Shown: in pieces, positions 1 through 64,000 of the stretch
Position numbering within the stretch: position 1 is the first letter of the stretch
Layout: each line of letters opens with the position of its first letter
Source of the DNA: an uncultured Phycisphaerales bacterium
GTDB taxonomy: Bacteria; Planctomycetota; Phycisphaerae; Tepidisphaerales; Tepidisphaeraceae
Direction of reading: 5' to 3'
Length of the DNA: 64,000 nt
NCBI GenBank assembly: GCA_963755915.1
Contig: CAVWLP010000002.1
Location: 1,408,001 to 1,472,000, forward strand
Program-made: the position numbers and the translations under genes
Notes under the pieces: model-generated
Databases searched by the model: none
What the model was told of the DNA's origin: nothing
What the model saw: the letters and a program-made list of their open reading frames with translations, nothing else

Positions 1-187
1 CAAACGCGGTTATGCACATCGCTTTCGGCCTGGAGCACCAGCCACTTGCCGTCGCGCACCAGGCCGTCGGTCCGGAAAATGTCGTCAGGGGTTATGCTGG
101 TGGTGTCCGCGCGGATTGCCGCTGCCGCTGTTGCGACCAGGCGCAAATCGCGACGCGAAAGAACCCCGATTTCCCTTTTGTAAGCAT
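1..187 (-). CDS. 5' part of a probable secreted protein running off the window edge (apparent frameshift in signal region)
   Basis: ATG at 187 (MLTKGKSGFF...), then another frame reads LVATAAAAIRADTTSITPDDIFRTDGLVRDGKWLVLQAES to the edge; co-oriented with the gsp cluster. Confidence 0.35.
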
Positions 188-242
188 TGGACGCTGAAAC
201 GATACCACACCGTGGCGAAGTATGTCTATTGGATTCAGCGAT

Positions 243-776
243 CTACTGATCCAGGGTATGAAACGTCTGAAACGCCGAATCGGGAATGCATTCCACATCG
301 ACGTTGAGTGCTTCGCCCGAGCGGGGGAGGGTCATGAACAGGCACCATCGTTTGCCGTTAATGAGGGTGGAGTCGTACACGATGATGCATTTGTCGCCGG
401 TTTGCGGCGGCCAGAGGCCCGGGGCGACGAAACCGAATGCCTGCCCGGTAGAGGCTGAGTTAAACCGGAGATCCTCGCCGCCGGGGAGGTTGCGGAGCTC
501 ATCGAGCGATGCCGGCATGTGGTCGTTCTCGCGGTAGTAGAGGAGGACGTACCCGCCGATGTCCTGCAGGCGACTGGCGGTTGGATCGGTGGAGACGATG
601 TCATCCGGTGTGAGGACCTGATTGGTGGGGGAGAGCGATTCCGGCGCCCGGCTGAAATCGACGCGCGTCGGGCCGGAGGGAACCACCGTCGCCGGCGGAG
701 GCTGCTGCTGGCAACCGAACAGCGCGAGGAGGCCGACGATTGCGAGCGAGCAGCGAAGATTCAATCGGGCAAACAT
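243..776 (-). CDS. Hypothetical lipoprotein directly downstream of the secretin
   Basis: Signal peptide with lipobox-like LFGC; 29 bp gap after gspD. Confidence 0.7.
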   Translation of the reverse strand: MFARLNLRCSLAIVGLLALFGCQQQPPPATVVPSGPTRVDFSRAPESLSPTNQVLTPDDIVSTDPTASRLQDIGGYVLLYYRENDHMPASLDELRNLPGGEDLRFNSASTGQAFGFVAPGLWPPQTGDKCIIVYDSTLINGKRWCLFMTLPRSGEALNVDVECIPDSAFQTFHTLDQ

Positions 777-805
777 CGGGAGTACTCCATTGCCTCCATC
801 TTATC

Positions 806-3280
806 TTAATGGCCGGGCTGCGGCGGTTCCATCCAGTCGCGCTGCACGGTCGGGGGGGGAATATACATCGGAGAGGGCTGGGTTGACGCATTCCCGCGCT
901 GCATGCCGCGCAGCTGTTCCTGGAATATTCCGGGCTCGACGGCGTTGGGCGTGAGGCGCAGGCCCCTCATTTCATCGTTGGTCATGGGCCGCAGGGTGTC
1001 CGGCTCGGCCGCGACGTGCGGGGTGAGGAAGATCAGCAGCTCGGTCTTCTGCTTGGAAATTGTATTGTAGGAGAAAAGGAGCTTACCAATGACAGGGATG
1101 TCGCCCAGAAGCGGGATCTTGTTAAAATTCTCAGTTTTTTCGTCCTGCATGAGCCCGCCAATGACAACGGTCTGGCCGTCTCGCACGGTGAGGTAACTGT
1201 CGGCGGAACGAACATCGAACACTGGCAAACTCACGCCCTGCTGGATGGTAACCGTCTGGTCGGTGAGCGAGGAAATCTGTGGCGAGACCAGCATCGTCAC
1301 GAGTCCTTCAGGGTTGATGTGGGGAGTGACGGTGAGAATGATGCCGATGTCCTGGTATTGCGCGCTGTTGGTGATTCCGCCGTTCTCATTGACGAAGGTG
1401 TTGGTGATGAAGGGGACTTCGCTGCCGACGGTGATGTCGGCTTCCTGGTTGTCGCTGGTGAGAATGTAGGGGCGAGAGAGGACGTCGAGGCGATTTTCCT
1501 GGGCGAGGGCCTGCAATTTTAGATAGACGTCGTTTTCGAGGAGCGAGACGACCATACCACCTGGAGTGGACGTTGAGGCCGCGGCCGCGGCGGCGCCGAG
1601 GGTGCTGTTGATGGTTCCTTCCTTGCCGGTGCGGCTGATGTCGACGAGGGAGAAGTCGGTGCCGAAGTCGAGATTGTTGGCGTGGGTGACTTCGGCGATG
1701 AGGACCTTAATCAGGACCTGCTGCACGCGGCTATCGAGCTGGTCGATCACGTCGCGCACCTGCTTTTCATATTTGGCCGCCGTCGCGACGAGCAGCGAGT
1801 TGGTGTCCTGATCGGCGACGACGTAAACCTGTCCGATGAGCTGGGCAACGCCGGTGAGGTTGGACGCGTTGACGGACGCGGAGGCGCCTCCGCCGAATCC
1901 GGTGGTGAGTCCGCCGCTGGTGCTACCGAGGGTTCGATTGGCGGCGTTGAGGGTGCTGTTTGAGCCGAAGCTGCTGCCGCCGAGGGAGCCTCCGCCACCG
2001 CCGCCGCCAAATGCACCGCCGCCTCCTCCGCCGCCCCCGCCCCCGCCGAAGCCGCTGCTGCCGGAGACGCGGTTACCGGTTCCGCTGGAGAATTGTGAGC
2101 GGTTTGCGGTGCTGCTGCTGGCGGTGGTGCCGCTGAACAGGCCGTTGAGGGTGGAGGCCATATCTACTGCCTGGCCGTTTTTGACGCGATATATGAAGAA
2201 GTCCTGCTCGGCGGCGGGGTTTGAGTCGAGCTGGGTGAGAACGCCGTCGATGATGGCGAGCGTATCGGGAGGTCCGGAAACGACGATGGTGTTGGTGCGT
2301 TCGTCTGCGGAGGCTTCAACGTGGCCGGTATTGCCGGATTCCTGCTGCGCCGCCGCGGCCGCGCCGCCGCCGGGTCCACCGCCGAAGCCGCCGCCTCCAA
2401 AACCGCCCCCTCCAAATCCCCCGCCTCCTCCAAATCGGCCTCCGCCGCCTCCTGCACCGCCGCCACCGGCTCCGCCGCCGCCGCCCAAACGGAAGAACGG
2501 GTTGTTGCCGAATGGGCTGGCCTGCTGCGTCGTCTCCTGCGGGCTGAAAATATCCATGATGAGCTTCGCCGCCGCGGTGGCATCGGCATATTTCAACTGC
2601 TTCACGCGGATGTCACTGGCGGCCGATTCGTGCTTGTCCATTCCCGCGATGATCGACACAACGCGCCGCACGTTGGTTGACGTGTCGGTGATGATCAGCG
2701 TGTTGCTGGCCGCGTTGGCGGTGAGGTCGGCATCCGTGCTCACCATCGGTGCGAGGTCGGTCTTCAGTTTCACGGCGTCAACGTTGCGGACGGGGATCAC
2801 CTGCGTGATGAGCTGATCGGTGTCCTCGATCTGGTCCGGGTCTTCGCCGAAACGGACGGGGATGTTGGCCTTCTTGGCGTTGGCCAGGGTGTCGATCTTC
2901 AGCTCGTTGCCCATCTGGATGGCGATGAACCCGTCCGCCTTCAGGGCGCTGTTCAGATAGACGACGGCTTGTTCCGGCGTGATCGGCGTCGGGCTGAGCA
3001 TCGTCACGCGACCGGTGACGGGAACGATCGGCACGACGACGAACTTGGCGTTGGTGGCGAGATAATCGAGCACGGCAGAGATGTCGGCGTCCTTGAAGTT
3101 GAAGCTGATGAGGCGCGATTCGGGCTGGGTGGTGGGAAGGGCGACCGGATTGCTCGAGACAATGACCCCCCCATCCGGCTGCGTCGTGGCGGCATCCTGC
3201 GCGGCGCAGAGGCTTGAAAAGGTCGCCACCAGCGCGACGGAGCCGACAAAAGATGCCAAACCGCCAAAATGCCGATTCAT
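806..3280 (-). CDS. gspD: Type II secretion secretin GspD with Gly-rich inserts
   Basis: N0 motif FNFKDADISAVL, repeated N domains (ADERTNTIVV, ADQDTNSLLV), secretin core (QVLIKVLIAEV; VRDGQTVVIGGL; KIPLLGDIPVIGKLLF; KTELLIFLTPH). Confidence 0.93.
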   Translation of the reverse strand: MNRHFGGLASFVGSVALVATFSSLCAAQDAATTQPDGGVIVSSNPVALPTTQPESRLISFNFKDADISAVLDYLATNAKFVVVPIVPVTGRVTMLSPTPITPEQAVVYLNSALKADGFIAIQMGNELKIDTLANAKKANIPVRFGEDPDQIEDTDQLITQVIPVRNVDAVKLKTDLAPMVSTDADLTANAASNTLIITDTSTNVRRVVSIIAGMDKHESAASDIRVKQLKYADATAAAKLIMDIFSPQETTQQASPFGNNPFFRLGGGGGAGGGGAGGGGGRFGGGGGFGGGGFGGGGFGGGPGGGAAAAAQQESGNTGHVEASADERTNTIVVSGPPDTLAIIDGVLTQLDSNPAAEQDFFIYRVKNGQAVDMASTLNGLFSGTTASSSTANRSQFSSGTGNRVSGSSGFGGGGGGGGGGGAFGGGGGGGSLGGSSFGSNSTLNAANRTLGSTSGGLTTGFGGGASASVNASNLTGVAQLIGQVYVVADQDTNSLLVATAAKYEKQVRDVIDQLDSRVQQVLIKVLIAEVTHANNLDFGTDFSLVDISRTGKEGTINSTLGAAAAAASTSTPGGMVVSLLENDVYLKLQALAQENRLDVLSRPYILTSDNQEADITVGSEVPFITNTFVNENGGITNSAQYQDIGIILTVTPHINPEGLVTMLVSPQISSLTDQTVTIQQGVSLPVFDVRSADSYLTVRDGQTVVIGGLMQDEKTENFNKIPLLGDIPVIGKLLFSYNTISKQKTELLIFLTPHVAAEPDTLRPMTNDEMRGLRLTPNAVEPGIFQEQLRGMQRGNASTQPSPMYIPPPTVQRDWMEPPQPGH

Positions 3281-3410
3281 GATTGCCCTTTCATTCCCAA
3301 TTTATCGGACGTGTGAGTCGAGATTCTGCAATGCCAGACCGGTGTTCGGCCGGCGCGCCCGACGGGATTTTCTCTCGATTCCTGAATCATCGTTTCCCAA
3401 TTAGTTCCAA

Positions 3411-4121
3411 TCAGTGGCCCGTTTCTTCCAGCCGCCGGCGCTTCAAATAATCTTCCATCGATTCCCCCGGAGCCCGTGGGCCGGTGCGTGAAGGCATCGT
3501 TGTGGACGAGGACGACGACGAGGTCGATCCGCCGGATTGGTTGCCCGAGACTCCCCAGACATCTCCGCCGGCGAGGTTAAAGCCGACGTTGACGCGGATC
3601 GTCCGCCCGGCGGCGTCCTGATAGTCCAGCGAATCAAGCGTGATACTGACGACCTTGCCCGCGGCGATTTTCTGGCCAATCGCCACCTGCGTGACGCTGT
3701 TGGCCCCCTGATCTTCCAGGAACGCGACCCGGCCATAGTCCGACAGCGAAACGCCGGTCAGCACAAGGTCGTTGGCCGTCGGCGTGTAGTTGTAGGGCAG
3801 CGGCTGCGACGGAGCCACCGGCTGCGGCGGCAGGCTGCGCTGATTGCCGCGGATGAAGATATTGCGGCTGCCGACTTCCTCGGTGATCGCGGGGAGATTC
3901 GTCGAGATTTGCTGCTGGCTGTTCTGATCGCGCCCAAAGCGCCGTGAATATCGTCGGTTTCGGTATTCGCCGTTGCCGCCGTTATTGCCATTGCCGTCAT
4001 TTTCAAAATTCGATCGGCGTGTCGTCGGCTGCTCCTGGACGGATAGGTCCGGACGCGTGGAGACATCAGCCGCCATCGCGGCGGTGGCGCACAGAAAAAT
4101 CAAAAGCGCGGCCCGTTTCAT
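3411..4121 (-). CDS. Secreted protein in T2SS cluster, GspC/PilP-like position
   Basis: Signal peptide; LVLTGV..GRVAFLED..GKVVSITLDSL resembles the GspC HR/PilP fold; overlaps upstream gene by 4 bp. Confidence 0.55.
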   Translation of the reverse strand: MKRAALLIFLCATAAMAADVSTRPDLSVQEQPTTRRSNFENDGNGNNGGNGEYRNRRYSRRFGRDQNSQQQISTNLPAITEEVGSRNIFIRGNQRSLPPQPVAPSQPLPYNYTPTANDLVLTGVSLSDYGRVAFLEDQGANSVTQVAIGQKIAAGKVVSITLDSLDYQDAAGRTIRVNVGFNLAGGDVWGVSGNQSGGSTSSSSSSTTMPSRTGPRAPGESMEDYLKRRRLEETGH

Positions 4122-4726
4122 TGGAATCCTTCCAGGTCGTTGAACATATCGCCACCAGTATTGTTGCCGGAAGAATTGGGCCCCGTTGGCGGCATGTACA
4201 GAGCCGAGACCAGCAGCTTCACGTTCAGTTGATCGGTTCCCTCCCGGGACGATTGGAAATGGACGTCGCTCAGACGGATCGGAATCGCGGCGCTTTCGAT
4301 CGAATAAAGGAAGCGGGCGATGTGGCGCATCCCCTGGTCGCCTTCGGCGTTGAACTCCAAGTTGAAATTGATGCTCTGGAACGGCGACCCCTTTTGTGCA
4401 GGCACAGGGTCGGACCGAACATTTTCGATGTTAATCTGCGCGTCGCGGGCCCAGTTCTGGAGCATCTGCTGCGTGCGGCTCTGGGCCGTCGAATAGTCGG
4501 CCTGAAGGCCGTTTTGCATCATCACGTTCCAGTCGGGCACTTTCTTGGCTTGCAGGAGGAGCAAATCGGAGTTGTCGCCGATGGTTTTTCGGGCTGTATT
4601 CTCTTCGGTCTTGAGCTCATTGGACCTGTCAAAATAGGGACCGATCACGATGTAATAGATCACCAGGGCCGCGATCAGCCCGACGGCTCCCATTACCAGA
4701 TATCTTTCACGCTTCGATAAAACCAC
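4118..4726 (-). CDS. gspM: GspM/PilO-like inner membrane platform protein
   Basis: LSKRERYLV N-terminus, single TM, coiled coil, ferredoxin-like C-terminus (ARFLYSIES). Confidence 0.75.
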   Translation of the reverse strand: MVLSKRERYLVMGAVGLIAALVIYYIVIGPYFDRSNELKTEENTARKTIGDNSDLLLLQAKKVPDWNVMMQNGLQADYSTAQSRTQQMLQNWARDAQINIENVRSDPVPAQKGSPFQSINFNLEFNAEGDQGMRHIARFLYSIESAAIPIRLSDVHFQSSREGTDQLNVKLLVSALYMPPTGPNSSGNNTGGDMFNDLEGFQ

Positions 4727-4752
4727 GTCTGCTCCAGTTCGATTGACTCAAT

Positions 4753-6258
4753 TCATTTCGCCGGTTTCGTTGGGGTTGGCTCGGGGGCGCTGGGCGGCTC
4801 GTAACCGTAGGCAATCGAGAAGGTGTATTCGTCGCTCCGTGGCACCTTGGCTTCGCCCCCCGGGCGGATGTCCTTGAACACCGTCGGACTGCGCCGCATG
4901 CGATCTTCCAGCGCCGTCACGCTTTCGATCGCCCCCGTGTGGCCCTGCAGCGAAACGTAAAGCGTCTGGTGATCTTCCGCATTGGGAACCGGGCCGGGCT
5001 GATTCGTGCCGTTGCTCGTCGGCGGCGGCTCAGCCTTGATTTCCAGGCTCGTGGCGTAGGTCTGCCCGTCCTCGGGGATGAGCGAATTCAGATCGCGCAT
5101 GCAATCGAGATAACGCGGCGTGGCGTTGTGCCAGTATTGCGCCAGCGTTGCCTTGTAGACGAAATCCTTGGCCTGCCCGACTTTCGCGGATTGCCCATCG
5201 ATCTGAGATTGAAGGCCGGCCAGCACCTGCTCTTCCTTCGAGAGATCGAGATAAGCGTAGATACCGAAGGCAATCAGCAGCGCCGCGGCAGCGCTCGCAA
5301 AATACGCCCAGCGCGGGATGTGATGCTCCTTTGGCGGAGCCAGCCGCGAATGCAGGAAGTCGATGGAGGACGCACCGGCGTCCATCCCCGAAAGCGCCAG
5401 CGCGACCGCCGAGGCAAATTTCGGACCCTGCCCGTTGATGCCTGCGCCGCCGGATTCGACGCCGAGCGTGTCCAGATCGCCCCGGCGGATGCTGAGTCCG
5501 ATCTGCTCGCCGAGGCTCGCCGCATCCAGTTCCGTCGCATCCCACAGGATCATTTCGCTGTGCCCGTTGGACGTTCCCAGCGTGGAGACCGCCCGGCGAA
5601 GCTCACTCACAAACGGCGGCTGCGGATTGGAGGGGCGGAGATTTCGGACCGAAGTCGCAGTCGCCTGCCGCTGCGACGAAAGCTCCGATGCGCCGGCGCC
5701 TGACGCAAGGACCAAAACATCCCGCTTTAGTGCCGAGCCGGTGATCGAGCCCAGCGCCATCGCCGAAGGCATGATTGCCAGTGGTTGAAGCCGGGCCCCG
5801 TCGCATAGCGTTTCGATGGCGTCGATATATTTCTTAGGCGTTGCCGCGAGGAGAACGGTTCGGCTCGCGCTGCCCTGAGCCGGCTCGCCGGCGAAGTCGT
5901 AAACCAGGTCCTTCAGCTCGGTCGAGAATTCCGATTCCGCTTCGAGCCGCAGAAGCTGGGCGACCGTGGCGTCATCCGCGGGCGGCACTTCCTTCGGTTT
6001 GACCACCAGCCATTTCAGCGGAATGCCGATGACCGCTGCACGCGTCGCGAATTCATTATCCTTCAAAAAATGCGAAAGTGCCTTGGCCAACTCCGCGGGC
6101 TGTTCGAGGGAAATCCCCTCGGGATAGATCATCTCCGCAAGCCGGTGTACCTGCGGGCGTCCCTCGGCCGCGACAACTTCGGCGGCCAGGAGCGACCGCT
6201 CACCCAGTGCCAGGCCAAGGATTTTTTTGTTCCGTGTTGGTTTCAAGGACTTCCTCAT
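4753..6258 (-). CDS. gspL: GspL / PilM-PilN-like fusion
   Basis: Actin-like N-terminus (ILGLALGERSLLAAEV; LVYDF), IDFL motif, TM, periplasmic coiled coil; ATG at 6258 overlaps the gspK stop. Confidence 0.75.
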   Translation of the reverse strand: MRKSLKPTRNKKILGLALGERSLLAAEVVAAEGRPQVHRLAEMIYPEGISLEQPAELAKALSHFLKDNEFATRAAVIGIPLKWLVVKPKEVPPADDATVAQLLRLEAESEFSTELKDLVYDFAGEPAQGSASRTVLLAATPKKYIDAIETLCDGARLQPLAIMPSAMALGSITGSALKRDVLVLASGAGASELSSQRQATATSVRNLRPSNPQPPFVSELRRAVSTLGTSNGHSEMILWDATELDAASLGEQIGLSIRRGDLDTLGVESGGAGINGQGPKFASAVALALSGMDAGASSIDFLHSRLAPPKEHHIPRWAYFASAAAALLIAFGIYAYLDLSKEEQVLAGLQSQIDGQSAKVGQAKDFVYKATLAQYWHNATPRYLDCMRDLNSLIPEDGQTYATSLEIKAEPPPTSNGTNQPGPVPNAEDHQTLYVSLQGHTGAIESVTALEDRMRRSPTVFKDIRPGGEAKVPRSDEYTFSIAYGYEPPSAPEPTPTKPAK

Positions 6259-7535
6259 TTGGTGTTCTGCCCAACCGTTGCCGCCGAGGCCAACTGCGTT
6301 CCCAGCCATCCCAGCGGTAGCTGCTGCTTCTCGACGAGCTGCTGGAATTGCGTCTGGGAAATCATCGGCGCCAAGGGCCAGCCGTAGGCCGTTAAATCTT
6401 TTCGATAGATGATCACCGACGGCGGCGTGGTGCTGCCGGTCGAGGAGGCCAGCGGGTTGTACTGGCTCGCATCGACGACGATGCGCACGCGCTTGAAAGC
6501 CCGCCCGTCGCTGCTCACCGCGACGATGTCGGCGGAGTAGCGCGTCGATGAGCCGGTGAGATAATTCCCCAGTCCCGGCGCCATGGACGCTGCCCAGTTG
6601 GCGCTGCTGCCGCTGCTGCTGGAATTCGCCTCCCGGTTTTCAATGATGTTTTCCGCCTGCGATTCCGTCATGCCCAGCGCCTCTAGCACCGGCTCGGTGG
6701 CGGTGAAGGCGTTGATCTGGTACTGGGCCGGCTGTGGGGGCCGCGCCCTCGTGTTAGCGGCCCCTTTCAGCGAATAGACCGTCAGGTAGCTGGATATCCC
6801 CGGATTGCTGTTGTTCAGCAGCGAGCTCCCGGAGGACATCGATGTCTGCCCCATCTGCCCGTTGGCATATTCCCACATCAGCGTATTCCGGTGCGTGTCG
6901 CTTCCCCAGAGCAGTTGCGGCATCAGCATCTCCTGAACTTCCGAAGGGAAGCCGATCAACTGAAGCTCCTCGAGCGTCTCCAGCGGGGCTTCCTTGACCT
7001 GGTACGGCTCGGGCATCTGCGAATAGTCGGTGCTGGTGGCGCCGTCGCCGCCGGAGGTCGATGTGCCGTTTCTCCAGGCCGATATCGAAGCGGGAATATC
7101 GCTGATGTCGTAGGTTTCGTTGATGTTCAGCGCCTGCACTAGCGTCGGAATGTCGTTGTCGAGCGTGGTGGAGTTGACGTTGAGCTTGCCGAATTCATCC
7201 GTGATGCCGCACACGGGGCCGCCGCTGATCTGGCTCAGGTCGGCGGGAAGGATCCAGAAATATCCCGGCTTTTCGCTGCCGTCCGAAGGGAGCGGAATCG
7301 TGTCGGTCTGCACTTCGGTGCAAATCGTGTACGCGTCCGGGCGGTAGGCGTCGATCTGGGCGAGCACGAACTGCTCGGCCCCCAGCTCGATGGCCTCTGC
7401 CTGCGCCTGGCCGCGCCGATTGGCCGACTGAAGCGCCTCGGTGCGCATGCTGTTGGCGAAGACCAGTGCCAGCCCGGTGAGAATCACAATGATTCCCAGG
7501 GCCATGACGAAGATCATTCCGTGCCGGCGCCTCAT
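6255..7535 (-). CDS. gspK: Minor pseudopilin GspK
   Basis: RRHG/MIFVMAL leader, DEFGKLNVN, LETLEELQLI, INAFTATEPVLEAL. Confidence 0.85.
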   Translation of the reverse strand: MRRRHGMIFVMALGIIVILTGLALVFANSMRTEALQSANRRGQAQAEAIELGAEQFVLAQIDAYRPDAYTICTEVQTDTIPLPSDGSEKPGYFWILPADLSQISGGPVCGITDEFGKLNVNSTTLDNDIPTLVQALNINETYDISDIPASISAWRNGTSTSGGDGATSTDYSQMPEPYQVKEAPLETLEELQLIGFPSEVQEMLMPQLLWGSDTHRNTLMWEYANGQMGQTSMSSGSSLLNNSNPGISSYLTVYSLKGAANTRARPPQPAQYQINAFTATEPVLEALGMTESQAENIIENREANSSSSGSSANWAASMAPGLGNYLTGSSTRYSADIVAVSSDGRAFKRVRIVVDASQYNPLASSTGSTTPPSVIIYRKDLTAYGWPLAPMISQTQFQQLVEKQQLPLGWLGTQLASAATVGQNTK

Positions 7536-8347
7536 TCGGTCGTGCCCCCGTTCACGTTGCTGTCCAGCGCCGCAGAAGAGCAGGGGAGCATGACCACGCG
7601 CGAATAAATCGTTCCCGGCACGGCCCGGCTATTGGTCGTTGTCTGATTCAGCGAAAGCGTGATCCTCACCGCGGCAGGAATGACCGGATCGGTTTCCTGC
7701 GACGAATCCCAGGTCTGGTCGCTGCTGAGATCGTTGCCGGCCGGCATCGTGCCATTCACCGAATACTGCACGACAAACTGTGAGACATTGCGGCAAACCA
7801 CCTCTTCGTCCACCGAGCCAAGTTGTCCCGTCGCCGGCAGAAGATTTCTAGTCACCCGGCGAACCAGAACCTGCTCATTGGTGCCGATCGGCTGCACGAC
7901 CTTGTATTCCACGCATTTCACCTCGCCGTTGGCCGAGGTGTGAACCGGGCTGTCGGACGTGGTGAAGAAGACCACGTCATCCGCCGGCTCGCCGCCGGAG
8001 CCGGTCGTCTGGGTGCCCAGGAAAGCGGTGGTCTCGTTGTTGTTCGCCGGATTCGCCATGCCGATCAGCGTCAGCGTGTTGCCGGTGTTCTGTCCCTTGT
8101 TCGTCGTCGCCGGCGCCTGCTGAAGGGCGTTGGAAAGATCATCCGCGATCCGGTCCAGCGCCGTGCAGGCCTGATCGACCGGCGGAAGATTGGCGTCCGC
8201 CTGATGGACGGCATGATAGGCCGTCCACAGCGTCGATGTCAGCGACGCCGCGATAATCACCACCATCGCCAGGGCGATGAGCATCTCGATCAGCGTAAAC
8301 CCGCGGATGCTGCGCGATGCATGAGAATGTTTTGTTGCCGTCATCAT
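7532..8347 (-). CDS. gspJ: Minor pseudopilin GspJ
   Basis: RG/FTLIEMLIAL prepilin motif; C-terminal IPAAVRITL. Confidence 0.8.
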   Translation of the reverse strand: MMTATKHSHASRSIRGFTLIEMLIALAMVVIIAASLTSTLWTAYHAVHQADANLPPVDQACTALDRIADDLSNALQQAPATTNKGQNTGNTLTLIGMANPANNNETTAFLGTQTTGSGGEPADDVVFFTTSDSPVHTSANGEVKCVEYKVVQPIGTNEQVLVRRVTRNLLPATGQLGSVDEEVVCRNVSQFVVQYSVNGTMPAGNDLSSDQTWDSSQETDPVIPAAVRITLSLNQTTTNSRAVPGTIYSRVVMLPCSSAALDSNVNGGTTE

Positions 8348-8766
8348 TGCTGCGAAGTCTGCGTCAGATGGTTATACGCGAGGCTGGAAAGCATCATCGA
8401 CTCCCGGTGCGAACGCGCCGGCCAGGTGACCGTCAGATGCACTTCCTGCACGTTCATTCCGCTGGTGTCGAGGGAAAACGGGGTAATGGACGATTGCCAC
8501 CGGAAATTGGGAAATCCCTGCTGCGAGAAATCGCCGGCGGAATCTCCGGCGCTCTGGCCCTGAGACATTTCCAGGATGATTTGTGCGAGCTGCGAGCGGG
8601 CCAGTTCCGCCGCCTGGTTGCGGGTGATGGAGGCGCTGCCGGCGGCAAGTGAAATGGTGATCGCGTGCATGATCGCCGGCAGCACCAGGCCGATGAGCAG
8701 CAGCGTGACCAGCGCTTCGATCAGCGTAAAGCCTCCGCGCGAGCGATGAAGAATACGACGATTCAT
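8344..8766 (-). CDS. gspI: Minor pseudopilin GspI
   Basis: GG/FTLIEAL motif, FRWQ..VHLTVTW. Confidence 0.8.
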   Translation of the reverse strand: MNRRILHRSRGGFTLIEALVTLLLIGLVLPAIMHAITISLAAGSASITRNQAAELARSQLAQIILEMSQGQSAGDSAGDFSQQGFPNFRWQSSITPFSLDTSGMNVQEVHLTVTWPARSHRESMMLSSLAYNHLTQTSQQ

Positions 8767-9407
8767 CGCGCGTTCTCCACAACATGGAAGTTTTCGGTCG
8801 GTGAATCACAGGCAATTTCGACGGAATGTCCCGAGTTGTCGCTGACGTGGATGGTCATCGGATCGGTGATGCCGGTGGGGCCGAATTGGATGTAGCTCGT
8901 ATCCGGAGCCAGCGTCCAGAGCGTTTCGCTGCCGCCGCTGGTGCCGTCGAGCAATTGCAACTCGCGCTGAAGCGGCTGCGGCTGCGGATTCAGATTGGGG
9001 TCCCAAGGCAAAAGCGTAATCATGCGCGGCACCGGCTGCCCGCCCATCGCAGCGGAATAGCCCGCCGAAACATTTAGCCCCTGCGGAACCGACACTTCAG
9101 TTGGCGGCGGGGCCGCGGACTGGGATGGATTCTGATTCGCAGCCGGCGCCTGTTCGCCGGGCGCAACCGTTGTAAGCGTGATCTGCTTTGCGCTGAAGAC
9201 AATATAGTAAGCCTGCGCCTCGTTGGTTGATTTCATCCGCGCAAGCTGGCAGAGCCCGACCATCTGCCGGCCGAAATTGTCCACAATCCGGCCCTCCGTG
9301 AAACGGAATAGCGCCGGGGCGAGGATCCCCGCGATGAGCGCGATCACAAACATCACGAGCACCAGCTCGATCAGCGTGAATCCGGGATGTCTGGAGCGAT
9401 TCGTCAT
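8763..9407 (-). CDS. gspH: Minor pseudopilin GspH/FimT-like
   Basis: PG/FTLIELVLV motif, ARMKS, IQFGPTG. Confidence 0.8.
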   Translation of the reverse strand: MTNRSRHPGFTLIELVLVMFVIALIAGILAPALFRFTEGRIVDNFGRQMVGLCQLARMKSTNEAQAYYIVFSAKQITLTTVAPGEQAPAANQNPSQSAAPPPTEVSVPQGLNVSAGYSAAMGGQPVPRMITLLPWDPNLNPQPQPLQRELQLLDGTSGGSETLWTLAPDTSYIQFGPTGITDPMTIHVSDNSGHSVEIACDSPTENFHVVENAR

Positions 9408-9410
9408 GCT

Positions 9411-9845
9411 TCACTGCGGTTTTATGTTGTCCGGATTACCTTCCTGACCGCTCGGCCCCGTGCACAGAAGATCGAAGTCATCCCCCGGCGTATTGCTAGG
9501 GCAGCGATAGACATATGGCCGGCCCCACGGATCAACTGGAACACTGTCGGTATCCAGCGTCTTCTCCCATTTGGGCAGATCCCCCGGATTGTGAATCAAA
9601 GCCGCAAGTCCGTCGGAGCTCGACGGGAATTGTCCATTGTCGATGTAGAACGTGTTCAGCGCGCCCTTCAACGTTGTGAGATCGGCCTGCGCCTTGGTCG
9701 TCTTGGCCTGGGCGAGGTGGCCAATGACCTTGGGAACCAGGATCGTCGCCAGGATGGCGATGATGACCATGACCACCAGAATCTCAATCAGCGTGAATGC
9801 GTTTCTGCGTCGATTTTGTCTGGAATGCAAAACAAGCGAGTTCAT
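9411..9845 (-). CDS. gspG: Major pseudopilin GspG
   Basis: A/FTLIEILVV, ALNTFYIDNGQFP, DPWGRPYVY. Confidence 0.92.
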   Translation of the reverse strand: MNSLVLHSRQNRRRNAFTLIEILVVMVIIAILATILVPKVIGHLAQAKTTKAQADLTTLKGALNTFYIDNGQFPSSSDGLAALIHNPGDLPKWEKTLDTDSVPVDPWGRPYVYRCPSNTPGDDFDLLCTGPSGQEGNPDNIKPQ

Positions 9846-9854
9846 AGGTGCTCC

Positions 9855-11085
9855 TTAGTGCACTAAATCTCCGAGATTGAAGACGGGCAACAACATGCTG
9901 ATGACGATCGTGCCGATGAACGCTGCCATCGACAGGAGCATCAGCGGCTCGGCAATGGCAACCAGCAGCCGAAGCGTGCGATCGAGTTCGGCCTCGTAAG
10001 TTGAGGCCATGCGCAAAAGCTCCTTGTCCAAACGGGCGGTTTCCTCTGCTACAGCGATCATCTCAACGACGGATGCGGGAAACAGCGTGTTATTGCCGCC
10101 CAGGCTCTTGGAAAGCGGCTCGCCGCGCTGAACCTGCTCGATGGCCTTGGAGACCGAGTCGGAAAGAATCTGGTTGCCGATGGCTTCACGCGCGACTTTC
10201 AGCGACGCCACCAGCGGCACGCCGGCGCCGATCAGCGTTCCGAGCATTCGCGAAAAACGCACCAGCGCGAACTGCGCAATCGTCTTACCCAGATAGGGCG
10301 TGGAAAGCATGGCCATTTCGATCCGCCGCCGTCCGCCTGGGGTGGCCGAAGCCCTTTTCCATGCGACGACCCCCGCGATGACGAGCCCCAGCACGATCAG
10401 CGAATAATGCCGAAGAACATTGCTGCACAAAATGACGAACTGGGTCAGCGCCGGAAGATTGGCGCCGAAGCTGGAGAAAATATTGCTGAACTGCGGGATG
10501 AAGAACGTCATCAGAAAGATCACCACCCCGACGGCCAGGCAGCCGAGGATGATCGGATAAACCATCGCCGCTTTAACCTTGCCCTTCAGCTCGTTTTCGC
10601 GGGCGCGGAAATCGGCGATCTGGCCCAGCACCGTGTCCAGGAACCCGCCCGCCTCGCCGGCGCGAACCATGGCGATGTAGATCGGCGAAAAGTTCTGCGG
10701 TTGCTTGGAGAGCGCCTCGGCCAGCGACGAACCGCCGACAACGTCGTCGTGAATCACACCCCAGTGATGCCGTGCCGCCGGATGCGAGGCCTCGCGCCGA
10801 AGCAGCGCCAGGGCCCGCGCCAGCGAAACTCCCCCCGCCAGCAGATTCGCCAGCTCTCGCGTGAACGATTCCACGACCTTCGCAGGCACCTTTTTGGGCT
10901 TCGCGACCTGGGTCCGCGCCTGGGCCTTTTTCGCCGCGGCGTCCAGGTCGCGCGCCTCTTCCAGCGTCACCGGCCTCAGGCCCTTGCGGCTCATTTCCGC
11001 CAGCGCCGTCGCGCGAGTCGCTCGTCAGCGTCCCGCTGGTACGCTGACCGTCTTTGCTCAATGCTGTGTAGGCGAATACCGACAT
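9855..11085 (-). CDS. gspF: T2SS inner membrane protein GspF (frameshift near 11010, probable sequencing error)
   Basis: MSVFAYTAL..GTL N-terminus in the 11085 frame; FTRELANLL, MVRAGEAGGFL, AMVYP, EPL in the 10994 frame. Confidence 0.92.
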
Positions 11086-11141
11086 TTTTTTACTTCTTTG
11101 TGCGTGCTTCCGATGGAGTCGCGGCTAAATAAATTCTCGCT

Positions 11142-12875
11142 TCATCCTTTCGAGCCGACGGCGATCTCCTCGTTCTTGGTCAGTCGCAAAACTTCTTCCG
11201 CGGTCGTGCGCCCCTCGCGCACCAGCCGCCAGCCGTCGTCACGCAAACTCGACATCCCCTCTTCCAGCGCCGTCTTGCGGATGTCGCGCGAGCTGGCGCG
11301 ATCCAGGAGCAGCGCGCGAATTTTGTCGCTGACGGGCATCATCTCGAAAACGCCCTGGCGGCCGCGGTATCCGGTCCCCAGGCAGTTCCGGCAGCCGGCG
11401 CCGCGGAAAAGCGTCGCCGGAACCTGATCGCCGTAATCCGCCCGCAGTTTATCCGTGTCGGACTGCGGCACTTCCGTCTTGCACTTGGAGCAGATAAGCC
11501 GGACCAGCCGCTGGGCGGCCACAAGCTCCAGCGTCGACGCCACCAGGTACGGCTCGATGCCCATGTCCACCAGGCGCGTGGTCGCGCCCGGCGCATCGTT
11601 TGTATGCAAGGTGCTGAAAACCAGGTGCCCGGTCAGCGACGCCTGCACCGCGATCTCCGCCGTCTCCCGGTCGCGGATTTCCCCGATCAGCACCACGTCC
11701 GGATCATGACGCAAAATCGAGCGAAGCCCCGATCCGAACGTCAGCCCCGATTTCGCGTTCACCTGGATCTGGTTGATCCCCCGAAGCTGGTACTCAACCG
11801 GGTCTTCGATCGTGATGATCTTCAGATCGACGTTGTTGATCTTTGAAAGCGCCGCGTAAAGCGTCGTCGTTTTGCCCGAGCCGGTCGGGCCGGTCACGAG
11901 CACAATTCCGTGCGGCAAATCCAGCACCTGCTGCCACACCTTCACCTCGCGCTGGCCCATTCCCAGGTGTTCCATTCCCAGCAGCGCGTCGCCGCGGTCC
12001 AGAATTCGCAGCACCACCGCCTCGCCGTGAATCATCGGGATCACGCTGACGCGCAGGTCGATTTCCCGCCCGGCGACCTTGAGCCGGATGCGCCCGTCCT
12101 GCGGCAGCCGCTTTTCCGCAATGTCCAGATGGCTCAGAATCTTGATGCGCGAAACGATCGCCGCGTGATATTTCTTCACCTGCGCGGGGATATTCGCCTC
12201 CTGCAGCACGCCGTCGATGCGATAGCGCACCCGAAGCTGCTGCTCGAACGGCTCCACGTGAACGTCCGTCGCCCGCAGCTCCAGCGCCTCGGCCATCACC
12301 TGATTCACGAACTTGATGATCGAAGCGTCGTGGGCGGCCGTGGAAAGATCGATATCTTCGTCCGAGGTGTCTTCCAGGACGGTGACGTTTTCATCCTCGC
12401 CCATCGACTGAAGCGTGTCCGCGCCGACGCCGAGATATTTCTTGATATACCGGTCGATATCCGCCGCCGGCGCCACGACCGGATGTAGATCGAGGCCGGT
12501 GGCCAGCCGCAGCTCATCGAGCCCGGCGTTATCGAAGATGCGCGAGGTGAGGATATGAATCCCCTCGCCGTTTCCGTTTTCCCCGTTGCCGTTCTCCCCC
12601 AGCGGCATAAGCTGCCGATCGAGCAGAATCCGCGCCGGGAATTTCGAAAGAAATTCGCGCAACGGCGCCAGCTTCGCCCCATCCTTTTCAAGGTCGATGT
12701 AGGGCACGTCGTAGTAGTCCGCGAGGAATCGAAGGATCTTGTCCTCCGGCACCCCGTTGACGGCCCGCAGCGCATCGTCAAGCGGCTTGCCCGCGGCGGT
12801 GGCATCGCTCACCTGCTGTGCCTTCTCGGCATCCAGCACGCCTTCGGAAACCATCTTGGACAGAACGTTTTTCAC
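11142..12875 (-). CDS. gspE: T2SS ATPase GspE
   Basis: Walker A GPTGSGKTTT, ITIEDPVEY, LRHDPDVVLIGEIRD, GHLVFSTLH, CxxC...CxxC. Confidence 0.96.
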   Translation of the reverse strand: MKNVLSKMVSEGVLDAEKAQQVSDATAAGKPLDDALRAVNGVPEDKILRFLADYYDVPYIDLEKDGAKLAPLREFLSKFPARILLDRQLMPLGENGNGENGNGEGIHILTSRIFDNAGLDELRLATGLDLHPVVAPAADIDRYIKKYLGVGADTLQSMGEDENVTVLEDTSDEDIDLSTAAHDASIIKFVNQVMAEALELRATDVHVEPFEQQLRVRYRIDGVLQEANIPAQVKKYHAAIVSRIKILSHLDIAEKRLPQDGRIRLKVAGREIDLRVSVIPMIHGEAVVLRILDRGDALLGMEHLGMGQREVKVWQQVLDLPHGIVLVTGPTGSGKTTTLYAALSKINNVDLKIITIEDPVEYQLRGINQIQVNAKSGLTFGSGLRSILRHDPDVVLIGEIRDRETAEIAVQASLTGHLVFSTLHTNDAPGATTRLVDMGIEPYLVASTLELVAAQRLVRLICSKCKTEVPQSDTDKLRADYGDQVPATLFRGAGCRNCLGTGYRGRQGVFEMMPVSDKIRALLLDRASSRDIRKTALEEGMSSLRDDGWRLVREGRTTAEEVLRLTKNEEIAVGSKG

Positions 12876-12916
12876 TTCAAAATCCTTCGTCCCGAAAATC
12901 CTTCGCTCCGGTGAGC

Positions 12917-12948
12917 AGGGGCCTGCCAGCAGTTTCCGGCAGGCCCCT
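12917..12948. terminator. GC-rich hairpin upstream of gspE
   Basis: AGGGGCCTGCC / GGCAGGCCCCT perfect 11-bp stem; no strong U-tract. Confidence 0.4.
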
Positions 12949-12981
12949 CAATTCACCGTTTCAAACCCTTTGTCGCGTACC

Positions 12982-13602
12982 TTAGTCGAGGTAACCCATC
13001 AGCACCATTACAGCTTCCTGACGCTGAGTGAGCACCGACTTGAGGTCCTGCTGTGCAACGACAAGATCCTGCCGCGCCTTCGAACGCGCATCGCGAAGAA
13101 TCTGTAGCTTCCCCTTGATGTCGTCCGGCGAGGCGTTCTGATCGTCCAGCGTTGTCTGAAGGTCCGTCATCGCGGCTTGCACGGCTGAAGGCTGAGTGGT
13201 CGCGCCACCGCCGCCGAATCCACCACCACCACCACCGCCGCCGCGACCGCCAAACATGCGGCCCCTGCCCGGATTGGCGTCGCGCTGATCCTGCATGACG
13301 GCAACGATCTTCGGCTGAATCGCCGCGAATTCATCGTCGCTGGCGCCCAATTGCAGCTGGATGCGCTGCAGCATGCGCTGCTGGAACTGGGCGGGGTCGA
13401 AGTTTCCGCCGCGCCGGCCGAAGCCGCCGTTTCCACCACCACCGCCGCCCCCTCCTCCGCCCCCACCGCCGCCATTACCACCGGCCGCGCCACCGCCTCC
13501 GCCGCCGTTGTCTCCGCCATTGGCCTGGCCCAAAACGGGCAACGTCAGAAGGCACACCAGCAGTGCCGACATCAAAAATCCGAATTTCTTCGGTACCGAC
13601 AT
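12982..13602 (-). CDS. Secreted Gly-rich helical hypothetical protein
   Basis: AAGGAG before ATG at 13602; signal peptide; helical segments separated by poly-Gly. Confidence 0.7.
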   Translation of the reverse strand: MSVPKKFGFLMSALLVCLLTLPVLGQANGGDNGGGGGGAAGGNGGGGGGGGGGGGGGNGGFGRRGGNFDPAQFQQRMLQRIQLQLGASDDEFAAIQPKIVAVMQDQRDANPGRGRMFGGRGGGGGGGGFGGGGATTQPSAVQAAMTDLQTTLDDQNASPDDIKGKLQILRDARSKARQDLVVAQQDLKSVLTQRQEAVMVLMGYLD

Positions 13603-13705
13603 AGGGAATCTCCTTTCATTGAATATTGTCTCTCCCCCGGAAAACGTTTCCGATGGGCGATCTTTTTCTTTCGTTCGAACTCTCATCCGTTTCTTTTGTC
13701 CTGTC

Positions 13706-14254
13706 TTAATTCGAGGGCACCGTGCTCGCACTTGGCTGCGTGCCCATGCCCATCGATCCCGATCCGGGTCCATGTCTGTGCCGATTTTGAAACTGCTTCG
13801 TGAGAATGTCCCAGTTTGGTTGCTGGGCCGGCGTTAAAAGCGCCCGGCTGCGTTTGTTGGCGTCCGCAAGGATCGCTTCACGCTGCTTGTCCAGCCCTTC
13901 TCGCTGGGACCGAAAACTCTGGTCGATCTCGTTGTACTTCTCCCGCTGCGCCGGATCGAGCAGGGCCAAAATCGCGTCCTCACGCTTCTTTTCCATCTCC
14001 CACCGCTGTTGCGAGAGCTTTTGCATCTGCTGCCGAGTGTCGCCCCAGATTTTGTCCATCTGCGTCTTCTGGTCGGCGCTGAGGTCGAGCTGGTCGAACC
14101 ACGGACGCGGGCCGCTGGGCATGCCGGGCGCGGGCGATTCCACCTTTTGCAGCGGAGTCCACACCCACCCCAGCACCACACCGGCGCCAAGCGTGAGGAC
14201 GACCGTAATTAAAAGAAGAAACGCTTTTCTTCGTCCCATATTTCCGCCGTTCAA
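13706..14254 (-). CDS. Spy/CpxP-like (LTxxQ) periplasmic protein
   Basis: N-terminal TM; LDLSADQ, LLDPAQ, LLTPAQ motifs; start may be 14239. Confidence 0.7.
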   Translation of the reverse strand: MNGGNMGRRKAFLLLITVVLTLGAGVVLGWVWTPLQKVESPAPGMPSGPRPWFDQLDLSADQKTQMDKIWGDTRQQMQKLSQQRWEMEKKREDAILALLDPAQREKYNEIDQSFRSQREGLDKQREAILADANKRSRALLTPAQQPNWDILTKQFQNRHRHGPGSGSMGMGTQPSASTVPSN

Positions 14255-14290
14255 ACAATCCGGACGATCCGGCCAATTAAGGCCAACGAA

Positions 14291-14779
14291 TCAGGGGTTG
14301 TTATCCCCGCCCCGGCTCGAATCATCCGTCAGATACCACATCGCGGCCGGCGTGGTGGACGCCCCCGTGGAGGAGTCGGATGCTTCCGCAACATCCACAC
14401 CCACCCACGGGGGCGCCGCCGGCGTCGTATTCTCAACCGTTCGGTCCTGCCGCGACCTCATCACCAAAAACGCTGATCCCGCAATCAGCACGCAGGCGGC
14501 GACCGTGTTAAGCACCCGAACAAACCGCATGAGGCCTTCTTCCATCGCCTGCTCGACACGCCGATGCAGACGATGCAGCCCGATCTGAGACAGCTTTGCC
14601 GCCGGATACTCGGCCACAAGCGTCGATAGCGCGCCCAGGCGGGCGAGCTCGGTGCTGCAGGCTGGGCAGACGGGCAGGTGGCGCTGAATTTCCAGCCGGA
14701 GAGCTTCATCAAGCTCGCCGTCGTGGTAAGCGCTCAACTGCTGACTCGTCGGACAGGAGGCCATATTCATTCCATTCAC
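14291..14779 (-). CDS. Zinc-binding anti-sigma factor (zf-HC2) with TM
   Basis: LSAYHDGEL...HLPVCPAC (HxxxCxxC); adjacent to ECF sigma. Confidence 0.9.
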   Translation of the reverse strand: MNGMNMASCPTSQQLSAYHDGELDEALRLEIQRHLPVCPACSTELARLGALSTLVAEYPAAKLSQIGLHRLHRRVEQAMEEGLMRFVRVLNTVAACVLIAGSAFLVMRSRQDRTVENTTPAAPPWVGVDVAEASDSSTGASTTPAAMWYLTDDSSRGGDNNP

Positions 14780-14780
14780 T

Positions 14781-15344
14781 TCAGGGCAAATACGATTTCA
14801 ATTTCTCTTTCAATTCGGCCCGGGCCCTGTGCAGTCGGGATTCAACCGTTCCGCGCGGGACATCGAGCACATCGGCGATCTCTTCATACGTCATCCTCTC
14901 AAACTCTCGCAGCAAAAGGACCTGCTGATGGTCCGCCGAAAGCTGCCGGATGGCGGCCCGAACATCGATCGCCGACTCGGCGCCGCCCGATGGGGCAGCC
15001 ACGGTATCCGGCATCGTCTCGGCCGATCGTCGCGAACGATCTCTTCGCCAGCGGGCCGCCTGGTTCACCAGAATCCGGGTGAGCCAGGTCTTCACCGACG
15101 CGCGGCCCTCAAACGATTTGAGGCCGCGGAACGCGCCGACGAACGTCTCCTGGAGCACGTCCTCGGCGTCGGTGGCGTTGCCGATCAGACTGACGGCCAG
15201 CCGAAACAGGCGCTGGGCGTGGCGATCGACCAGAGCATGGAATGCCGCTGAATCGCCGTCCTCGGCGCGTCGCAAGAGTTTGATGTCATCCGCCTCCGGG
15301 CTAATGTCTGCCACCTGCGGCGTCTCCCTCGAAGGCTTACCCAT
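14781..15344 (-). CDS. ECF RNA polymerase sigma factor
   Basis: DAEDVLQETF, TWLTRILVN, YEEIADVLDVPRGTVESRLHRAR. Confidence 0.95.
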   Translation of the reverse strand: MGKPSRETPQVADISPEADDIKLLRRAEDGDSAAFHALVDRHAQRLFRLAVSLIGNATDAEDVLQETFVGAFRGLKSFEGRASVKTWLTRILVNQAARWRRDRSRRSAETMPDTVAAPSGGAESAIDVRAAIRQLSADHQQVLLLREFERMTYEEIADVLDVPRGTVESRLHRARAELKEKLKSYLP

Positions 15345-15640
15345 TGCCGACGGTCAGAATGAAATTCACGCATTCCGAATGCATAGTTCCGGGTAGAATC
15401 GGAATTCTTCCATGGGGAGCGGGATTTTCTGCGAGCCGAAATGTTTTTGGCGCGAACAATACATTACAAAACTTTACAGTCCGCGACAATATGGGTTGTG
15501 TGGGTAGACTGGGCAGTATTTATGGTTATTGGACGTTTTCGTAGAGCCTGCTCCGAAATTCGAAACTCGATGTTCGAAAGGGGGAAGCATGGGGCATTGG
15601 CTCCGTCTAAAAAATAACGGCGAGATATCATTCCATGTCC

Positions 15641-16331
15641 ATGGTTATGGACAATCATCGGCGATCGTGGTTGCCTGAGCAGTCGCTTTACATTCCGATT
15701 CCGCGCGGCCCGTTCTACCTCCTGAGCGTCGCGATCGGATTGGCCGTTACGGTGGCATTTCTTGGGTTCTTCTGCGCTGGCGGTGAAAAATCTGCTTGAT
15801 TTCCGCGGCTCGTCGATTCTGGCAGACGTCGCCTCGGCGCTGTGGATCCTGCTCGTATCGGTCGTGACCGGCGGCATGCTCTACGCCAATGGGCCGAAGC
15901 AGGCGGTCGTAAATTTTCTGGGACATTTTTCGCGGAAACATTTTGCGGCATTGGTCCCCACCGGCGAGGGGCAGGGGCGGGTTGGATTTGGGTTTCAGCT
16001 TTTCGGATTGAAGTTTTATCGCCTTCTCGCCGACCTCGCGATGGTCGATTGGTCCAGCGGTCAGGGGAGCCACTTCGCCCGCAAGGATATCGGCGACTGG
16101 GACGTCGCGGTATGGGTGAGCCGGGAGTCCATTCGCGGCACCCGGCCGCCGGGCCTCGGTCATGACGCGATGGTCGTCTATCTCGCGGGATTCTGCCATC
16201 CGCGATCGATCGTTGAAAGCTTTGGGCGGGAGCTGGTGGAGTTTCTTCAGCGGGCGGGGGTGGATTTGCGGGCGGAGGGGGAATCGGGACACAGGTTTAC
16301 GATCGGGCGATCGCCTGCCGAAAAAGTCTGA
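15641..16331 (+). CDS. Hypothetical membrane protein (probable frameshift near 15765)
   Basis: Hydrophobic ORF from ATG 15641 continues into the 15762-16331 frame. Confidence 0.4.
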
Positions 16332-16360
16332 TCCTAAGATCATTTTCAGGAGTCAAGGTC

Positions 16361-16822
16361 ATGGCTGAACACACGGCAGTAATCCGCTGGGAATTTCGCG
16401 GCGGGGATTTTTTGAAGGGGAAGTATTCGCGCGAGCATACCTGGACGTTTGACGGCGGACTGACGGTCCCGGCAGCGCCGGCGCCGGCAAACGTGCCGGT
16501 GGCGTTTGGGAACCCGGCCAACGTGGATCCGGAAGAGGCGTTCGTGGCGGCGCTTTCAAGCTGCCATATGCTCACCTTTCTGTTCGTGGCCTTTCGCGCG
16601 GGATTTAGCGTGGAGCGCTACGAGGATTCCGCAGTGGGAGTGACGAGCAAAAATGAGCGCGGGGCAAGCTGGGTCAGCGAAGTGACGCTGCGGCCGAAGA
16701 TCGTGTATGGAGCGGAAAAATCGCCGTCGCCGGCTGAGGAGGAGGCGTTGCATCACGCGGCGCACGAACAGTGCATCATCGCGAACTCGGTGAGGACAGA
16801 GGTAAAGGTAATGAAAGGGTAA
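16361..16822 (+). CDS. OsmC/Ohr family protein
   Basis: YSREHTWTFDGG, DPEEAFVAALSSCHML, AHEQCIIANSV; AGGAG RBS. Confidence 0.92.
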   Translation: MAEHTAVIRWEFRGGDFLKGKYSREHTWTFDGGLTVPAAPAPANVPVAFGNPANVDPEEAFVAALSSCHMLTFLFVAFRAGFSVERYEDSAVGVTSKNERGASWVSEVTLRPKIVYGAEKSPSPAEEEALHHAAHEQCIIANSVRTEVKVMKG

Positions 16823-17069
16823 AAACGGCGGAATCCTTTCGGGTTTCCGGGATCTTTTATTCTATTTGATGTATGCGGGAATCAAATCGCTCTTTACTAG
16901 AAGATATGGGAAGAAGATTTTTTTCGGTTGCGGTTTGAGTGACGAGTTGGACGCATGGGCTCGTATATCACGGGCGGCTCCGCTGCGGGGGCACATGGCT
17001 TGCCCTGGTTACGGTCGGGGCGTCGTTCAGGTGTTGGGCAGGAGCTTTTCACATCGTCGGGCGCTAAGT

Positions 17070-17672
17070 TCAGGACGGCGTTTCAGGTAAGCCGACAGTC
17101 GGGAGTTGACGAATCGCGGTGATAACCGCATGTGCGCGGTGAAAAAGACGGGACAGGGCATGGCGATTATGTCCGAGGTCCTGGTCGGGGCCCTCGGCGG
17201 TCCAGACGCCCATCGTTGTGAGGAGATAAAATCTGCTGTGTTGAGGATGAGGCAAAGGGTAGCTTTCCGTGAATTGCATTAGTGAAAGGCTTGCAATTGC
17301 GGAATTGACAAACTCGGTTGTCACAGCAGTGACGGACTTGTGGTCGCCCGCGCCGATTACACCGCCGCCCGTACTGAGATAGAGGCTAGTGGTTCCGTCG
17401 AGCAATGCGACGAGCGTTGCCACTGCGCCTTTGTATCCGGATTCCATAAGAGCGCCGATGTTGCCCTCGAATCCGGAAGCTGCTCGTTCGGTTGGGAGAC
17501 GAAGTACCCCGTCGCGTAAGCCGCAATAGACGGGCGCGGGCGAATAGTCGTCGGATGGATGTGTTAGTGAAGGCTGCAAGACTGTTCCATGTAGATATTC
17601 GACCGGGACGACGGAGCTCAGCTCGTTTGCCGGGCGGACGTTTTGGCAACACTTGAGTGAAACGATCGCCAT
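17070..17672 (-). CDS. Hypothetical protein (start uncertain)
   Basis: Protein-like core ATLVALLDGTTSLYLSTGGGVIGAG...RFYLLT. Confidence 0.6.
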   Translation of the reverse strand: MAIVSLKCCQNVRPANELSSVVPVEYLHGTVLQPSLTHPSDDYSPAPVYCGLRDGVLRLPTERAASGFEGNIGALMESGYKGAVATLVALLDGTTSLYLSTGGGVIGAGDHKSVTAVTTEFVNSAIASLSLMQFTESYPLPHPQHSRFYLLTTMGVWTAEGPDQDLGHNRHALSRLFHRAHAVITAIRQLPTVGLPETPS

Positions 17673-17812
17673 CTGGGCGGTGGCTCAAAGGAGTTTCCCA
17701 GAAGCGCCAAAAATTGGAAAGGGCGGCTTGCCCCTGTGCCGGAGGTGAGGGGATTTCGCTAAGGGTGATTGGCGGAATCAACCGCAGCATGACCATGCTG
17801 TGGCTTTTGGGG

Positions 17813-20313
17813 TCAGGGCAGTGAGATCCGATCGATCACCACGCCCGGATCGACCGCGCTGATTTTCAACGTGTGTTTGCCGGGACTCAGGCCCATGAGC
17901 GGGATTTGCAGGAGCGACTCGTTGTCCTGGACGGTGTTTCTGCGTACCGGGCCATTCTCGTCTTCGGCGCCGGCGGAGCCGGGGACTTCCATCGTTTGCG
18001 GAGGTTGCGTGTCAATGGTTATCGCGACGCGGAGCTTTGTTCCGGGGTAGATGCGGAAAGTGGGGAGGAAGGCGATCTGGGCTTGCAGGTTGGATTCATT
18101 TGTGATTTGGAAACCACACACCAATGCCGGAGCAGCGGTGTCGGAGCTGGCGAAAGGGGTTTGGAGATTTGATGGTTCAAGTGCGACTGCGCGGCCGGAT
18201 TGGCCCAGGCCTTCGATGACTTGCCAGCTGACTTTCGAGGGACCAGAAATAGAAAGCGCGTCGGCGGCATCGCGCCAGGGCAGGGATCGCGGTGGTGGTG
18301 AAGGGTGAGATGGCGTTGGCGGTTCGCCCCACGGCCAGCGGACCTGACTTGACCATTTGGTCAGGTCTTTGTTGGTTTCCAGGCCGGGCATCATAAAGTG
18401 CCATTTACCGCCGGCGAGCTGGGTGTTGTAGTTTTCGACCTGCGATTCGAGATCAGTGCGAAGGACATTAATTGCGGATTGGAAAGGTTCCGGGCCGTTG
18501 CCGTACTGGATCTGGCGATCGGCCATGAAGATTAAACCGGTCTCGGCGAGCACCTGTGCGGGGAAGCCGATGGTTTCGGTATACGCGTCGCGCTGGGCAG
18601 GGGAGATTGAGGCGGCGAGATTCTTCTCGAGGGTGAGGAGGGCCATGTAGTCATGTTCGAGTTTCATGACTTCGTAATTGGGGAGCGAAAGGGCCCAGGC
18701 GCGGTTCATCAGCTCGGGTTTGCGGATGGTGCCGAGGCGATAAAAGTCCATGAGAAGATCGGCGATGGGCTGGGCGGAATTTTCACCGAAGGTTTTGGCG
18801 GCGAAATCTTTGAGGAAGATGGGCTGCGAGTCGGGGCCGAGATTTTGCGGGCTCCAGGCCAGGGCCGCGTAGTAGCTGATGCCGATCTCGGCTGGCTTGA
18901 TGTCGCCGACGTTGACGACCCACAGATTTCCCGCGCCATTTTCCCACGCTTTGTGCAACTCTTCCCACATCAAGGCGGGGGCTGTGGTGTTGATCCAGGT
19001 GTAGGAGTGGGGGGAGCCGTAGTAGGAGATGTGATAGTAGACGCCTGCGCCGCCGGGGCGGGTCCGCTCTTGGGGCGTGCTGAGCCGGCGGATATAGCCG
19101 AAGTTGTCATCCGCCCAGACGAGCGTGACGTCGGGCGGGACCTGGAGGCCCGCGTCATAGATCGGCTGCACTTCTTTATAGGGCACGAAGCACTGGGCGA
19201 CGGGGCCGAATTGTTTGGAGGCATATTCGTCGAGCAATTGCCGTTGGTCGGCGATGACCTGGGTGACGGTTTTGACTCGCGTGGAGATATTTTTGGGGCC
19301 TTCCATCGGAGCATCGTGGATGCCGCGGATGCCCAGGGTCCAGACGGCTTCGTAGGGCCCGCGCGCTTGGGCGGCAGTTTCCCAATAGGTGTGGATGGCG
19401 TCGCGATTTTTGGTGTAGTCCCATGGGCCCTGCGTTTTTTCCTTCCAATGTACGTTGTTGCAGAGCATCGGCTCACAATGCGATGAGCCGGCGACGATCC
19501 CGTAATCGTCGGCGAGCTGAAAGTTTTCGGGGATCGAGCCGAACTCAGTCGTGCACCCGTGCATGGCGGGCCAGATGTAATTGAGGCGCAGGCGAAGGAG
19601 AAGCTCAAAGACTTTCGCGTAGGTTTTGGGGCCGATGTTTCCGAGGGTGGGGTCGAAGGTTTTGCTGGCCCAGGGGTTGATGCCCCAGTCTTCGTCGTTG
19701 ATGAAGATGCCGCGGTATTTGACGGTGGGTGCGTCGGTGTACGGGGTGGGGAGGGAGAGGTAGAGGGCGGATTTTGAGCCGGGGCGACGTCGGCCCACCA
19801 GTACCACGGCGAGACGCCGATGGCCTGGGAGAGGGTGAAGACGCCGAAGGCCGTGCCGCGGCGGTCGCTGCCGGCGATGACCAGGGCGGAGGGGATGTTG
19901 GGGGCGGGGTTGGGAATCACGGCGATGGTGAAGGCTTCCCATTTGTTTTTGATTTTTGAGACGTCGAGTTTGTTGGATCGCGCGAGGGAGTCGATAACAG
20001 AGTTATTGCCCAGGGTGCCGATGAGGATTTCGGGGGATTCCGCCGGTGAGGACACGGCTCGACTGAGCTCGCCGAAGTCCGGCGGCACTTGTGACACGAT
20101 CGGCTTGCGGCCGGTGACGCGCTGAATGTCCTCCGAGAATAAGTTGGCGGCGATCTGGACGACTTTGGCGTCGTGGGGGTCGGTACGGATGGTGGCGAGT
20201 TGGGAGGGGGTGACGAGGGGGAAGGACGTGGGGGATTCGGAAATTGATAGGTCGGCGGCGCGGGCGAGTGTTGCAATGAGGAGAAGAAGGGCGGGAAGGA
20301 GAGTGCGAATCAT
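17813..20313 (-). CDS. GH115 family glycoside hydrolase (alpha-glucuronidase-like), secreted; frameshift near 19780
   Basis: IAGSDRRGTAFG..GVSPWYWWADV; YRGIFINDEDWG; YIWPAMH; SSHCEPM; LVWADDNFGYIRRL; VVNVGDIKPAE. Confidence 0.9.
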
Positions 20314-20388
20314 GGAGTTTCCGTTGGTTGAACGAGCGCTGGAGTTTAACCGGAAGTGAATTTTTGGTCTGCGCGGAGTGATGTCAGG

Positions 20389-20429
20389 CCCTCACCCCTG
20401 CCCTCTCCCAGAGTACTGGGAGAGGGAGG
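20389..20429. repeat. REP-like palindrome
   Basis: CCCTCACCCC-TGCCCTCTCCCAG..CTGGGAGAGGG; related copy at 37701-37741. Confidence 0.7.
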
Positions 20430-21495
20430 AATTCGCCGCGAAAAGACGGCGATATTGGTTGAGCGTTTTTTGGGAGGAGTAGATGTTTTCGACGGTGTCG
20501 CGGGCGGCGGTGGCGATGGCATTGAATTTGTCCCACGGCGTCATCGTAAGTTCTTCTAGGCGCTGGGCGAGATGGGTCGGGTCATTGGGCCGGAATTTGA
20601 AGCCATTCATATTGTCCTGCACGATGGCGCCAGGCCCGGCGGAATCGGGCACCAAAACGGCGAGATTGGCGGCCATCGCCTCAAGGATTACCAGGCCGAA
20701 GGGTTCTTCAGGGCAGGTGTGGAGGAAAAGGTCGGCGTGGGTCATGTGATTGGGGATGTCGGAACTGTAGCCGGCGAATTGGACGTTGGGATGAGCGGTT
20801 GCGGCGCGGGCCTTGAGGGCGTCGAACTCGCCGCCGGTGCCGTAGATCGTGAAGGTGATTTCGCGGAGCTTCGGCGAGCCGCGGTCGAGGGCGTCAAGGA
20901 CCAGGCCGACGCGTTTCATGGGGTCGATCCGGCAGACGATAATTACGTTGCGAATTCCCAGCACGCCATACGGCGGCCGCTTCGGGGCGGCGGCGATGCG
21001 CTCGGCGGGTAGGGCGTTGGGGATGACTTCGATCAGGTCGGCGCGGGTGCCAAAGTCGATCAATTTTTGTTTGGTCCAATCGGAGACGGCGATGAATTTA
21101 ACGCCGGTGTGGTTGAGCCATTTTTTTCGGCCGTAAGAGTGCAGGTCGCTCGAGCCGCCGTGGACGATCTGGAAATGGTTGATTCGCCGGCGGTAGAGGA
21201 GGTTGAGGGCAAGGCAAACGCCGGAATGCATCACGCCGGTGGCAACGAAGACCATCGAATCATATTTTTTCAGCATCGGCCGGAGTGATTTGGCGAATGC
21301 TTTGGCGCCGCGAAATCGGCACGCTTCGAAGCTGAGCTTTTCGGCTTCATCCATCGCCGGGCCGGGAGGACCGAAGAGGATCGGTTCGAATTCGTCCTTG
21401 AGGCCTACGGAAGTGTCGAGGGCGACGCGCTCGGTGCCGTGAAGCTTGCTGCTGTGCAGGATGTAGAGAAGGGGTGTGCGTGCGGTAGGGGGCAT
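20392..21495 (-). CDS. GT4 family glycosyltransferase (paralog 4)
   Basis: LHSSKLHGTER N-terminus; EPFGLVILEAMA; the 3' end runs into the REP, so the true stop may be earlier. Confidence 0.9.
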   Translation of the reverse strand: MPPTARTPLLYILHSSKLHGTERVALDTSVGLKDEFEPILFGPPGPAMDEAEKLSFEACRFRGAKAFAKSLRPMLKKYDSMVFVATGVMHSGVCLALNLLYRRRINHFQIVHGGSSDLHSYGRKKWLNHTGVKFIAVSDWTKQKLIDFGTRADLIEVIPNALPAERIAAAPKRPPYGVLGIRNVIIVCRIDPMKRVGLVLDALDRGSPKLREITFTIYGTGGEFDALKARAATAHPNVQFAGYSSDIPNHMTHADLFLHTCPEEPFGLVILEAMAANLAVLVPDSAGPGAIVQDNMNGFKFRPNDPTHLAQRLEELTMTPWDKFNAIATAARDTVENIYSSQKTLNQYRRLFAANSSLSQYSGRGQG

Positions 21496-21519
21496 CGAAT
21501 GAAAGGCAGATGATAACGA

Positions 21520-22681
21520 TCAATCAGGCGTGAACAATCGGCGGTATTGATTGATCGAGACTTCGCCGGAGAATCGCTCGTCGCACGACTGCCGCGCGGC
21601 CAGGGCAATGCGATTGAGGAGGCTGGCGGGAGCGTTTTTCAGTTCAATCAGCCGCTGGGCAAGATGGGCCGCATCATTGGCGTGAAAGGTGAAACCGGTT
21701 TGATTTTCGGTGACGAGGGTGGCGGTGCCGCCCTGGTCGGGGACGAGGCAAACGAGGTTGAGCTCCATCGCTTCGAGGACGGCCAGGCCGAAGGCTTCGA
21801 CCGGGCACGTGTGCAGCAGCAGGTCGGATTTGGATAAGTGCGCCGAAACATTGTCGACATAGCCCGCGAAATGGACGTTGGGATGGGTCTGGGCGGCGCG
21901 GTCGCGGAGGCGGTCCAGGTCGGGGCCCCAGCCGTAAACGGTGAAATCCAGATCATTCAGCTCGGGGCCGCGGAGATCCAGGGCATCCAGCAGAAGATCG
22001 ACGCGCTTGGGCGGATCGACGCGGGAGACTATGGCTACCGATCGGACGCCGTCGCCGTCATAGCGCGGGCGACGGATCATGGCGTCGAGCTGCGCGGGTC
22101 AGGAAATTGCCCACCACGGCGATCCGATCCGGGCGCACGCCGTGGTGGATCATTCGGTCCCTCGCATACTCGGAGACAGTGATGAAGGTCGTGTCGAAAT
22201 TGTTGAATCGGTGCAGGGTGGCGAGGTCTTTCTGCTCGTTGCCGCCGCCGTGGATCATCTGGATGTTTTGGACCCGCCGGCGATAGAAGACGTTGATCGC
22301 GATGCAGATGGCCGAATAGCGCGGCAGGGTGGAGACGAAAGTGAACGATTCAAATTGCCGCAGGAGCTGGATCAGTAGCTTGATGAGCTGGGGAATCGTT
22401 TGAAATGAGCGGGTTTCGAATCCGAGTTGCCGGGCGGCGTCCAAGGCGGGGCCGCTGGGGCCGATGAAGATGAAATCGAAATCCTTTGCGAGTCCCACGG
22501 CCGTCGCCAAAGCCATGCGCTCGGTGCCATACATTTCACTGCTGTGCAGGGCGTAGACGAGAGTGGGGCGGAGCCGGAGGGATTCTCGCGCCGCATCAGA
22601 CCGGGGCGTAGAGCTTGCGATATCGCCGGAGTGCGGCGTCGGCAGAGTAGTCGGATTGGACCTTAGCAACTGCATTGGCAA
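21520..22681 (-). CDS. GT4 family glycosyltransferase (paralog 3), frameshift near 22085
   Basis: LHSSEMYGTER in the 22681 frame; EAFGLAVLEAME in the 22080 frame. Confidence 0.87.
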
Positions 22682-23660
22682 CCATTCGATTCAGCAGCTC
22701 GGCCGGCGCGTCTTTCAGTTCGACGAGTCGTCGGGCGAGGTCGGCGGCGTCGTCTGCCCGGTACGTGAAGCCGCTGACACCATCCTGCACGAGCGTGGCG
22801 GTGCCGCCCTTGTCCGGGACCAGCGTCGCCAGGTTCGCACCCATCGCTTCCAGAACGGCCAGCCCGAAAGTCTCGTACGCGCAGGTGTGTACGAGCAGAT
22901 CGGCCTTGGCCATTTCACCGGCGACGTCGTTTGTGAAGCCGGCGAACGTGACGTTTGGATGGGTGCGAGAAGCCCGCTCCTTTAACTTTTCAAACTCGGG
23001 ACCGACACCGAATATCCGGAACGACGTGTCGGACAATTCCCGCTGCCGGATATCGAGTGCATCGAGCAGCAGGTCCACCCGCTTTAGATGATCGATACGT
23101 GAAACCAGGATGAAATTTCGCGTACCGTTGGAAGTATACCCGCGCCGGCGCGGCGTGTGCAGAATCTGATCGGGCGTCAGGAAGTCGCCAACGACTTCGA
23201 CGCTATTCGTAACTCGATTATCTATAAGCTTTTGCTTTGACCATTCGGAGACGACGACGAAGGTAATATTCCAAAAATTGAGGACCTTTTTCCGGGCGTA
23301 GTCCTTGTCAATTCCAGACCCTCCGTGCAAAAGCTGAATTTGCCGAATATTGCGTCGAAAAAAGACGTTCAGAGCGATGCAGACTAGGTTGTAGCGAGGG
23401 CCGGTGCCGACGAAAGTGAGGGAGGGATAGTGGCGGAGCAGCGGAATCAGCACCTTAGCCAGGTCGATGCTGCTGCGATACTCGCGGGTCTGGAAGCCAA
23501 GCCGCCGGGCTTCCTCCAGCGCCGGCCCCGGTGGTCCGATAAAAATCGTTTCGAATTCGTCGTTCAATCCCAGCGCCGTGGCCAGCGCCATCCGCTCGGT
23601 CCCATAAAGATTGCTGCTGTGGAGGACGAGGAGGATGGGATGGCGGGGGGCCGTTGCCAT
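22596..23660 (-). CDS. GT4 family glycosyltransferase (paralog 2)
   Basis: LHSSNLYGTER; ETFGLAVLEAMG. Confidence 0.92.
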   Translation of the reverse strand: MATAPRHPILLVLHSSNLYGTERMALATALGLNDEFETIFIGPPGPALEEARRLGFQTREYRSSIDLAKVLIPLLRHYPSLTFVGTGPRYNLVCIALNVFFRRNIRQIQLLHGGSGIDKDYARKKVLNFWNITFVVVSEWSKQKLIDNRVTNSVEVVGDFLTPDQILHTPRRRGYTSNGTRNFILVSRIDHLKRVDLLLDALDIRQRELSDTSFRIFGVGPEFEKLKERASRTHPNVTFAGFTNDVAGEMAKADLLVHTCAYETFGLAVLEAMGANLATLVPDKGGTATLVQDGVSGFTYRADDAADLARRLVELKDAPAELLNRMVANAVAKVQSDYSADAALRRYRKLYAPV

Positions 23661-23662
23661 AT

Positions 23663-24742
23663 CTATGGAGAGTCTATCGGCGCAAAGGCCTTGCGATACT
23701 CTTCCAGAGATGTTGCGGCGGAAAGGGTGGTCTCCAGTGTCCCCGCAGCGGCGTCGACGACGCGGTTGAGCACTGCCGGGTCGGCAGAACGAAGCTCGAT
23801 CAATTTTTTCGCCAGGTCGGCGGCGTCTCCGGCGCGGTATTTGAATCCGGTGACCCCCTCCTCGATGAACGATGCCGGCCCCCCCTGGTCCGGAACCAGC
23901 ACGGGAATGTGGGCGGCCATCGCTTCGATGACAACCAGGCCAAAGGCCTCCGTCGGGCAGGTATGCACCAGCAGGTCCGACTGGGCAAATCGCTCCTGAA
24001 GGTCATGCGTGAATCCCAGCACGTTGATGTGGGGATTCCTGGTTTGCGCCCGGTGGCAAAGAGCTTCGAGCGCAGGTCCGTCCCCGACAATATCGATGGG
24101 AAAATCGCGCAGCTCGGGGGCCCCTTCGGCTGCGTCGAAAAGAAGATCGAACCGTTTGACCGGAACCAGCCGGCCGGCCGAAATCGCCTTGGTCACGCCG
24201 CCGGTAAAAAGCCCCCGCCGCGGCCGGGCCGCGATTTCCGCCGGCAGCAGAAAATTCGCCGCCACCTCCACCCGGTCGGCCCGAAACCCATGCTCGATCA
24301 GCCGCTGTTTCACATACTGCGACACCGCCACGATGCGCACGTCCAACGGATTCAGATAGCGGATCCCGCCGAAGTCCTTTTCCTCCTGGCAGCTTCCATG
24401 CAACACGTACACGTGGCGGATTTGCCGGCGGTACATCACGTTCAGCGCCTTGCACATGATTGTGTAGCGCGGCAGCGTCGAGGCGACCGTCAGCGACGAA
24501 TACGTCTGCAGCAGAAGCCGCAGCGCCTGGAGCAGCGCCTTGGTGGTCTGGAAGTAATGCGTTTCATATCCCTGCCGCTCGGCTTCCCACATTGCCGGCC
24601 CGCGCGGACCCAGGAAAATCGTTTTGAATTCGGGGGGAAGCCCCGCCGCCGTGGCGAGGGCCATGCGCTCGGTGCCGTACATTTCGCTGCTGTGCAATAT
24701 GTACAAAACGGGGTGAGGCTGATTCACCGATGGGTTGTACAA
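23663..24742 (-). CDS. GT4 family glycosyltransferase (paralog 1)
   Basis: LHSSEMYGTER; GRLVPVKR; EAFGLVVIEAMA. Confidence 0.92.
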   Translation of the reverse strand: MYNPSVNQPHPVLYILHSSEMYGTERMALATAAGLPPEFKTIFLGPRGPAMWEAERQGYETHYFQTTKALLQALRLLLQTYSSLTVASTLPRYTIMCKALNVMYRRQIRHVYVLHGSCQEEKDFGGIRYLNPLDVRIVAVSQYVKQRLIEHGFRADRVEVAANFLLPAEIAARPRRGLFTGGVTKAISAGRLVPVKRFDLLFDAAEGAPELRDFPIDIVGDGPALEALCHRAQTRNPHINVLGFTHDLQERFAQSDLLVHTCPTEAFGLVVIEAMAAHIPVLVPDQGGPASFIEEGVTGFKYRAGDAADLAKKLIELRSADPAVLNRVVDAAAGTLETTLSAATSLEEYRKAFAPIDSP

Positions 24743-24896
24743 ATTTTCAACCTCTTGTATTCATTTGTGGTCGTCAATTGTTTCGCGTCTCCATTCTCGT
24801 GCGGGCGGAGTTATACGGGGGCGGAGAGACGATACAAGCGCGAAAACAACGATACTTCAAAAATAAAAATGGTGAATGAAGCGTAGATGAAACCGT

Positions 24897-26830
24897 TCAG
24901 AATGGGAGCGACTGATCCATCCAGTCGTCATTCCGGAGCACTTGCTTCCGGTTGAACCTCGCCAGCCGCTCCGCGCGGGCCTGCGCGATGGCGATCAGCC
25001 GGGCCGCGTCGATGGCGCGCCAACTGTTTCGAAGTCTTGGGACATGGCGGACGAACACATCGTCCTGCGCAGGCGAACATCTGGCGCACCCGGGGTCTCC
25101 CTGCCGGGCCGCGCGCCGAAAAGCTGCCGATCGACGCGCCCGGAGCCGTGCGGCTCGGTTGCAATCACATGAAGCCCGCCAAGTTCCGCCACCCCTCGGC
25201 CAAGCTTAATGTCGGTCCCGCGGCCCGCCATGTTGGTGGCCACGGTGATTTTCCCCTGCTGCCCCGCCTCCATCACAATCGACGCCTCCTGCGCCGTTTG
25301 CGTTGCGTTAAGAACCCGATGCAGCTTCCCCTTGTCCGCGAATCGCCGGCTCAGCTCCTCCGACGCGATCACGCTGCGCGTTCCCACCAGCACCGGAGCG
25401 CCGGTTTCGTTGATCTCGCACACCCGCTCCACCACCGCGTCGTATTTCTGCTCCAGCGTGTCGAACATCCGCAAAGGCAGATGCTTGCGAATGCACGGCT
25501 TGTTGGTGGGGATGCGCACCATCGGCCGGCGGTAAATCTGCCACGTCTCGTTGCGGGCCTCCCATGCCGTGCCGGTCATGCCCGCCATGATGGGATATTG
25601 CCGGAAAAATCGCTGAAAGCTCAGGCGGGCGAGGTTTTCCTTGTCGGCGGTCACCGGAACGGTCTCCTTCACCTCGATCGCCTGGTGCAGCCCGTGACGC
25701 CAGGAACGGTCCGCCAGCACGCGGCCGGTGAACTCGTCGATGATCTGAACCTTATGGTCAGCCGTTACAAGATAATGCTCCCCCCGCGTGAAGCAGTGAT
25801 GCGCCGAAAGGGCCTGCACGACAAGCTCCTCGCGGCGCCGTTTCCCCTGCCAGAAGCCGTCGTCCCCTTCGCAGAGAACGTCAAGCTGCTCCTCGCCGCG
25901 CGGGGTGAGATCGACCTGGCGAAGCGTCCAGTCGATCTTGAAATCCCGCCCCGCTTTAAGCTGGATCGCCAGCGAGTCGGCACGCTCGTAAAGCGAGGCG
26001 TTGCCCTCTTCTTCCGGCGCGTTTGAAATAATCAACGGCGTAACCCCTTCGTCGATCAGCAGGCTGTCCGCTTCGTCCACGATCACCTTCCAAAGCCCCG
26101 GCACCATCAGCGGGCTTCGCTGGCTGCCCGCCATCAACATCCCCACCACGGTTTGCGTCGAGGAACGCAGATTCCCCAATGCGATCTGATCGCGAAGAAA
26201 ATCCGCGACCAGCTCCTTGCTGGTAACGTAAACGACATTACGGCGATAGTGATCGTAACGCTCGCTGGGGTTGGTCTCATGAATGACATGCCCGACCGTC
26301 AATCCCAGCATCCGGTAAACCGGCCCCATTTCCTCCGCGTCGCGGCCGACGAGATAGTCGTTCACCGTGATGATGTGCACAGGCTTCCCGTGCCAGGCCC
26401 ACACGGCCGCGGCCAGGGACGCGGTCAGGGTTTTGCCCTCACCCGTCGCCATTTCGGCGATGAGGCCTTCCATCATCGCCAGCGCGCCGGCGAGCTGCAC
26501 CGGAAACGGCCGCAAGCCGATCGCCCGCAGCGCCGCTTCCCGCGCGACCGCCATCGCCCGGTCCAGCGCCTCCCCCTGAAGTTGCCCAAGCCTGGCCAGA
26601 TCACGGGCCGCGGAAACTTCATCGCCAAATTTCTGCGCCCCCAGGTTGTGAATCTCCGGCTCAAGCTTTTCGATGCGATTGGCCTGCTCCATCAGTCGCG
26701 CCAGAACCCGGCGCTTGTTAACCGCCCATCCCACGATTCCGCTGAAGAACTGATCGAGCCCGCGAAGTTCGGGGTGCTTCACCCGTCGGGCGTCGAATAT
26801 GGACCAGAGATCATCGGAGGCGACAGACAT
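24897..26830 (-). CDS. Short secondary SecA-like (SecA_DEAD) ATPase, about 645 aa; frameshifts near 25080-25115
   Basis: EMATGEGKT, TVNDYL..RD, IVDEADSLLIDE, GMTGTA, ATNMAGRGTDI, RVDRQLFG; alternative frame ends ...DDWMDQSLPF* at 24897; no wing domain or long C-terminus. Confidence 0.9.
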
Positions 26831-26843
26831 GATATCTAAGCGA

Positions 26844-29057
26844 TTAGAGCCACTTTCCCGTGTCGTGTGCCTGGAAGAGCTGGAGGAATTTGTTCCGCCA
26901 CTGCCAGAAGAGCGTCTCGCGGTCGAGCGTCAGCCGGACGTACGCCCTCTGGCCGGGCAGGATTTGCTGATCTTGATTGTCGAGCTTCACCCACGCTTCG
27001 AAGGTCGGCATCTGGGTGCGCACGCCGTTGGGATCGTGCGGATCGACCTGGATATCCTCACCCCCCGTGGAACCCAGCGAGGGGTGAACCAGTTCGGTGA
27101 CGGCGGCAGGGGGGAGCGTGAGCGCGCCGCCGGAGATCGTCTGATCGAGCATCCCCGCCAGCCGCACTTCAACCTTCACGCGGTCGAAGGGAACGGGCCG
27201 GATCAATTCAAAATCCTTCTGATCGATATCCCCCTTGATGACCAGCTTATCGAGCACCGCCACCCGGCCGATCTCCTGCCCGCGCTGGACAAAGGTGTTC
27301 GGCAATTCATGAAGGTTTGGCGCGATCAGCCGGCCCGCGAACGGGGCCGTGATCGTCAGGTCCGCGCTTCGCCGCTGATCGTCTTTGAACTTGGTGGCCC
27401 ACGCCTTCAGGTCGTCCGTGTCCTTGATATATTCGATCTGGTCCTCGACGCTGTCCTGACGCATCTTGATGGTGATCTCACGGATCATCGCATCGTCGGT
27501 GGCCAGGTCTTTCTTCACGTCGAGGTCTTCAAGCTTGAGGATAACGTCGCCGGCGTTTATCGCCTGTCCGTCCTCCGCCAGGACAGCGACAACGTGCCCG
27601 GAGGCGGCCGCCCGCAAATCGCCGCTCTGTGCGACGCCTTGCGAATTCACCGGATCATCCGGCTGCACCATCCCCGCAAATTCAACGTGAACCGGCAACC
27701 GAAGCTGGAAAATCAGCAGCGCCACGATGGCCGCCACCGCCACGCTAAAGCCAATCGCCCGCTTGCGCTTGCGATGCAGCTCCGGATCCAGGGCAAGGTA
27801 TTTCACGAGCTGGAACAGCGGGACGCATCCCCAGGTGACGATGCCGCCGATCGCCATCAGCACGCCCACCACCGGCACCTTGTCGAACACCACAACCACG
27901 ATCATGATGCCGATGAAGACGCGATAAATGCTGCTCGCGATGGAGTAGGTCAACAGCCAGATCCGCTGCCCAAAAGGCGGTAGCGGCTGCGAAAGCTTCA
28001 TCCGGAAAATATGCCGCTTGATCAGGCCCAGGGCGTATTCCGTGCTCTTCTGGCGCAGGTTGGGGATTTCCAGAAGGTCAGACAAAATGTAGTAGCCGTC
28101 GTAGCGCAGCAGGGGGTTGGCGTTGAAGATAACCGTCGAAACGCTGGCGACGAACATCGCGTTATACGCAAGCTGCTTGACGAGCGGATACGCCGCCGCG
28201 TTCGTTCCCGCCCAGACAAATGCGAACAGTGACGCCACGAACAGTTCGACGATCATCCCCGCGGCGCCGACGAATACGCGCTCCCATTTGCTCGGGAACG
28301 ACCAGGCCGTCGACGCATCGACAAACGGCGTGGGCACCAGAACCAGCAGCATCAGCCCCAGCTCATGCACCTCTCCGCCAAATCGCCGGCACGCGAACGC
28401 GTGACCCAATTCGTGGATCAGCTTGATGACGACGAACGTGCCATAAAGAAGAAACAGGTTTTCAAAATTGTGCTGAAAATCGAGGGCCGAGCCGGCTTCG
28501 GCCTTGAGCTGGTCCCACTGCGGCAGGACCGTCATCAGGGCCAGCCCGACAACGATCAGCCAGATGATGGCTCCGACCCTGCCGAAGATCATGCGGGCCA
28601 GGGGCATCCACCGGCACAGGAAATTGTCCGGGTCCCACAGCCGGATGCGCGGGAACAGCACGTTCATCAGCCGGTTCTGCATCTTCTGCTGCACCAGCTT
28701 CTTATGCCGCCGCAAAAGCACCATCGCATCGGGCGTGATGTTGGTTTCCAGCAGATTGGCCGCGTAGAGCTGGCTGAGAACGTGGATCACTTCCGGCTGC
28801 GTCGGCGCGTCGTCGGCAAGCTGACCGCCAACCAGGTCCCACGCCTGCTGCACGCTCTTTCGCCCGTCAAGCAGGCCGACGAACCGATACGCGGCGTCGC
28901 TGAGCCGGTGGAACTGGTTCCCCGCCGGATCGCGCACGACATACCACCGGTCGCCGCGATAATACTGGCGCGAAACCTGCGCCCCGGCCCGAAGCCGCGG
29001 TTTAAGGTCCGCGACGCGGTACCATGATTCCGAAAATGTGGGTCTGAGCTGAAGCAT
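26844..29057 (-). CDS. PqqD-like domain + M50 site-2 protease + HlyD-type adaptor fusion
   Basis: HELGH and NPLLRYDG motifs in TM region; N-terminal DPAGNQFHRLSDAAYRFVGLLDG; lipoyl hairpin (GDVILKLED; ITAPFAG). Confidence 0.85.
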   Translation of the reverse strand: MLQLRPTFSESWYRVADLKPRLRAGAQVSRQYYRGDRWYVVRDPAGNQFHRLSDAAYRFVGLLDGRKSVQQAWDLVGGQLADDAPTQPEVIHVLSQLYAANLLETNITPDAMVLLRRHKKLVQQKMQNRLMNVLFPRIRLWDPDNFLCRWMPLARMIFGRVGAIIWLIVVGLALMTVLPQWDQLKAEAGSALDFQHNFENLFLLYGTFVVIKLIHELGHAFACRRFGGEVHELGLMLLVLVPTPFVDASTAWSFPSKWERVFVGAAGMIVELFVASLFAFVWAGTNAAAYPLVKQLAYNAMFVASVSTVIFNANPLLRYDGYYILSDLLEIPNLRQKSTEYALGLIKRHIFRMKLSQPLPPFGQRIWLLTYSIASSIYRVFIGIMIVVVVFDKVPVVGVLMAIGGIVTWGCVPLFQLVKYLALDPELHRKRKRAIGFSVAVAAIVALLIFQLRLPVHVEFAGMVQPDDPVNSQGVAQSGDLRAAASGHVVAVLAEDGQAINAGDVILKLEDLDVKKDLATDDAMIREITIKMRQDSVEDQIEYIKDTDDLKAWATKFKDDQRRSADLTITAPFAGRLIAPNLHELPNTFVQRGQEIGRVAVLDKLVIKGDIDQKDFELIRPVPFDRVKVEVRLAGMLDQTISGGALTLPPAAVTELVHPSLGSTGGEDIQVDPHDPNGVRTQMPTFEAWVKLDNQDQQILPGQRAYVRLTLDRETLFWQWRNKFLQLFQAHDTGKWL

Positions 29058-29087
29058 CTAAAATTGCCCCGCGACCTGATCGCGAAA

Positions 29088-31006
29088 TTACATCCAAAGC
29101 TTGAACTGCAGATACTCGACAAACTTGTGCGTCCAGATCCACAGCAGGGAACGATGCGCGATATCGACGTGCGCGTACCCCGCCATGCCGGGGTTCCACG
29201 TCGGCGAGGACTGCTTCATCGTCCCATAGACCGTGAACTTGTTGTCCCCGTCCTTGGTTTCCCCCAGCGGGACAACACGGTCGATGATGAAACCATATTT
29301 TTCCGTCGGCAGTGCGGTGGTGGCCAGCTCGCCGGGCTGGCCGGGTTTCAGATATTGTGCGTCCCCTTCGCTGACCGTGATCTTGGCGCGAAGCCCGGTG
29401 TCGGCGGCGATGGTGAAGAGGTCGTCCCCCTCCTTCTTCATCGCGTTGCGCTGATCGACGAGATCGCCCGACAGAATCACCCCGTTAAACGGCGCCCGGA
29501 CCGTCCCGCGGTCGATCTTCTCCTGGTCTTCCTGCGCCTCGGCGTTTGCCCTTTCGATTTCCTGTTCGGCCGCGTCGGCCTCCGACTGCTTGCCCTGGGC
29601 GGTGTAGCTCATCCATTCGGCTTTGGCCTTGCGCATGTCGTCTTCATGGGCGTTGAGATCGAGCTGGAGGTCGAACGTCTTCATCGTCAGCAGCACCTGC
29701 CCCTTGGTGACGTAATCGCCCGGCAGAACCTTAACGTCGTCGATCTGCCCGTCGAAGGGAACCTGAAGTTTTCGCTTATCGACCGCGTCAAATTCGAACG
29801 GCGCGATCACGTGATACATCGGGCGATAAACGCTGATGAAAAGCAGCAGCAGCACGCCGAGCACCACCAGCACCTTCGCCAGCGTGTGCTGCGGGCCGAC
29901 GACTTTCTTGCCAAGCTCCTCCAGGCTCAGGCCGGCTTTGGTGATGAGCCAGCGGTCGTTCTGATAGCGGTCAAAAAGCTGCGGAGCCAAAAGATCCACG
30001 GCCACCGACAGCCCGGTCGAGGCCTGCTGCGAAAGCTTGTGCGTCGAGGGGAATTCCAGCGTCACCGCGCCGACGACATCCGCCCGCCGGCGAAGCGGCA
30101 GCGTCAGTACGACGTTTCCGCCTTCAGCGCGGGACAGATCCTGCGCCGCCCGGCTCACATTCTGCGTCCCGCCACCCTGTGGCTCAAAATGCACCGGCTC
30201 TTCCTGGTCGATGCATTCTTCCATCGCTTTTTCCAGCGTCTTGACCAGCTCCTGCCGCTTGTCGAATTGCTCGGTGTGCGAAAGAGCCTTCACTTCCACG
30301 TCCTGACTCTTCTTCATCCACCCCAGCGCCACCCGCGTCGCCCCGGTGCGGGTGGCCAATTCATTGCACAGATTCATCGCCGCCGACTGGAACCCCTCAG
30401 CCGTGGCGACCGCCGTCGCGAGCTGCAACACGTGCTGGTGCGACTGCGCCACGATCTGCGACTGCTCGTTCTGCCGGCGAAGCGTGAACAGATCGAAATA
30501 TCCGGCAACAAGGTTCATCGACATCAGCCGCTGCTGGGCGCGCCTCAAATCCAGCAGCTCGCGTGATGACCGCCGTAACCGCCACCACCTGCGCCGGCAC
30601 GCTCCGCAGCGTCGTGATCAGGCAAAACAGCGGCTCGATTCCCGTGCCCCCTTCCCCCGTATTCAACTCGATAATCGCCCCTTCTTTCCCCTGGCTCAGC
30701 GTCTGCTTGATCAGCCGCTGAAACTCCGCCGCCGCCGCGGCTCGCTTCTCGGGGGGGCTGTTGTCGGTGCGAATGTGCTCGATCAGCTTCAGCGTCGGCT
30801 CTTTGGGGTCCTGCGAGGGCTCGACCAGAAATGCCGCGGCCTCAGTCGCCGGCCACCATCACCATCTGCGCCTTGAGAATCCCCTTGATGAACTCCGGCA
30901 GACTGTCGCCCGCCATCAGCAGGTGCTGAACCAGGCCCGAAAGGGAAGACCCCTGCGCCTGCAACGACTTTTCCGAGCCTTGTGATTCAACAATTCCTTG
31001 TGCCAC
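29088..31006 (-). CDS. GAF-domain / HlyD-family periplasmic adaptor (frameshifts in 5' third)
   Basis: GTG at 31006 (VAQGIVESQ..); GAF-like LCNELATRTGATRVALG..LTLPL..VGAVTLE; TM; PFDGQI..VLPGDYV; VRAPFNGVI. Confidence 0.8.
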
Positions 31007-31156
31007 ACGTCACCTGCAAGGGTCTGAACATTTCAGATCAATTCGGCCCCAAGGCTCCCGATTCATCGAGAATTTGGAAGTCCGATATCCAGCAAAAGAC
31101 AAATTTATTTCCGGCCAGCAATAGTCCCGCTACCTGTCAAAATCTCCCAGCAGAGC

Positions 31157-31999
31157 TCACTGTGCCGACGGAAAACGGACCTGCACCCACAAACCCGACG
31201 GAGTATTGTTGGGATTGGACAATTCCAGCCGCACCGTCTGTTTGTCGCTGCCGGCATCAACCTCTGGATCAAGGAAGATCACTTTCGCATCGAGCCATGT
31301 ACCTTGTTCAGTTTGATACTCCACCTGTGCCGGATCGCCAATTTTCAGCTTCAGCGATTCCGATGATGGGACCTTTATCTCAACCCATAGCGGGTCGTTG
31401 GTCACGATCGTGAGCGCACCGTCCGGTTTATTGGGATCGACGACTTCCCCCTCCTGAATGCTAATCTGCTGTACGATTCCATCGACCGGGCTGAAAAGCT
31501 GCATCTTGTCGACGGTGCGTGCCTGCACGTCGACGTCCGCCAAGGACTTTTCCCGGTCCGCCAGCGACTTGCGGAGCAGCGCCTCCCGCTCCTCATAATC
31601 GAGCTTGGCTTCATCGACTTCCGATTGGCTTACCGCCTGCTCGGCGAACCCCTTTTCCTTGTTTTCGTATTCGATCTTCCGCGCATCCCGGTCGGCGGTC
31701 GCAGCCTCGACCGCCGCGGTGGAATTCGCCTGAATTTGCAGCGACCGCAGCTTCAGCGTCTCAAGGTCGGTATCTTCCTTCCCCAGAAGCTCGCCCTTCT
31801 TCACCACGTCGTCGGGCTTTACGAACCACTTGCGAACGATCCCGATCTCCATGAACGATGGCTTGGCCGTGTGCGATGGAATCGTCCGGGCGATCAGCAT
31901 CTCATCCGGCGGATTGGCGGCGTCCGCCCCCGCAAACGGCAGCAACCCGAACATCGCCAGCGCCAAAACGCTCCGCCCTAGCCATTTTCTGGAAATCAT
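31157..31999 (-). CDS. Efflux RND/HlyD-type periplasmic adaptor subunit
   Basis: Signal peptide; VKPDDVVKKGELL; LFSPVDGIV; IFLDPEVDAGSDKQTVRLELSNP. Confidence 0.85.
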   Translation of the reverse strand: MISRKWLGRSVLALAMFGLLPFAGADAANPPDEMLIARTIPSHTAKPSFMEIGIVRKWFVKPDDVVKKGELLGKEDTDLETLKLRSLQIQANSTAAVEAATADRDARKIEYENKEKGFAEQAVSQSEVDEAKLDYEEREALLRKSLADREKSLADVDVQARTVDKMQLFSPVDGIVQQISIQEGEVVDPNKPDGALTIVTNDPLWVEIKVPSSESLKLKIGDPAQVEYQTEQGTWLDAKVIFLDPEVDAGSDKQTVRLELSNPNNTPSGLWVQVRFPSAQ

Positions 32000-32280
32000 G
32001 GGGTTCCAACTTCCTTCTCGCGACTTCTAATATACAAATAGTCGCCCAATAACTGGTCCGACGCCCCTCGGAGGCGAACGCTTGAAAATACGCGCCCCAG
32101 CCGCCGATGTCCACAATAAACCACCGGCCGATCACACCTTTGAGCATCGGCAATACTGGGTTGTACGACGGAATATCGGGCCGGGTTGTGGCAAATTCCC
32201 CGCCACCGACGACTCATTTAACAGCCGATAGCCCGCGCAATCCCGGCAAACCGAACGATAACTTCTTTCCGAATAAATGA

Positions 32281-32661
32281 TTATCGATAGCCGAGCCGGG
32301 TAAGGTCGTCCTCCCCCAGCCCGAAATGGTGCCCGATCTCATGAAGAACCGTTACCCGGACCTGCCGCAGGAGCTGCTCCCGCGAGTTACAAACGGTCTG
32401 GATCGGTTCTTGAAAAATATAAATGACGTCCGGCATCGCCCCCGAATCCTCCACGCTCCGCATCGTGCGCGGCCGACCTACATAAAGCCCCAGCAGAAGC
32501 CCGCCCGGACCGACATGCGCGCCGCGAAGATGCGACTCATCCGGATTGTCCCGCACTTCAATCGGTACTTCCTCCAGAAATTGCGCAAACTCCTCCGGAA
32601 GTTCCGCGATCGCCTCTTCGACGAGTGCCCCGAATTGCGCTTTGCTCACGCGATATGCCAC
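32281..32661 (-). CDS. Zincin-like metallopeptidase (DUF1025-type)
   Basis: LLGLYVG, TVLHEIGHHFG. Confidence 0.9.
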   Translation of the reverse strand: MAYRVSKAQFGALVEEAIAELPEEFAQFLEEVPIEVRDNPDESHLRGAHVGPGGLLLGLYVGRPRTMRSVEDSGAMPDVIYIFQEPIQTVCNSREQLLRQVRVTVLHEIGHHFGLGEDDLTRLGYR

Positions 32662-32738
32662 CGCTAGAATCTCCAGCCGTTATCGTAGCGAATTTGATTC
32701 AGGACGGTATTCCACTCTCCCCCCATGGAGGATTTTAG

Positions 32739-33701
32739 ATGCGGCTGACGTTCGCCCTTTGCCTGATGTTGTGCCTGGCGGGCTGCGGCACGCCGAGTTT
32801 CCTGGTTACCCCGGTCACCGCCGACTACGGACTGGAAAAAATCGCCGTCGTTCCCGGCCCCAAAGCCGACAAGGTCGTCATCGTCCCCGTGGAAGGGACG
32901 CTCATGGATGAGCGAAGCGACGGCCTCATCTCCGAAGGGGAAAACCCCGTCAGCCTCTTCGTCCAGCAGATGGACGAGGCAGCCAATGACGATTCCGTCA
33001 AAGCCGTTGTCCTGCGTGTCAATTCCCCCGGCGGATCCGTCACTGCCTCCGACACGATGTACGACTACCTGGTCAAATTCCGCGAAAAAACCCATAAACC
33101 CGTCGTAGTCGAGGCGATGGAGCTCGACGCCAGCGGCGCCTATTACGTCTCCTGCGGCGCCGATCGCATCGTCGCCAGCCCCACCTCCATCGTCGGCAGC
33201 ATCGGCGTGATTTTCGAGGCGGTCAACCTCGCCGACACCCTCGACAAGCTCGGAATCGAGGTCAATTCCATCAAGAGCGCCCCGCTGAAAGACATGGCTT
33301 CCCCCTACAAGCACCTGACGCCAGAGGCCCGCGAAATCATGCAGGGAATGGTGGATGAATATTTCGCCCGCTTTCGCGATGTAGTTACCAAGAGCCGGGG
33401 CATCAAGGACCCGGCCACCATCGCCCTGGTCACTGATGGCCGCGTCTTCAGCGGCGACCGTGCTGTAACGCTGGGCCTGGCCGACCAGACCGGCCGCCTC
33501 GACGACGCAATCGCCCTGGCCCGCCAACTGGCCGGCGTGGGGGATGGAGAGGTGATGATGTACCGCCGGCCCTATGGATATACCGGCTCCATCTACGCCG
33601 ATTTCCCAGGGCCCACTCCCAAGGCCAGCAACGAGATGACGCTGAAACTTCCCATGACCGATTGGTTGCCCAGCGGGTTCTATTATCTGTGGCAGCCGTA
33701 A
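32739..33701 (+). CDS. sppA: Signal peptide peptidase SppA (S49), lipoprotein
   Basis: LAGC lipobox; LRVNSPGGS; ASGAYY; GSIGVI; DGRVFSG. Confidence 0.92.
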   Translation: MRLTFALCLMLCLAGCGTPSFLVTPVTADYGLEKIAVVPGPKADKVVIVPVEGTLMDERSDGLISEGENPVSLFVQQMDEAANDDSVKAVVLRVNSPGGSVTASDTMYDYLVKFREKTHKPVVVEAMELDASGAYYVSCGADRIVASPTSIVGSIGVIFEAVNLADTLDKLGIEVNSIKSAPLKDMASPYKHLTPEAREIMQGMVDEYFARFRDVVTKSRGIKDPATIALVTDGRVFSGDRAVTLGLADQTGRLDDAIALARQLAGVGDGEVMMYRRPYGYTGSIYADFPGPTPKASNEMTLKLPMTDWLPSGFYYLWQP

Positions 33702-33734
33702 TTTCGATCTCCCCCAGCCAGGGTCCAGCCGGAA

Positions 33735-34739
33735 ATGATTCAAATCACCTGCACAAGCTGCAAAAGGGTGCTGAGCATCGACGATGCCTTCGCCGGCGGT
33801 GTCTGCAGGTGCCAGCACTGCGGCACGATCCAGACCGTCCCCGCCAAAGGCTCCGCGCAAAAGGCCGCCAGCGGCGCCCTCAAGGGCTCCAAAACCCTGT
33901 TCGAGAACAAAGCCCGCAGCGCCGGCGTCGGCAGCGGAAGCGGATTGGAAGACCTCGCGGATGTCCTCCAAAGCAGCGGCCTTTCCAATTCCGATCTCCG
34001 CAAGTCCCCGCGCAAGCCTCCCGCGCCGCCTGCGAAAAATCTGACGCCGGTGCTGGGAATCGCCGTCGCCGTCATCCTGATTCTTCTCGTCGTGGTCCTC
34101 TTTTTAGTTTTCCGCGGTTCCTCCACTTCCGCCGCCAATTCCCCTCCGCCCGGCCAAAGCATCGTCGGAAATAATCCTCTGCCAAACGTCCAGAATCCCC
34201 CACCCGCCGCACCCGTTGCCGCCTCCTTCTGCGGGATACCGATCGATCAATCCGTCGTCGTCTACGTCATCGACAACGGCTCCAGCTCCGCCGATGTGCT
34301 GGATGAAATCAAATCGGCCCTATTTAAATCCATCGATTCGCTGGGCTCCGACCGGCAGTTCCAGATCGTTTTCTGGAACCCGGACAGTCCGGCCTATCCC
34401 AACGATCACGCGACGTTTGCGGTCAAGGACAACATTGACGCCGCCAAAAACAAATTGCAGGACGTCGGGGCCGAGGGAAGCACCGACGCGGTGGCGGCTC
34501 TGAGAGTCGCCTTCGCGAGCAATCCCGGCCAGATCTTTCTGGTAACCGCCAAGGCGGGAGACCTGGATGATTCCCTGGTGGTCGCGGCTTCGCAGCTTCG
34601 GGGATCATCCAAGGCGAAGATCGACTGCATCGCGATCAATGGCAATGTCGGGGACAAGGTGCTGGCGAATGTGGCATCCGACAGCGGCGGGGTCTTCCTT
34701 CCCTTGCAGGAAGGGCAGCTTAAGGGGTTTGCGTTTTGA
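33735..34739 (+). CDS. Zn-ribbon / TM / vWA-like membrane protein
   Basis: CTSC..CQHC, TM helix, VVYVIDNGSS and GSTD..AL vWA-like motifs. Confidence 0.75.
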   Translation: MIQITCTSCKRVLSIDDAFAGGVCRCQHCGTIQTVPAKGSAQKAASGALKGSKTLFENKARSAGVGSGSGLEDLADVLQSSGLSNSDLRKSPRKPPAPPAKNLTPVLGIAVAVILILLVVVLFLVFRGSSTSAANSPPPGQSIVGNNPLPNVQNPPPAAPVAASFCGIPIDQSVVVYVIDNGSSSADVLDEIKSALFKSIDSLGSDRQFQIVFWNPDSPAYPNDHATFAVKDNIDAAKNKLQDVGAEGSTDAVAALRVAFASNPGQIFLVTAKAGDLDDSLVVAASQLRGSSKAKIDCIAINGNVGDKVLANVASDSGGVFLPLQEGQLKGFAF

Positions 34740-34774
34740 ATCTTTGCGGGTCTGACAGAATCGGGCGCTTTTCG

Positions 34775-36296
34775 CAATAGTGTCCGGAACGCGGGCTCAC
34801 CAATGACACAATCTTGCGCTTGCGCGAAGCAGCGTTTTGTGGTTCACTGCCGCCACGTGCACGCGGACCTTTGCCCAGCTTCTGGATTGCCCGCCAAGCC
34901 GGGACGAAAGCCGCGGCCGGCGGTGCGGGGGGAGGATTTGTTCGGCGGCAAGTACGTCGGTATTTTGCAGGATCATCTGGCCCGCCTGCGGGCGGCGCAT
35001 CCCCACCCCAATCGCACGCTTTTTTATGACGATGTGACCCTTGCCTATCTGCTGGCGTTTTTCACGCCGGCGATTCGCAGCCTGCGGACGATGGAGGATT
35101 TCAGCCAGACCGAGCAGATGCAGGAGCAGCTTTCGGTCGATCGCCTGCCGCGTTCCACGCTTTCCGATGCCAACGCCCTGTTCGATCCGACGCTGCTGGA
35201 GCCGATCATCGAGGAGTTGCGGGCGCGGCTGCCGCACCTGCGTCACGGCGATCCGAAGCTGGCGGAGTTGACCGAGCGGGTACGGGTGGTGGATGGGTCG
35301 CTGTTCACCGTTGCCGCCGACGTGGCCTGGGCGCTGCATCAAAGTCGACCCAACGGAAAGCCCATGGACACGATTCGCCTGAATCTTCAATGGGCGGCGG
35401 GCGTGGGGGTTCCCGAGGGAGTGACGATCAGCGGCGCGGGATGCTCCGAGGCGCAGGCGCTGATGCAGTCCCTGGAGCCGGGACAGATTTACGTCATGGA
35501 CCGCGGCTACGTCTGTTTCGAGCTGCTGGAGCGGATCGTACATGCCTGCAGCGATTTTGTGCTCCGGCTCAAGTCAAACAACTATTTCATTCCCATCGAA
35601 AACAATGACTTGACCCCCAAGTCCCTGCCGCTGAGCGATGAAGACCGCGCTGCCGGCATTCTCAGCGACCGGATCGGATACCTGGGCTCAGAAGGGCCAC
35701 GCTTTGCTCCTCCGGCGGGAAAATGGCTTCGGGAAGTGACGATCTTCGACCCGGACAAACCCGACAGGCCCCTGCGGCTGCTGACCAATCTTCTTAACAT
35801 TCCCGCCCATGTCATCGGTCTGCTCTACCGCTGGCGATAGAAGATCGAGCTGTTTTTCCGCTGGCTGAAAGTGCACGCCCACTTCCGCCATCTCACCAGC
35901 CACAGCAAAAACGGCGTCACCACCGGGTTCTACATCGCGGTCATCGGGGTGCTGTTGATCTATCTGCACACGCAGCGTCCGGTGAGCAAATATGCCTACG
36001 CGATGCTGAGCCTGGTCGCCGCGGGAGGGGCCACGTTGCAAGAGATTATTCCCATCCTGCAGCGCGAGAACGGGAATGCGAGCTGCAGCGTCAGCGTGTG
36101 GCACGGAAGAAGGCTGAAAAAATCGTCAAGTAAGTCACCGGGGGTTTTTGTTGTCCGGCCGCCGGTGAACGCCGCGGCATGCGCTGCAGGAGCAGCGCTG
36201 AACCTTCCACGCCGTTGCCCATCGAGGCAACGCAGCCTTTCGAGTGAAAACCCGAAAAATCCCAGCTCTAAGACGCGGAAGTCCCGGACAATATTG
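34775..36296 (+). mobile_element. IS4-family insertion sequence, copy 1
   Basis: IRs CAATAGTGTCCGGAAC / GTCCCGGACAATATTG (14/16); 9-bp direct repeat CGCTTTTCG at 34766-34774 and 36297-36305. Confidence 0.93.
34887..36133 (+). pseudogene. IS4-family DDE transposase with in-frame TAG (35838-35840) and a late 1-bp deletion relative to copy 2
   Basis: VVDGS, YVMDRGY, Y-R-W-R-*-K-I-E-L-F-F-R-W-L-K; start codon uncertain. Confidence 0.85.
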
Positions 36297-36507
36297 CGCT
36301 TTTCGGAGTTTTGTTAGTGAGTGATAATATTCTGGCTGGATGTAAGGGGTTTGGGGGCTTGGGGTTAGAGGCGGGATAGGGGCTTGGGATTCAAAAACAG
36401 CCGAAAAAGCGCCCGATTTTATCGATTCTTGTTGGGCCGCGGAGGGGTGGCGGGGTACTGGTTGTATTTCAGAGTGACCGCTTGTTTTCCGCTTCTGACG
36501 CGGACAC

Positions 36508-37365
36508 TTGCGCTGGTTAAGCGTTAGTTTGATCTACGTCAGGGGTAAATACTCGCCACCTGTTCTGCGCGTCTGTATAGTTTGCGGTATGGCCAACTTT
36601 GCGACCCGGGCGACGAATGCAGTTTCTATTCCAGTGGGCCTGCCGAGCACGCCCGCAATAGCTGCTGCCGAAACGGGGAGCGGGAAACTCAGCGAGAAAA
36701 GTCTGGAGCTTACCTTTTGTTCGCAGTTTTCTGCCGAGGTTGCATTTCGTCACTTCGTGCCGTGGCCGAACAGGATCGTGTGGTTTGGACTCACGCAACT
36801 TCAGGAAAGCCAACTTGGTTTTGATGCGGTTACAAGTCTCGGCGGCTTCGCGATCATCTTCCAATTTAAGGCTTCGCAGGCTTTGACGCGGAGGCGCGGA
36901 CGACGCTTCAGGGTCGAGCATGGCCAGATGCAAACCTTGCAAGCCGCGTTTGGCCAACACCCTCACAGTTGTTTTTATGTGTTTCCAGACGTTGGGAGTA
37001 TAGATGAACTTGTGCAAGCCGGTTCAGATGTCATCGGGCACTCTTGGCTGGTGGACGTGGCAGATCTTCCCGATCCATTGCCGGCTCCGCTCAAGAGGCA
37101 TAGCACGGCGCCTCGCAAGGATAATTGTCATTTCGCGTATTTGGGAAACCCCCCGGGCAACGGTGTCGAATTTCACTCTGAACCATTTGGGGTGAATGCG
37201 AAAAAGGCGAAGGAAATCGCCAGAAGGATTGAGTTTCCCGAACGGCTTACGCGAACTGAGGATTTAATTCCTATCCTGAAGTCGTTGAATGAGCGGTTTT
37301 TGAAAAAGAGCAGGCGATTCTTTCGAAACACCGTCTTGGCAGTGCTTCCGGGACATTTCCTCTAG
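36508..37365 (+). CDS. Hypothetical protein, possible PD-(D/E)xK nuclease-like fold (start may be 36589)
   Basis: Long ORF of lower GC; SEKSLE...E..LGFD...IFQFKA pattern. Confidence 0.55.
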   Translation: MRWLSVSLIYVRGKYSPPVLRVCIVCGMANFATRATNAVSIPVGLPSTPAIAAAETGSGKLSEKSLELTFCSQFSAEVAFRHFVPWPNRIVWFGLTQLQESQLGFDAVTSLGGFAIIFQFKASQALTRRRGRRFRVEHGQMQTLQAAFGQHPHSCFYVFPDVGSIDELVQAGSDVIGHSWLVDVADLPDPLPAPLKRHSTAPRKDNCHFAYLGNPPGNGVEFHSEPFGVNAKKAKEIARRIEFPERLTRTEDLIPILKSLNERFLKKSRRFFRNTVLAVLPGHFL

Positions 37366-37374
37366 GCTGAACGT

Positions 37375-37404
37375 GACACGACCCTTAATGTTAAGGGTCG
37401 TGTC
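37375..37404. terminator. Perfect hairpin after the ORF
   Basis: GACACGACCCTTAA-TG-TTAAGGGTCGTGTC. Confidence 0.6.
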
Positions 37405-37585
37405 CCCTTCATTTGGGAAAACGATGGACTCACTTCCCATTCCGACCATTCCCGAAAACGCCAAACTTCGAAATGTCAATCAATAACCACAATAATCTTC
37501 TAGTTAGCAAACACTAATGTAAATCTTCAAAACCGTCTCATTTTGTCTCATTCGTCCCACAGCCCGGAATCGATCGGGAGGAGGG

Positions 37586-37741
37586 GCGCTGCGCGAGAAA
37601 GTTGAGCAATAGAAAGTAGAACAGTAGAGAAAAGACGGCCCTCACCCCGCGCTTCGCGAGAGAGTTGAGCATTAGAAAGTAGAGCAGTAGAGAGGAAGAC
37701 GCCCTCACCCCATCCCTCTCCCGGCGTACCGGGCGAGGGGG
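37586..37741. repeat. 63-bp imperfect tandem duplication ending in a REP-like palindrome
   Basis: Units 37586-37648 and 37649-37711 (GCGCT.CGCGAGA.AGTTGAGCA.TAGAAAGTAGA.CAGTAGAGA..GCCCTCACCCC). Confidence 0.8.
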
Positions 37742-37788
37742 TAAGAGGGGGGGTTAAGAGGGGTGATGCGATTGCGCTGGTAAACTCG

Positions 37789-38547
37789 TTGGATGAGTGG
37801 CGGTTTAGAACAAGGACTGTGATGAAGGTTGCGGAGCGCATGCGTTTCTATTGGGTTGGCGTAATCGTGCTTGGCCTTGTCGTTGACGCGAGCGCTTTCG
37901 GCGCGGGGGCGGCGGCGACGCAGCCGGCATCGACGGGCTCGGTTGTCCGGATCCGCGTCGATACGTCGCAGGCTCCCGATCTGGATCCGTGGGCCCGGCA
38001 AACGCTGGTTCCGGTGCTTCAAACCTGGTACCCGAAGATCGTTGCCGAGCTTCCGGTGCCGCATTACACGCCGCCGGATCATTTCGCGATTCTCTTTGAC
38101 GCCAAATACAAAGGGGTTGCGCAAACCGAGGGGACGTTCATCGTGGCTAATCCGGACTGGTTTCGATCCCAGCTTCACCGCGAAGCGGTGGGGGCGTTCG
38201 TGCATGAGGAAGTGCACGTCGTGCAGCAGCCGTTCCATGTTTTCCATGGGCGGCATATGCCAACCTGGCTGCTGGAGGGTAGCGCGGACTATATTCGATG
38301 GTTTGAGTTTGAGCCGGCGAAATTGCGGCCGCATCCTACCGGAGATGAGGCGCAGTATGATGCGAGCTACCGCGTTTCGGCGGCCTTCCTTCAATGGGTT
38401 ATTAACAATTACGACAAGGACATCGTTGCCCAAATGAACGTGGCCAATTACCAGGGGGTCTATTCGGATGAATTGTGGGTGAAATACACCGGCAAAACCG
38501 CTGCCCAGCTCGGCGCCCAGTGGAAGGCTCAGTTGGCCAGGCAATAG
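37789..38547 (+). CDS. BSP (basic secretory protein) family peptidase
   Basis: Signal peptide; VHEEVHVVQ; WLLEGSADYIRW; YRVSAAFLQW; start likely later (37840). Confidence 0.88.
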   Translation: MDEWRFRTRTVMKVAERMRFYWVGVIVLGLVVDASAFGAGAAATQPASTGSVVRIRVDTSQAPDLDPWARQTLVPVLQTWYPKIVAELPVPHYTPPDHFAILFDAKYKGVAQTEGTFIVANPDWFRSQLHREAVGAFVHEEVHVVQQPFHVFHGRHMPTWLLEGSADYIRWFEFEPAKLRPHPTGDEAQYDASYRVSAAFLQWVINNYDKDIVAQMNVANYQGVYSDELWVKYTGKTAAQLGAQWKAQLARQ

Positions 38548-38715
38548 ACCGGGGCAATAAACCGAGGGAATGAACCGGGCGAACAAACCCGATAGGGCGA
38601 CCAGGCGGCCGCTAACGTCCACATTCAAATTTTCAAAAAAATACGCAACGGATTCGCAAGCATCTGCCGATGAATTTGCAGAAGCGCTCACTGGGTTTTT
38701 ATCGGACGGTTGCCG

Positions 38716-39312
38716 ATGCGATCAAACCGCAAAATTGTTGTGCTGACGAGTCTTATGGCCATGCTCTCACTGGCCAGCGCTTTGCTGCTCTTTCTGGCTC
38801 CGCCGCCCCTCTCGGCCGAGGGGTTCAGCAGCCTTTCCGCCTCCGATCACGGCCCCTTCCTTGACGAAATCTTCAAAACCTCGATTCCCGCCCGCGCCCA
38901 GCGCTGGAACTATATCTTCATCCACCATTCCGGCACCTCCGGCGGCGACGCCCAGAGCCTCATCCGCCCAACCACCGGATTGTGCGATCATTTCGTCATC
39001 GGCAACGGTGACGGCTGCCAGGATGGGCAGATCGAGATGGGCCCCCGCTGGAACAAGCAGCAGGCTGCCGCCCCCTCCCCAGGCGTCGATTCCATCCAGC
39101 CCGATTGCATCAGCATCTGCCTGATCGGCGACTTTGACCACGCCATGCCCACCCCGACTCAAATCCGCCGCCTGTCCCAGCTCGTGACCACACTCCAGAC
39201 CCAGTTCCGCATCAGCGCCGACAAGATCATCATGCTCAACGACACCGCCTCCCCCTCCAGCGTCGGCCGGTATTTCCCGGTGACGGCCTTCAGGGACCAA
39301 TTGCTCCCTTAA
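38716..39312 (+). CDS. Amidase_2/PGRP-like peptidoglycan-recognition protein
   Basis: WNYIFIHHS, DHFVIGNG, ISICLIGDFD, PTPTQ. Confidence 0.8.
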   Translation: MRSNRKIVVLTSLMAMLSLASALLLFLAPPPLSAEGFSSLSASDHGPFLDEIFKTSIPARAQRWNYIFIHHSGTSGGDAQSLIRPTTGLCDHFVIGNGDGCQDGQIEMGPRWNKQQAAAPSPGVDSIQPDCISICLIGDFDHAMPTPTQIRRLSQLVTTLQTQFRISADKIIMLNDTASPSSVGRYFPVTAFRDQLLP

Positions 39313-39622
39313 TGCCGATCGGCGGGTGCCAATTGCCCAATTCGAACACTATCACAATCGAGAGCTAACTAGTTTCCCCGTAAGCAATTCGGCATTTGGC
39401 ATTCGGCAATCGGCATTGCCCTCCCGCCCCATTATTCTTCTTGCTATTTATTCTGCCATTGCTTAGCCTACGATTAAGTTAATAATCAAAGCGGGTAACG
39501 TCTCGCTCCAAGGCGGTTGCTTTCATAATCCCTTGTTATCCCCAACCTTGGACTGTCTGCCGCGGCTGCACTCCCTCCTTCAGGCGCGGAAAATGACGTT
39601 ATTCGGGATGGAACTGTAGTAC

Positions 39623-40490
39623 ATGGGTCAAAAGCTCCTCCAGTATGAGGTGTTGGAGCGCTTGGGCGAAGGTGCGCGGAGCGTAATCTACGCTGTCAGC
39701 GATCCCCGGACGCGGCAGGTTTACGCGCTGAAGCACGTCTGTGCGCCGAGAAAAAGGACGCCCGTTTCATCGAGCAGGTGGAAACCGAATACGAGGTTTC
39801 CCACCAATTTACCCACCCCAACCTCCGCAAAAGCTACGAACTTAAGATCGTCCGCAACATCCTGATGCAGGCCAAGGAGGCCTTCCTGGTGATGGAGCTG
39901 GTGGATGGCCGGCCGCTCGATGTTCGCCCCCGCGCGACATGGTGGAAGTCGTCGACACGTTCATCCGCGCCGCCCAGGGCCTCAAGGCCATGCACGCCCT
40001 CGGCTACGCCCACTGCGACATCAAGCCAAACAACATTCTCCGTGCCGAGTCCGGAATGGTGAAGGTGATTGACTTCGGTCAGGCATGCAAAATCGGCACG
40101 GTGAAAGAGCGCATCCAGGGCACCCCCGACTACATCGCCCCCGAGCAGGTCGCCCGCCGGCCGATCAGCGTCCAGACCGACGTCTTTAACCTCGGGGCAA
40201 CCATCTACTGGACCGTCACCGGCACCAACATCCCCACCCTCTACACCGTCAACAAAAAAGGGGACAACAGCTTTTTGCTGGACCAGACGATTCAGACACC
40301 GGCGGAATTGAATCCCAATGTGCCGGCGGGGTTGTCGAACCTGGTGATGGAATGCGTCTCGACGCGGCCCGCGAAGAGGCCCGCGGACATGGATCAGATC
40401 ACCATGCGTCTGGAGCTCATCAAGCATATCCTGACGGCCAAGCCCACGACGCCAAGCTCGGATGATTCGACCCTTGGGCAGACCGCATAG
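39623..40490 (+). CDS. Ser/Thr protein kinase (two frameshifts)
   Basis: LGEGARS, YALKHV, HPNLRK, LVMELVDG, HCDIKPNN, IDFG, GTPDYIAPE across three frames. Confidence 0.9.
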
Positions 40491-40677
40491 AGCATTTTCA
40501 TTTCAGTCGTAGCGTCTGCGTTGCTTTGGGCGAGGTCGGCCGCAAGGAAGAGCGACGAAGCGGGTTTGAATAGACCCGTTGAGGAGCGATGACGCCGCGG
40601 ACAACCTCGCCCAAAGCAACCCCGAAGGGGTCGCCGAAGGCGACGCGGACGCTACGAATGAAATGAAACTGCTCTAG
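40488..40677. mobile_element. About 190-bp MITE-like palindromic element
   Basis: Terminal IRs TAGAGCATTTTCATTTCAGTCGTAGCGTCTGCGT / ACGCGGACGCTACGAATGAAATGAAACTGCTCTA with nested inner stems; TA(G) at both ends. Confidence 0.75.
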
Positions 40678-40707
40678 ACTCGGGCATTTCAGAACGGGCT
40701 AAAAAGA

Positions 40708-41616
40708 ATGGATCCACCGCCTCTTCCGGCTTTATCGCCGCCTCCGTTTCCACTTCCCAGTGCGCCGCCGGCGGAGTTTGTGATTGAAGACACTCCGTGT
40801 CGGAAGTGTTCTTATAATTTGCGTACGCAGCCGGTGGCCGGAAAGTGCCCGGAGTGTGGAACGCCGGTGGCCATGTCCGTCCACGGCGATCTGCTCCGAT
40901 ATTCTGAGCCTCCGTGGGTGAAAAATCTGGGGGTCGGGGCAAAGCTTTTGCTGATCGGCATTTTTCTGGCGATCGGCTTGACCATCCTGGGCGTCGTGCT
41001 CGGGGCGATGCGAATGTTCAGCCCCGCCGGCGCCCGGGCGGTCTTCCGTTTGATCGCGCTTGGGGCGAGCGTGGTTGGGTGGGCGGGATCGTGGCTGCTG
41101 ACCGAGCGCGATCCCAGCGGCGTGGGGGAGGATCAATACGGAAACGTCCGAAAATTCATTCGCATTACGCTGCTCTTCGGGGTGGCCAGTGCGTTCGTGG
41201 AGTCTGTCTTCAGATTTACGACGATGGCGCCCGCGCTGAGCGCCGCGTTTGGCGTCGTCACCGGAGTGCTGGCCCTGATCGGCGTCGCCGGCGACTGGGC
41301 GCTGCTTCAATATCTGGCGAAGCTGGCGCTGCGGATTCCCGATCAGTCGCTTTCGCTGCAGGCGGAAACCCTGAAGGTCTGGCTGTGCGGCTCCTATGCG
41401 ATTTACCTCGTTTTCGGAATCATCCAAAGCATTATCTTCGCAACCCGCGGCGCTGCCGGCTTCGGCGGGGGAGGCATCATGGCGGTGACCTGTGGCGGGG
41501 CGATTGTGGGACTGGTGCTTTTTATACAGGTGATCAGGTTTATCGTCATGATTGACCGGTTTCGAACCGCGTTCAAGGAGCAGGCGCAAATGGCGCAGGA
41601 GATTTGGGGTAACTAA
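40708..41616 (+). CDS. Zn-ribbon (CxxC-YNLR..CPECG) multi-pass membrane protein
   Basis: CRKCSYNLRT..CPECG followed by about 6 hydrophobic segments. Confidence 0.8.
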   Translation: MDPPPLPALSPPPFPLPSAPPAEFVIEDTPCRKCSYNLRTQPVAGKCPECGTPVAMSVHGDLLRYSEPPWVKNLGVGAKLLLIGIFLAIGLTILGVVLGAMRMFSPAGARAVFRLIALGASVVGWAGSWLLTERDPSGVGEDQYGNVRKFIRITLLFGVASAFVESVFRFTTMAPALSAAFGVVTGVLALIGVAGDWALLQYLAKLALRIPDQSLSLQAETLKVWLCGSYAIYLVFGIIQSIIFATRGAAGFGGGGIMAVTCGGAIVGLVLFIQVIRFIVMIDRFRTAFKEQAQMAQEIWGN

Positions 41617-41660
41617 AGGGGTCAGGTTCCGTTTCTGAGGAAACGGAACCTGACCCCTTT
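41615..41660. terminator. Long perfect hairpin between convergent genes (bidirectional terminator / REP)
   Basis: AAAGGGGTCAGGTTCCGTTTC / GAAACGGAACCTGACCCCTTT. Confidence 0.85.
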
Positions 41661-41683
41661 TCTCTGACGATTTTGCCGGTCGG

Positions 41684-41926
41684 TTAATTCAACCGCGCGG
41701 CACGTTCATCCCGCGTCTTGTTCGCCGCCCGACTGATCTGGTCGGCGGCATTGTTTGCAAGATTCGCCGCCTCATCCGCGGCCCGGTTGGCTGCATTTGC
41801 GCGTTCATCCGCGGCCCGGTTGGCTGCTTTGGTCCGTTCATCCGCGGCCTTGTTGGCGGCGTTGGTCCGTTCGTCCGCTGCCTTGTTGGCCGCATGTTTC
41901 GCGGCCTGATCTTCTGCGGGGTTCAT
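41684..41926 (-). CDS. Small Ala-rich protein of 11-aa repeats (LEA-like)
   Basis: Six ANxAADExxxA-type units; AAGGTG RBS. Confidence 0.7.
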   Translation of the reverse strand: MNPAEDQAAKHAANKAADERTNAANKAADERTKAANRAADERANAANRAADEAANLANNAADQISRAANKTRDERAARLN

Positions 41927-41990
41927 TGTTTCACCTTTTCGTAATCGATGCCGCCATCGCCGGCGATGCGTCGAACGACAAGCCGGTTTA

Positions 41991-42341
41991 CTATCGCGCT
42001 CGCCTGAAAGCCCAAAACATTCGATCCACCGCTTCGCTGTTTTCGCGATTCAGGCGGTCTTCAGGCTGTTGGGAGAATTGCACGTCGCGGCGCCAGTCAT
42101 CGAATTCCCCTCGCCGTCCGTCCGCGCACACCACGCTGTCCAGGTGCCGCGAGCGCGTCTTATCGGTGAATATCACCAATTTCCAGCCCTCAACCAAAAA
42201 CTCAACGGTCTCATCCGTCCAATATTGGTACGGATTCTTGAGCTTCGGAACCGACCGGCCGGTTGCCACGTTACGCAGAAGCCCCAGCGCTTCATCCGAC
42301 GTCACGGTCGTCAATTTCACTTTTTGGTTTGATATCGACAT
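41991..42341 (-). CDS. Hypothetical protein
   Basis: ATG overlaps upstream stop (TGATG). Confidence 0.65.
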   Translation of the reverse strand: MSISNQKVKLTTVTSDEALGLLRNVATGRSVPKLKNPYQYWTDETVEFLVEGWKLVIFTDKTRSRHLDSVVCADGRRGEFDDWRRDVQFSQQPEDRLNRENSEAVDRMFWAFRRAR

Positions 42342-42682
42342 CAGCGTCCTTTCCGCGTCCACCAGATGACGATGCCCGCGCCGATCGCCGCGCCGAGGAG
42401 CACCGCGGTTTTGGGATGGTCGCGCACGCTGCGCTCGAAACTCTTCTCCACCGAGCGAGCCTTGGCGCGGGTGCGGTTGAAGGAATGGCGCGCGTATTGC
42501 CCAACGTCTTCCAAACTGTTCCGCACAGCTCCGGCCGCCTGCCCGGCCGCTTCGTGCACCGCGTGAGCCGTGCTTCGAACGCTTCCGCCCACACTTTGGG
42601 CTGCAGATCGGATGCCGTCCGCGACACTGTCCACGACATCTGCCGTTTGGTGCGCGATTGTTTGATCGTCATCTGGTTTCAT
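42341..42682 (-). CDS. DUF883/ElaB/YqjD-like tail-anchored protein
   Basis: Helical repeats then VRDHPKTAVLLGAAIGAGIVIWW. Confidence 0.8.
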   Translation of the reverse strand: MKPDDDQTIAHQTADVVDSVADGIRSAAQSVGGSVRSTAHAVHEAAGQAAGAVRNSLEDVGQYARHSFNRTRAKARSVEKSFERSVRDHPKTAVLLGAAIGAGIVIWWTRKGR

Positions 42683-42862
42683 GATTCATTCCAAAAAAAA
42701 GCAAACTGGTTTACCGTGCAGCGACCTGCGACCGCGCCACAGTGTGCCGATGTTCTGGTGTTCGCATATCTCCTCCGGAAGACACGTCGCGGAATACCAA
42801 CAGCAATCCCGACACCAACCCACACCCGGCACAAAGGGCACGTTCGCTAAAAATAAAGGGCG

Positions 42863-43081
42863 TTAGGCGTTTTTCGCACCCGCGCCGAATACGACCATGA
42901 GCAGCCCGACCAGTCCGGCCGCGCCGCCGCCGAAGATGTACCACGCCGTCGCCTGGGTAAATTTCCCGGTGAACGTATTGCTGATCTGGTCCGCCGCCGA
43001 GTGGGACGCGTTCATCCCGACGATCAGCAAGGCGATTCCCGCCACCAGCAGGACGATTCCGAAAACACGTTGCATACTCAT
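42863..43081 (-). CDS. DUF3185 family small membrane protein
   Basis: GIVLLVAGIALL..NASHSAADQISNTFTG..TAWYIFGG; GGAGG RBS. Confidence 0.8.
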   Translation of the reverse strand: MSMQRVFGIVLLVAGIALLIVGMNASHSAADQISNTFTGKFTQATAWYIFGGGAAGLVGLLMVVFGAGAKNA

Positions 43082-43128
43082 AACTGCCTCCAATTTCTAA
43101 AAAAGAGTTCCAAATTTCGTGGACGGTC

Positions 43129-43410
43129 TCACGTTGTATCTGCTACCGCCAGCGATAAATGCAATTCCGGACCGTCGCCGGCGCGTTGATCGGCGCTTAT
43201 GAGCAGGCTTCGTGGAAATGCGAATCGCTCCCACGAACAACTGTTGCATTTTTCGCAACGCTCCCCCCGCGGAATTCGTGCAGCCATCGGCTCAAAGCCG
43301 CATGCCCGGCACTGCAACCGATAGGGAAAGACCGCGCTTCGCCATCCGTCCGAGACCGGTAATTCCGGCCCCTGTTCATCTGATCCAAATGGCTCCATCG
43401 CAATCGACAT
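43129..43410 (-). CDS. Small Zn-ribbon hypothetical protein
   Basis: CRACG..CEKC; GGAGG RBS. Confidence 0.6.
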   Translation of the reverse strand: MSIAMEPFGSDEQGPELPVSDGWRSAVFPYRLQCRACGFEPMAARIPRGERCEKCNSCSWERFAFPRSLLISADQRAGDGPELHLSLAVADTT

Positions 43411-43438
43411 AGGGACCTCCATTCCCCCAGGGGGTAAC

Positions 43439-43642
43439 TCAGTGGGCGACCGATGGCGCCGTGCTGTGCATTCGCTGCCATACTTCCCAGCGGTTGATGT
43501 GAATGCCGGCAGTTGCCTCAAAGCCCAGGCGCACCGTTGTCTTCTTAATCTCAATCACGGTGACTTTGAGCGCCGACTCAATGGGGCCGATGGGATCTCC
43601 CACGACGACCGATTCGCTGTTCCTTCTCGATAGAACCAACAT
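43439..43642 (-). CDS. csrA: Carbon storage regulator CsrA-family RNA-binding protein
   Basis: MLVLSRR..ESVVVG..VTVIEI..VRLGFEA..INRWEV; AAGGAG RBS. Confidence 0.9.
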   Translation of the reverse strand: MLVLSRRNSESVVVGDPIGPIESALKVTVIEIKKTTVRLGFEATAGIHINRWEVWQRMHSTAPSVAH

Positions 43643-43737
43643 GACGATACTCCTTTTCTTCGGCCGATCGCTCGGCTTAACGGAAGATGGCTCGAAGCGT
43701 CAGCAACGTCGCGGTAAGAAGCCCGGCCGGCCGGCCG

Positions 43738-43970
43738 CTACGACGGGCTGTCTTGCGCGGACACAAAATAAACCCGGTGCTGCGCGCCTTGCACGAGCGT
43801 GTCCGAGACAACGCGGCCGTTGATTGTGACCGTGTTGGTCTTCGGATCCACGGTAACCGCTTCATTCGCTCGCAGCGGACCGGAATAATCGATGCGATCG
43901 TTTGTCACGTCATACACCCAGATCCTGCCATACGTCGGCGCGGCTCCTTGATAAATGAAACACTCAGTCC
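43738..43970 (-). CDS. Small beta-rich hypothetical protein or remnant (start unclear)
   Basis: GRIWVYDVTNDRIDYSGPL..VTVDPKTNTVTINGRVV; no clear start after the leader terminator. Confidence 0.4.
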
Positions 43971-43997
43971 GTTGTTCAAAACGATGCTCTGAAAAAC

Positions 43998-44110
43998 AAA
44001 AAAACCGACGCAATCCGAATCCCGGAGTTTCGGGATCCAATTGCGTCGGCTTACTTGTTAACGGGTCTTCCAGCTTTTGGCAGGAATACCCTTCATTGAG
44101 TCATCCGAAG
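43998..44110 (-). promoter_or_regulatory. Structured leader RNA with intrinsic terminator, copy A
   Basis: UCGGAUGACUCAAU-stem-AGUAAGCCGACG, long terminator stem, U7. Confidence 0.8.
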
Positions 44111-44161
44111 ATATCGCGCTCCGAAGTGAGGCGACGTTTTTTAGGAATCACTAACAAAATC

Positions 44162-44189
44162 ATCATACGCCTGCAAAATCGCATAGCAA
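44162..44189 (-). promoter_or_regulatory. Putative sigma70 promoter feeding leader copy A
   Basis: TTGCTA-N16-TATGAT on the minus strand. Confidence 0.55.
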
Positions 44190-44225
44190 GAAGATTCCCG
44201 TTTATTCGCTATACTATTCTTCTAA

Positions 44226-44603
44226 ATGCAGACTCAAGGCGAAATTGAGAGCGCTATTTCCAGGGGCATGGTGCAGTTCGAGCAGGAATACCTGGGCCGC
44301 GGCCCCAAAGACGTTCGCGTTCACTTGATCGATGAGCTGGTAGTCGTGCGGCTCAAGGGGGTTCTGACCGCCGCCGAGCAGCACCTGGTCAAGACCCTGC
44401 CCGCCGAAAAGGGCCGCGATTTGCTCAAGCAAGTGCGCACCCACCTCATTGAAACCGCCCGGCCGATGATGGAGGCCATGGTGCAGGAAATCACCGGCGT
44501 CAAGGTACTAAGCCTCCATCACGACATCAGCACAGTGACCGGAGAAGAGGTTGTACTCTTCACGCTTGCCGAATCACCTCTGTTCCGCGATAAAAAAAAA
44601 TAG
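44226..44603 (+). CDS. DUF2294 / MpsC family protein
   Basis: GEIESAIS..FEQEYLGRGP..GVLTAAEQHL..LLKQVR..SLHHDISTVTGEEVVLFTL. Confidence 0.9.
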   Translation: MQTQGEIESAISRGMVQFEQEYLGRGPKDVRVHLIDELVVVRLKGVLTAAEQHLVKTLPAEKGRDLLKQVRTHLIETARPMMEAMVQEITGVKVLSLHHDISTVTGEEVVLFTLAESPLFRDKKK

Positions 44604-44741
44604 ATTCGTCGCGGATGGATCAGATGCGCGATTCAGAGCGAAATCCAAACATTTGTTCATTGCAATTACCAGGCCAGCGTCCTACGCTGTAGAGCGATGT
44701 AGGAGTAAATGCCCCCTCCATCATGCAGTGAATACAATTCC

Positions 44742-44847
44742 TCGGATGACTAAATAGCTGGCACCCCGCTCTCCCGGGGGGCCGGTTGCAGAGTATGCCG
44801 ACGTGATTGAATCCCGTATCTCGGGATTGGATTACGTCGGTTTTTTT
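44742..44847 (+). promoter_or_regulatory. Structured leader RNA with intrinsic terminator, copy B
   Basis: UCGGAUGACUAAAU-stem-AGUAUGCCGACG, terminator stem, U7. Confidence 0.8.
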
Positions 44848-44887
44848 CTTTGTGTAGTCGGATTCCGAATAGCCGAGAAAGGGCGAC

Positions 44888-45190
44888 ATGCTAAGCACAG
44901 ATGAACTAGCCAACGGCAAAACCTTCGTCCTGAAATTGAAGGACGCAAGCGGAACGTCGTTCCAATGGGTCCAGGTTCTGCGCGGCGCCATCGCCCGGCG
45001 ATGGTACGACATTTACCGGGCCTCCGATTGGGTTGCCTTAAGGCTCGAAGCCGCCGCCGTCTTTCTCAAACCTGTAACCGAGGCCCAGGCCGATCGAAAC
45101 TGCAAGACCGGCCAGTGCATCGTGATCAAAACCGAAGCCGTAAAGGAAAACGAATTGGTGCGCCCACCTGAAAATCTGAAAACGCAATAA
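44888..45190 (+). CDS. Hypothetical protein
   Basis: AAAGGG RBS; first ORF after leader B. Confidence 0.6.
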   Translation: MLSTDELANGKTFVLKLKDASGTSFQWVQVLRGAIARRWYDIYRASDWVALRLEAAAVFLKPVTEAQADRNCKTGQCIVIKTEAVKENELVRPPENLKTQ

Positions 45191-45234
45191 GTTTCGCAGA
45201 TCTTCCGGTTGTTCAGCCACCAGAAAGTAAAAGG

Positions 45235-45648
45235 ATGGACCATTCCACTGATCGATCGATGGCAGAGCAAATCGCCGAGGCGGCGACCGCCTTCCAGCAG
45301 GAACGGACCGGCCACCCCCCCAAATCCGTCAGCGTCGTCCTCAGTGGAGACACCCTCGTTGTCACGCTGCACGGCGCACTTTCCCCCGCTGAGCAGGCAC
45401 TGGCACTCAGCTCCGAAGGCGCGGCCAAGGTGCGCGAGTTTCACCAACAGTTGTTTCTGAATGCTTCCGACACCCTCCGCCAGGAGATCACCCGCATTAC
45501 CGGAATGGATGTGCGCGAGGCCACCGCAGAAGTGGAGCCCACGTCCGGATCCGTCGTCCACGTCTTCACCAGCGGCACGATGGTGCAGGTGTTTCAGCTC
45601 GCCGGCAATGTGCCGACTGGAAGTTTCAACACCACAACCAAGACATGA
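45235..45648 (+). CDS. DUF2294 / MpsC family paralog
   Basis: FQQERTGHPPKSVSVVL..LHGALSPAEQAL..ITRITGMDVRE. Confidence 0.85.
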   Translation: MDHSTDRSMAEQIAEAATAFQQERTGHPPKSVSVVLSGDTLVVTLHGALSPAEQALALSSEGAAKVREFHQQLFLNASDTLRQEITRITGMDVREATAEVEPTSGSVVHVFTSGTMVQVFQLAGNVPTGSFNTTTKT

Positions 45649-45682
45649 AAAGCATCACCTCACTTTCGTCACGGAGACAGCG

Positions 45683-45877
45683 ATGATTCGATTCCTTGGC
45701 AGTCTCGTTGTGCTCTTCGCGATCGTCGCCGGCATCGGATATTACCGCGGCTGGTTCCATTCGGAATCAATAGGTACTCCTGGCCACGATGCCGTCACCG
45801 TCACAGTGGACAAAGACAAGATCAGCCAGGACAAGGCCAGCGCGGAGCAACAGGTTCAGGATCTGACGCACAAATAA
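45683..45877 (+). CDS. Small membrane-anchored protein
   Basis: GGAG RBS; TM then GYYRGWF..VTVDKDKI. Confidence 0.7.
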   Translation: MIRFLGSLVVLFAIVAGIGYYRGWFHSESIGTPGHDAVTVTVDKDKISQDKASAEQQVQDLTHK

Positions 45878-45894
45878 TCAAAAGCATTTCGGTC

Positions 45895-46194
45895 GTGTGC
45901 TTTTCGTCGGAGATAATGATCAACATGGTTGAAACGATTCGCGACACAGGACTGCATTTCACCGAATTCGGTTATGCGCTGATAGCGCTAAGCGAGGAGA
46001 CCGCAACAGCGATTGAAATATCCATGAAGCAGCAGGGGTTCGACTGCGAAGCCTTTGAACGGGAAGGTGCGATTACCCGCGCTAATGACGCCGTTCCCAA
46101 ACAGTGGTGCGTACGCTTTTCAAAAGCGACCGATTTGCAATCCGCCCAGGACGCCATCGATTGCTGGAACAGATCACTTACCCCCGGCGCGTAG
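45895..46194 (+). CDS. Hypothetical protein
   Basis: ORF fills the gap; GGAG before ATG near 45916. Confidence 0.45.
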   Translation: MCFSSEIMINMVETIRDTGLHFTEFGYALIALSEETATAIEISMKQQGFDCEAFEREGAITRANDAVPKQWCVRFSKATDLQSAQDAIDCWNRSLTPGA

Positions 46195-46217
46195 GTCCAC
46201 AAATCCCGGCCCCATAT

Positions 46218-46442
46218 TCAGACACGCCCCGTTTGAACCATTCCCGCCGGCACACTGCCATTCGACAATTCGTCGACCTTCGCCTTCGCATCCGATATGG
46301 AGTCTGCGAACCCGTAACTTCGATCCATGCCGGATTCCCTTCGCGTGATATACCACCGGGAATCCGCGGCATTCGGCTGGTGAAGCTGGGTCAAAACAAA
46401 ACCTCGATATGATGTCCGCTTGATAATGTCTTCGATTTCCAT
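46218..46442 (-). CDS. Small hypothetical protein
   Basis: GAAGGAAAGG RBS; first ORF after leader C. Confidence 0.6.
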   Translation of the reverse strand: MEIEDIIKRTSYRGFVLTQLHQPNAADSRWYITRRESGMDRSYGFADSISDAKAKVDELSNGSVPAGMVQTGRV

Positions 46443-46481
46443 GTGACCTTTCCTTCATCCGATCACGGACGACGCTCGAAT

Positions 46482-46595
46482 AAAAAAAAGCCGACGCGAC
46501 CAAATCCCGAGGCGTCGGGATTCAATTGCGTCGGCTTACTCGCTGACGGGTCCTCCGGCTGTTCGCCGAATTACCCGTCATTTAGTCATCCGAAG
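46482..46595 (-). promoter_or_regulatory. Structured leader RNA with intrinsic terminator, copy C
   Basis: UCGGAUGACUAAAU-stem-AGUAAGCCGACG, terminator stem, U8. Confidence 0.8.
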
Positions 46596-47125
46596 ACTTC
46601 AATATTATCCTGCAAGAGCGGAACTCTTGCCGCTTTAACAACAAATCACCCTACGTTTATCAGCCCGTTAATCAAGACAATTCCCGCAATAATTGACCTT
46701 GGACCGTTTGGGGTGGTTTTTTCAGGGCTGGATTGCCATCTTCAGATTCCCCATTGCTGAAATCGGTTGCCGTCAGGGTAGCGGCGCGAAATCTGCTTGG
46801 CTCACAATCGCAGCTCACGCAAAATGTCAATTGGCCAATATCTATGCGTCAGAAACCGATCGATCACCAATTGCTCTGTGCGGTTACCTCCCCAAATCTG
46901 GCACTGCATTTTTCCCCTTCAGTCTACTAAATTTGCTCCCTCCTAAGGATCGACCCGCGACCAACTTAAGCCTGCCAGTCCTCGATCAACGCTCATAGCT
47001 TTGGGAGTGCACACATGCTCATTCAAAGCAGGCGACCGTGCCGAAATCGTCTCCTCGGAGCACCTGAAGAAACACCAGTAGCCGAATAGCCGTATTTTTT
47101 CGAACGTGCGAAGGGATACCGCATC

Positions 47126-47359
47126 ATGGAAAGCACTAAATCCGCGGCAAGTGACAATCAACACGAGCCCCATCCCGGACCGACCAGAGCCGCGTCAGGC
47201 GCAGAAACCGATGTTGCCCCGGCCCAGCGAATCCCTCCACCGCAGCCGCCATCCGCTTCCGCGCCGCTTAACGGTCCGCCCAAGCCCGACGCACCCCCGC
47301 AACCCACCCCCACTCCGCGCCGGCCAACCCGGCGAAAATGGTTCCTTTTGGCCCTGCTT
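47126..47359 (+). pseudogene. 5' fragment of the EmrA/HlyD adaptor gene split by IS21
   Basis: ...RRKWFLLALL joins in frame to IVVLALAAYFF at 50268 once the IS and one target repeat are removed. Confidence 0.85.
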
Positions 47360-47481
47360 TGTCACGGGGCGCGCCAAAACCAGCCAGGGCGGGGCGCTTC
47401 AAAACCGGCCAATGTGCTGACGTATTCTATACCGCATCCGTTCTATCCGACGCAACTGTTCCTTGAGTTATTGGTCCCCGT

Positions 47482-48372
47482 TCACGCCGTCTGGCCGGCG
47501 GATACCCCCACATCAGAAGACAACGGCGGCTCTGTCACGGTGTCTTCCGGGGGGGAGCACCCTTCATCGCCGGCGGTACTCCGCCGTCCTTTTGGATTTG
47601 TCTTTTCCGGTGTCCCGGATTGGCCTGCCGTGAGCGAAGTCGAATGGCCCCCATGCCGAAGGCGGTAGCTCTTGCCGGTGATGTTGATGATCGTGGCGTG
47701 CTGCAGGAACCGATCCAGAATGGCCGTGGCCGCCGGCACGTCGCCGATCAGCTTGGCCCAGTCCTCCAGTGGACGGTTGCTGGTCATCATCGTCGAGCGG
47801 TTCTCGTGCCGGCGCATGACGATCTCCAGCAGGCATTCGCCGCTGCGCCGCGGAAGCTGCTTCATTCCCATGTCGTCGATGATAAGCAGATCAGGCTTGA
47901 GATACCGGGCCAGCGTCTTGTCCTGGGCTCCCAGATCCTCGTCGCCTAAAAAGTCGCGGGCCAGGTCGAAGATGGATCGGTACAGGACCACCAAGCCGCT
48001 CTTGATCGCCTGGTGTCCGATGGCCTGGGCCAAAAACGATTTGCCCACGCCGGGCGGACCCAGCAAGAGCACGTCACGTTTGTCACGAATGAACTGGCCG
48101 GCGGCCAGATCGTGAATCTGTTTGCGTTTGATGGAGGTGTTGAAGGAGAAGTCGAACTCGTCGAGGTTTTTGGTGTCGCGGAACATCGCCGCCTTGACGC
48201 GCCGGCCGATCTGCCGGCTGGATCGGACGTTCAGTTCATCCTGAAGGATCAGTTCCAAAAACTCACTGTGGTCGAGCCGATTGCCGGCCGCCTCGCTCAG
48301 GCGAACTTCAAGGCTGCTCGCCAGACCTGAAAGCCGAAGTTGCTTGAGCGTCTGCATCAACGAAGGTCTCAT
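47482..48372 (-). CDS. istB: IS21 helper ATPase IstB
   Basis: LKQLRLSG, FDFSFN, GPPGVGKS, LLIIDDMG, TSNRP, AILDRF. Confidence 0.95.
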   Translation of the reverse strand: MRPSLMQTLKQLRLSGLASSLEVRLSEAAGNRLDHSEFLELILQDELNVRSSRQIGRRVKAAMFRDTKNLDEFDFSFNTSIKRKQIHDLAAGQFIRDKRDVLLLGPPGVGKSFLAQAIGHQAIKSGLVVLYRSIFDLARDFLGDEDLGAQDKTLARYLKPDLLIIDDMGMKQLPRRSGECLLEIVMRRHENRSTMMTSNRPLEDWAKLIGDVPAATAILDRFLQHATIINITGKSYRLRHGGHSTSLTAGQSGTPEKTNPKGRRSTAGDEGCSPPEDTVTEPPLSSDVGVSAGQTA

Positions 48373-50144
48373 GGGGTGGACTCCCTTCGGCTCTGCTCAG
48401 GGCAGGCCTGTAAAGGTTGTGCGGCAGGCAAAGCCTCCGCTTGGGTGATTGCGTCGCGTACGAACTGTCCGTAATCGGCCAGTCCGCGGATGATTGGATG
48501 TTCCTGAACAAACTCGAAGTGTTGTTGAACCGGTGCGCCGTTTTGGTGTTCGATGAGCTGCCGCAGGGAGGCGCAGGTGATACGCGCCATGCCCCAGAGC
48601 AATCTCGCAGGCTCGTTCCACGGCCGGTCGCGGCTGCTGATTGGCCAGCGACAGCAGCCCCATCAACACGCGCACGCCTTCGATGCCGCGATGCTGAAGC
48701 ATTGACTGCGCCCACTGCGTGGCGTGCGGCCCGATGCATTCGATCCGCTGGAGAAGCCAGGTCGTTCCACGCTCGATGCCGCTGATCTTCTCCGGCAGGA
48801 TATGGGCGTCTTGCGTCGAGAACCTGCCCGGCGGACGCTGCGCGTGCAGAGCGATCGCACGCATCTTCTGATCGAACAGCCGGACCGTGCGCCGTCCCAC
48901 CGCGCCCAGACCCGCTGGCCCAAAAACTCCGGCGGGACCGAATAGTACGCCCCCTTGATCTCCACGTGCCCGTCGCGGTGAACACTGCGCAACGCCTCGG
49001 TGAAAAGATCGAATCGCACCGGCGGCAGAGCCAACAGTGCCGGCTTCTCTACCTGCTCGAAGACTTCCTTCACCTGCCGCCGCGTCGTGCCGTGGATGCG
49101 CGTGTCGGCCACGCTCTTCTCCCACGTCAGCAGATGCGCGTTCTGATCCGAGAGCGAGGCGAATTGCCGGCCTTTGAGAGCATTGCTCTTCACATAGCCG
49201 ATGCCCCGCTCGATCTTCCCCTTGTGCCGCGGCGTGTACGGCTTGGTGGGCAGAATGGCGATTCCATAATGTTCGGCGAACGACCGGACCTTGGGACACA
49301 ACTCCGCCTCGAACCAGTCCGCCCGCGTCACCGCCGCGCGAAGATTGTCGATCACCAGCGCCGACGGCATCCCGCCGAAGTGCGTAAAGGCATTTTCCAG
49401 ACAACGCAGAAAATCATCGGTCGTCTGCCGCTCCACCGCCTCGGCGTACCCCTTGCGGCTGTGGCTCAGCACAATGCGGAAGACCCAGGTTGCTTTGCGT
49501 TTGCCGTCAGGACCGACCAGGGCGCACCCCGGCCGAAGTCCACCTGCGCCTCGGCTCCCGGCTCGCATTCCATCCGGCGAAAGGGCGCCGGCGCGGCAGC
49601 CGAGAGCTTCTTGATGAACCGGCGCACGCTGTAATAGCTGCCGGCATAGCCGTGATCGCTGGAGATGTCTTGATAAATCCGCTGGGCCGTCAGCCCGGCT
49701 TCCAACTTCTGAACAATGACCTCACGCCAGGGCGATGCCGTACTGACCGACCCGATGGTGCGCCGGATAACCCGGTGGCGCGCTTTCCGAGCCGCCTGCG
49801 GCGAGCACCGTCGAGCCGCCTGCGGCGAGCACCGTCGAGCCGCCTGCGGCGAGCACCGTCGAGCCGCCTGCGGCGAGCACCGTCGAGCCGCCTGCGGCGA
49901 GCACCGTCGAGCCGCCTGCGGCGAGCACCGTCGAGCCGCCTGCGGCGAGCACCGTCGAGCCGAGGGGCGCGCTGGCCGGTTTTGAATCCGATCCGGCGCC
50001 GCAGGATCGCCGCCCGACAACCGGATGTGGCGTCCAACGGTCTCCCGGTGAACGCCGAGTTGGCGGGCGATGTTCCGATTGGACCAGCCGCTGCGCAAGT
50101 GCCAAAATTGCTTGTACTTCCGCCATCTTGAGTTGATTGGCCAT
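48369..50144 (-). CDS. istA: IS21 transposase IstA (several frameshifts; internal tandem repeat)
   Basis: MANQLKM, GWSNRNIARQLGVHRETV, EPGAEAQVDFG, IDNLRAAV, HKGKIERGIGYVK, HGTT, YSVP across frames. Confidence 0.88.
49788..49962. repeat. 24-bp perfect tandem repeat x7.3 inside istA
   Basis: Unit CGAGCCGCCTGCGGCGAGCACCGT. Confidence 0.95.
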
Positions 50145-50255
50145 CCCACCATTGGCTTGCGGCAACCGCCGAAAGCCAAGGTCGATAACCCAATCTCCTG
50201 TGCCTCAAAATGGCCGGTTTTGGTGCGCCCTCAATTGGCCGGTTTTGCGCGCCCC

Positions 50256-51626
50256 ATGACACTGCTTATCGTGGTTCTGGCCCTCGCGGCCTACTTCTTC
50301 ACCCCCGACATAATTACCGCCTTCAACACCGTCAGCACCGACGACGCCTACGTCAACGGCCACGTAACCTTCGTAGCCGCCAGAGTCCCCGGGCAAGTCG
50401 TCAGCGTCCTTGTCGACGACAACTACCGCGTAAAAAAGGGCGACCTTCTCGTCCAGCTCGACAAGACCCCCTATGAGGTTCAGGTGGAGATCAAGAAGGC
50501 CGCCCTGGTACGTGCCCAGGCTGACCTCGACGCGGCAAATGCCCAGGCACGTGCCCAGGTCGGCGCCGCACGAGCCGCCCGGTTTGCCCTCCAGCATGCC
50601 ATCGAATCCGTCGATACCCAGATCGCAAATCTCCGCGCCGCCGTCGCCACCTACTACAGCAGCCAGGCGGCCCTCGACCTCGCCAAAGCAAACTTCAATC
50701 GCGCCGCGGCCCTGGAGCCTAACGGGGCTGTCAGCAAGGAAGAGCTCGACGTCCGGCGGGAAGAACTCAAGGTGGAAGCTGCCGCCGTCGACCAGTCCCT
50801 TCAACAGGTCTACGCAATCCGCGCCGGTCTTGGTCTTACTACCCAGCCGGCCCCGGGCAAGCCGTTGGATGACGTCCCACCCAACCTCGACCAGGATTTC
50901 TCCACCGTCAGACAGGACCTCGCGGCATTGGAACAGGCCGCAAGCCAATTAGGCTATCGCTTTGTTCAGTGGAACGGCACGCCCCAGGAGGTCATTGCGC
51001 AGTTCCTCAAGCTGGACGCACATGGCAATATAGACAACATCATAAGCTATCTCCTCGCCCACGCCCCGGTGATTGCACAGGCCCAGGGCAATCTCCTCCA
51101 GGCAAAAAGTGACCTCGATCAGGCCCAGTTGAACCTCAGCTATTGCGACGTCGTCAGCGACATCGACGGCGTCGTCACCGGTCGCAATGTGAACCCCGGC
51201 GACAACGTCCAGCCGGCACAAGACCTCATGGCCGTCAGATCCCTCACCGAAATCTGGATCGACGCAAATTTTAAGGAAACCCAATTGGCAGATCTGCGCA
51301 TCGGCCAGCGCGCTCGCTGCGACGTCGATATGTATGGCAGCCGCGAATCATTCGAGGGCCGAATCACCGGCTTCACCATGGGCACCGGCGAAACCCTTTC
51401 CCTCCTGCCCCCTCAGAACGCAACGGGAAACTACGTAAAGATCGTCCAGCGCCTTCCCGTCCGCATCGAACTTACCAACTATGACCCCGACAAGTCTCCC
51501 CTCTTCGTCGGTTTGTCGGTGACTCCATACGTCTATTACAAGGAAGCGCCGAGCGGCCCCCACTCCGGTGACGTCTTGCAGCCGCTGACCAATCTTCCCA
51601 CGGCCCCGACCGACCCCCAACCATAA
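50256..51626 (+). CDS. EmrA/HlyD-family adaptor, main part
   Basis: STDDAYVNG, ANFKETQL, LLPPQNATGNYVKIVQRLPVRI; in-frame ATG lies in the IS end. Confidence 0.88.
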   Translation: MTLLIVVLALAAYFFTPDIITAFNTVSTDDAYVNGHVTFVAARVPGQVVSVLVDDNYRVKKGDLLVQLDKTPYEVQVEIKKAALVRAQADLDAANAQARAQVGAARAARFALQHAIESVDTQIANLRAAVATYYSSQAALDLAKANFNRAAALEPNGAVSKEELDVRREELKVEAAAVDQSLQQVYAIRAGLGLTTQPAPGKPLDDVPPNLDQDFSTVRQDLAALEQAASQLGYRFVQWNGTPQEVIAQFLKLDAHGNIDNIISYLLAHAPVIAQAQGNLLQAKSDLDQAQLNLSYCDVVSDIDGVVTGRNVNPGDNVQPAQDLMAVRSLTEIWIDANFKETQLADLRIGQRARCDVDMYGSRESFEGRITGFTMGTGETLSLLPPQNATGNYVKIVQRLPVRIELTNYDPDKSPLFVGLSVTPYVYYKEAPSGPHSGDVLQPLTNLPTAPTDPQP

Positions 51627-51661
51627 AGAGAATCAAAATCTCCCAGGTCCATGAAAGCCTC

Positions 51662-53278
51662 ATGAGCACTATCACACTCCAGCTTCCATCGGCCACGGTC
51701 GGCCGGCGAACCATCAACCCCTGGTTCATCGCGGTCGCGGTCGTCATCCCCACCTTTATGGAGATATTGGACACCACGATTGCCAACGTCGCCCTTCGCT
51801 ACATCGCCGGCGGGCTTTCCGCCGCTGTCATCGATAGCGACTGGGTCATCACCAGCTACCTCGCTGCAAATGCCTTCATACTTCCCATCACCGGCTGGCT
51901 TTCCGCGCGCTTCGGACGCAAAAATTACTTTTTGCTCTCCATCTTTGTCTTCACCGCCGCCTCCGCGATGTGCGGCTTCGCAACCAGCCTGAATCAGTTG
52001 ATCCTCTTTCGAATCCTCCAGGGCATGGCCGGCGGCGGTCTCCAGCCCTCCAGTCAGTCCATCCTCCTCGACACCTTTCCCCCGGAAAAGCAGGGCGCGG
52101 CTCAGACCATGTTCGGCGTCGCCGCTCTTCTGGCGCCCATCGTTGGTCCAACCCTCGGCGGCTGGCTGGTCGTCAACTATGATTGGCGATGGATCTTCTA
52201 CGTAAACGTACCCATGGGGATCATCGGCCTGCTCGCCTGCTACGCCCTGCTTGAGGATCCCGAGTATCTCAAAACAGAACGTGCCGAACTCAAGAAAAAA
52301 CCACTTAACCTCGACGGCATTGGTCTCGGGCTGCTTGCTCTGATGATGGCCTCCTGGGAAATCCTTCTCAGCAAGGGGCAGGAGTGGGATTGGCTTGGCG
52401 ATCCGTTCTGGCGGATACAGACGCTCCTCATTGTCTTCGTGCTGGCCCTGGGCTTCCTCCTCTTGCGGGAATTGACCTTTGCCCACCCCGTCGTCAACTT
52501 TCGTGTCCTGAAGGACCGAAACTTCGCCGCCTGCTGCATCATTATCTTTTGCGTCTACGTCGTGCTTTACCAGTCGAGCGTGGCGTTACCTTCACTGCTC
52601 CAGTCTCTGTTTGGCTATGACGCCTATATTTCCGGACTGGTCATGTCGCCGGCCGGATTTTTCGCCATCATCATGATGGTCGTCATCGGCGCCCTCCTCG
52701 GCCACCGCTTCGATGCGCGCTGGCTCATCGCCATAGGCTTGCTTTCGGTCGCAACGGCAAGTTACTGGATGTCGATCATGAACCTGCAAATCAGCCCCTG
52801 GCAGGTGGTCTGGCCACGGGTGCTTCTGGTCCTGGGCCTTTCAATGATCTTCGCCCCGCTCAATGTCGCCGCTTATATTTACATCCCCAAACAACTTCGC
52901 GGGGCCGCCGTCGGGCTGATGGCCCTTCTCCGCAACGAAGGCGGCAGCTTCGGGACCTCCATGTCCCAGACCATCCAGGAACGCAGTCTCCAATTCCACC
53001 TCTCTCGCCTGGGCGAATGGCTTGGCCCGCTTAACTATCACGTCAACTCCTTCCTCCAGCAGGGACAATTGGTCTTCGCACATCAAACCAGCGACGCGGT
53101 CGGCGCCGCCCACCTCGCCCTCCAGTCACTCGACAACCTCCGCCAGCAGCAGGCGTCCTCACTCGCGTACTTCGACGTTTTCTGGTCCGCTGCCGTATTG
53201 GCCTCGGCGCTCGTATTGCTCGTCCTGATCATGAGGCGCTCCGTCGCCGAAAAGGGAGCGCATGTAGGCGGGGAGTGA
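51662..53278 (+). CDS. DHA2 (EmrB/QacA) MFS efflux permease
   Basis: FMEILDTTIANVAL, WVITSYL, FRILQGMAGGGL, GPTLGGWL, WRWIFYVNVP. Confidence 0.95.
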   Translation: MSTITLQLPSATVGRRTINPWFIAVAVVIPTFMEILDTTIANVALRYIAGGLSAAVIDSDWVITSYLAANAFILPITGWLSARFGRKNYFLLSIFVFTAASAMCGFATSLNQLILFRILQGMAGGGLQPSSQSILLDTFPPEKQGAAQTMFGVAALLAPIVGPTLGGWLVVNYDWRWIFYVNVPMGIIGLLACYALLEDPEYLKTERAELKKKPLNLDGIGLGLLALMMASWEILLSKGQEWDWLGDPFWRIQTLLIVFVLALGFLLLRELTFAHPVVNFRVLKDRNFAACCIIIFCVYVVLYQSSVALPSLLQSLFGYDAYISGLVMSPAGFFAIIMMVVIGALLGHRFDARWLIAIGLLSVATASYWMSIMNLQISPWQVVWPRVLLVLGLSMIFAPLNVAAYIYIPKQLRGAAVGLMALLRNEGGSFGTSMSQTIQERSLQFHLSRLGEWLGPLNYHVNSFLQQGQLVFAHQTSDAVGAAHLALQSLDNLRQQQASSLAYFDVFWSAAVLASALVLLVLIMRRSVAEKGAHVGGE

Positions 53279-53436
53279 ATCTCTCCGAACGCCCACGGAC
53301 TTCGGCGAGCTCAGTCGAGCCGCGCTGCCGTGGGGTATTTCCAAATTCGCCCTGAGCGGCCCTGCCTGAATTCCGCAACGGACATGATTCCCCAAGCCTT
53401 GCAACACTCTTGCTTGAAAAATAAACAATAAAGAAA

Positions 53437-53465
53437 GAAGAGGCCGCGTATGCCGCAGCCTCTTC
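53437..53465 (-). terminator. Intrinsic terminator of the PEP-CTERM gene
   Basis: GAAGAGGCTGCG / CGCGGCCTCTTC followed by TTTCTTT on the minus strand. Confidence 0.65.
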
Positions 53466-53505
53466 AAACGCATATTAAATGATTTTCGCGTCAGCTCAGT
53501 CAGCT

Positions 53506-54021
53506 TCAGCGCAATGCGCGCCGACGCCGCGCCAGTAGCGCGATCCCGCCGATCGCCAGCCCTGAAAGGCTCGCCGGTTCCGGCACCGAAATCGTCACGT
53601 CGCTCAGAGTCGCATACTCGCCGTTGGCGTACGTCGTCCCCGTCCCGCCCGTTTGAATCGACCCATTGAACGCATCCGGGAAATTCAAATCGAAGTTCAA
53701 GCCCGGCTGATTGAAGATATAATTCGTCGGGTTCGTATTGGCCACCGGCCCCGTATTGATCGTCTCACCCCCCACAAACGCGAACGGATCGGTCCCCGAC
53801 GTCGTGGTAACCGTAACCGGCCCGACCACGGTCAGAAAGTCCACGTTCTGGTCGTAGGTGCCGTTCACCTCAAAGCTGAACGTTCCCGAACCGGTCGGCT
53901 GAGTCAGCGTGATGTCGTAATCACCACTCACCGTGTAAATAGACGCATAAGCCCCCGAAACCAGAGATCCGACCACCACACCGGCGGCCAATGCAAGCGT
54001 ACGAATAGACACTTTCAACAT
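53506..54021 (-). CDS. PEP-CTERM sorting domain protein
   Basis: Signal peptide; Thr/Gly-rich body; VPEPASL-TM-ARRRR. Confidence 0.92.
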   Translation of the reverse strand: MLKVSIRTLALAAGVVVGSLVSGAYASIYTVSGDYDITLTQPTGSGTFSFEVNGTYDQNVDFLTVVGPVTVTTTSGTDPFAFVGGETINTGPVANTNPTNYIFNQPGLNFDLNFPDAFNGSIQTGGTGTTYANGEYATLSDVTISVPEPASLSGLAIGGIALLARRRRALR

Positions 54022-54466
54022 GTTTCTTCCCTTCAAAAATAAAAAAGTAACTACGAATCAACGGGAGGTGAACATCACTACCCCGGCTGAGAATTTGAAC
54101 CTATCAAAGTAAGCACCCCGCCACAACTCAATAAATCTCGTAATCATAGCTTTTACAAAAATTTATGCTTTCCTGATGAAGACAAAATGACGCAGAGAAG
54201 GAAGGCCATTGTCGTCTTTCACCCAAGAAAATGACCCCACGCAAATTACGGGTGCCAGGAACCGACTGACAATAAAAGTCTTCATAGGCAGGCCACGAAT
54301 CTCGTCAGAAAACGGGCCGGCCCACCTGAATCGCAAAATCCCAACAAATCGAACACATTTTCGCCCCTTCGCGGCTCCGGCCACCCAATCATCCCCAACC
54401 CCTTACCTCATCAACACATACGGCAACCAGATAAGCTAGCATCCACTAATAAAAATCCAAAAAGTG

Positions 54467-55990
54467 CAATAGTGTCCGGAACGCAGGCTCACAAATAACA
54501 CAATCTTGCGCCTTGCGCGAAGCAGCGTTTTGTGGTTCACTGCCGCCACGTGCACGCGGACCTTTGCCCAGCTTCTGGATTGCCCGCCAAGCCGGGACGA
54601 AAGCCGCGGCCGGCGGTGCGGGGGGAGGATTTGTTCGGCGGCAAGTACGTCGGTATTTTGCAGGATCATCTGGCCCGCCTGCGGGCGGCGCATCCCCACC
54701 CCAATCGCACGCTTTTTTATGACGATGTGACCCTTGCCTATCTGCTGGCGTTTTTCACGCCGGCGATTCGCAGCCTGCGGACGATGGAGGATTTCAGCCA
54801 GACCGAGCAGATGCAGGAGCAGCTTTCGGTCGATCGCCTGCCGCGTTCCACGCTTTCCGATGCCAACGCCCTGTTCGATCCGACGCTGCTGGAGCCGATC
54901 ATCGAGGAGTTGCGGGCGCGGCTGCCGCACCTGCGTCACGGCGATCCGAAGCTGGCGGAGTTGACCGAGCGGGTACGGGTGGTGGATGGGTCGCTGTTCA
55001 CCGTTGCCGCCGACGTGGCCTGGGCGCTGCATCAAAGTCGACCCAACGGAAAGCCCATGGACACGATTCGCCTGAATCTTCAATGGGCGGCGGGCGTGGG
55101 GGTTCCCGAGGGAGTGACGATCAGCGGCGCGGGATGCTCCGAGGCGCAGGCGCTGATGCAGTCCCTGGAGCCGGGACAGATTTACGTCATGGACCGCGGC
55201 TACGTCTGTTTCGAGCTGCTGGAGCGGATCGTACATGCCTGCAGCGATTTTGTGCTCCGGCTCAAGTCAAACAACTATTTCATTCCCATCGAAAACAATG
55301 ACTTGACCCCCAAGTCCCTGCCGCTGAGCGATGAAGACCGCGCTGCCGGCATTCTCAGCGACCGGATCGGATACCTGGGCTCAGAAGGGCCACGCTTTGC
55401 TCCTCCGGCGGGAAAATGGCTTCGGGAAGTGACGATCTTCGACCCGGACAAACCCGACAGGCCCCTGCGGCTGCTGACCAATCTTCTTAACATTCCCGCC
55501 CATGTCATCGGTCTGCTCTACCGCTGGCGATAGAAGATCGAGCTGTTTTTCCGCTGGCTGAAAGTGCACGCCCACTTCCGCCATCTCACCAGCCACAGCA
55601 AAAACGGCGTCACCACCGGGTTCTACATCGCGGTCATCGGGGTGCTGTTGATCTATCTGCACACGCAGCGTCCGGTGAGCAAATATGCCTACGCGATGCT
55701 GAGCCTGGTCGCCGCGGGAGGGGCCACGTTGCAAGAGATTATTCCCATCCTGCAGCGCCGAGAACGGGAATGCGAGCTGCAGCGTCAGCGTGTGGCACGG
55801 AAGAAGGCTGAAAAAATCGTCAAGTAAGTCACCGGGGGTTTTTGTTGTCCGGCCGCCGGTGAACGCCGCGGCATGCGCTGCAGGAGCAGCGCTGAACCTT
55901 CCACGCCGTTGCCCATCGAGGCAACGCAGCCTTTCGAGTGAAAACCCGAAAAATCCCAGCTCTAAGACGCGGAAGTCCCGGACAATATTG
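54467..55990 (+). mobile_element. IS4-family insertion sequence, copy 2
   Basis: Same IRs as copy 1; 9-bp direct repeat CAAAAAGTG at 54458-54466 and 55991-55999. Confidence 0.93.
54580..55827 (+). pseudogene. IS4-family transposase with in-frame TAG (55531-55533), otherwise one open frame
   Basis: Near-identical to copy 1; frame continues KIELFFRWLK..EKIVK*. Confidence 0.85.
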
Positions 55991-56059
55991 CAAAAAGTGT
56001 TCAATTCTGTTCAATTCTGTCCAATCCCCCATATACTCCCCCCCTTTTATGGAGAAAAA

Positions 56060-57275
56060 ATGGCAAACACCGACCCCAAAAAAATTGTTCTCGCCTACAG
56101 CGGCGGCCTCGATACTTCCGTCATCCTCCCCTGGCTCAAAGACCGCTATCCCGGCGTAAAACTGGTCGCCTTCGCCGCCGAGCTCGGACAGGGCGACGAA
56201 CTCAAAGATATCGAAGACAAAGCCCGCAAAAGCGGAGCCGATGAGGTCATCATCAAAGACCTCCGCAGAGAGTTCGCCGAGGAATTCTGCTTTCCCATGC
56301 TCCGCGCCCACGCCATCTACGAAAACGATTATCTCCTCGGCACCAGCATCGCCCGCCCGATCATCGCCCAGCACCAGGTCGAAGCCGCCCGCCAAACCGG
56401 GGCGGATGCCGTGGCCCACGGCGCCACCTCCAAGGGCAACGACCAGGTCCGCTTCGAGCTGACCTACATGTCCCTCGCCCCCGACCTGAAAATCATCGCC
56501 CCCTGGAAAGACCCCAACTTCGGCCTGCGCGACCGCGAAAGCGCCATCGACTACGCGAACAAAAAGGGCGTCCCCGTCGATCAGAGCAAGAAGAAAATCT
56601 ACAGCCGGGACCGAAATCTCTGGCACATCAGCCACGAAGGCGCCGACCTTGAATCCCCCGCCAACGAGCCGAAGGACGACCTCTGGCTCATCTCCGTCCC
56701 CGTCTCCAAAGCCCCCAACGAACCCGCGTATGTCACCATCGACTTCGAGCGCGGAAACCCAATCGCCCTCAACGGCAAAAAAATGCCCGGCCACGAGCTG
56801 ATCGCCGCCCTGAACGAAGCCGGCGGAAAACACGCCGTCGGCCAGACCCAGCTCGCCGAAAACCGCCTGGTCGGAATGAAATCCCGCGGCGCCTACGAAA
56901 CCCCCGGCGGCACAATCCTCTACGAAGCTCACAAAGCCCTCGAGCAAATCTGCATCGAGCGCGACACCTTCCATTTCAAGCAGCAGGTCGCGTTGCGATA
57001 TGCCGAGCTGGTCTATTACGGCCAGTGGTTCCACCCGCTGCGCGAAGCGCTTGCAGTCGTTCGTCGATCACACGCAGGGCTCCGTAAGCGGGCAGGCAAA
57101 GGTAAAGCTCTTCAAAGGCCGCGCGACCGCCGCCGGAGTAACCAGCCCGCACAGCTTGTACGATCCCCAGCTAGCAAGCTTCAGCATGGAAGGCTACGAC
57201 GTGACCGCGGCCCGCGGATTCATCGATCTCTTCGGCCTCCCGATGAAGGTGGCCCAGCAGGCGAAGAGATGGTGA
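56060..57275 (+). CDS. argG: Argininosuccinate synthase (frameshift near 57050)
   Basis: LAYSGGLDTS, YLLGTSIARP, KGNDQVRFE, ENRLVGMKSRGAYETP, SLYD..GFIDLFGL. Confidence 0.96.
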
Positions 57276-57384
57276 GAAGAGATTGCCGAATACCGATTGC
57301 CAAATGCCGAATAATTTTGAGCTAAAGCGTTGAGGCCCGAGTTTTTTTGGGGAGTGATCAGTTAATCGCTGGTATCATTCCTCC

Positions 57385-58768
57385 ATGGATTTGTTCGCCG
57401 ATTCCCGCAAAAAGAACCTCGCCCGCGTCGCCCCCCTCGCCGTGCGCATGCGGCCGCGAATCCTCGACGAATTCGTCGGCCAGCACCATTTCCTCGGCGA
57501 AGGAAAGCTCCTGCGGCGGATGCTGGAAGCGGATCGCCTGACGAGCGTCATCTTCTACGGACCTCCAGGAACCGGCAAAACGACGCTGGCCCAGCTCATC
57601 GCCATCTACACCAAAAGCGAATTCGTCGAAGTCAACGCGGCAGGCGTCGGGGTAAAAGAAGTCCGCACAATCCTGGAATCGGCTAAGGAAAGACTCGGGG
57701 CCGGCGGAAAACGAACCGTCCTATTTCTCGACGAAATTCATCGCTTCAATCGCGCCCAGCAGGATATTCTCCTCTCCGATGTCGAGGCGGGCTTGATTCT
57801 GCTCGTCGGGGCGACCACCGAGAATCCGTTCTTTGCGGTGAATTCGCCGCTGGTCTGCCGCAGCCAGATTTTCCAATTCTGCGCCGCTGGGGGAAGCAGA
57901 GATATCCGCTTTGATCGAGCGAGCAATCGGGGACAAGGAGCGGGGGTATGGGAAGCTTTCCATCGACATCGTCCCCGAAGCGATCGCCCTATGGGCCACA
58001 AAATCCGACGGCGATGCCCGCCGGGCGCTGATGGCGCTGGAAGTGGCGGTCCTCTCCCAGCAGAAGGAGGGAAAAAACAATCAAACGATCGAGATCGATC
58101 TGGACGTCGCAGAGCAATCCATCCAGCAGAAGGCGATCGTTTACGACGGCACCGGCGACGAGCATTACGATGCGGCCAGCGCCCTGATCAAAAGCATGCG
58201 TGGCTCCGATCCGGACGCGGCGGTTTACTGGCTGGCGCGAATGCTGGAGGCGGGCGAAGACCCGCGGTTCATTGCCCGGCGGGTGGCCATTTTGGCCTCC
58301 GAAGACATCGGCAATGCCGATCCCCATGCCATCACCGTCGCGGCGGCGGCGTTTGATATCGTGGAAAAAATCGGGATGCCGGAGGCACAGCTCACCCTTT
58401 CCCAGGCGGTAATTTACATGGCGACCGCGCCTAAATCGAACGCGTCCGCTTTGGCAATCTGGGAAGCCGCCAAAGATGTGAAAGAGGGGCGAACCCTGCC
58501 CGTCCCAAAACATCTGCGGGATTCACATTACTACGGGGCCAAACGCCTCGGTCACGGCGAGGGGTATCAATACGCCCATAATTTTCCCGGCGGAATTGTC
58601 GAACAGGACTATCTCGGCGTCGATAGAATATACTATAATCCGACGAATCGGGGCTACGAAGCGGAGATCGGGAAACGCCTGCAGCGCCAAACCGAGACGG
58701 GCGCCGCGGAGGCAGAGGCCGGTAAGCCGGCCGAAGACGACCCCGAGGATCAGGTGGCCGAGAAGTAG
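57385..58768 (+). CDS. rarA: Replication-associated recombination protein RarA/MgsA (frameshift near 57890)
   Basis: PLAVRMRP, GPPGTGKTT, DEIHRFN, GATTENP, HYDAASALIKSMRGSDPD, ASEDIGNADP, VPKHLRD. Confidence 0.95.
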
Positions 58769-58785
58769 TTTTTTTTGAGGGCACG

Positions 58786-59383
58786 ATGGGAGAGTCGGTC
58801 GAAAAATCGACCATACGCCACCAGCTTCGCGAGAAGGTGGCGGCGATGCACCGAAGAGCAGCGGCACGCCAAGAGTATCACCGCGACGTCGTTTCTCACC
58901 GCCAGTCCGGAGTTTGCCGCCGCCCGCATCGTCATGCTCTATCTCACCGCCGGGCACGAGCTCGACACGGCGACTCTGGCGCTGAAATGCTGGCAATCGG
59001 GAAAAACCGTGGTCGTCCCCAAGGTAAGCTGGGATCAGCGGCGAATGCTCCCCGTGGAAATCTCCAGCTTGCAGACGCACATGACGGAAACCGGCCCGGG
59101 CGTGCGCGAGCCGGTTAGCGGGCAGCCGATGCCCGTCAACATGATCGACCTGGTCATCGTTCCGGGGATTGGTTTCTCGGCAGATGGCCATCGCATCGGT
59201 CGGGGGATGGGGTTCTACGACCGGTTCCTGGCATTGCCGGAGTTCATCGGTGTTTCGTGCGGGATGGGGTTTGAGGAACAGGTTGTGCCGCAGCTTCCGG
59301 TGCTTGACCATGACATGTCGCTGAGTATGCTGTGTACGGATCGCGGGATTCGGCGTTTCGCCACCAACTGCATCAGCCAGTGA
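58786..59383 (+). CDS. 5-formyltetrahydrofolate cyclo-ligase (frameshift near 58850)
   Basis: KSTIRHQL; DLVIVPGIGF..GHRIGRGMGFYDRFL; HD. Confidence 0.92.
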
Positions 59384-59430
59384 GCCCCGCGCTTTAGATC
59401 GAAGAAAAATTTGAGAACATGGAGGTTCTC

Positions 59431-60535
59431 ATGTCCCGTCAGTCACGTCGTCTCAGTCGTCTTTTAGTAGTTGTATTACTTTTAAGCTTTTCCGCCGCGG
59501 CGTTGTCGTTCATCTACAAGATGAATCGCCAGCCCAGTGAGCCCGCCGCGCCGGTTCCGCCAACGCTGACGGCCTCGGTGTCGCCTCTGCCCGCGCCGGC
59601 AACGCAGCCGGCGGCGCAGATCTCCGGCGCCGGCCTGGCGCCGATGATCGACCAGTCCCCAGCTATGCCGGCTGCGGCGCAAACGCCACCGGTTTCACCC
59701 GCCGCGCCGGCCACGCAGCCCGCCGCTTTTAGCGCGCCGCCGGATGTGACCGTCGCCACGCAGTCGGTCTCATCGCTTCTGGCCAATGCCCAGTCGGAGA
59801 TCGACAACGGCCAGTTCCTCCAGGCCCGCGGCGAATTAAACGACGCGCTGCAGAGCGGCACGCTCGATCCGAGCGCAGTGCGATTCCGTGAAAAAGCTCC
59901 TCAGCCAGATCAGCCAGGTGGTCGTCTTCAGCCCCCGGCGGTTTCCGGATGATCTGTACGGCGGCGTCTACGTCGTCCAGCCCGGCGACAGCCTCGCCAA
60001 AATCGCCAACGCGCACGACTGCACGTGGGAGCTGCTGAGCCGGATCAACGGCATCGAGCCGAAGCATCTTCGCGCCGGTGCCTCGATCAAGGTCGTCGAA
60101 GGCCCCTTCTTCGCGGTGGTTGAAAAGCAGAAGTTCACCATCAATCTCTATCTCGGCGGATTGCCTGGCGAAAAAAGCTGCATGTTCGTCACCAGCTATC
60201 CTGTCGGGCTGGGGCAGGATGATTCGACGCCGGTTGGCACCTGGATGATCGAACCGCACCGCAAACTCAAGCATCCCACCTACTACAGCCCGCGCGGCGA
60301 AGGCGTTATCGCCGCCGACGATCCGAAAAATCCGCTGGGTGGATATTGGATCGGACTCACCGGCACCGAGGGACAGGCGGTGGGAAAAATGTCCTACGGC
60401 ATCCACGGCACCATCGACCCCAACAGCATCGGCAAACAATCGAGCATGGGGTGCATCCGGCTGCGGGCGGATGACATCGCGATGGTTTACGACATGATGG
60501 TCGAGGGGAAGAGTACGGTGGTGGTGAAAGAGTAG
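59431..60535 (+). CDS. LysM + L,D-transpeptidase (YkuD) protein (frameshift near 59880)
   Basis: TM, Pro/Ala linker, YVVQPGDSLAKIA, YGIHGT..SMGCIRL. Confidence 0.92.
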
Positions 60536-60556
60536 ATTGACCAACGAAAGCCAGGG

Positions 60557-60925
60557 TTAACCGGCCTTGGGGAGCACCTGAACTTGTGCTCGCGCTTGGC
60601 GTTTGGGGCGAATCGTTACATCGATGTCCTGCCCGAGTCGGTTGAGAAATCGAAACAGCCGGTCGATTGAGAATTCCGAAAGCCGCCCCCTCATGAGATT
60701 GGAAACGCGCGCGCGATCGGTATGCAGGAGTTTCGCGGCCTGGGTTTGCGACAGGCCGAGCTGCTGAATGAGATTGTGAATCTGATAGGCCAGTTCAACC
60801 TTCGCAAATGCCTCATCGGCGTCGCCTCGGCGGAGATCCGCGAAGATATTGGTGGAGCCAACAAATACCTCGGTATTGGCCTTCGCTCGATGTCTTTTGT
60901 TGGTTGGAGTATCGCTCATTTTCAT
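60557..60925 (-). CDS. XRE/HTH antitoxin (HigA-like)
   Basis: GSTNIFADL, GLSQTQAAKLL..RVSNLMRG..FSIDRLFRFL. Confidence 0.88.
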   Translation of the reverse strand: MKMSDTPTNKRHRAKANTEVFVGSTNIFADLRRGDADEAFAKVELAYQIHNLIQQLGLSQTQAAKLLHTDRARVSNLMRGRLSEFSIDRLFRFLNRLGQDIDVTIRPKRQARAQVQVLPKAG

Positions 60926-61278
60926 CTTTGCCTACTATGGGTTTCGGCCTGCGCAGCCGCCGTTTGATCAGCTCAATGTCGCTCTTGGGCGTCGTTATTC
61001 CTTTTTTGGATTTCTTCTGAAAAACGTGCAAAACGTAAACTGCTCCCGCAATTTTCACGGTATAGACACCTCGATAAGTTCCGCTGCTATCGTCCACAAC
61101 GATTTCCAGTATCCCTGCCCCACCGAATCCTTTGAGGACTTTTGCAGACTGGTGGCGCTGGTTTCTCTGCGAAATATAACGCATAGCCGATTTCATCTTG
61201 CACCGAACTTGGCATCCGACGTAGATCATCGCGCGACGAGCCGATCCACACCACCGGCTTAAGACCGGGTTCGGACAT
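60922..61278 (-). CDS. RelE/ParE-family (DUF891-type) toxin, frameshifted
   Basis: KPVVWIGSSRDDL..IGYAL; GILEIV..TYRGVYTV..VYVLHVFQKKSKKGI. Confidence 0.85.
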
Positions 61279-61435
61279 TGTGCTAATACTAGCACAAGCG
61301 GGCATCCATTCAAGAGCGGCAGTTGATTCCGCGGCGCACTATACAGATTATGGAGCGCGGCAATCGAGATTCCCCTCTCGCGGTAACCTGCCGGCGGGGG
61401 AAATCCCGATAATGCTCCCATAACGAGATTCCGCC

Positions 61436-61881
61436 TTGTCCCCGCAAACCTACCTTTTCCTCCTGCTCATCATTTTGCTCGGGATGCTCCTGGCAGGGGG
61501 TCTCGCCCAATTTCGGCGCCGGCGGAAGCTCCGTGCCTGCGCAAAGCGATGGAACATGCACTTCGCCGCTGGCGATCGGCTTCGCCTGGCCCGGCGGATC
61601 GTTTCGCAATTTCCTGTTCCCGGCGCAGCCAACATCGGTGTGCGCGATCTGCTCTTCCGCACCGGCGATAACCAGCACCACTATGTCTTCACGGTCGATT
61701 ACACCGTGGGGGTCATCCGCGGAAAAATCGGTAAATCTCGCGTGGCCGGGTTTACCGAGCCGGTTGTCGCCGGGGGCGGGCCGATACCCAGCAGCCGACG
61801 CTCGTCCTGGCCCCGGCAAATCTCTCCGGAGCCGCCGCCTACGAGCATCTCCTCAAAAGCCTGCATTTCTCGCAGGCTTAG
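61436..61881 (+). CDS. Hypothetical membrane-anchored protein (probable late frameshift)
   Basis: N-terminal TM + RRRR; alternative frame ends AYEHLLKSLHFSQA*. Confidence 0.55.
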
Positions 61882-61974
61882 CGACCGCAAGACGCAGGCC
61901 ACGGCGCCGCTCTGGTGCAAAACCGCTTTATCCTTTTTCCCGGCCGCAGTTTGATTTACACTCCACCCGCAGCC

Positions 61975-63057
61975 ATGGCCTCGGAGCGATCCCAGAACCT
62001 AACTTCCGGCACGGGGCAGAACCGAGTTCCCGGGCTTCGCGAGCAGTTCTCGGCCGAGGAATTGGCCATCATCCTTTCGCATTTCGACGTCGGCGTCATC
62101 GATTCGATCGTCGAATTCCCCCGCGGATCGCGCAAGGCCCCCAAGCTGCTGATCGTCAGCGAGCAGGGAAAGTTTCTGCTCAAGCGCCGCGCGCGAGGTA
62201 AGGATGACCCCTTCAAGGTCGCCTTCACCCACGCCCTCCAGCTTCATCTGGCCAGCAAGCAATTTCCCCTCCCGCACCTGATCGGCACGCGCAAAGAAAA
62301 CAATTCGATGCTGCAATGGCGCAACGGCGTCTATGAGCTGTTCGAATATATCCCCGGCCAATCCTATCCGCAGACGCTGGAATCGACGTTCGATTCGGGC
62401 CGGATCCTGGCGCTCTACCACAAGCTTCTTGAAGAATTCAAATCGGAATGGCAGCCACCCAGCGGGAGCTATCACGCCGCCTCGGCGGTCGATTCGGGGC
62501 TGCGCGCCATCGCCGCGGGAGTGGCCGACACCGAGGAAAATCGCGATGTGACCCAATTGCTGAAATTTCTGCTGGAGTCTTACCGCCGCGCCGCGGAAAA
62601 AGTGCAATCGCTGGGGATCGACAACTGGCCCAAGCAGATCGTTCACGCCGACTGGCATCCTGGCAACATGCTCTTCCGCGACAATCGAGTCGTCGCGGTG
62701 ATCGATTACGACAGCGCCCGCCTCCTCCCGCGCATCATCGACGTCGCCAACGGTGCACTCCAGTTCTCGATCATCGGCGGCGACGACGACGTCTCCAAGT
62801 GGCCCGACTACCTCGACACCAATCGCTTCAAACGGTTCCTTCGCGGCTACGACGAGGTGATGCTCATTTCCCAGGCCGAGATTCGCGTCATCCCCATGCT
62901 CATGATCGAAGCCCTCATCGCCGAAGCAGTTTTCCCCATCGCGCAGACCGGGTCTTTCGGTAAGGTGGAGGGTATGCCGTTCCTCCAAATGGTGCAGCGG
63001 AAAATTAGCTGGATTCAGAAAAGCTATGACCAACTGGTCGAACTGGCGGATGGTTGA
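61975..63057 (+). CDS. APH/homoserine-kinase-type phosphotransferase
   Basis: FLLKRR, HADWHPGNMLF, IDYD. Confidence 0.88.
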   Translation: MASERSQNLTSGTGQNRVPGLREQFSAEELAIILSHFDVGVIDSIVEFPRGSRKAPKLLIVSEQGKFLLKRRARGKDDPFKVAFTHALQLHLASKQFPLPHLIGTRKENNSMLQWRNGVYELFEYIPGQSYPQTLESTFDSGRILALYHKLLEEFKSEWQPPSGSYHAASAVDSGLRAIAAGVADTEENRDVTQLLKFLLESYRRAAEKVQSLGIDNWPKQIVHADWHPGNMLFRDNRVVAVIDYDSARLLPRIIDVANGALQFSIIGGDDDVSKWPDYLDTNRFKRFLRGYDEVMLISQAEIRVIPMLMIEALIAEAVFPIAQTGSFGKVEGMPFLQMVQRKISWIQKSYDQLVELADG

Positions 63058-63807
63058 TCCAAGTGAAGCGCACGTTCTCATCGCCGCTGCGTTGGTCTTA
63101 TGGGCTGGCGCTGATTTTGTGCGCGGCGGCCAACCTCACCGCCGCGCCAGACTCATCGCTGCTGAAGAACCTGATCGCCCAGCTCGGCAGCGACAATCCC
63201 CAGCTTCGCAACGAAGCGCGCGTGCAATTGATGGGCCTGCAAAAGGCCGAGCTTCCTGCGCTTCGGACGGCGGCGCTGGCGCAGAGCCCGCTTCTGCCCG
63301 GCCAGATCGCGCAGCTTCGCGAAGTCGTCGCCCAGGTCTTCCTCTCCGCCGACGACTATCACAAAGATCCCGCCGACCCGCGCGGATTTGCCGGACTCAG
63401 TTGGGGAACGGACGTTCTGGACGAATCTTTCGCCAGCGGCATCCCCGTCCAGGAGCGGATCCCCGGATTCCCCGCGTTCCGGGTCCTCCAGAGCGGGGAC
63501 ATCATCACCGGGGTTCTCGAACAGCCGCAGACGCCCCTGCACAAGATCAGCGACTTTATAAATGTCGTCCTCCTCATGCGGCACGGCAGCGTGGTGCACT
63601 TGAGCATTCTGCGGTCCGGCCATCCGGTTTCGGTGGCCCTCACACTCGATGATTTCCCCGTCGATCTCGACAAACACAGGAACACGGTGTGGGTCGACAA
63701 CTGGATCCTGGCGCAACCAGCGGGCCGAGGATTATTGGAACAACGAATTCTGGGCAATCGATCCCAATGTCGCGACGACCCAGCAGACGACAGCAGTTCA
63801 GCCCTGA
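63054..63807 (+). CDS. Secreted HEAT-like + PDZ domain protein (probable late frameshift)
   Basis: Signal peptide; LIAQLGSD..R; GFAGLS..GFPA..LQSGDIITGV..LSILRSG. Confidence 0.7.
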
Positions 63808-63819
63808 CGGAATCGGCAC

Positions 63820-64000
63820 ATGGACGAAACTCTTAAACGCTTTCTGGACACCCTCTCTTCCTGCCGGCGCGTGCTGATTACGACGCACGTCCGCCCCGAC
63901 GGCGATGCCCTGGGCACGGCGGCGGCGATGGCGCTGGGGCTGCGCGAAAAAGATCGACAGCCGGGTGCTGCTGCTCAGCAAGCTGCCGGCTAAATACGCA
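63820..64000 (+). CDS. DHH family phosphoesterase (NrnA-like), partial
   Basis: MDETLKRFL..VLITTHVRPDGDALG. Confidence 0.85.

Follow-up and report, generated by a model that had tools for sequence, protein, structure and literature searches.

Three leader elements and two DUF2294 genes

The window, by which we mean the whole 64-kb stretch of DNA that was analyzed, carries three copies (A, B, and C) of a non-coding element, all of them at the positions given in the initial annotation and all recovered by a covariance model as well (Table 1). They share UCGGAUGACU(A/C)AAU, a variable hairpin, AGUA(A/U)GCCGACG, a long hairpin, and a run of 7-8 U. The layout that had been claimed for them (core, hairpin, core, terminator) is seen in the alignment of the three copies, where the mean column identity, flanks included, is 73%. 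When the elements were folded and compared with shuffled sequences, the z-scores were -5.8, -6.6, and -8.0, and none of the 200 shuffles made for each element was equally stable.

Table 1. Leader elements, their parts, and the neighboring genes in the window
Feature	Position	Strand	Evidence and remarks
Leader copy A (class 1)	43998-44116	-	Covariance model 124.2 bits, E 3.8e-29; folding
Copy A, 5' core UCGGAUGACU	44108-44099	-	
Copy A, 3' core AGUAAGCCGACG	44055-44044	-	Terminator stem and U tract follow, down to 43998
Promoter-like site for copy A, TTGCTA-16-TATGAT	44189-44162	-	Consensus match; UCGG about 47 nt downstream
Leader copy B (class 1)	44734-44847	+	Covariance model 100.3 bits; folding
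Copy B, UCGGAUGACU	44742-44751	+	
Copy B, AGUAUGCCGACG	44792-44803	+	
Copy B, terminator	44797-44841	+	
Copy B, U tract	44841-44847	+	
Leader copy C (class 1)	46482-46601	-	Covariance model 128.7 bits, model span 46484-46601; folding
Copy C, UCGGAUGACU	46593-46584	-	
Copy C, AGUAAGCCGACG	46540-46529	-	
Copy C, U tract	46489-46482	-	
csrA, 67 aa	43439-43642	-	PF02599, 1.1e-13; second gene behind copy A
ORF behind copy A	43738-43959	-	Matches the C-terminal portion of an ORF of 137 aa in relatives
T1, DUF2294/MpsC paralogue, 125 aa	44226-44603	+	PF10057, 4.6e-38; 109-nt gap to the divergent copy A; proposed trans-acting factor
First gene behind copy B, 100 aa	44888-45190	+	No family; start codon 40 nt past the U tract
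T2, DUF2294/MpsC paralogue, 137 aa	45235-45648	+	PF10057, 1.5e-22; copy-B operon; regulated type
Small ORF, 64 aa	45683-45877	+	Copy-B operon; hydrophobic N-terminus (by eye)
ORF, 89 aa	45925-46194	+	No family; last in the copy-B operon
ORF, 74 aa, behind copy C	46218-46442	-	No family; start codon 41 nt past the U tract

Each element had been described as lying 5' of a gene or operon. The first DUF2294 gene, that of T1, is not led by an element: it is divergent from copy A and upstream of copy B. The 137-aa counterpart that relatives have of the ORF behind copy A starts with a hydrophobic N-terminus; in the window this N-terminal part is absent and there is no clear start codon. ORFs related to the 64-aa ORF of the copy-B operon are found behind eight leader copies. 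On the other hand, csrA is not among the recurrent gene clusters downstream of leader copies, and the csrA theme implied by the first description is a local link. The sigma70-like promoter proposed about 50 nt 5' of copy A is present as a site, but this single site does not exceed the number that shuffled sequences of the region give (mean 2.0).

Parts of the locus are present in RNA libraries, as Logan contigs of soil metatranscriptomes that come from relatives at 88-99% identity; ends, strand, and termination are not readable from such contigs, and uncovered parts of the locus carry no meaning. The contig of one relative covers 44776-45119 and gives a weak indication of RNA bridging leader B and its ORF. 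Contigs from four runs diverge from the window sequence at 43943.

An RNA family ahead of stress genes

The leader RNA is an uncatalogued family that occurs in many Planctomycetes, ahead of stress genes. The claim that it fits no recognized class agrees with a scan of the whole 64-kb window by Rfam 15 (4227 models), which gave no match at the gathering thresholds. At E <= 10, the region 43400-47200 gave four matches at chance level, the best of which, ncr1175, scored 25 bits relative to a threshold of 60 and concerned the terminator only. Literature searches on DUF2294, on planctomycete RNA motifs and riboswitch candidates, and on CsbD stress leaders, largely at the level of titles, brought up no description of the RNA, although the motif-list supplements of discovery papers may contain it.

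The elements had been framed as a local feature in three copies. This framing fails: they are three of the 11 full-length copies that the covariance model identified in this genome, where the copies form three clusters of 3-4, and the targets are mostly general-stress genes. A strict pattern occurs seven times in the genome and its reversed control never. A loose regular-expression search produced 342 matches, mostly spurious, and was set aside in favor of the covariance model. Beyond this genome, the family has members in no fewer than 118 contig stretches from MAGs of Planctomycetota. Its distribution is patchy, the model of the leaders found in the window (class 1) being positive in 5 of the 150 genomes sampled from the phylum, and genomes of this class have 6-12 dispersed copies. 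A further 13 genomes, 11 from the phylum sample plus the relatives G032 and G034, have MpsC and no class-1 match. In 11 of the 13 loci from these genomes, a leader diverged in sequence (class 2) follows T1 immediately and in the same orientation; each of the five genomes tested has just one strong copy of it.

The genes downstream of the leaders are of general-stress types (CsbD, YflT, HSP20, Band 7, and small membrane proteins), the commonest being T2. Other ORFs behind class-1 leaders resemble phosphoketolases and, by eye, fatty-acid desaturases, while the theme behind class-2 leaders is PEP carboxykinase. In this genome, eight copies (B, C, D, E, F, G, I, and K) are followed by a plausible start codon in their own orientation, 30-129 nt past the U tract; copy A has no clear start, and the sequence behind copies H and J was covered in part. 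For T2, 22 of 27 matches start 30-132 nt beyond the element, and T2 is directly behind the leader in 25 of 29 cases. A crude measure, the orientation of the longest downstream ORF, gave only 78 on the same strand versus 36 on the opposite one, which would count against action in cis; the measure is noisy in this high-GC DNA and was given no weight.

The position of these genes bears on whether the element could instead be a multi-copy small RNA acting in trans, by seed pairing or as a protein sponge, with its own terminator and with downstream genes that are independent of it. Several features would suit such an RNA: the element measures about 110-165 nt, is preceded by a promoter-like site, ends in a strong terminator followed by U residues, exists in many paralogous copies in each genome, and has a conserved 5' segment that is single-stranded once the terminator forms. 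Promoter-like sites of the form TTGN..TAnnnT lie upstream of 68 of the 124 leader copies. However, tandem copies lack them, since the second copy starts about 14 nt past the first terminator and there is no space for a promoter. The same lack of space applies to co-oriented starts within 30-130 nt of the element, and the frequent placement of T2 right behind it is not expected of an independent gene. We consider a small RNA very unlikely as the main role, although terminated leaders could act in trans as a second one. The copy number, the clusters, and the patchy distribution are also reminiscent of a REP/MITE-type repeat, or of constitutive terminators spread by duplication without switching. 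Yet across classes conservation is highest in the 5' half, which is dispensable for the terminator, the element keeps a fixed position with respect to T1, T2, and stress genes, and compensatory changes maintain helix P2 (see below), which makes this explanation highly improbable.

A leader with a similar target has been proposed elsewhere. The yjbJ motif of Streptococcus is a candidate leader with a terminator hairpin ahead of a CsbD-like stress gene, and might bind a protein (Narunsky et al. 2024, PMC11109978). According to the accessible part of that article, the likeness lies in the terminator-bearing leader and the CsbD-type gene downstream, but the motif is restricted to Streptococcus and consists of two hairpins, a description that sets it apart from the RNA studied here. 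The article does not use the terms Planctomyc*, Gemmata, or Pirellula.

Competing folds of the leader

Each copy forms a rod-like hairpin made of P1a (UCGG/CCGA), a 3x3 A.G loop, P1b (ACU/AGU), and P2, and the 3' strand of the rod doubles as the base of a strong intrinsic terminator. The covariation of the inner helix and of the terminator, which had been suggested for the window copies, holds in 115 sequences: 94.9% of the cells are paired, 27 of the 36 pairs show changes on both sides, none of 500 shuffles reaches as high, and sliding the partners leaves 34-44% paired. In the P2 helices, 10 of the 12 pairs have changes on both sides (94-96% of cells paired), and in class 1, P1b is paired throughout (100%). 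Within that class the P1a core hardly varies, which puts it out of reach of covariation. The pairing of P1a in class 2 (n=8) is 81%, with only one of five measures clearly above shuffles, a weak signal. Between the classes, P1b goes from ACU/AGU to AUU/AAU or AUC/GAU in class 2 and an A.G loop pair becomes C-G, in a comparison made by eye, the joint MAFFT alignment having put the cores of the two classes one base out of register.

The proposal that the two folds compete proved right. When the RNA ends after CCGACG, all 11 copies have P1a-P1b-P2 as their minimum-energy fold, whereas in the full-length RNA the terminator is favored by 5.3-10.8 kcal/mol. The segment CCGA(CG) is common to P1a and to the terminator base in all 11 copies, and forcing P1a leaves unpaired the base of the stem that adjoins the U tract. 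These mutually exclusive folds bear out the ON-type attenuator layout of the initial annotation, and the conclusion that the element is a cis-acting attenuator is well supported. Attenuation by an upstream ORF was considered and rejected: a possible mini-frame, AUG-ACU-ARA-UGA, has its AUG in no more than 71 of the 115 copies (U 71, C 34, A 10 at column 14) and in no class-2 leader.

A covarying structured sensor domain and a closing helix that excludes the terminator are both found here and are features of ON riboswitches. The main alternative to control by a protein is a protein-free switch of this kind, whose purine-loop rod would bind a small molecule or an ion, DUF2294 being the commonest regulated or neighboring gene, for instance because it deals with the same ligand. 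The near-invariant nucleotides in the internal loops, the overlap of P1 with the terminator, and the themed regulons (stress in class 1, PEP carboxykinase in class 2) are in its favor, and so are the tandem copies, as in some riboswitches. The adenine pbuE, guanidine-I, and Na+ (DUF1646 motif) riboswitches share with the leader an aptamer-like fold in the 5' UTR, a P1 that competes with the terminator, and tandem arrangements. The leader differs from them in that it has no Rfam 15 match and is adjoined by a conserved protein gene that is not regulated and that a riboswitch has no need of. Moreover, the class-1 gene set is too mixed for one metabolite.

A DUF2294 protein as candidate regulator

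Across the phylum, the leader is strongly associated with DUF2294. Of 40 T1 genes, 36 have a leader within 400 nt; 31 of these are divergent from it, five are upstream on the same strand, and none is behind it. Among the 80 metagenome loci found by T1 alone (with a single T1 protein as query), a class-1 leader is present within 500 nt in 71, and for seven of the other nine, less than 300 nt of upstream sequence is present. T1 and leader are divergent in 69 of the 80, with a gap of about 80-450 nt and modes near 110 and 200. Together with the class-2 loci described above, these counts represent a linkage to a candidate regulator gene, and a leader in which antiterminator and terminator overlap is likewise a property of protein-dependent antitermination. 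Among 41 relatives, in tallies that include the unpublished genome G014, 15 have leader and MpsC, two the leader only, two MpsC only, and 22 neither. The family is matched in the Bacillus subtilis control genome as well. The genomes with a leader where MpsC was not found are G012 (81% complete), G023 (95%), and G093 (89%). No MpsC gene is present within 600 nt of 73 of the 124 leader copies, so most copies would need to be served in trans. The idea that both DUF2294 genes of the window belong to the leader system stands as far as linkage goes, but their roles differ: T1 adjoins the leader and is never behind it, while T2 is the commonest gene behind it.

A riboswitch gives no reason for the unregulated, divergent T1 to be kept at a set distance in these 69 loci, nor for T1 to stay with the diverged, single-copy RNA of class 2, and we regard it as unlikely. 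In favor of T1, the protein is 75-88% identical across the 80 metagenome loci and has invariant R42, K68, R71, and R79, at which T2 has T, Q, H, and S; against it, T1 by residue count is not basic overall. A search of its predicted fold (high confidence, pLDDT 95.5) by Foldseek against the PDB gave nothing at E <= 0.001, the best matches being TRAPP Bet3/TPC6 (E ~0.01, TM 0.40), then YslB and H-NOX. A wide VIA fold search gave a best Z of 6.6, which is noise level, and no recognizable RNA-binding fold appeared in these searches. The folds of TRAPP Bet3/TPC6, YslB, and H-NOX bind small molecules; they would suit a sensor as well as an RNA binder, and the fact that these weak matches are ligand-binding and not RNA-binding domains can also be counted in favor of the riboswitch. 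For MpsC, sequence and profile searches of the PDB were empty, the ESM Atlas gave nothing outside PF10057, and NCBIfam gave nothing. The Pfam scan of T1 gave PF10057 only, plus one match below threshold. A prediction of a T1-T2 complex, run without controls, scored 0.00 and bears neither way on binding.

The Pfam name MpsC derives from gene adjacency in staphylococci. The reported absence of MpsAB/DabAB is right insofar as DabA was not found in this genome, which is 81% complete, but the framing of the locus by these transporters is weak. No phenotype is reported for the deletion of mpsC in the accessible part of one study (PMC6689103).

One may also suppose that the terminator is conditional and that T1 is not what binds it. 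T1 would then act at the shared divergent promoters, as a sensor or by binding DNA, or would be an enzyme, and CsrA, a cold-shock protein, or temperature would act on the RNA. The short shared intergenic region (82-444 nt) is a common layout of a transcription factor and its divergent target, csrA stands behind copy A, the class-1 core has a GGA, and the HSP20 targets, along with the desaturase-like ORFs seen by eye, fit a thermosensor. But what the dispersed copies share is a transcribed RNA core and not a promoter operator, and the T1 of class 2 is upstream on the same strand instead of divergent. In place of the usually several loop GGAs of Csr/Rsm targets, the class-1 core has one that is invariant (the 3' side of P2 is mostly GGGGGC), and the class-2 core, GGCAGAU, has none, a pattern that tells against CsrA as a general binder; the absence of csrA from the recurrent downstream clusters also speaks against it. 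Taken as a whole, this explanation seems to us quite unlikely.

Operation of the switch by T1 finds its closest parallel in HutP and the hut terminator of Bacillus subtilis, where, as in class 2, the gene of a small regulator is followed by a terminator/antiterminator leader that gates the operon. HutP is activated by a ligand, and we presume the same of T1. The RNA target of HutP consists of UAG repeats. The leader has in their place a rod with A.G loops, class-1 leaders are dispersed with T1 mostly divergent, and T1 has only PF10057 in Pfam, no relative in the PDB by sequence, and no HutP among the listed fold matches. In the BglG/SacY/LicT-RAT and ANTAR systems, as proposed here, an antiterminator hairpin stabilized by a protein overlaps, with its 3' strand, the 5' arm of the terminator and one regulator serves several leaders. 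The RAT is a 30-nt hairpin and the ANTAR target a pair of hexaloop hairpins, whereas the rod is about 65 nt long with three purine loops, and T1 has no domain beyond PF10057. Pfam, NCBIfam, and PDB searches did not place T1 in the HutP, CAT/PRD, ANTAR, PyrR, or TRAP families, and the fold searches gave no convincing match.

On balance, T1 probably operates the leader as a conditional terminator/antiterminator, much as HutP acts on its own target; we infer here both the binding of T1 to the RNA and the conditional read-through. Transcription would start at a promoter 50-65 nt upstream, and the first ~65 nt would fold into the rod, with P1a, the 3x3 loop (A.G, N.A, G.A), P1b, another purine loop, and P2, which has additional A.G mismatches. 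P1a shares its 3' strand with the base of the terminator stem, which has ~21 pairs and abuts the U tract. By default the terminator would form and transcription would stop. If the rod is held closed, 4-7 basal pairs of the terminator beside the U tract would be blocked, and the RNA polymerase would continue into the stress genes. T1 is the most likely factor to keep the rod closed, possibly in answer to a small molecule or to a carbon or stress signal, while T2, which lacks the invariant basic residues of T1, may be an output or feedback component. If T1 is the binder, mutants in UCGGAUGACU or AGUAAGCCGA are expected to differ from the wild type.

More tentatively, DUF2294 may be a new family of sequence-specific RNA-binding antiterminators, whose cognate A.G-studded rod exists in two co-diverged classes. 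In the Planctomycetota of soil and peat, a switch of one operon, that of PEP carboxykinase (class 2), could have expanded to a regulon for general stress with about ten leaders per genome (class 1), with T2 as feedback partner and a carbon or inorganic-carbon signal. If this were true, a phylum with few genetic tools would run classic general-stress genes by attenuation, and not by a stress sigma factor alone, using an RNA and a protein that form an antitermination pair not related to any known one. It would also provide the first testable function for DUF2294, a family of which a library of 1.84 billion proteins contains 1680 representative clusters at E <= 0.001.

The leader RNA family and its spread

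The three non-coding elements (A, B and C) that the initial annotation had placed around csrA and two DUF2294/MpsC paralogues (T1 and T2; Pfam PF10057) were confirmed, with their shared layout, by alignment and by folding against shuffled sequences. Aligned on their own strands, they have a mean column identity of 73%, flanks included, and have in common UCGGAUGACU(A/C)AAU and AGUA(A/U)GCCGACG, each followed by a hairpin (variable after the first, long and GC-rich after the second), and then 7-8 U. Their folding z-scores against dinucleotide shuffles are -5.8, -6.6 and -8.0, and 0 of 200 shuffles were equally stable. T1 is divergent from A, with a gap of 109 nt, and upstream of B, so that no element leads its own gene.

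The ORF behind A corresponds only to the C-terminal part of a 137-aa ORF of relatives (hydrophobic N-terminus; cluster 14), and in the contigs of relatives from four RNA-library runs, agreement with the window ends at 43943 in every case, with loose ends that resemble one another. Since this ORF also lacks a clear start, the 5' part of the gene seems to have been replaced by leader A in this genome. An IS21-type pair lies just past the leader locus (47482-50179, minus strand), next to an ORF with about 8 tandem repeats of the 8-residue unit AARRCSPQ. Further small stress-type genes are found on the csrA side (41684-43093, minus strand).

Features of the leader locus and its surroundings, in window positions
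Feature	Position	Strand	Match or remark
Leader A	43998-44116	-	class-1 leader RNA
Leader B	44734-44847	+	class-1 leader RNA
Leader C	46484-46601	-	class-1 leader RNA
ORF behind A	43738-43959	-	no clear start
csrA, after first ORF behind A	43439-43642		PF02599, 1.1e-13
T1 (DUF2294/MpsC), between A and B	44226-44603	+	PF10057, 4.6e-38
100-aa ORF, behind B			
T2, second and more divergent DUF2294 gene, behind B	45235-45648		PF10057, 1.5e-22
64-aa ORF, behind B			hydrophobic N-terminus
89-aa ORF, behind B			
74-aa ORF, behind C			
IS21-type pair: IstB-like ATPase and rve-domain integrase/transposase ORF	47482-49568, 49466-50179	-	Pfam; IstB-like PF01695, 4.9e-66
DUF3185 protein	42863-43093	-	csrA side of locus
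113-aa protein	42341-42682	-	C-terminal hydrophobic segment; no Pfam match
80-aa protein	41684-41926	-	AANKAADERT-like repeats

The initial annotation had not matched the leader RNA to a class, and a cmscan of the whole window with the 4227 models of Rfam 15 at gathering thresholds gave no match either. A permissive scan of 43400-47200 (E <= 10) returned only four chance-level matches, the best of which scored 25 bits (threshold 60) and aligned to the terminator alone. Full-text literature searches, which do not reach supplementary motif lists, found no description of this RNA; the available text of PMC11109978 concerns another motif, confined to Streptococcus.

The count of three copies holds for the window, but the genome has 11 and the family is wide among metagenome-assembled genomes (MAGs) of Planctomycetota. 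A strict pattern matched seven times in this genome (0 in the reversed control), and a covariance model built from these seven copies found 11 full-length ones (A to K; E <= 5.6e-15), grouped in three clusters of 3-4 copies each, with one copy on its own. Its weaker matches were mostly terminators on the opposite strand. The most divergent copy in this genome, K (G000:C3:1359595-1359709, plus strand; CCGGACGACAAGAU), has a divergent T1 gene upstream and is followed by two ORFs resembling, by eye, acyl-ACP desaturase and fatty-acid desaturase.

Among 41 relatives, a set that takes in the unpublished genome G014, the element occurs in 17 (this one included): all 12 others of the genus and 4 other genera of the family, with up to about 12 sense copies per carrying relative. 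Under stricter search filters, it was not found in 16 genomes from other families of the class. A pattern scan with one genome per species matched at least 118 contig stretches. Among the matches listed (80), nearly all are MAGs labelled Planctomycetota (Tepidisphaeraceae, Phycisphaerales, Pirellulales, Planctomycetaceae, Isosphaeraceae, Gemmataceae, Thermoguttaceae and one Candidatus Kuenenia), and the top-scoring named copies come from MAGs labelled Phycisphaerales and Tepidisphaeraceae. The sole label 'uncultured delta proteobacterium' among the matches listed belongs to a contig with three leader copies (L124). In an even sample of the phylum (150 other genomes), the model of this leader type matched 5 genomes under strict filters, 4 of them with MpsC, and PF10057 was present in 15. 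The distribution of the family is wide but patchy.

Competing folds and position before genes

The leader can form a rod made of helix P1a (UCGG/CCGA), a purine loop, P1b (ACU/AGU) and P2, where the 3' strand of P1a doubles as the base of the terminator. The covariation noted in the inner helix and the terminator holds in an alignment of 115 copies: P1b, P2 and the terminator are 94.9% paired, changes on both sides affect 27 of the 36 pairs, 0 of 500 column shuffles matched the observed values, and pairing drops to 34-44% once partners are slid. As these copies were fitted to the model and mostly chosen by a pattern spanning both cores, the alignment is biased to the structure and silent on the cores. 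In 73 copies chosen without the core pattern, the C-G, G-C and G-C pairs of the P1a core are kept in 72-73; being near-invariant, P1a represents conserved complementarity without covariation. Conserved purine-purine oppositions recur in a regular series along the rod (A13.G90, G15.A88, A19.G84, A26.G77 and A31.G72), each in 103-115 of the 115 copies.

Folding backs the competition between the 5' helix and the terminator. When the RNA ends after CCGACG, the minimum-energy fold is P1a, loop, P1b, loop and P2 in 11/11 copies. The terminator alone reaches -28 to -37 kcal/mol, and in the full RNA it beats the rod by 5.3-10.8 kcal/mol. If P1a is forced, the remaining predicted hairpin stops short of the U tract. 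Since a hairpin that does not reach its U tract should not terminate transcription, neither should this one. A repeat without switching is the least credible of the alternatives and highly improbable.

The elements do stand 5' of genes, as annotated. In the eight copies assessed in this genome, a plausible co-oriented start codon follows 30-129 nt past the U tract (B 40, C 41, D 72, E 42, F 129, G 39, I 30 and K about 44 nt); copy A has no clear one behind it. Across 124 copies, T2 matches begin 30-132 nt past the element in 22 of 27 cases, which leaves no room for a separate downstream promoter. A crude test on the orientation of the longest ORF gave 78 on the same strand vs 36 on the opposite one; we consider it noisy, as the genes are very small and the DNA is high in GC. 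With start codons this close behind the element, a family of trans-acting sRNAs appears highly improbable.

A TTGN-N18-21-TAnnnT match lies upstream of 68 of the 124 copies. An extra GGAGC...GCUCC hairpin precedes 23 (36 with a looser pattern); this semi-conserved stem lies about 20-60 nt upstream of UCGG, e.g. in copy D (G000:C2:2128486, plus strand), and is lacking both in the second member of tandem pairs and in the second leader class described below. Several genomes have two complete copies in series, each with its terminator, about 14 nt apart (L152 1309-1541; L139 5158-5386; L118 6273-6516; G042 contigs C126 and C127). Contigs of relatives from four soil metatranscriptome runs include csrA, the operon behind copy B and portions of the leaders; one of them (44776-45119) bridges the interior of leader B and the first ORF. 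These contigs show neither ends nor strand, and DNA can occur in RNA libraries. Covariation, competing folds and the position before genes together make it very probable that the leader is a cis-attenuator.

Genes behind the leaders and the two DUF2294 paralogues

For each of the 124 copies, ORFs in the following 2.5 kb were clustered together with those of the others, and Pfam was used to identify cluster representatives. By number of leader copies followed by a member, the clusters are DUF2294 (32), DUF3309 (11), YflT heat-induced stress protein (9), DUF1328 (8), Band 7/SPFH (6), DUF3185 (5), HSP20 (5), CsbD (two clusters, 5 and 4, the second assigned by eye), DUF5670 (4) and Transgly_assoc (4). 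These families are typical of general-stress regulons elsewhere, such as the SigB regulon of Bacillus and the RpoS regulon of E. coli. In this genome, two phosphoketolase-like and two desaturase-like ORFs, named by eye, also lie behind leaders.

T1 and T2 have fixed positions relative to the leader, different from each other. The 89 loci examined contain 40 T1 genes: 31 diverge from a leader less than 400 nt away, 5 precede one on the same strand and none follows one. Of 29 T2 genes, 25 come directly after a leader. In the 41 relatives, leader and PF10057 occur together in 15, the leader alone in 2 (G012, 81% complete, and G023, 95% complete), MpsC alone in 2 and neither in 22; counted per genus, as related genomes are not independent, the figures are 4, 1, 2 and 21. 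When metagenome loci were found via T1 alone (best 80 of 490, 75-88% identity), 71 of these 80 had a class-1 leader less than 500 nt from T1. It was divergent in 69 (82-444 nt, modes near 110 and 200) and downstream of T1 in 20. Seven of the 9 misses had less than 300 nt of upstream sequence.

The MpsC loci of 13 genomes with MpsC but no match to this leader type (class 1), 11 from the phylum sample and 2 relatives, were searched without filters. In 11 of the 13, a weak match (11-28 bits) immediately follows T1 and shares its strand; in one the match lies upstream of the gene, and one locus had none. These matches represent a second class built to the same plan: GGCAGAU(U/C/G)G and AUANGCC with a hairpin between them, then a terminator and a U tract, and a TTGACA-N17-TAnAAT promoter of their own. 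A class-2 model found a single strong copy per genome in 5/5 genomes. Compared by eye, class 2 has C-G in place of the A.G loop pair of class 1 and U-A in place of a P1b C-G; the third P1b pair varies among U-A, C-G and U.G, and both the G.A pair and the GG/CC pairs persist. Class-2 P1 is 81% paired vs 27-49% when slid, weak at n=8, and against shuffles the covariation score alone stands out (6/500; n=8). Of nine class-2 loci (L222, L225, L226 and L212 among them), four have a GTP-type PEP carboxykinase behind the leader; the others have T2 with a PEPCK_ATP-like gene (1), a DUF4914 protein (1), argininosuccinate synthase (1) or unassigned ORFs (2).

These leaders are a real, uncatalogued and widespread family of attenuator RNAs with a conserved protein partner. 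The kind of control, by terminator/antiterminator leaders, is a known one.

T1 as a candidate factor closing the rod

The initial annotation had proposed an attenuation regulon in which DUF2294 or a ligand stabilises the antiterminator. The attenuator layout and the coupling to DUF2294 stand, and RNA binding by T1 stays a proposal. Given this genomic coupling, T1 may be the factor that closes the rod of the leader RNA; we lean slightly towards the whole statement, a cis-attenuator whose rod is closed by T1. The main rival is a protein-free riboswitch, which we consider unlikely: it does not predict that an unregulated T1 gene stays attached through class divergence and copy expansion. A regulator-target pair is favoured, since this gene is kept beside the leader across two RNA classes and from one to about 10 copies. 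That T1 acts elsewhere, with another factor on the RNA, is less probable still. GGA is missing from the class-2 core, which makes CsrA an unlikely general binder. The class-1 core contains a possible mini-frame, AUG ACU AAA UGA (44748-44759 and equivalents in other copies), but the AUG is kept in just 71 of 115 copies; hence a leader peptide is unlikely and the frame is probably a coincidence.

The nearest analogue in layout to T1, leader and genes is the hut system, where hutP is followed by its terminator and then hutH. T1 is of a different protein family from hutP and, by Pfam, NCBIfam and profile searches, outside every other known antiterminator protein family. If the proposed role of T1 is true, DUF2294 gains a function, and this reading is highly testable. 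PF10057 is a large family, with 1680 representative clusters at E <= 0.001. It takes its name from S. aureus mpsC, whose deletion is reported, in the available text of PMC6689103, to have given no growth defect or other phenotype. As for the MpsAB/DabAB partners named in the initial annotation, DabA was not found in this genome (81% complete).

Sequence and profile searches found no solved structure of a PF10057 member or relative. The AlphaFold2 model of T1 (59-row alignment) is confident (pLDDT 95.5, pTM 0.87) and begins with a helix, followed by two strands, two more helices and two final strands. Its top Foldseek matches are weak: TRAPP Bet3/TPC6 (E ~0.01, TM 0.40), YslB, H-NOX and several ribosome chains. 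VIA wide gave a best Z of 6.6, inside the tool's stated noise, and Z 4.7-5.4 for a vinyl-4-reductase family protein, a PoxR sensory domain and an RbfA-containing entry. T1 has four invariant basic residues, R42, K68, R71 and R79, where T2 has T, Q, H and S. From helical periodicity, three of the four basic residues are predicted to share a face of the long T1 helix.
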